Below, piece after piece: positions 1 through 20,000 of a stretch of DNA of 20,000 nucleotides. Both the position numbers and the translations under genes were made by a program. Numbering within the stretch: the stretch's first letter is position 1; each line of letters begins with the position of its first letter. This DNA comes from an uncultured virus (IMG/VR IMGVR_UViG_3300046718_001244) (lineage: Duplodnaviria > Heunggongvirae > Uroviricota > Caudoviricetes). Location of the stretch: the IMG/VR virus record IMGVR_UViG_3300046718_001244; one strand, given 5' to 3'. The notes under the pieces were generated by a model. It was given only the letters and a program-made list of their open reading frames with translations. It did not search any database and was not told the origin of the DNA.

Positions 1-1270
1 CCGTGAGCGTGAAGGGTCCGAGGCCCGCGACGTTCTTGATCGTGTACGTGTTGCCGTGCAGGTGAGCGGCGCCCACCTCGAACTGAAACTGCTGGCCGAT
101 GGCCCAGCCCCCGCCTGGCGCGGTCGCGGCCGATAGAGTCTTGGTCCCAAGGACATTGTCGACCGAGAGCGCGATCGTCGTCCCCGCCGTGGCGCTCACC
201 ATCTGAAAGACGGAGTCGGTGATGCCGCCGTTCGGCAGGTTCGCCGTCACCGTCACGTTCTGGCTTCCGTAGATCGTGAGGTTACTCGGCATCGCCAGCG
301 CGGACTGGCAGGACCAGGCTCCGCCGGCCATCACGAGCGCGGTGCCCGTCAGAGCGCACGCAGGCGCGATGTTCGAGAGCAGGCGCGGCCAGTCGTCCGC
401 TCCGCCACCGAGCGGGTCGACGATGACCGATCCGCCTACGGTGCCGCCGAGCCGACGGATGACTTCACCGCTCGTCGCCAGCGCGTGGCCGCCATCGAGG
501 CCGGAGTTGCTGTCGAGTCCTCCGCCGGCGACGACCCACGTGACCTGCTTCTGCGCGGAGAGGCTTGTCCCGCTGGTGACGACGCTGACCTTCCACTGCG
601 TCGTCGACTTGTCGTACTTGTACCGGACGACGAGCGCCTCATAAGGCAGGTACGAGGAGGCGCCGAAGTTGCCCGGCCCAAGGGCACCCCCCACGAACTC
701 CACCGTCGTGCCCGCGCCGGCGTTGACGAGGATCGGAGAGACCATGGTGCCCGTCGCGCGGATGAGGATCTCGAAGCCGTCCGCGTTCGCCATCGCGGCG
801 GCGGTCGGCAGGTTGAGGACCGTCTGACCGCCCGACGCGTCGCAGGAGAGGTTGGGTCGTGCGAAGGCCACGGCCAGGGTCGTCCCGGCGGCGACGTCGG
901 TCCACGGGAGAAGCGACTGCGGCGAGCCCGCGGTCGCGATCGATCCGAAGTACGTCGTCCCGTCGAAGTAAAAGTTGACGAGCGTCACCTGCCCCGGGCC
1001 CGAGAGAAGGATCGGGGGTGTGCCGCCGATCCACGAGACGGAACCCGGCCAGACGACGCTTCGGCCGCCCGTGCCATCCTGGGTGAGCACGAGCGCGAGG
1101 TTGCAGCCGCCGGGCGGATTGACGAAGGTCGGCGTCACCGTCGCCGCGTTGAGCGTCATGGCCTGGACCGACCCCTTGGTCCAGTCGACCGCCGGCGCCG
1201 CGCCCGAGTTTCCTTTGACGAACTCCGGGAAGAACGAGAGAAGCCTCTGCCAGACGACGTTCGCGCTCAT
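1..1270 (-). CDS. Modular spike / tail-fibre-like receptor-binding protein (partial, runs off left edge, at least 423 aa)
   Basis: Read manually; absent from the ORF track because there is no stop in the window. ATG at 1270 gives MSANVVWQRLLSFFPEFVKGNSGAAPAVDWTKGSVQAMTLN...LTQDGTGGRSVVWPGSVSWIGGTPPILLSGPGQVTLVNFYFDGTTYFG (common phage fibre module). It continues TVLNLPTAAA...VVRYKYDKSTTQW, GGGLDSNSGLDGGHALAT and GADDWPRL...ALAMPSNLTIYGSQNV (start of a pectate-lyase-like beta-helix). Codons are strongly G/C-ending. Confidence 0.75.
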   Translation of the reverse strand, partial: MSANVVWQRLLSFFPEFVKGNSGAAPAVDWTKGSVQAMTLNAATVTPTFVNPPGGCNLALVLTQDGTGGRSVVWPGSVSWIGGTPPILLSGPGQVTLVNFYFDGTTYFGSIATAGSPQSLLPWTDVAAGTTLAVAFARPNLSCDASGGQTVLNLPTAAAMANADGFEILIRATGTMVSPILVNAGAGTTVEFVGGALGPGNFGASSYLPYEALVVRYKYDKSTTQWKVSVVTSGTSLSAQKQVTWVVAGGGLDSNSGLDGGHALATSGEVIRRLGGTVGGSVIVDPLGGGADDWPRLLSNIAPACALTGTALVMAGGAWSCQSALAMPSNLTIYGSQNVTVTANLPNGGITDSVFQMVSATAGTTIALSVDNVLGTKTLSAATAPGGGWAIGQQFQFEVGAAHLHGNTYTIKNVAGLGPFTLT

Positions 1271-1287
1271 GGTGTTCTTCTCTCGCC

Positions 1288-1722
1288 TTACGGCTGCGGG
1301 GTTTCGACGTAGCGCACGATGCAGAAACCGGCACCGGCGACCGGTCCTCCGAACACCGTGACCGTCACCTTCGAGCCCACGACGCCCCACCCCGTGCTCT
1401 GGGGAGCAGCATAGAGGCCTGCGGAGGTCGGGACGCTGTCGGTCGTCGCCATCAGAAGCGCAAGGGACGTCGCGCTGCCGACCTCGATCGTCGTGCCGGG
1501 GCTGTAGGGCGTCGTCCCGGGGCTCTGGGTGTCGATCGCGGCGTAGACGACGTCGGCGTTCGCGGGGATCGCCGTGGCCGACGTCTGGGTGGCGCCGGTG
1601 CCAATCGCGAACCGGACCTCGGTGACCGCGGCCTCCCCTCCGCCGCTCGGGGAGGCTCCGCCGCCGACGAGGTTCTCGAGACGCTTGAGACGGCGTTTCG
1701 TGCTGAGGCTCTGCTCATCCAT
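1288..1722 (-). CDS. Putative virion structural protein (short helix, Gly linker, beta-sandwich/jelly-roll-like domain), 144 aa
   Basis: KRRLKRLENLV-GGGASPSGGG is followed by IPANADVV...TIEVG...VTVTV...AGAGFCIVRY, a pattern resembling phage decoration/vertex proteins. It overlaps the upstream gene by 8 nt. Confidence 0.6.
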   Translation of the reverse strand: MDEQSLSTKRRLKRLENLVGGGASPSGGGEAAVTEVRFAIGTGATQTSATAIPANADVVYAAIDTQSPGTTPYSPGTTIEVGSATSLALLMATTDSVPTSAGLYAAPQSTGWGVVGSKVTVTVFGGPVAGAGFCIVRYVETPQP

Positions 1723-2233
1723 GGCTCACCCGCGCTCCCATCGATCGGATCGCGTCCGCGATCCTCTCCCTCTGAACGTACCCCACAACCCCCGCCGTTA
1801 CGACAAGCGCCGTGCCAAGGACCCAGGGCCAGGTGCTCGGAGGGCGGCGGATGGGAATGGCTCCGGCCCACGGAGCTTCGGGAAGAGCGCTCTCGCCTGC
1901 GCTTCCTTGGAGCACCCACGCTCCGGAGAGCGTGTAGATGTTCGGGGCGACGATGACGATGCTCTTCGACCAGGAGAGCGTTCCCGTGAAGGAGGCGTCT
2001 TTCACGACCGCCGCGATCTGCTTGCGATCGGTGTCCGGGTCCTTCGGAGGACCTCCGCTCTCGCCTTGCTCGAAGTAGCTGAGGATCGAGAGGCCCGGGA
2101 AGTACTTCGCGAGCGCGCCGTCGATCTTCGCTCGTGTCGTGGAAGAAGAGACGCTCGCGACGACCGCGTAGGTTGATCCAGGAGAGAGGGGGACGTCCTC
2201 TCCGCCCGGGAGCGCCTTCCACGAGGCGGTCAC
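1715..2233 (-). CDS. Hypothetical protein with C-terminal transmembrane anchor, 172 aa
   Basis: GTG start overlaps the upstream TGA (GTGA). WPWVLGTALVVTAGVVGYV followed by basic QRER is a typical TM anchor. Confidence 0.75.
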   Translation of the reverse strand: MTASWKALPGGEDVPLSPGSTYAVVASVSSSTTRAKIDGALAKYFPGLSILSYFEQGESGGPPKDPDTDRKQIAAVVKDASFTGTLSWSKSIVIVAPNIYTLSGAWVLQGSAGESALPEAPWAGAIPIRRPPSTWPWVLGTALVVTAGVVGYVQRERIADAIRSMGARVSHG

Positions 2234-3444
2234 TTGCCGATGAGGCCCTTGGCCCCCTCGAGAGCGCCGTCGAAGATCTTGCCCCAGAAGTAGCCGATGC
2301 CCTGCTGCGTCAGAAACGCGTAGAGCGATCCGCCGGCGGCCGCCGCGAGAACGGCGCTCCCTCCGACGACGACGGCCTTGCCTCCGATGGGAAGGGCGTT
2401 GAAGTTGGCGGTGAGTGCGGCGAGGGCAGTCGGGGGTGGGGCGGGGGGGCCGAGGTGGAAGTCGAGGTGCTTTTTTCCCGGGGGCGGCGGAGGTACGAAG
2501 GCGCCGGAGTTGACGAGGACGATCCGCGGCGAGGTGAAGTCCATGCCGGCGGGCGCGGGCGGCACGGTGAAGGCCGCCCAGTCCTGCGCCTCGTTGAGGT
2601 TCGAGGGGGGGTTACTCTGGTAGTACCCATCGCTCACGATCTTCTGGACGGGTCCGAAGCCGTAATAGACGTTGGGGTCCTTGCCCGCCTTGGCCGCGGG
2701 CGTCGTGCCGCTCTCTTGACCCCAGAGGCCGAGGACGTCCGGCGTGACCGATCCGTCGAGCTCCGCGATCGGCGGGATGAAGTAGCCGATGGGAGGTCCT
2801 GCGTGGACGGCGTTCCAGACGGCGACGACCGCATCGACGATGGATCCAGGGGGCATGCCGCCCTTGCAGTTGCCCGCCTGGGCGGCGTACGTCGCGATCG
2901 CGGGGACCGCGAGCGACGCGAACGACCCCGTCGGCATAGAAGGGAGCTGCGACGCATTGCTCGTGAGCAGTTGCGCCGTGGTGAACGGCCCGCCGGTCGT
3001 CTTGCACGGCGGGGCCCCGCAGGGGGTGCCCATGCCTATGGACGCGAAGGCGTTGGTGACCGGGCACGCGATCTGGTTCCCCACGAGCCAGAGGGCCTCG
3101 ATCGCCCCCGCGAGGATCGGCCCCGCGCCGGGGATGAGAGCCGCTCCGCCCGCGATGGCGTGGATGAGGTTCGCGCTGTCGGCGGCGCTGTTGGGGTCGT
3201 AGCCGTGCTGGATCAGCGTCGCGGCCGACTGGGCGCCCTGGGAAACTCTGGCGTTGTTCGTGTCGACGCCGGTCTCGGAGGCGATCGTCTGCTGCACGCT
3301 CGCGCTCTGCGCGGAGAGCCGAGCCTGCAAATCCGCCGAGAACTGCGACGTCGTCAGCGGTCCGCCAAGACCCGTGCCGAGCCCGAGAGGACGGTGGATC
3401 CTCGGCGGAGCGCGCAGGGCGCGGCGAATCGGCGAGGCGTACAT
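2230..3444 (-). CDS. Ala/Gly/Pro-rich membrane-associated putative virion protein, 404 aa
   Basis: Hydrophobic segments LIHAIAGGAALIPGAGPILAGAIEALWLV and AVVVGGSAVLAAAAGGSLYAFL, an amphipathic C-terminus and an N-terminal GLGTGLGG. Codon bias is consistent with coding. Confidence 0.75.
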   Translation of the reverse strand: MYASPIRRALRAPPRIHRPLGLGTGLGGPLTTSQFSADLQARLSAQSASVQQTIASETGVDTNNARVSQGAQSAATLIQHGYDPNSAADSANLIHAIAGGAALIPGAGPILAGAIEALWLVGNQIACPVTNAFASIGMGTPCGAPPCKTTGGPFTTAQLLTSNASQLPSMPTGSFASLAVPAIATYAAQAGNCKGGMPPGSIVDAVVAVWNAVHAGPPIGYFIPPIAELDGSVTPDVLGLWGQESGTTPAAKAGKDPNVYYGFGPVQKIVSDGYYQSNPPSNLNEAQDWAAFTVPPAPAGMDFTSPRIVLVNSGAFVPPPPPGKKHLDFHLGPPAPPPTALAALTANFNALPIGGKAVVVGGSAVLAAAAGGSLYAFLTQQGIGYFWGKIFDGALEGAKGLIGK

Positions 3445-3466
3445 CCACCTCGTATCCTACCCGAGA

Positions 3467-4975
3467 CTAGCCGGCGGGGAAGCCTCGCTTGGGCGGAGGG
3501 GGAGGGGAGGGATCCGGACGCGGCTGGTTCGGGCTCTGGGGCGCTTCGCCGACGCCTTGGGCGCCTGGCCTCGGGGTGCCGTCGACCGCGCTTCGCGGGG
3601 TCTTTCCGACGACCTGGGTGCCGTTCGGGAGGGTAATTTTCGAGAGGAAGTCCTTCGCGCCGTCGCCGAGCTTGTCGACGACCTTCAAGCCCGCCTCCAT
3701 GACGATCGGGTTTCCGAGGAGGATCCCCTTGAGGCTCATCTCGCCCTCGTCGTCGGTCGCGTACATCACCGGTCGTCCATCCGGCCAGCGCGATCCCACG
3801 TCGGTCATGCGGAAGGGCGGCGGAGGGATCGGCTCGGCGACCTCGGGCTCGGGAGGCTCGATGGGCTCAGGGGGCTCCGGCGGAGGCGCGCCGACGCCGG
3901 CGATGGCCGTGCGCATCTGATCCCTGACCACCTTGCCCACGGCTCCCGCGGCTTCTCTCAGGACCCCCGTCAGCATCGACTCCATCTCGGTGACGAGAGG
4001 ATTCGGGGGGGCGGTGTTGGGGGAGGCAGGAGCGGGCGGGGGAACACCGGGGACGGCGCCGAGTTCCTTGAAGGCCCGGACGATTCCCTTGGCGACCATG
4101 TCCTCGACGCTGCCGAGGCCGGGGGAGGTCGAAGCTGCGGTGGGCGCGGGCGCGGCGGCGGTGGGGAGAGGGGCCGGGGGAAGTCCCGCGGCCGCTCGTC
4201 GCTCCTGGCGCTCTTCGCGGAAGATGGCGAGCACCTCGGCGAGCGCACCTTCGGTCTGCGCCATCCGACCCATCAGCGCGTCGACATCGGGGTTGCGGGA
4301 GCCCTGGGGCAAGGGGGCGGCCTGCGGGTAGGCGGGCTGCGCGTAGCCGAGGCCCGAGGGCACCGGGCGATACGCGGGCGGAGGACCTTCCTGCCTCACC
4401 TCTCCCACACCGGAGAGTCGATCGATCTCGGCGGGGGATCCCAAGTAGAGCTTGCGGTTCTTGGACATCCAGGAGCCGTTCAAGCGATGTACGAAGTTGA
4501 CTTCGTAGGTCTTGTCGGTCGTCGCGTACCGTCGGTGGATCCGATCGGTGATGAGCGCCTGGAGCATGTCGCCGGGGCTCGCGTCGGGCGCGAGCAGCTC
4601 GGAGAAGCTCACCTTGCCGAGCATGCGGTAGGGTGATCCATCGAGAGGGAAGACCTGCGCGTCGATGCCGTGGATGTCTCCGAGCCCCTGAAACTTCCGA
4701 AACCTCCGCGCGATCTCGTTCGCGGTCTCCGCGGCGAGGTTGCTCGGCCAGGGCGCATTCGGGTTGTCCTCGTCGGGAGGAGGAGCGGCGCCGATGCCGA
4801 CGTTCTTGCGGGTCTTCGGGCGCTCGATCGGGGGCTGCCGATTGGGGCTCGGGCCGGGCGCAGGGGGCGCCTCCGGCTCTTCGGCCGCGTCGTCTCCCCC
4901 GCTCGACTCCTCGAGCGATCCGATCGCCTTGCCCACGTCGTCGTCGCTCTTGTCAGCCATGCTGGATTTGCTCAT
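3467..4975 (-). CDS. Pro-rich hypothetical protein, 502 aa (true start MSKSSMADK..., not the 815 aa track ORF)
   Basis: ATG at 4975 overlaps the TGA of the upstream gene (ATGA). The upstream extension in the track is Arg-rich shadow of 4972-6252. Contains seven G-[LVI]-G motifs. Confidence 0.75.
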   Translation of the reverse strand: MSKSSMADKSDDDVGKAIGSLEESSGGDDAAEEPEAPPAPGPSPNRQPPIERPKTRKNVGIGAAPPPDEDNPNAPWPSNLAAETANEIARRFRKFQGLGDIHGIDAQVFPLDGSPYRMLGKVSFSELLAPDASPGDMLQALITDRIHRRYATTDKTYEVNFVHRLNGSWMSKNRKLYLGSPAEIDRLSGVGEVRQEGPPPAYRPVPSGLGYAQPAYPQAAPLPQGSRNPDVDALMGRMAQTEGALAEVLAIFREERQERRAAAGLPPAPLPTAAAPAPTAASTSPGLGSVEDMVAKGIVRAFKELGAVPGVPPPAPASPNTAPPNPLVTEMESMLTGVLREAAGAVGKVVRDQMRTAIAGVGAPPPEPPEPIEPPEPEVAEPIPPPPFRMTDVGSRWPDGRPVMYATDDEGEMSLKGILLGNPIVMEAGLKVVDKLGDGAKDFLSKITLPNGTQVVGKTPRSAVDGTPRPGAQGVGEAPQSPNQPRPDPSPPPPPKRGFPAG

Positions 4976-6252
4976 GCCACCGTCTCGGAGACTTCGGTGA
5001 GAACGACGTTCTGGATGGCGGTCTTCATCAGGTTGCCGAAGCAGTCGAGGACCGCGGCGAGAAGGGCCGGACCTCCGCGGTTTTCGGCCACGAGAAAGAG
5101 GTTCTCGAAGTAGGACCTCTCGGAGAGGACGGGATCGGTGTAGGCCGACCCTCGGTTGAGGAGGTCGACGCGCGAGAGGCCGAAGCGGCTCGTGGCGCCC
5201 CCGATGACAGGTCCCACCGTCGCGGAGGCTCCTGACCCGCCTCCGGTCGGATCGAAGATGACGAGGGATCCATCTCCGGGGATCTCCGTGTAACCGTCTC
5301 CTCCATCGACGAGGGTCACCGTCAAGGCGCCTTCCTCGCCAATCGAGATCCCGAAGGTCGCGGGCTTCCCGCGGAGCATGTTGGCGCCGAGCTTCGCGCC
5401 AAACTTCTTCGTGTCCCGTGAGGGATCCCTCGCCACGACCTTCGGCGTCACGATGTACTGACCGGGATCGGTGAGGATCACCTTCGTAATCCGGCCCATC
5501 GCGTCGAAGGTCGCGTGCGCCTTGGCCACTCGTCCCCCGACGGGCTCGGCGTCGAGGAAGGCGATGACCGTCGTCGACGGGTTGTAGCCGATGCCCGGAT
5601 CGAGGATCGCGACGTCGCCGAAGGTCGCGAGCTCGTTTGCGACGTTGGTCGGAGGATCGGAGATCCTCGTACCCACACCATCCGATCCGCGAAAGACGAG
5701 CGGGGCCCCCGGTTGCATCAGGGGATTCAGGGGATCGGGGAGCTGCACGTCGGTGGCGGTTCCCTTCGGGAATCCGCCGATGAGGTTCACGGTGGTCTCG
5801 CTCGAATAGCCGCCTCCGTGCGCCGTGGTGGTGACGCCGATGATCTCCATGTAGGAGGCGAGCTTCGCGCCTCGTCCCGGAGGGCTGACGACGTCCGGAG
5901 GGCCATTGAGCCACTCGGCGAGGGTCTGACCGGAGGGATCGAAGACGAGGAAGGAAGGAGGCTTGATGAGGCCCGACCCTGCATGGGTCACCGTGGTGCT
6001 GAGGATCGGGCTCGCGTCTTGCCCGGGGGCCAAGGCGGCCGTTGCTGTAGGAGGATCGGGCGAGTTGATGCGGAGCACGATCGTCCGGGTCGCAGGAGGA
6101 CCCGCTGCAGGGGTGTCCGAGACGACGTAGACCCCGAGGTCGAAGAGGGTCCGGAGCGGCAGAGGGACCGCCGCGAGCGCCGCGGCGATGTTGGCCGGGG
6201 TCTGCCCCTTGACAGGGACGGTGTAGGTGACGGTGACGAGAGGCAGCGCCAT
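4972..6252 (-). CDS. Putative virion structural protein with about six G-x-G-Y beta repeats, 426 aa
   Basis: Repeats VTHAGSGLIKPP, TTAHGGGYSSETTV, ILDPGIGYNPSTTV, ILTDPGQYIVTP, LVDGGDGYTEIP...GGGSGASATV and LLNRGSAYTDP resemble the 'V.i...GsGY...P.v.i.gg.G.GA.a' repeats of phage structural proteins. Confidence 0.7.
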   Translation of the reverse strand: MALPLVTVTYTVPVKGQTPANIAAALAAVPLPLRTLFDLGVYVVSDTPAAGPPATRTIVLRINSPDPPTATAALAPGQDASPILSTTVTHAGSGLIKPPSFLVFDPSGQTLAEWLNGPPDVVSPPGRGAKLASYMEIIGVTTTAHGGGYSSETTVNLIGGFPKGTATDVQLPDPLNPLMQPGAPLVFRGSDGVGTRISDPPTNVANELATFGDVAILDPGIGYNPSTTVIAFLDAEPVGGRVAKAHATFDAMGRITKVILTDPGQYIVTPKVVARDPSRDTKKFGAKLGANMLRGKPATFGISIGEEGALTVTLVDGGDGYTEIPGDGSLVIFDPTGGGSGASATVGPVIGGATSRFGLSRVDLLNRGSAYTDPVLSERSYFENLFLVAENRGGPALLAAVLDCFGNLMKTAIQNVVLTEVSETVA

Positions 6253-6259
6253 GAGACCG

Positions 6260-6265
6260 AGTCTA
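6260..6265 (-). promoter_or_regulatory. Putative -10 element (TAGACT) for a leaderless transcript
   Basis: TAGACT lies exactly 7 nt before the ATG at 6252 and its TAG is also the stop of the upstream gene. There is no SD in the 7-nt spacer. Confidence 0.45.
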
Positions 6266-6877
6266 CTGCACTCCGGGGGTCGGTGCTCCGGTGGGTGACG
6301 GAGGGGTCTCGGGCTCGTCGGGCTCCTCCTCCTCCTCCTCTTCGTCTTCGTCGGCGTACTCGCCGCTCTCGATCGACTCGGCCAGTTGCTCAGGGGTGAG
6401 CCGGTCGGCCTCGAGCACCGAGTCGGCCGTCTTCTCGCGGAGGTATTCCGCGATGAGGATCCTCTCTCGGTCGATGGGGCGCATGTCGTAGGCGAGCAGG
6501 CTCCAGTCGGCCGCCATCGCGGTGATGAAGGCCTCGGCGTTCATCATCTCGACGAAGTAGACCGGGCCCTTCTTCGAGAGGTGCACGCACCGGGGCATCG
6601 CCTCGGCGGGGGTCTTCGGGGTGCTGCCGGGCAGCGTGTACACCCGGAACTCCTCCTCGTCGTGGAAGATCCCGCGGACCTTGTGGGCCGGAAAGAGGAC
6701 GTCGTCCTCGCCGAGCCGGACGACGAGGGCGTTCGAGGGATCGCTCGGCCGTCCGTCGGCGGCGGGCGGGCCGTACCAGACGACCTGGTAGCCGACGGGC
6801 AGGGTCTCCGGATCGGCCCCGCTCTCCTTGAAGATGCGGCGGATGACTTCCTCGGAAGTGAGCGTCTTCGTTGTCAT
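6263..6877 (-). CDS. Hypothetical protein with acidic/Pro-rich C-terminal tail, 204 aa
   Basis: Clean ORF with good codon bias. The tail is ADEDEEEEEEEPDEPETPPSP. Confidence 0.75.
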   Translation of the reverse strand: MTTKTLTSEEVIRRIFKESGADPETLPVGYQVVWYGPPAADGRPSDPSNALVVRLGEDDVLFPAHKVRGIFHDEEEFRVYTLPGSTPKTPAEAMPRCVHLSKKGPVYFVEMMNAEAFITAMAADWSLLAYDMRPIDRERILIAEYLREKTADSVLEADRLTPEQLAESIESGEYADEDEEEEEEEPDEPETPPSPTGAPTPGVQ

Positions 6878-6884
6878 GGGTGAT

Positions 6885-6914
6885 CCCCTAGTGCGGGATC
6901 GATCGCGCTGTCAA
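6885..6914 (-). promoter_or_regulatory. Putative sigma70-type promoter TTGACA-N18-TAGGGG
   Basis: A perfect TTGACA (6914-6909) lies in the 49-bp intergenic gap. The weak -10 (6890-6885) sits 7 nt before the ATG at 6877. Confidence 0.4.
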
Positions 6915-6926
6915 AGGATGCGCGGA

Positions 6927-7934
6927 TCAGCCGTGCGGTGCGTGCGCCACCTTGTGGACCGTGAGCGCCTTGGCGGTTTTGCTCACCCAGGTACATCGGT
7001 GGGTGATGTGGCCGTTCTCGCGGAAGCTGTAGTACTCGCCCTTCTTCGCGGAAGAAGCGACGATGACGTGGTCCACAAACTTCACCTCGCTATCGAGCGC
7101 GCCTTCCTGCACGGCCTTGCAGATCGAGGCGGTGAGGCGCTTGTCCTCGGGGGAGGGTCGACAGTGACCGCTCGGGTGGACGTGCACGACGAGAAAGCCC
7201 ATGGCGTTGGTGTGGATCACCGGGCGAAAGATGTCGCTCTTATTGACAGTGACGCGGTTCATCTGGCCGCGCGCGACTTCGACGGGCTTGCACTGGAGCT
7301 GGCCTCGGAGATCGATGGGCAGGACCAGGAAGACCTCCTGGCTCTCTTTCGATAGGGAAGGTCCGACGATGCGGTAGACGTCGGCGGCCGAGGCGCAGGG
7401 TCCCAAGGCTCGGCCTTCCTCGATCTCCTTCGGATCTCGGGTGTTTCGGGCGTAAGGGGACACTTCCTTCGCCGCGGCGCTCGCGGGGATCGGCTTCTCG
7501 CAGGCGATGATGACCTTGCGGCCTCCGCCTTCGGACGCGCGTAGCCTCGTGCGCTCGGCCGTCACCTTGGTGATTCTGGTCGACTCGATCTCGGTCGTGG
7601 GCGCATGCGCCGAGGGATCCGGGCAGGGGGACGTGGGCACGCCCTCGGGGTGAGAATGGCTGCACGGATCTTCCGCGGCGCGTGACGGGTACATGACGTC
7701 CGAGAGGTGCTTGCGTGCCGAAGCCATGCCGCCGCCGAGTGTCGAGCGCGTCGAGACGTGCTCCGGTATGACGTTTCGGCCCATGTACCAGACCTGGACT
7801 TCGCCATCCTTCGGAATGAGCTCGTAGTGGCCTCCGGAAGGAGAGGTCGCGAGCCAGTGGCCGTCGCTCCGCTCGTGCCAGTGGAGCGATCCCGGAACGT
7901 CCTGCGCGATCCCTTCTTCGTACGCGTGCAGCAT
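6927..7934 (-). CDS. RadC-like JAB/MPN domain protein with long novel N-terminal region, about 335 aa
   Basis: The C-terminal domain has SQEVFLVLPID...HVHPSGHCRPSPEDKRLT...FVDHVIV...YYSFRENG, the intact JAB E...HxHx10D motif of RadC type. Start taken at ATG 7934 (MLHAYEEG), which is preceded by an extended -10. Confidence 0.85.
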   Translation of the reverse strand: MLHAYEEGIAQDVPGSLHWHERSDGHWLATSPSGGHYELIPKDGEVQVWYMGRNVIPEHVSTRSTLGGGMASARKHLSDVMYPSRAAEDPCSHSHPEGVPTSPCPDPSAHAPTTEIESTRITKVTAERTRLRASEGGGRKVIIACEKPIPASAAAKEVSPYARNTRDPKEIEEGRALGPCASAADVYRIVGPSLSKESQEVFLVLPIDLRGQLQCKPVEVARGQMNRVTVNKSDIFRPVIHTNAMGFLVVHVHPSGHCRPSPEDKRLTASICKAVQEGALDSEVKFVDHVIVASSAKKGEYYSFRENGHITHRCTWVSKTAKALTVHKVAHAPHG

Positions 7935-7941
7935 GCGCAAC

Positions 7942-7950
7942 AGCCTACCA
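7942..7950 (-). promoter_or_regulatory. Putative extended -10 (TGG-TAGGCT) leaderless promoter of the JAB gene
   Basis: TGGTAGGCT lies 7 nt before ATG 7934, with no SD. Confidence 0.5.
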
Positions 7951-7970
7951 CGTGCTTGGCTTAGGCGAGG

Positions 7971-8204
7971 ATGACCCTGCCCGAGGGACCCGAGAGCGAC
8001 ACGTGCGTGTGCGGAAGCACCCACTGGCACGCGATGAAGGGGCCGAAGATCCTCTGGTGCCGACGATGCGGGTGCATCCGGGCCCTCTTCGAGGACAAGT
8101 GGAGCGTGCCGCTCGACCGGGTCGGCGACATTGCGCGATCCGTCTCGGTCCCCGACGAGGAGCCGACGAAGCCCGGGACGCCGAAGGCGAAGAGGGAACC
8201 CTAG
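7971..8204 (+). CDS. Small Zn-ribbon-like protein, 77 aa
   Basis: CVCGSTHW...WCRRCGC. It fills the gap between two minus-strand genes and shares the CTAG stop palindrome with 8201-8407. Confidence 0.55.
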   Translation: MTLPEGPESDTCVCGSTHWHAMKGPKILWCRRCGCIRALFEDKWSVPLDRVGDIARSVSVPDEEPTKPGTPKAKREP

Positions 8205-8407
8205 CGATTGCTCTTCGGCTTGACGACAGCCGTGAGGGCGAGGCACCGGTTGCATCGCAAGTCCGTGGTCCCCGGCACCTCGTGGGACGCCTCGTGCTTG
8301 CAGTTCGCACGGAGCGCGTCGCACTCCTTGCACCTGCCATTGTGCCAGTCGCAGTGCCCATGCTGTACGGCGGGCTGCCCGCACGCGCAGACACGTCGCC
8401 CGCTCAC
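8201..8407 (-). CDS. Small Cys/His-rich Zn-finger protein, 68 aa
   Basis: GTG at 8407 overlaps the upstream TGA. Sequence MSGRRVCACG...HCDWH...CKEC...CKH...CNRC. Confidence 0.6.
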   Translation of the reverse strand: MSGRRVCACGQPAVQHGHCDWHNGRCKECDALRANCKHEASHEVPGTTDLRCNRCLALTAVVKPKSNR

Positions 8408-8811
8408 GGGGCGCTCGCGTGCACACTCTGCCGCGCGTACCGCGCGCGGGTGAGGTGCGTCTGCGCCATCGACTGGCTCATCCCGAGGCGCTCGGCGATG
8501 AGCGCGAGCGTCAGCGCGTCCTTTTCGTAGAGACGCAGCACCTTGTCGCTCGTCTCGTTCGGGGGAGAGGGAGGGGACTTGCGCGCCGGCTTGGGCTTCA
8601 CCTTGCGCGGCTTCTCGGGTGAGGGCAACGGGGAGAGAAGGCGCGCCCCCCGGAGCCCTCGCTCGATCGTCGCGCGACGCAAGATGAGCGTCACGCCGGT
8701 CCTCGCCGTCACCGCCTTGACGACCGGTCCCCGCACCATCTGGATGCGGATCTCCATCCGGCCCCCGCCGCTCCGCACGATCGTCCACACCTGCCCTCGC
8801 TTCACCCTCAT
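8404..8811 (-). CDS. Transcription regulator with C-terminal sigma70 region 4-like HTH, 135 aa
   Basis: ATG 8811 has a GGAGG SD. The C-terminus VLRLYEKDALTLALIAERLGMSQSMAQTHLTRAR matches the sigma4/ECF HTH pattern. Confidence 0.7.
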   Translation of the reverse strand: MRVKRGQVWTIVRSGGGRMEIRIQMVRGPVVKAVTARTGVTLILRRATIERGLRGARLLSPLPSPEKPRKVKPKPARKSPPSPPNETSDKVLRLYEKDALTLALIAERLGMSQSMAQTHLTRARYARQSVHASAP

Positions 8812-8889
8812 GGCGCGTCCTCCGATTTCTTTGTCACTACTACGATCTCTTATTGACACTGTCAACATCCAGTGCGCATAGTGCGCCTG
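8812..8889. promoter_or_regulatory. Divergent promoter/operator region
   Basis: AT-richer gap containing the palindrome TTGACA-C-TGTCAA (8853-8865). Rightward: TTGACA-N18-CATAGT-N7-ATG(8890). Leftward: TTGACA-N17-TAGTAG. The direct repeat AGTGCGC is at 8871 and 8880. Confidence 0.75.
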
Positions 8890-9105
8890 ATGACGGAGGC
8901 CAACGATTCGGGCGACACGGTTCCCATCACGGTGCGCGTTCCTCGCCACCTCGTCGACTGGCTCAAAGAGAAGCAGGCGGCGCACGCGAAGGATGGGCTT
9001 CGCGTGTCCTTGCCCACCTTGATCAACCAGAGCGTCGAGCGCGACAAGCGCGGCGATACCCACATGCGTCCTTCGGGACCGAAGAAAGCGAGACCCCACA
9101 CGTGA
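8890..9105 (+). CDS. Ribbon-helix-helix DNA-binding protein, 71 aa
   Basis: VPITVRVPRHLVDWLKEKQ...VSLPTLINQSVER has the alternating beta-strand plus two helices of the Arc/CopG family. It is the first gene of the operon. Confidence 0.7.
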   Translation: MTEANDSGDTVPITVRVPRHLVDWLKEKQAAHAKDGLRVSLPTLINQSVERDKRGDTHMRPSGPKKARPHT

Positions 9106-9476
9106 CCGACCACGAACGACCGAGCGCCTTCACCGACAGCCCCGAGGACATGATGGCGAAGGCCAGGGTCCTCATCGACGGGGGGACACTACCTCCCGCG
9201 GCCGCGCTTCTTCTCTCGGACCTCGCGCGCGAGCTCGGGAAATCGCGCCAGAGCCACGCGAGCCGGATCTCGATGGCGACCGCGGCGTACGCGGAGCGCC
9301 AGTCGATGGAGACCGAACTCCGGAGTCTCCGCGAGGAGAACAAGGCCATGAAGAGCCACGCACTTCGCCTGGCGCTCTACGCGAACCGCATGACGAAGGC
9401 GACGGCGATTCTCGTCTTTTTCTATGTGCTGCTGCTCGCGGCGGCCCTCGTTCTTCGCCACCGGTGCGCAGGATGA
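9102..9476 (+). CDS. Coiled-coil protein with C-terminal TM helix, 124 aa
   Basis: GTGA overlap. METELRSLREENKAMK is a coiled coil and AILVFFYVLLLAAALVL a TM helix. Confidence 0.7.
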   Translation: MTDHERPSAFTDSPEDMMAKARVLIDGGTLPPAAALLLSDLARELGKSRQSHASRISMATAAYAERQSMETELRSLREENKAMKSHALRLALYANRMTKATAILVFFYVLLLAAALVLRHRCAG

Positions 9477-9682
9477 GGACCGATCGCCCCTGCCTCGTGT
9501 GCGGTCTCGTGGAGCAACTCGCCCAAGGCGTGACGACCGAGGTCGTCTTGGTCGCCGCGATCCTGCACGGCGTCGCCGCCGGCGCGATCCCCGGCGCTCG
9601 GCCGTCGCTCTGCCCCGAGCACGATCTCGTCCGCACGATCCTCGCGCAGACGGTCCAGTCCTCGGAGACCCTCCGCGCATGA
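9473..9682 (+). CDS. Small hypothetical protein (CxxC...CxxH), 69 aa
   Basis: ATGA overlaps at both ends; contains PCLVC and LCPEH. Confidence 0.6.
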   Translation: MRTDRPCLVCGLVEQLAQGVTTEVVLVAAILHGVAAGAIPGARPSLCPEHDLVRTILAQTVQSSETLRA

Positions 9683-11172
9683 ACGCCTTCGAAGAGTACC
9701 TGAAAGGCAAGGGCTCGTTGACGCCAGAGGAACGGGAAGCGTCGCTCGTCGGCGCGGTCCGGATGCTCAAGGCCGAGAACGACAACCTCAAGACCCTCTT
9801 CGACGGCGCGAAGAAGCAGGTCCTGGCGCAAGGCGCCATCGTGGGGGTGCGGGACGGCGTGACTCTCCTCGCGACCGAGCAGGGCATCCTGAGCGTGCGG
9901 AGCCCTACGCACTTCATCAAGCCTCCGAGGGAAGGCGACATCGTCTGGGCGGTTCCCGACTCGGGACAGATCCTCTCGATCGAGACCCAGCCGCCGGCGG
10001 TGGGTCCCACCGTGAAGGTGGCGCGGATCGTCAGCCCCGGACTTCTCGCAATCCACGGGAGCGACATCGCCGACCGGCTCGTCTACTGCCGCGCTTCGCT
10101 CGCCTGCAAGCCGGGCGACGAGGTCGTCCTCGACGGAACGCGCACCGTCGTCGCCGTCAACCTGGGTCAAGAGCAGAGGGTGAGCGAGCTCGCCTTCACC
10201 GAGGAGACGGGGATCACCTGGGACGACATCGCGGGGATGGCGGAAGCGAAGCGGGCCCTCCGGGAAGCGATCGAGGGTCCCGTCTTGAACGCCGAGGTGT
10301 ACCGGGAATTCGGGAAGGCCCCCTGCAAGGGGATCCTGCTCTACGGCGCCCCCGGGAATGGAAAGACCCTCTTCGCCAAGGCCATCGCGACGGCGATCGG
10401 AGAGAGGGGAGGCGGAAAGAAGTCCGGCTTCATCTACGTGAAGGGCCCGGAAGTGCTGCAGGGGATCGTCGGCCAGAGCGAAGGGAAAGTCCGAAAGCTC
10501 TTCGAGGCCGCGAGGGATCACCACGAGGCGCATGGCTACCCGGCGGTCGTCTGCATCGACGAGGCCGACGCGATCCTCGGCAAGCGCACCGACTCGAAAA
10601 TCTCGATGGAGAAGACCATCGTGCCGCAGTTCCTGGCGGAGATGGACGGGATCGATCCGTCGGGGGCTCTCGTCATCCTCCTCACCAACCGCCCCGACAC
10701 CCTGGACCCCGCGGTGACGAGGGAGGGCAGGATCGACCTCAAGATCGCGATCCCACGACCCGACAAGGACGACGCCGCGAAGATCGTCCAGTACCACCTC
10801 GCCAAGCGCTTGCTCGCGCCGGAGTCTGATCTGCTCACGCTCGCGAAGGGGGCGGCCGACGCGCTCTTTAGCCCTCGGCACATGATGTACATGGTCCGCA
10901 TGCACCCGAACCGCGGCATGGACTCGCGGATCGGCTTGGACCGATTCGTGAGCGGGTCGATGTGCGCGGGGGTCGTCGACCGGGCGACGATCCGTGCCAT
11001 CCGCCGGCACTTGGAGGGCGGAGCGCCGAAGGGCGTCACCGCCGAGGACCTCGAGGCGGCCGTGAAGGAGACGCCGGCGCAGATCAAGGGCCTCGCGCAC
11101 GGCGAGGAGATTTCGGCGGTCGTCGGTGAATTCGGCGGCCCGAGCCACGTCAAAAGCGTGGACCCGATATGA
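9679..11172 (+). CDS. ARC/Mpa-like proteasome-type AAA+ ATPase, 497 aa
   Basis: ATG 9679 (ATGA overlap). N-terminal coiled coil, two OB-like segments (REGDIVWAV; KPGDEVVLD), ITWDDIAG, Walker A GAPGNGKT, KGPEVL, Walker B VCIDEAD, KTIVPQFLAEMDG, SRH TNRPDTLDPAVTREGRID and the ARC-like SGSMCAGVVDRA...AIRR. Confidence 0.85.
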   Translation: MNAFEEYLKGKGSLTPEEREASLVGAVRMLKAENDNLKTLFDGAKKQVLAQGAIVGVRDGVTLLATEQGILSVRSPTHFIKPPREGDIVWAVPDSGQILSIETQPPAVGPTVKVARIVSPGLLAIHGSDIADRLVYCRASLACKPGDEVVLDGTRTVVAVNLGQEQRVSELAFTEETGITWDDIAGMAEAKRALREAIEGPVLNAEVYREFGKAPCKGILLYGAPGNGKTLFAKAIATAIGERGGGKKSGFIYVKGPEVLQGIVGQSEGKVRKLFEAARDHHEAHGYPAVVCIDEADAILGKRTDSKISMEKTIVPQFLAEMDGIDPSGALVILLTNRPDTLDPAVTREGRIDLKIAIPRPDKDDAAKIVQYHLAKRLLAPESDLLTLAKGAADALFSPRHMMYMVRMHPNRGMDSRIGLDRFVSGSMCAGVVDRATIRAIRRHLEGGAPKGVTAEDLEAAVKETPAQIKGLAHGEEISAVVGEFGGPSHVKSVDPI

Positions 11173-11366
11173 AACTTCTCACCTGGACCCTCGTCTACCT
11201 GGCGGTCGCCGCTTTGACGCTCGGCATCGCATGGTCGATCCACGAGCGCCACGAGCGCACGAGCGAGGTCGCGGTGGCAGCCTGCGTGATGGGCCTCTTT
11301 TGGCCGTTCTCGATTGTGGTCATACTGGGCGTCAAGATCGGCAACAGGTTGCGGAGCAAGAAGTGA
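11169..11366 (+). CDS. Small membrane protein (two TM helices), 65 aa
   Basis: LLTWTLVYLAVAALTLGIAW and VAVAACVMGLFWPFSIVVILGV. Coupled overlaps at both ends. Confidence 0.7.
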   Translation: MKLLTWTLVYLAVAALTLGIAWSIHERHERTSEVAVAACVMGLFWPFSIVVILGVKIGNRLRSKK

Positions 11367-12205
11367 TGGCCGACGACTTCGGCGACCGGATGAAGGCCTA
11401 CGAGCGGCGAGAAAGCCTCTCGCTCATGCCGCGCGTGCCCGCGATGGCGCGCCTCGACGGGAGAGCGTTTCATGCGTTCACGAAGCACTGCAAGCGGCCG
11501 TTCAGCCTCCTCTTGCACCGGATGATGGTGGCGGTGACGACGCACCTCGTCGTCCACTCGTGCGCCGACGTCGGCTACACGCAGAGTGACGAGATCACGC
11601 TCTGCTGGTTGGGCCAGCCTTTCTTCGACGGGCACGTGCAGAAGATGGTCTCGTCGCTCGCGGCGATGGCGAGCGTGCACCTCCAGACCTTCGCGTGGGC
11701 GCCCGAGGGCGGACCCACGATGGGCGACGTCGTCTTGAAGCGCGAGACGGTCTCGGGCCTCGCGTGGAACAAATCACCCACCTTCGACTGCCGGGTGTGG
11801 TCGGTGCCGGATCGAGTCGAGGCCGCCAACGTCTTTCTCTGGCGCCAGATGGACGCGAGCCGGAACAGCGTCCAGATGGCCGCCAGGCACTACCTCGGCC
11901 ACGCCGCGTGCGACAAGCTCAACGGCAAGGAGCTTCAAGAGGAACTGTACCGCGTCCACGGCATCAACTGGAGCGACTACGACCCGTGGTGCAAGCGGGG
12001 GACGTTCGTGAGGCATGGCAAGACCCTGCGAGCGTTCACGTCGGAGGAGATCGCGGCTCTTCCGGAGAGGCACCACGCGCGGAACGATCCCTCTCTCGTC
12101 GTCGAGCGGAGGGTCCTCGTCGAGGGCGACATCGATCTCCGATCCTATGACGACCGGGTGACCGTCCTCTTCGAGGACGACCCCGCGAACCACGTGCGAC
12201 GATGA
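11366..12205 (+). CDS. thg1: tRNA(His) guanylyltransferase Thg1-like protein (3'-5' polymerase), 279 aa
   Basis: ATG 11366 (TGATG). FGDRMKAYE, ARLDGRAFHAFT, GYTQSDEI, FDGHVQK, FDCRV, WRQMDASRNS and GINW...KRGT are all Thg1/TLP hallmark motifs, including the catalytic Asp residues. Confidence 0.93.
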   Translation: MADDFGDRMKAYERRESLSLMPRVPAMARLDGRAFHAFTKHCKRPFSLLLHRMMVAVTTHLVVHSCADVGYTQSDEITLCWLGQPFFDGHVQKMVSSLAAMASVHLQTFAWAPEGGPTMGDVVLKRETVSGLAWNKSPTFDCRVWSVPDRVEAANVFLWRQMDASRNSVQMAARHYLGHAACDKLNGKELQEELYRVHGINWSDYDPWCKRGTFVRHGKTLRAFTSEEIAALPERHHARNDPSLVVERRVLVEGDIDLRSYDDRVTVLFEDDPANHVRR

Positions 12206-13062
12206 GCGGCAAAACTTCCATCGAATGGACGCGCTCCGAGGACGGCACCGCCGGGTACACTTGGAACCCCGTTCGTGGATGCCGCGAGGTCTCTCCTGGG
12301 TGCGACCACTGCTACGCCCGCACCTTCGCCGAGCGGTGGCGAGGAGTGCCCGGTCACCCCTACGAGGCGGGCTTCGATCCCCGGTTCGTTCCAGGGCACC
12401 TGACCGATCCCCTGCGGTGGAGAACTCCGCGCACGGTCTTCGTCAACTCGATGAGCGACCTCTTTCAGGGTGCGTTCTCCGACGAGCAGATCGCAGCGGT
12501 CTTCGGCGTCATGGGCGCCTGCCCGCGGCACATCTTTCAGGTGCTCACCAAGCGCGAACTGCGCCTTGGCAAGTGGCACGCGCACGCGCTGACGGCCATC
12601 GGCCCTTCGGGTCGCCCGCTCGGGCCTGCCGGTTGGTGCAACGAGGCGGCCGTGTGGGCTACGACCGAAGAGGGCGTCTTCCCGAAGGGTCTCGCTGGCT
12701 ACCGCCGCGACTGGCCTCTCCCGAACGTGTGGCAGGGCGTTTCGGTCGAGAGCCGGGACTACCTTTCGCGGATCGACGAGCTTCGCGCCATCCCTGCCGC
12801 GGTCCGATTCCTCTCGCTCGAGCCGTTGCTCGAGGACCTCGGGACCATTGACTTGACCGGCATCGACTGGGTCATCGTCGGAGGGGAGAGTGGGCTCGGG
12901 GCGAGGCTCATGCCCATCGAGTGGGTGCGGTCGATCCGGGACCAGTGCGAAGCCGCCGGAGTCCACTTCTTTTTCAAACAATGGGGAGGTCTCTCGAAGA
13001 AGCGCTTCGGGCGCGAGCTCGACGGACGCACCTACGACGCGATGCCCGCGAGGACGCCATGA
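12202..13062 (+). CDS. DUF5131 / phage Gp37-Gp68 family protein (three-Cys, radical-SAM-like), 286 aa
   Basis: TSIEWT...TWNPVRGCREVSPGCDHCYA, VFVNSMSDLF, FQVLTKR, NVWQGVSVE, RFLSLEPLL, WVIVGGESG and FFFKQWGG. Confidence 0.93.
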   Translation: MSGKTSIEWTRSEDGTAGYTWNPVRGCREVSPGCDHCYARTFAERWRGVPGHPYEAGFDPRFVPGHLTDPLRWRTPRTVFVNSMSDLFQGAFSDEQIAAVFGVMGACPRHIFQVLTKRELRLGKWHAHALTAIGPSGRPLGPAGWCNEAAVWATTEEGVFPKGLAGYRRDWPLPNVWQGVSVESRDYLSRIDELRAIPAAVRFLSLEPLLEDLGTIDLTGIDWVIVGGESGLGARLMPIEWVRSIRDQCEAAGVHFFFKQWGGLSKKRFGRELDGRTYDAMPARTP

Positions 13063-13577
13063 CCAAGCGCCCCGCGTCCGTCCTCTCGCCCGAGGTCGTC
13101 GCAGCGGCGCGCATCGCCTCGAAGGCGCTGTCGAAGGCGGGGATCCGCCACGTCCTCATCGGGGGACTCGCCGTCAACGCCTACGGCTTCGTCCGAAACA
13201 CGACGGACGTCGACTTTCTCGTTGGGAGTGAAGCGTACGTCGAGCAACCTGGCGGCTTCGTCACGCTCGCGCCGGGCGTGCCCATCGCGATCGGGTCGGT
13301 GGTCGTCGACACGCTCGACGACGACGCCCTCTCGGAGGACGAGACCGAGGATCCCGAAACGGAGTGGGAGGGCGTCCCCCTCGTATCGCTCGAGGGGCTC
13401 TTCTTTCTGAAACTCAAGGCGTGGAGGCGGAAGGACCAGATGGATCTCGTGGAGCTTTTGAAGGCCGGAGCCGACGAGGACACGCTCAGGGACTACCTCG
13501 TCCTGCTCGGGGGAGATCCGAGCTTGCTCGAGCGGTTCGATACGGCGGTGGTGCGTGCCAACGAGGAGGAGACATGA
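13059..13577 (+). CDS. AbiEii/DUF1814-like nucleotidyltransferase, 172 aa
   Basis: ATG 13059 (ATGA). LIGGLAVNAYGFVRNTTDVDFLV (GG...RxTxDxD) and LKLKAWRRKDQMDL (K...RxKDxxD). Confidence 0.8.
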   Translation: MTKRPASVLSPEVVAAARIASKALSKAGIRHVLIGGLAVNAYGFVRNTTDVDFLVGSEAYVEQPGGFVTLAPGVPIAIGSVVVDTLDDDALSEDETEDPETEWEGVPLVSLEGLFFLKLKAWRRKDQMDLVELLKAGADEDTLRDYLVLLGGDPSLLERFDTAVVRANEEET

Positions 13578-14008
13578 TGACCATCGACAACGTGACGATT
13601 GAAGCCTGCGCGAGAGCCGCCCACGAGGTGAACCGCGCTTACTGCCTCGCCCTCGGCGACACGTCGCAACCTCCGTGGGAGGAGGCTCCCGAGTGGCAGA
13701 AGTCGAGCGCCCGCAAGGGCGTCCAGGGCGTCATCTCCGGCAACGGTCCCGAGCAGTCCCACGAGTCGTGGCTCGCGGAGAAGGCGGAGAGCGGGTGGAA
13801 GTACGGGCCGGTCAAGGACCCCGAGAAGAAGGAGCACCCGTGCTTCGTGCCGTACCGAGAGCTTCCGCCGGAGCAGAAGAAGAAGGACTCCCTCTTCGTC
13901 GGCACGGTCCGCTGCGTCGCCGCCGCGCTCGGGGCGACGGTGGTGTACCCGGCGACGCTCGGAGAGCCTACGAGGACGATTGACTGGTCGAAGACCGAGG
14001 GTCTCTGA
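13574..14008 (+). CDS. RyR (ryanodine receptor repeat) domain phage protein, 144 aa
   Basis: ARAAHEVNRAYC...PEQSHESWLAEKAESGWKYGPVKDPEKKEHPCFVPYRELPPEQKKKD. Confidence 0.88.
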   Translation: MMTIDNVTIEACARAAHEVNRAYCLALGDTSQPPWEEAPEWQKSSARKGVQGVISGNGPEQSHESWLAEKAESGWKYGPVKDPEKKEHPCFVPYRELPPEQKKKDSLFVGTVRCVAAALGATVVYPATLGEPTRTIDWSKTEGL

Positions 14009-14012
14009 GGAC

Positions 14013-15122
14013 ATGATCCGCACGCTCCTCTCTCTCCTCGCCGCGAAGCTCCCGCCTCCGCGCATCATCTTCGATCGCGCCGGCAAGAGCCCGTACCTCT
14101 CTCGCTGGTACCTCCTCGGTCGTCCCACGATGCCCGACGGGAGTCACCCGTTCACGGAGGACGGATCTCCGAAGGAGGGGATCCTCGATCCCGATCGCCT
14201 CTTCGCGGTCTTCCTTCACAAGTTCCACCGTGGCGACGACGACGCCGAACTCCACAACCATCCGTGGAAGTGGGCCCTCTCGCTCGTGCTCTCGGGAGGG
14301 TACAGGGAGGAGCGGAGGCGAGGCGCGCCGGAGAGGGGAGGCGCGGTCTCGATCCGCACCGTCTTCCCGTGGACCCTGAACCTCATCCACCACGGCACAT
14401 TTCACCGAGTAGATTTACTCGGTGAAGACGCGTGGAGTCTATTTCTCGCGGGGCCGCGGGAGAAGACCTGGGGCTTCTGGAATCGGAGTACCGGGCGGTA
14501 CATGCCGTGGAGGGACTTCATCACCTGGAGGCGAAGCACGCTCGCGCGCGTCCGCTTCATCGACAGCCAGCCAGTCATTGCAAACAACACTGACGCTCGG
14601 GCATCGACGCCGTATCAGGCAGACCCGTGGCAGCCAGCGCGCGAGGGAGATCGCTTCCTGTCGGTCACGCACCGGCGTGTCGCCTCCGAGGTGACTAGCC
14701 TGCTGCCCTACGAGGGCGGGTGCGTACTGCGGGGAGATGGGGAGGCGCTCCTGCCGGCGAGGAGGTACCCGAACGGAAAGGTGCTGGTCTCCGAGGCCTC
14801 GTCCAGCCAAGACAACACTTTTTATGCCAACGCGCGCGCGCGTCAGTGGCAGCGTTGCGTGCAGTGCAGCGGCGAGTTAGGGGAGTCGCCCTCTCCGATC
14901 CTGGTGCCGGCGGACGAGCCGAGCGGATACCGGATCGTCTCGTGGTTCTGCGAGACGTGCTCGCGCGAGGCAGATGCGCCTCAGGGCGAGCCGCTCGTCG
15001 AGGTCGATCTCTATGCGTGGAAGAAGCGCTGCGAGGACGACGATTGCTTCTTTTGCGATGCCGTCGTGAAGCGGGCCGAGTCGGGGCTTGAGGCGTCTCA
15101 CCGGTCCCTCATCCTCCGATGA
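14013..15122 (+). CDS. Phage cupin-fold protein fused to a C-terminal Cys-rich Zn-binding region, 369 aa
   Basis: PYLSRW...FLHKFHRGDDDAELHNHPW...LVLSGGYREE...FHRVDL...WSLFLAGPREKTWGFW (metal-binding cupin). The C-terminus has CVQC, CETC and CEDDDCFFC. Confidence 0.75.
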   Translation: MIRTLLSLLAAKLPPPRIIFDRAGKSPYLSRWYLLGRPTMPDGSHPFTEDGSPKEGILDPDRLFAVFLHKFHRGDDDAELHNHPWKWALSLVLSGGYREERRRGAPERGGAVSIRTVFPWTLNLIHHGTFHRVDLLGEDAWSLFLAGPREKTWGFWNRSTGRYMPWRDFITWRRSTLARVRFIDSQPVIANNTDARASTPYQADPWQPAREGDRFLSVTHRRVASEVTSLLPYEGGCVLRGDGEALLPARRYPNGKVLVSEASSSQDNTFYANARARQWQRCVQCSGELGESPSPILVPADEPSGYRIVSWFCETCSREADAPQGEPLVEVDLYAWKKRCEDDDCFFCDAVVKRAESGLEASHRSLILR

Positions 15123-15469
15123 ACCTCCCCCATCACCTTCACCTGATGACGGTCCGGATCCGCAAGTCCCGCCGCAGAGCCGCCCGATTCCGCCGTCGCT
15201 CGAACCTCTCTGCCTTTCTCTTCTGCGTGTGGATCCTAGCGCCCACCTACCTCTTGCCGCCGTGGGCCCGCGCAGCGTCGATCGTCGCGATGGGGCTCGC
15301 GTACGTCCGCGCGAGCTATCTGATCGATCACGCGAGGGTCTACGACCGGGTCGTGGATCGATCCCACGGGGCGATGCTCACGATCCTCGCGGTGCAGCGG
15401 TGGCAGATGGATGACGAGGGCCTGCGACGTCGAGGCGAGCGGGCGAGCTCGGGGGGAGGCTGGTCATGA
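15119..15469 (+). CDS. Membrane protein, 116 aa
   Basis: Basic N-terminus followed by two hydrophobic segments; ATGA overlaps. Confidence 0.6.
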   Translation: MNLPHHLHLMTVRIRKSRRRAARFRRRSNLSAFLFCVWILAPTYLLPPWARAASIVAMGLAYVRASYLIDHARVYDRVVDRSHGAMLTILAVQRWQMDDEGLRRRGERASSGGGWS

Positions 15470-15684
15470 ACGCCATCACGACGCTGGAGGGCATCTCGCT
15501 CAAGGGCACGGAGGATCTCCCGTGGGCGCATGCTCCGGGATGTCGCTGCAAGCCCGAAGAGACCTTCACGTGCGCCCACTGCGGGCGGAGGGTGGGCTAT
15601 TGCCTCGGCGGCTTCGACAACATGCCCGAGGCCTGCAACTTCTGCTGGAAGCCGGAGGAGGAGGGCGTGGCACATGGGCAGTGA
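15466..15684 (+). CDS. Small Cys-rich Zn-finger protein, 72 aa
   Basis: HAPGCRC, CAHC, YC and CNFC; SD GGAGG. Confidence 0.65.
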   Translation: MNAITTLEGISLKGTEDLPWAHAPGCRCKPEETFTCAHCGRRVGYCLGGFDNMPEACNFCWKPEEEGVAHGQ

Positions 15685-16087
15685 TCTCTACGTGTCGATC
15701 GAGGTCGGCTACCAGAACGCCACGGCCTGGCTTGCCCTCTTCAAGGGCCGGTCCATGGACCTCGCGCGAGGGATCATCGTCGATGCGTTCGGCGACTGCG
15801 CCGACCGTGAGAGCGATCCTCGCCCGGGCTACCTGACGGGAGCAGAGATCCGCGATCGGCAGGACCACGACGAGTGTCCTTGGAAGCTCGACGAGCCCTA
15901 CTGGGTCCGCCTCGTCCCGGGGGAGGAGTTCGCGTCGATCGTCCGGGACAAGCGATGGAGGATCTTGCAGGATGGCGACCTCGCCGACCTGGAGTGCGGG
16001 CCGGAGCTTCGCGCGGTGGCCGCTCTCGTCGAAGCCTTGCTCGTGGAGGGCCTGCCCGTGAGGGTCTGGTGCTGGCATTCCCAATGA
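15674..16087 (+). CDS. Phage hypothetical protein, 137 aa (MGSDLYVSIE...VRVWCWHSQ)
   Basis: ATG 15674 follows GAGGAGG. The termini resemble a widespread phage family starting MGxDIH and ending vRxvfwF. Confidence 0.65.
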   Translation: MGSDLYVSIEVGYQNATAWLALFKGRSMDLARGIIVDAFGDCADRESDPRPGYLTGAEIRDRQDHDECPWKLDEPYWVRLVPGEEFASIVRDKRWRILQDGDLADLECGPELRAVAALVEALLVEGLPVRVWCWHSQ

Positions 16088-16359
16088 GCAAGGAGAAGCA
16101 GATCCCCGAGATCCCGTCGCTCCGCTGCCCCTCGTGCGGGACCCGTATGATGACCGGCTTTCCCCTCTGCCTCATCTCCCCCTCCGGTCCCGAGAACCTC
16201 ACCGTGTGCCCCTCGTGCGAGAAGGCGTGGAGGTACGGAGTGGAGATCGAGCTCGCGGAGGCGAAGGTCGGGCTTCTCTTCGGTCCCGAGAAGCTAGAGG
16301 TCGAGCGGATGATCAAGCTCTGTCTCGCGTGCCAGGGCAAGGGGAGGGGGACGCGATGA
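16084..16359 (+). CDS. Zn-ribbon protein, 91 aa
   Basis: RCPSCG, VCPSCE and CLAC; ATGA overlaps. Confidence 0.65.
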   Translation: MSKEKQIPEIPSLRCPSCGTRMMTGFPLCLISPSGPENLTVCPSCEKAWRYGVEIELAEAKVGLLFGPEKLEVERMIKLCLACQGKGRGTR

Positions 16360-16886
16360 CCGGCGGCGCCGACCTCTCCGACTGCGGCCGCTACCGCTAC
16401 CGCCTCTGGCGTTATGACCTGCTCCCGCCTGACACATGGATCCCCTCGAATGACACCCTCTCCTGCCTCTTTCTCATGCTCAACCCGAGCACCGCCGATG
16501 CGGACAAGGACGACCCGACGATCCGCAAGTGCATCGGCTTCTGCAAGCGCTGGGGCTACGGGCGCCTCGTCGTCTGCAATCTCTTCGCGTACCGCTCGAC
16601 GAGCCCCGCCGGTCTCCTCGGCATCGAGGACCCGAAGGGGCCAGACAACGACGCCTTCCTCGTGGCCGAGCTCGGGGCCAGCAGCCTCGTCGTGCTCGCG
16701 TGGGGGAGCCACCAGGAGATCCGCCGCATGGTCGAGCGACGCGCCTTCGAGGTCCGGCGCGTCTTCGATAGGTTCTCCCCGTCGCTAGAGAAGAAGGTCG
16801 TCACGCTCGGCCGGTGCAAGGACGGGCAGCCGCGCCACCCGCTCATGCTCTCGTACGACACGGAGCCCGAGAGGTTGGTGCGGTGA
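16356..16886 (+). CDS. DUF1643 family protein, 176 aa
   Basis: SDCGRYRYRLWR, FLMLNPSTAD...DDPTIRKC, NLFAYRST, VVLAWG and GQPRHPL. Confidence 0.92.
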   Translation: MTGGADLSDCGRYRYRLWRYDLLPPDTWIPSNDTLSCLFLMLNPSTADADKDDPTIRKCIGFCKRWGYGRLVVCNLFAYRSTSPAGLLGIEDPKGPDNDAFLVAELGASSLVVLAWGSHQEIRRMVERRAFEVRRVFDRFSPSLEKKVVTLGRCKDGQPRHPLMLSYDTEPERLVR

Positions 16887-17050
16887 TGCGACCCTTCTTC
16901 GCCGACGGAGACAGAGCGATGCGGCCCCGCCGCTGGCTCGCATGGAAGTTCTACGACATGGCCTCGTGGCTCCACGTGAAGGGGGCTCTCTGGCTCTCGT
17001 GGGAGCAGGGGCAAGACCACGACGACACGACCCAACAAAAGGAGCAGTGA
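16886..17050 (+). CDS. Small Trp-rich hypothetical protein, 54 aa
   Basis: TGATG overlap with the DUF1643 gene; it fills the gap to the KGG gene. Confidence 0.5.
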   Translation: MRPFFADGDRAMRPRRWLAWKFYDMASWLHVKGALWLSWEQGQDHDDTTQQKEQ

Positions 17051-17053
17051 CCC

Positions 17054-17317
17054 ATGGCTCTACTTCGACCGCGCGTACATACAAAACCGATCGGCTTCGC
17101 CGCGATGCCCGAGGAGACGCAGAGAGAGATCGCGTCGAAGGGCGGGAAGGCGGCGCACGCGAAGGGCGTCGCGCACGAGTACGAGGCAGGGAGCGAGCTC
17201 GCGAAGGCGGCGGGGCGCAAGGGCGGCCACGCGGTGGCCCGCGATCGCGCTCACATGGCGGAGATCGGACGGAGGGGCGGGCAGGCGAAGCATGCGAGGC
17301 GCGGCACGATTCCGTGA
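17054..17317 (+). CDS. KGG-repeat general stress protein (YciG/Con-10/GsiB-like), 87 aa
   Basis: GFAAMPEETQREIASKGGKAAH, AKAAGRKGG and HMAEIGRRGG; SD AAGGAG. Confidence 0.9.
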   Translation: MALLRPRVHTKPIGFAAMPEETQREIASKGGKAAHAKGVAHEYEAGSELAKAAGRKGGHAVARDRAHMAEIGRRGGQAKHARRGTIP

Positions 17318-17628
17318 GCCGCGCGAAGGCGTCGAAGGCGCTCGAGCGGATCGAGACGCCGGCCTTCTCGGAGGAGGGCCCGTTCCCGGAGACGATCGTC
17401 CAGATCCGCCTCGACGGCACGAGGCGGGCCTACATCCGCGCCGATGGGCCCGAGCTTCAAGAGACCATCGCCGGCGCCGTGAAGGCCGAGAGGGAGGCCT
17501 GCGCTCTCCTCTGCGACGAGGTCGCCCAGTCGCAGACCAAGCCGGACAACCTCCGGGCGACCGACCCGCGCGCGACGGCGCGGAGCGCGGCCTGCAAGTG
17601 CGCGTGGACCATCCGGCAGCGCAAGTGA
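17314..17628 (+). CDS. Phage hypothetical protein with AEREACA motif, 104 aa
   Basis: GTGA overlap. AVKAEREACALLCD...CAWTIRQR is a frequent phage module. Confidence 0.65.
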   Translation: MSRAKASKALERIETPAFSEEGPFPETIVQIRLDGTRRAYIRADGPELQETIAGAVKAEREACALLCDEVAQSQTKPDNLRATDPRATARSAACKCAWTIRQRK

Positions 17629-17855
17629 CTCGCCGCTACGTGACCCTCACGATGACCTCCCCGAAGAAGGATCCCCGATCGGGGGATCCCTTCCGGTGGT
17701 CGGTCATCGTGAGCGAGGAGATCGCAGAGGAGACGAGGGCCGCGTGGGAGGCGCGCGGCGTCTCGGTCTCTGTCACACGGACGTCGGATCCCGAAGGATC
17801 GCCTGGCGAAGCGCGATCCCGTGGTCGTGGACGGCGAGCCGTCCGATCTTCCTAG
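17625..17855 (+). CDS. Hypothetical protein, 76 aa (last gene of the rightward operon)
   Basis: GTGA overlap with the previous gene. The 3' end overlaps the convergent gene by 83 nt. Confidence 0.45.
   Translation: MTRRYVTLTMTSPKKDPRSGDPFRWSVIVSEEIAEETRAAWEARGVSVSVTRTSDPEGSPGEARSRGRGRRAVRSS
17664..17693 (-). terminator. Possible intrinsic terminator hairpin for the replication operon
   Basis: The minus strand reads GGATCCCC-CGATC-GGGGATCC followed by TTCTTC, about 80 nt downstream of the stop at 17773. The U-tract is imperfect. Confidence 0.35.
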
Positions 17856-18177
17856 AGGCGCTGACGATCGTCGTGTGGTCGCGTCCGAAGATCCCCCCGA
17901 TCTCCGCGAACGCGAGTTTGGTGTGCCGGCGGAGCCACGCCTGGAGCTCGTGGCGGGCCATGGTGACGGTCGGGCGGTGGTCGCGGCCGTAGAGCGCGTC
18001 GATGACGACGCCTCGGGCCGAGCAGATCGCGCGGGCCGCGGTCGTCGCGCCGAGCTGCGTGAGGTGCTTGGCGAAGGGGGAGTCGCCGAGCGGCGCCGGC
18101 GTGGGGAGCCGAGGCCGCCCGAGGACCTTCGCCGCTCGCTCGTTCAACTCGGCTTCGGTGAATTCGAGGGCGCTCAT
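17773..18177 (-). CDS. Stand-alone DnaA C-terminal (domain IV) HTH protein, 134 aa
   Basis: ATG 18177 (TGATG). LYGRDHRPTVTMARHELQAWLRRHTKLAFAEIGGIFGRDHTTIVSASRKI matches the Bac_DnaA_C signature (IG..FGRDHTTV). Confidence 0.85.
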   Translation of the reverse strand: MSALEFTEAELNERAAKVLGRPRLPTPAPLGDSPFAKHLTQLGATTAARAICSARGVVIDALYGRDHRPTVTMARHELQAWLRRHTKLAFAEIGGIFGRDHTTIVSASRKIGRLAVHDHGIALRQAILRDPTSV

Positions 18178-18710
18178 CAGGGCTCCATCGGGACGACCTG
18201 GTGGCCGCATTGGATCACTCTTGCGCCTTCGAGGATCCGACGCGCAATGCCTTCGCCGTACCGACGGCTCACCTCTCCCAAGGGAAGCCACGTGGTTACC
18301 CATAGTGGCAGGCACTCCTCGTACCGCGCGATGACAATGGTCGGGATGGGTGTCATCTGGACCAACGGATCTTGTCCGAGATCGTCGATCACTAGGAGCT
18401 TCGCCGAGATGGCCGCGTCTCGGATGCGCCGGTCGTTGTCGATGACCAATCGGTGCGCGTTGACGAACAGGATCTCGCTCTGGTGCTGGACGCCCATCGC
18501 CTCGATTCGCTCACGAAACGCCGCCGCCGCGAGGCTACTTTTCCCGGATCCGGAGCCGCCAACCAACACGATCTTATTCTTGCTCGCCATCGCCGCGAGC
18601 GTCTCGGCGATGGCTTCTTTCCGCTCGACGCGTTCGGCCAGGTCAGGCTCTCCAATCTTGAGCCCGCGCGTAAACTTCGGAATGAAGGAGTCCAGTGTGT
18701 TGACGTCCAT
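18177..18710 (-). CDS. DnaC/IstB-like AAA+ ATPase, paralog 2, 177 aa
   Basis: ATG 18710 (TGATG). Walker A GGSGSGKS, Walker B LLVIDDLG, ARYE...LWVTT and RYGEGIARRI. Confidence 0.85.
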   Translation of the reverse strand: MDVNTLDSFIPKFTRGLKIGEPDLAERVERKEAIAETLAAMASKNKIVLVGGSGSGKSSLAAAAFRERIEAMGVQHQSEILFVNAHRLVIDNDRRIRDAAISAKLLVIDDLGQDPLVQMTPIPTIVIARYEECLPLWVTTWLPLGEVSRRYGEGIARRILEGARVIQCGHQVVPMEP

Positions 18711-19504
18711 CAGAGCTTCTCCATGTCGACCGCGCGGTTGCCGCACTGGATGATGGTGGCGTCCTGCAGGATTCGCCGCGCGAACCCGTCCCCGTATCGC
18801 CGAGTCATCTCGGCGCGACTGAGCCACGTGGTCACCCAGAGTCGCCTGCCGGCCTCGTAGCGCCCAGAGACGAGTTCCGGAACGGCACTGTTTCGGATAC
18901 CTGGGTACGGATCCTGTCCGAGGTCGTCGAGCACCAGTAGCGGAGCCTTCATGGCTCGTTCGACCTCCGGAGGCATCCCATGCCCCATGGGGTAGAGATC
19001 GCGCGCAAACGCCATGCGCCGCGCCTCTGCAAATTGCACTAGATTTATTTTGCCACCGAAGCGATGCCGGATCGCTGCCGCTACAAGGCTAGTTTTTCCG
19101 GTTCCGGAGTGACCCGTGAAGACGATCTTGCGCTCGTCGCCTTCGCACGCCTCCCTCGCCTGTTCGATGGCTTCCTTTCGCTGCACGCGATCGGCTAGCT
19201 CCTGCGTGCCGAAGCGAAGATGGGTCACAAATCGCGGTAGAATGAGTTGCAGGACGTCGAACTCCACCGGCTCGCGGTCCACGAACTCTCCCGTCGGCGC
19301 CATCGTTCCACGGGCCGCCGCGATTTTGCTCATTCGCTCTCCAAGCGAGCGAAACTCGTCCTCCAAGCTCTTGATGCCCCTACCTTCCGGCGCTGCTTGT
19401 CGCGCCGCTTCTATCTCATCGCGCCGACGCTTGAGCGCCTCCCACTCCTCGGCCGTAGGGTCTACTTTCTTCGGTCCATCCTTTTTGTCGTTCCCGTCTT
19501 CCAT
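18710..19504 (-). CDS. DnaC/IstB-like AAA+ ATPase (helicase loader), paralog 1, 264 aa
   Basis: SD AAGGAG. Walker A GHSGTGKT, Walker B LLVLDDLG, GRYE...LWVTT and RYGDGFARRI, with an N-terminal coiled-coil extension. Confidence 0.88.
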   Translation of the reverse strand: MEDGNDKKDGPKKVDPTAEEWEALKRRRDEIEAARQAAPEGRGIKSLEDEFRSLGERMSKIAAARGTMAPTGEFVDREPVEFDVLQLILPRFVTHLRFGTQELADRVQRKEAIEQAREACEGDERKIVFTGHSGTGKTSLVAAAIRHRFGGKINLVQFAEARRMAFARDLYPMGHGMPPEVERAMKAPLLVLDDLGQDPYPGIRNSAVPELVSGRYEAGRRLWVTTWLSRAEMTRRYGDGFARRILQDATIIQCGNRAVDMEKL

Positions 19505-20000
19505 CCCTCTTCTCCTTGGTCCGGCGGCTGCACGCGAGTAGCCGATGGCGTCTGTACGAAATCCTTGAACGTGAACACGTTGAGCTTGTGAGGGGCGCTT
19601 CGAGCAAAGGCGGCACCTTTCTCGCGCGCCCAGTCGATCCGGTCCCCCATCTCGCGCCGCTCAAGCATGGAGAGGAGCAGGTTGAGCTCGGAACCTTGGG
19701 GGGAGAGGTAGTCCATCCCGGTGACGGACATGACCCCCTCCACCCACGCGGCGACCGCCATTCCGAAGCATCCGTCGTCTGTCGGCGATCGCGCCGTGCG
19801 GGCAAGGCGAGCGATCGGGTGACCGGATGAGACCGCCGTCACATGTGACGTCACCAACGGCGTCACCGCGTGGGACCGGTCGTCACATGTGACGTCACCG
19901 CCCTCGCGCGCGATCTGCTCTCTCCTTGCTTCCTTCGGAAGGAAAACCGGAGAGATCTCGTCTGATCGACCTTGAAATACACCCCCCCCTCCCCCCACGG
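19462..20000 (-). CDS. Putative phage replication initiator, C-terminal part (partial, enters from right edge)
   Basis: Open frame from the edge, directly upstream of the DnaC-like loaders. It has a low-complexity linker carrying iteron-like repeats, then a helical C-terminal domain. The call rests on position and repeats, not on sequence homology. Confidence 0.6.
   Translation of the reverse strand, partial: VGGGGGVFQGRSDEISPVFLPKEARREQIAREGGDVTCDDRSHAVTPLVTSHVTAVSSGHPIARLARTARSPTDDGCFGMAVAAWVEGVMSVTGMDYLSPQGSELNLLLSMLERREMGDRIDWAREKGAAFARSAPHKLNVFTFKDFVQTPSATRVQPPDQGEEGWKTGTTKRMDRRK
19837..19899. repeat. Iteron-like 19-bp direct repeats (putative replication origin)
   Basis: CGTCACATGTGACGTCACC occurs at 19837-19855 and 19881-19899 (44-bp period), with an extra CGTCACC at 19861-19867. 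Each unit holds the palindromes CGTCACATGTGACG and GTGACGTCAC. Confidence 0.75.

Follow-up and report, generated by a model that had tools for sequence, protein, structure and literature searches.

The window analysed here, a 20,000-nucleotide stretch of DNA corresponding to bases 51366-71365 of the 71,365-base soil virus record G000, encodes a AAA+ ATPase of the ARC/Mpa fold (P0001) that lies outside the actinobacterial ARC clade and belongs to a tailless sister family of ARC. The loss of the C-terminal tail is an old trait of this family; what is new is a single-ring motor that has been orphaned and whose recurrent, conserved pore loop is non-aromatic. The aromatic pore residue is regarded as the defining grip of AAA+ unfoldases.

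That the ATPase is virus-encoded rests on the database virus label of G000 and on its gene content. Gene calling gave 130 ORFs, including lysozyme-like, glycoside-hydrolase and fibre-like genes, two DnaC-like loaders, a sliding clamp, GroES, a methylase and a resolvase; no match to terminase, portal or HK97 capsid was found in G000 when 123 of its proteins were compared with Pfam and 77 with PHROGs. A core block of genes (g89-g95) is common to 10-11 of the 11 related IMG/VR records, the complete ones of which measure 70-78 kb. The ATPase is absent from all 11 of these records, nine of them at least 90% complete (positive control, three of three), and is thus an accessory gene within the virus group. 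The capsid candidate g91 gave a single-sequence fold with a pLDDT of 30; profile searches against PDB and Pfam returned nothing on its capsid identity, while the Atlas linked it to unnamed viral clusters (0.93-0.94) and PRD1-P3-type clusters (0.76-0.77) and had no usable match for a relative. A PRD1-P3-type capsid may be taken as a lead only, and no capsid gene is firmly identified in G000. The nearest named cellular relatives of the G000 glycosyltransferase are Deltaproteobacteria, Sandaracinaceae and Myxococcales (39-44% identity; organism names stand on four of the 120 matches listed), which may be a weak hint at a Myxococcota host. A Fis-like gene had no plasmid match.

The ATPase gene (9679-11172, + strand; the features within it are given on the same strand) is an uninterrupted ORF of 497 aa with the codon pattern of a real gene (GC1/2/3 of 0.66/0.44/0.90). 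Contigs from two other runs with different study codes, X2 and X3, have 0 differences in the pore loop (X3 record 21, 10318-10482) or at the stop codon (X2 record 16 and X3 record 22), so both oddities of P0001 are real and are not assembly errors. The gene lies in a run of abutting + strand accessory genes together with Thg1, DUF5131, RyR, DUF1643 and KGG. The Thg1-like tRNA-His guanylyltransferase gene (11366-12205, + strand) is a neighbour only and not a conserved partner. The run is headed by a Sigma70-like site (8853-8882, + strand; 10 of 12 matches), which is weak because one such site was found against 0.4 ± 0.7 expected. A RadC-like JAB gene (6927-7934) was considered as a deubiquitinase partner and rejected, being common only to two related virus loci.

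Profile and tree analyses place P0001 next to ARC but outside it. TIGR03689 was its best NCBIfam model, at 253.5 bits against a cut-off of 504.75, and P0001 is therefore not an ARC proper; with the PAN, Rpt, Cdc48 and FtsH family models it stayed far under the cut-offs, and the architectures of these families (one OB domain, two AAA domains or a protease domain) are unlike its own. Of 7998 proteins scored in a homologue search, 1109 reached E ≤ 1e-20, and the best 120 of these were used. After addition of 20 viral loci, 80 of 307 metagenomic loci, 80 of 97 genomic loci, two phage records and actinobacterial ARC loci, grouping at 80% identity with P0001-P0012 all retained left 209 rows. These sort into three groups: 22 Cdc48-type or other outgroup rows, 32 cellular ARC rows (Actinobacteria, Nitrospina and a DPANN set), and a branch of 155 rows (SH 97) that contains P0001 and is referred to below as the family. 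The split between ARC and this branch received a support of 100 in a 42-row IQ-TREE analysis. An earlier note on this DNA, made from its letters, had named P0001 an ARC/Mpa-type protein, which is supported as to anatomy; ARC, and not PAN, Cdc48 or FtsH, is the nearest cellular group, and P0001 sits on a sister branch outside ARC proper. The family draws on IMG/VR records of 32-533 kb and on MAGs of Patescibacteria and Bacteroidales, and Brevundimonas phage Strzyga is a long-branch member of uncertain placement. No paper describing this phage/CPR ARC-like family was found in the literature covered, which took in few subscription journals, nor were data on an Ile at the F341 site of Mpa; the available part of a jumbo-phage survey names MoxR, BCS1, ClpA and ClpX chaperones and not the tailless ARC-like family. 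A scan of viral contigs with a single protein yielded no relative, and a degenerate Gly-Ile loop pattern had 0 matches in the same contigs.

P0001 begins with a helix predicted to form a coiled coil (residues 16-45, 9724-9813) that is shorter than that of ARC, followed by two beta-rich domains (residues 49-170, 9823-10188) assigned to a Mpa-type double-OB collar by the whole-length fold match and without a Pfam OB match, the AAA+ module, and, at the C terminus, a beta-grasp-like region (10882-11169), where the chain stops on the last predicted strand (491-496) without GQYL and ends ...KSVDPI. Mpa is described in the available text of two papers as having four parts, namely coil, double OB, AAA+ and beta-grasp (PMC8142254, PMC8755798). 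The coil pattern N-x-[RKH]-L-x3-L-x2-A-[RK], present in 12 of 23 actinobacterial ARC rows, occurs in two of the 155 family rows and is absent from P0001. In an AlphaFold2 model (pLDDT 93, 112-row alignment), a single helix of 30 residues and a pair of beta-rich domains accompany the AAA+ module, with a hairpin/strand domain at the C terminus. Foldseek ranked Mpa chains at the top (7pxc_F, E 1e-33, TM 0.75/0.77 over 484 columns), with 26S Rpt subunits reaching a TM of only about 0.55 and BFVD returning partial AAA matches only (TM ≤ 0.47). A complex prediction of two P0001 N-terminal halves with Streptomyces Pup scored 0.02 and makes no call either way.

The catalytic motifs are intact in P0001 and almost unchanged throughout the family: Walker A GAPGNGKT (10345-10368; K229 in 154 of 155 rows), Walker B VVCIDE (10546-10563; E295 in all 155), and sensor-1 N337 with the arginine fingers R348 and R351 (10687-10731; each in all 155). 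KGPEVL precedes pore loop 1, which reads Q-G262-I263-V-G (10459-10473) and has Gly-Ile in place of a Lys-aromatic pair (K340-F341 in Mpa). The pore loop 2 region (R303-T313, 10585-10617) contains I-S-M versus V/I-S-S-D in ARC and is almost the same in the Gly-Ile clade and its aromatic sisters. The other motifs that the earlier note had quoted, KTIVPQFLAEMDG and SGSM..VVDRA..AIR, are likewise present in the ORF, and its description of P0001 proved accurate: the Mpa fold extends along the entire chain (TM 0.75-0.8), the Walker motifs and both arginines are intact, and the absence of an aromatic from QGIVG and of GQYL from the C terminus recurs in the independent contigs.

A GQYL end was found in one of the 155 family rows and a penultimate Tyr in two (one row open-ended), and tail loss is therefore a family trait that is not peculiar to the virus of G000; the statement that P0001 could not dock on the 20S core in the normal way agrees with the lack of GQYL in P0001 and in nearly all family rows. 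The missing tail measures 23 residues by careful alignment versus 6-7 by automatic alignment, the former agreeing better with the last predicted strand. A search of 38 family carriers (17 cellular genomes and 21 viral records, G000 included) gave no Pup ligase, with both controls positive, and PF03136 and PF00227 had no match in G000. The proteasome family was matched in none of 22 viral records, namely 21 records and G000 in addition; 14 of the 17 cellular carriers had no proteasome/HslV-family match, and the other three had a single match each, of unassigned type. As the carriers searched were mostly incomplete MAGs or viral records and did not include the host of G000 itself, the absence of Pup ligase and proteasome means 'not found'. 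The ARC proteins of three Actinomycetaceae loci (L146, L149 and L162) also end without GQYL, and the actinomycete genome of L146 has Pup ligases and no proteasome-subunit match. Core subunits are reported, in the available text, to have been lost in about half of Actinobacteria (PMC6466877), and the ARC of C. glutamicum is proposed, in the part of the source available, to unfold or disassemble pupylated ferritin without the 20S core (PMC8223512). In phages and CPR bacteria, our survey shows, the annotation 'proteasome-associated ATPase' frequently denotes a proteasome-free family.

Elsewhere in the family, the ATPase tends to travel with two partner genes. When neighbouring proteins of 70 aa or more were clustered, a single companion proved widespread: a membrane protein, DUF1360, that bears Cys-x-x-Cys and is encoded at most 1 kb downstream in 40 of the 102 family loci that have room. 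In 70 of the 121 loci that have room, the ATPase gene is immediately followed by a Pup-like mini-gene (an ORF of 55-95 aa within 250 nt downstream), 27 of the 70 having seeded the profile; its product starts with a basic, Gly-rich stretch, has an acidic helix and in most cases ends in Cys-x-Cys. The same profile matches Pup-like ORFs near four cellular ARC loci, three of these ORFs ending in GGQ and one in TGQ, and Pfam Pup was weakly touched by one of five partners scanned (E 0.058). Profile and six-frame searches found no Pup-like mini-gene in G000, which also has no DUF1360, and the position that the mini-gene holds in the family is taken by a 65-aa hydrophobic ORF (11169-11366, + strand) that is neither Pup-like nor DUF1360. 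With both partner genes absent, the G000 ATPase is an orphan of a three-gene module. The related loci L026, L027 and L028, and also L049 and L093, had no Pup-like or DUF1360 match, and in a 55-row clade around P0001 all 10 loci with room were without a Pup-like profile match, although one of them (L032) by eye seems to hold a diverged partner. The profile overlooked diverged partners at some loci, L032 and L024 for instance, so G000 could have a highly diverged tag, or one encoded in a portion absent from the record. The neighbour analysis revealed no substrate or conserved neighbour pointing to a target, and neither the neighbour clusters nor a Pfam scan of 146 neighbours showed a protease gene that accompanies the family. 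Other family loci adjoin PARP, NUDIX, ADP-ribosylhydrolase and RNA ligase genes, and such accessory-gene surroundings fit a stress or conflict role and name no target.

The pore loop, by comparison with the tail, changed in separate lineages. Position 263 is Trp, Tyr or Phe in 143 of the 155 rows, Ile in eight, Leu in three and Met in one; all eight Ile rows have Gly at 262, and neither residue occurs at its site in the other 147. Around P0001, the pair is common to its four closest relatives only (67-70% identity): P0006 and P0007 (56-58% identity) have Ser-Tyr and P0010, the ATPase of L027, has Lys-Tyr. P0006 belongs to L026, a locus syntenic with the window over at least nine genes that keeps Tyr-Val-Gly, and the aromatic loops of such same-group relatives place the switch to Gly-Ile inside this virus group. 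The eight Ile rows form four lineages (the window clade, P0054, P0085 and L049), and each of them, in a tree calculated without the loop columns, shares a starred group with relatives whose loop is aromatic. On 32 rows, AU tests rejected a single Gly-Ile clade (p 6e-91) as well as all six pairings of lineages (p 3e-4 to 1e-48). The Gly-Ile pair is shown, as judged from these trees, to have arisen separately four times, the lineages having been chosen by motif after the first tree was seen and three of the four being single sequences. The residues flanking Gly-Ile differ between lineages, which bears on loop-segment transfer between viruses, and no other derived state shared by at least three of the four was found among 367 columns. 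Within the window clade, identity is 95% in both pore-loop regions, 86% in the AAA core and 51-63% in the N-domains, and catalytic residues are intact in the Gly-Ile members; such strong loop conservation fits any selected role, that of a decoy included. The earlier note had read the loss of tail and aromatic as a single viral degeneration, which does not hold, the tail being missing family-wide and in the ARC of L146 and the aromatic being kept in 143 of 155 rows. Of the two losses whose conservation among viral homologues it proposed to examine, that of the tail is family-wide, and that of the aromatic is shared, among the close relatives, by the nearest four only; close homologues with an aromatic loop and an HbYX tail were among its own grounds for refutation, and the aromatic retained at 56-58% identity speaks in part against it.

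Its tailless family, the absence of a tag gene from G000 and the recurrence of Gly-Ile make P0001 likely a stand-alone protein remodeller rather than a poison of host machinery. We judge the chance somewhat better than even that P0001 unfolds or remodels proteins with neither proteasome nor tag, its pore being retuned to a substrate of its own, as predicted from the features above; a repurposed remodeller was among the roles offered by the earlier note and is supported as one option. P0001 would form a homohexamer and hydrolyse ATP. The ancestral module of ATPase, Cys-tailed Pup-like peptide and DUF1360 membrane protein may have delivered substrates by its own tag, and once the tag gene was lost the motor would capture substrate directly through its variable coil/OB collar. 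The Gly-Ile-Val-Gly loop would still thread or tug the chain, probably with less force, and the chain would be released instead of being handed to a protease; the likeliest class of target is a host or viral complex dismantled during infection. A decoy or weak-grip ring, which binds ATP and substrates or tags, or joins a host AAA ring, and slows the host unfoldase by pulling poorly, is improbable. Both gripping residues of Mpa, identified as K340 and F341 in the available text of PMC8755798, are replaced in P0001, the F341A change is reported in the accessible part of PMC8142254 to abolish Mpa unfolding, and the selection implied by recurrent Gly-Ile origins would also be expected of a dominant-negative role. 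Yet Pup ligase was found in none of the 38 carriers searched, among which the host itself does not figure, and a proteasome gene in few, and the sole host hint, Myxococcota-like, is weak, so that the decoy, poison and Pup-sink roles proposed in the earlier note are not supported. Such roles would moreover need a host ARC/Pup system, and distant family members reside in phages isolated on Brevundimonas; BLAST against actinobacterial ARC aligns the AAA part only (33%) and not the ring-building coil/OB collar, the syntenic relative L026 retains Tyr-Val-Gly, and, although many different changes could cost a poison its grip, it is one pair of residues that recurs.

It is rather less probable still that P0001 is an orphan motor that borrows its tag, a Pup-like peptide supplied by the host, a co-infecting element or an unrecognised viral gene. 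The usual family neighbour is Pup-like (70 of 121 loci) and its profile reaches four cellular ARC loci, the coil and OB collar are retained in P0001, and G000, at 71 kb against 70-78 kb for its complete relatives, may lack a piece; set against this are the two fruitless searches for a Pup-like gene in G000, the 10 matchless loci of the 55-row clade (with L032 appearing diverged by eye) and the missing ARC coil pattern. Relaxed selection, by which the pore loop of an accessory moron drifted after partner loss, would agree with the absence of the ATPase from 11 of 11 related records, with the lack of fixed neighbours and with four further rows that have Leu or Met at 263. We nevertheless regard it as very unlikely, given that the loop keeps 95% identity in a clade with N-domains at only 51-63%, that Gly and Ile always come together, in four lineages, and that the catalytic residues are untouched. 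Equally slight is the chance that the ring feeds a compartmental protease of the host through its beta-grasp face, without GQYL: the beta-grasp region is kept in P0001, the Mpa hairpin is described as touching the 20S alpha ring (PMC8755798, available text) and competition for the 20S in the absence of GQYL is reported for Cpa (PMC8223512, likewise in the part available), but no protease gene appears in the neighbour clusters or among the 146 neighbours scanned with Pfam, and 14 of the 17 cellular carriers have no proteasome/HslV match.

P0001 offers a route to fish for a viral remodelling target. A broader and doubtful extension is that viruses have four times rebuilt a proteasome-type motor as a single ring with an aromatic-free Gly-Ile loop and a specific substrate, needing no tag, adaptor or protease; if so, the motor would be a naturally occurring exception to the rule by which an aromatic pore residue is required in single-ring unfoldases, and a new viral tool to dismantle a host complex, e.g., a defence or gene-expression assembly. 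One virus group provides matched natural pairs (Gly-Ile versus Ser-Tyr or Lys-Tyr) with pore loop 2 almost unchanged, and the contribution of the aromatic and of its replacement is thus directly testable.

Among known systems, Mpa/ARC (TIGR03689; PDB 7pxc, 7px9 and 5kwa) shares with P0001 the whole-length fold (TM 0.75-0.8 over about 480 columns) and all catalytic motifs, and is its nearest cellular group in the trees. P0001 differs in scoring half the family cut-off, in its separate branch (SH 97-100) and shorter coil, in its lack of GQYL, in having Gly-Ile where Mpa/ARC has Lys-Phe/Tyr, and in a record without a Pup, PafA, Dop or 20S gene. The ARC of proteasome-less Actinobacteria such as C. 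glutamicum also operates without the 20S, according to the available text of PMC8223512, and that of Actinomycetaceae (L146, L149 and L162) resembles P0001 in having no GQYL end, but these proteins keep a Lys-Phe-Val-Gly loop and pupylation enzymes. The phage/CPR module of tailless ATPase, Cys-tailed Pup-like peptide and DUF1360, of which the literature covered gave no account, contains members of the same family and tree branch, equally tailless, whereas G000 is without both partner genes and the loop of P0001 is non-aromatic. The cultured Brevundimonas phages Strzyga (ON529867) and Polewnik (ON529863) carry a distant tailless relative (34.5% over residues 183-497); unlike P0001, it is known by annotation only, has a Met-Tyr-Val-Gly loop and no OB-like N terminus by alignment, and resides in siphoviruses, the accessible part of whose isolation paper does not mention a 'proteasome-associated ATPase' gene. 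A further parallel is the D1 ring of Rix7/NVL, which likewise has Gly and an aliphatic residue where Lys-aromatic is expected. In the text of PMC6355894 available, the G-h-S-G loop of Rix7 D1 is described as gripping polypeptide without an aromatic in an essential AAA ring, and its change to Lys-Tyr-Val as causing a severe growth defect; Rix7 has two rings, the aromatic D2 loop being taken as the main motor, and for this reason it is not proof that a single Gly-Ile ring can unfold anything. As a eukaryotic double ring with an unrelated N-domain, Rix7/NVL is an analogy rather than kin: its exceptional loop sits beside a second, aromatic motor, that of the ATPase family described here in what would be a single ring.

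The core gene block of the virus group that includes the 71,365-base record G000 lies outside the window on the minus strand (G000 41827-49127, corresponding to L003:6827-14127). This group consists of unclassified soil viruses of 70-78 kb, and direct terminal repeats are present in several relatives. The g91 gene of the core block encodes a protein of 470 aa with 224 homologues at E <= 0.001, which showed 50-84% identity among the 120 matches listed (of 224). This protein is a candidate major capsid protein, for which Atlas gave a weak lead to PRD1-P3-type folds. No terminase match was found, and no packaging ATPase with a canonical Walker A was detected in a six-frame scan. Also outside the window are a HicA-domain gene with a small ORF upstream (G000 7763-8199; locus L001) and a stand-alone GroES gene (G000 38013-38381), the latter common to 7 of 11 related virus loci.

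Within the window, a RadC-like JAB domain protein (6927-7934, minus strand) is 42-53% conserved in the related virus loci L026 and L027. The plus-strand gene row at window 11366-14008 contains a Thg1-like gene, a DUF5131 gene, an ORF with a nucleotidyltransferase-like motif (recognized by eye; no family matches) and a RyR-domain gene, and resembles a repair or counter-defence island. On the minus strand, window 17773-19333 holds two DnaC/IstB-like loader genes in tandem, and behind them lies the gene for a protein with a DnaA C-terminal helix-turn-helix.

Among the rows of the tailless ATPase family, only P0114 ends in GQYL; it is placed inside the tailless branch, and its tail possibly represents a re-acquisition. 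G064, the 101 kb virus record of locus L014, contains two good matches to the Cys-tailed Pup-like profile (positions 20266 and 95274) and a third, weaker one. In L064/L065, the Pup-like part is fused to an additional domain with a Gly-Gly end.

ABC transporter genes lie immediately 5' of the tailless ARC-like ATPase in L112:5741-9514 and about 20 further Bacteroidales loci. These loci carry a Pup-like ORF without a Cys tail 3' of the ATPase, and lack DUF1360. An ATPase subclade in seven loci (L020, L022, L080, L081, L086, L105 and L130) has PARP/WGR, NUDIX, ADP-ribosylglycohydrolase and RNA ligase neighbours in place of the Pup-like module.

A tailless ARC sister clade was observed in L134 (4604-9311), L136, L137 and L148, which are DPANN-type and other archaeal MAG contigs. 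A conserved 140-aa ORF is located 3' of the ATPase in this clade, and four loci also have Prok-JAB and ThiF/E1-like genes there; this gene set is a ubiquitin-like operon.
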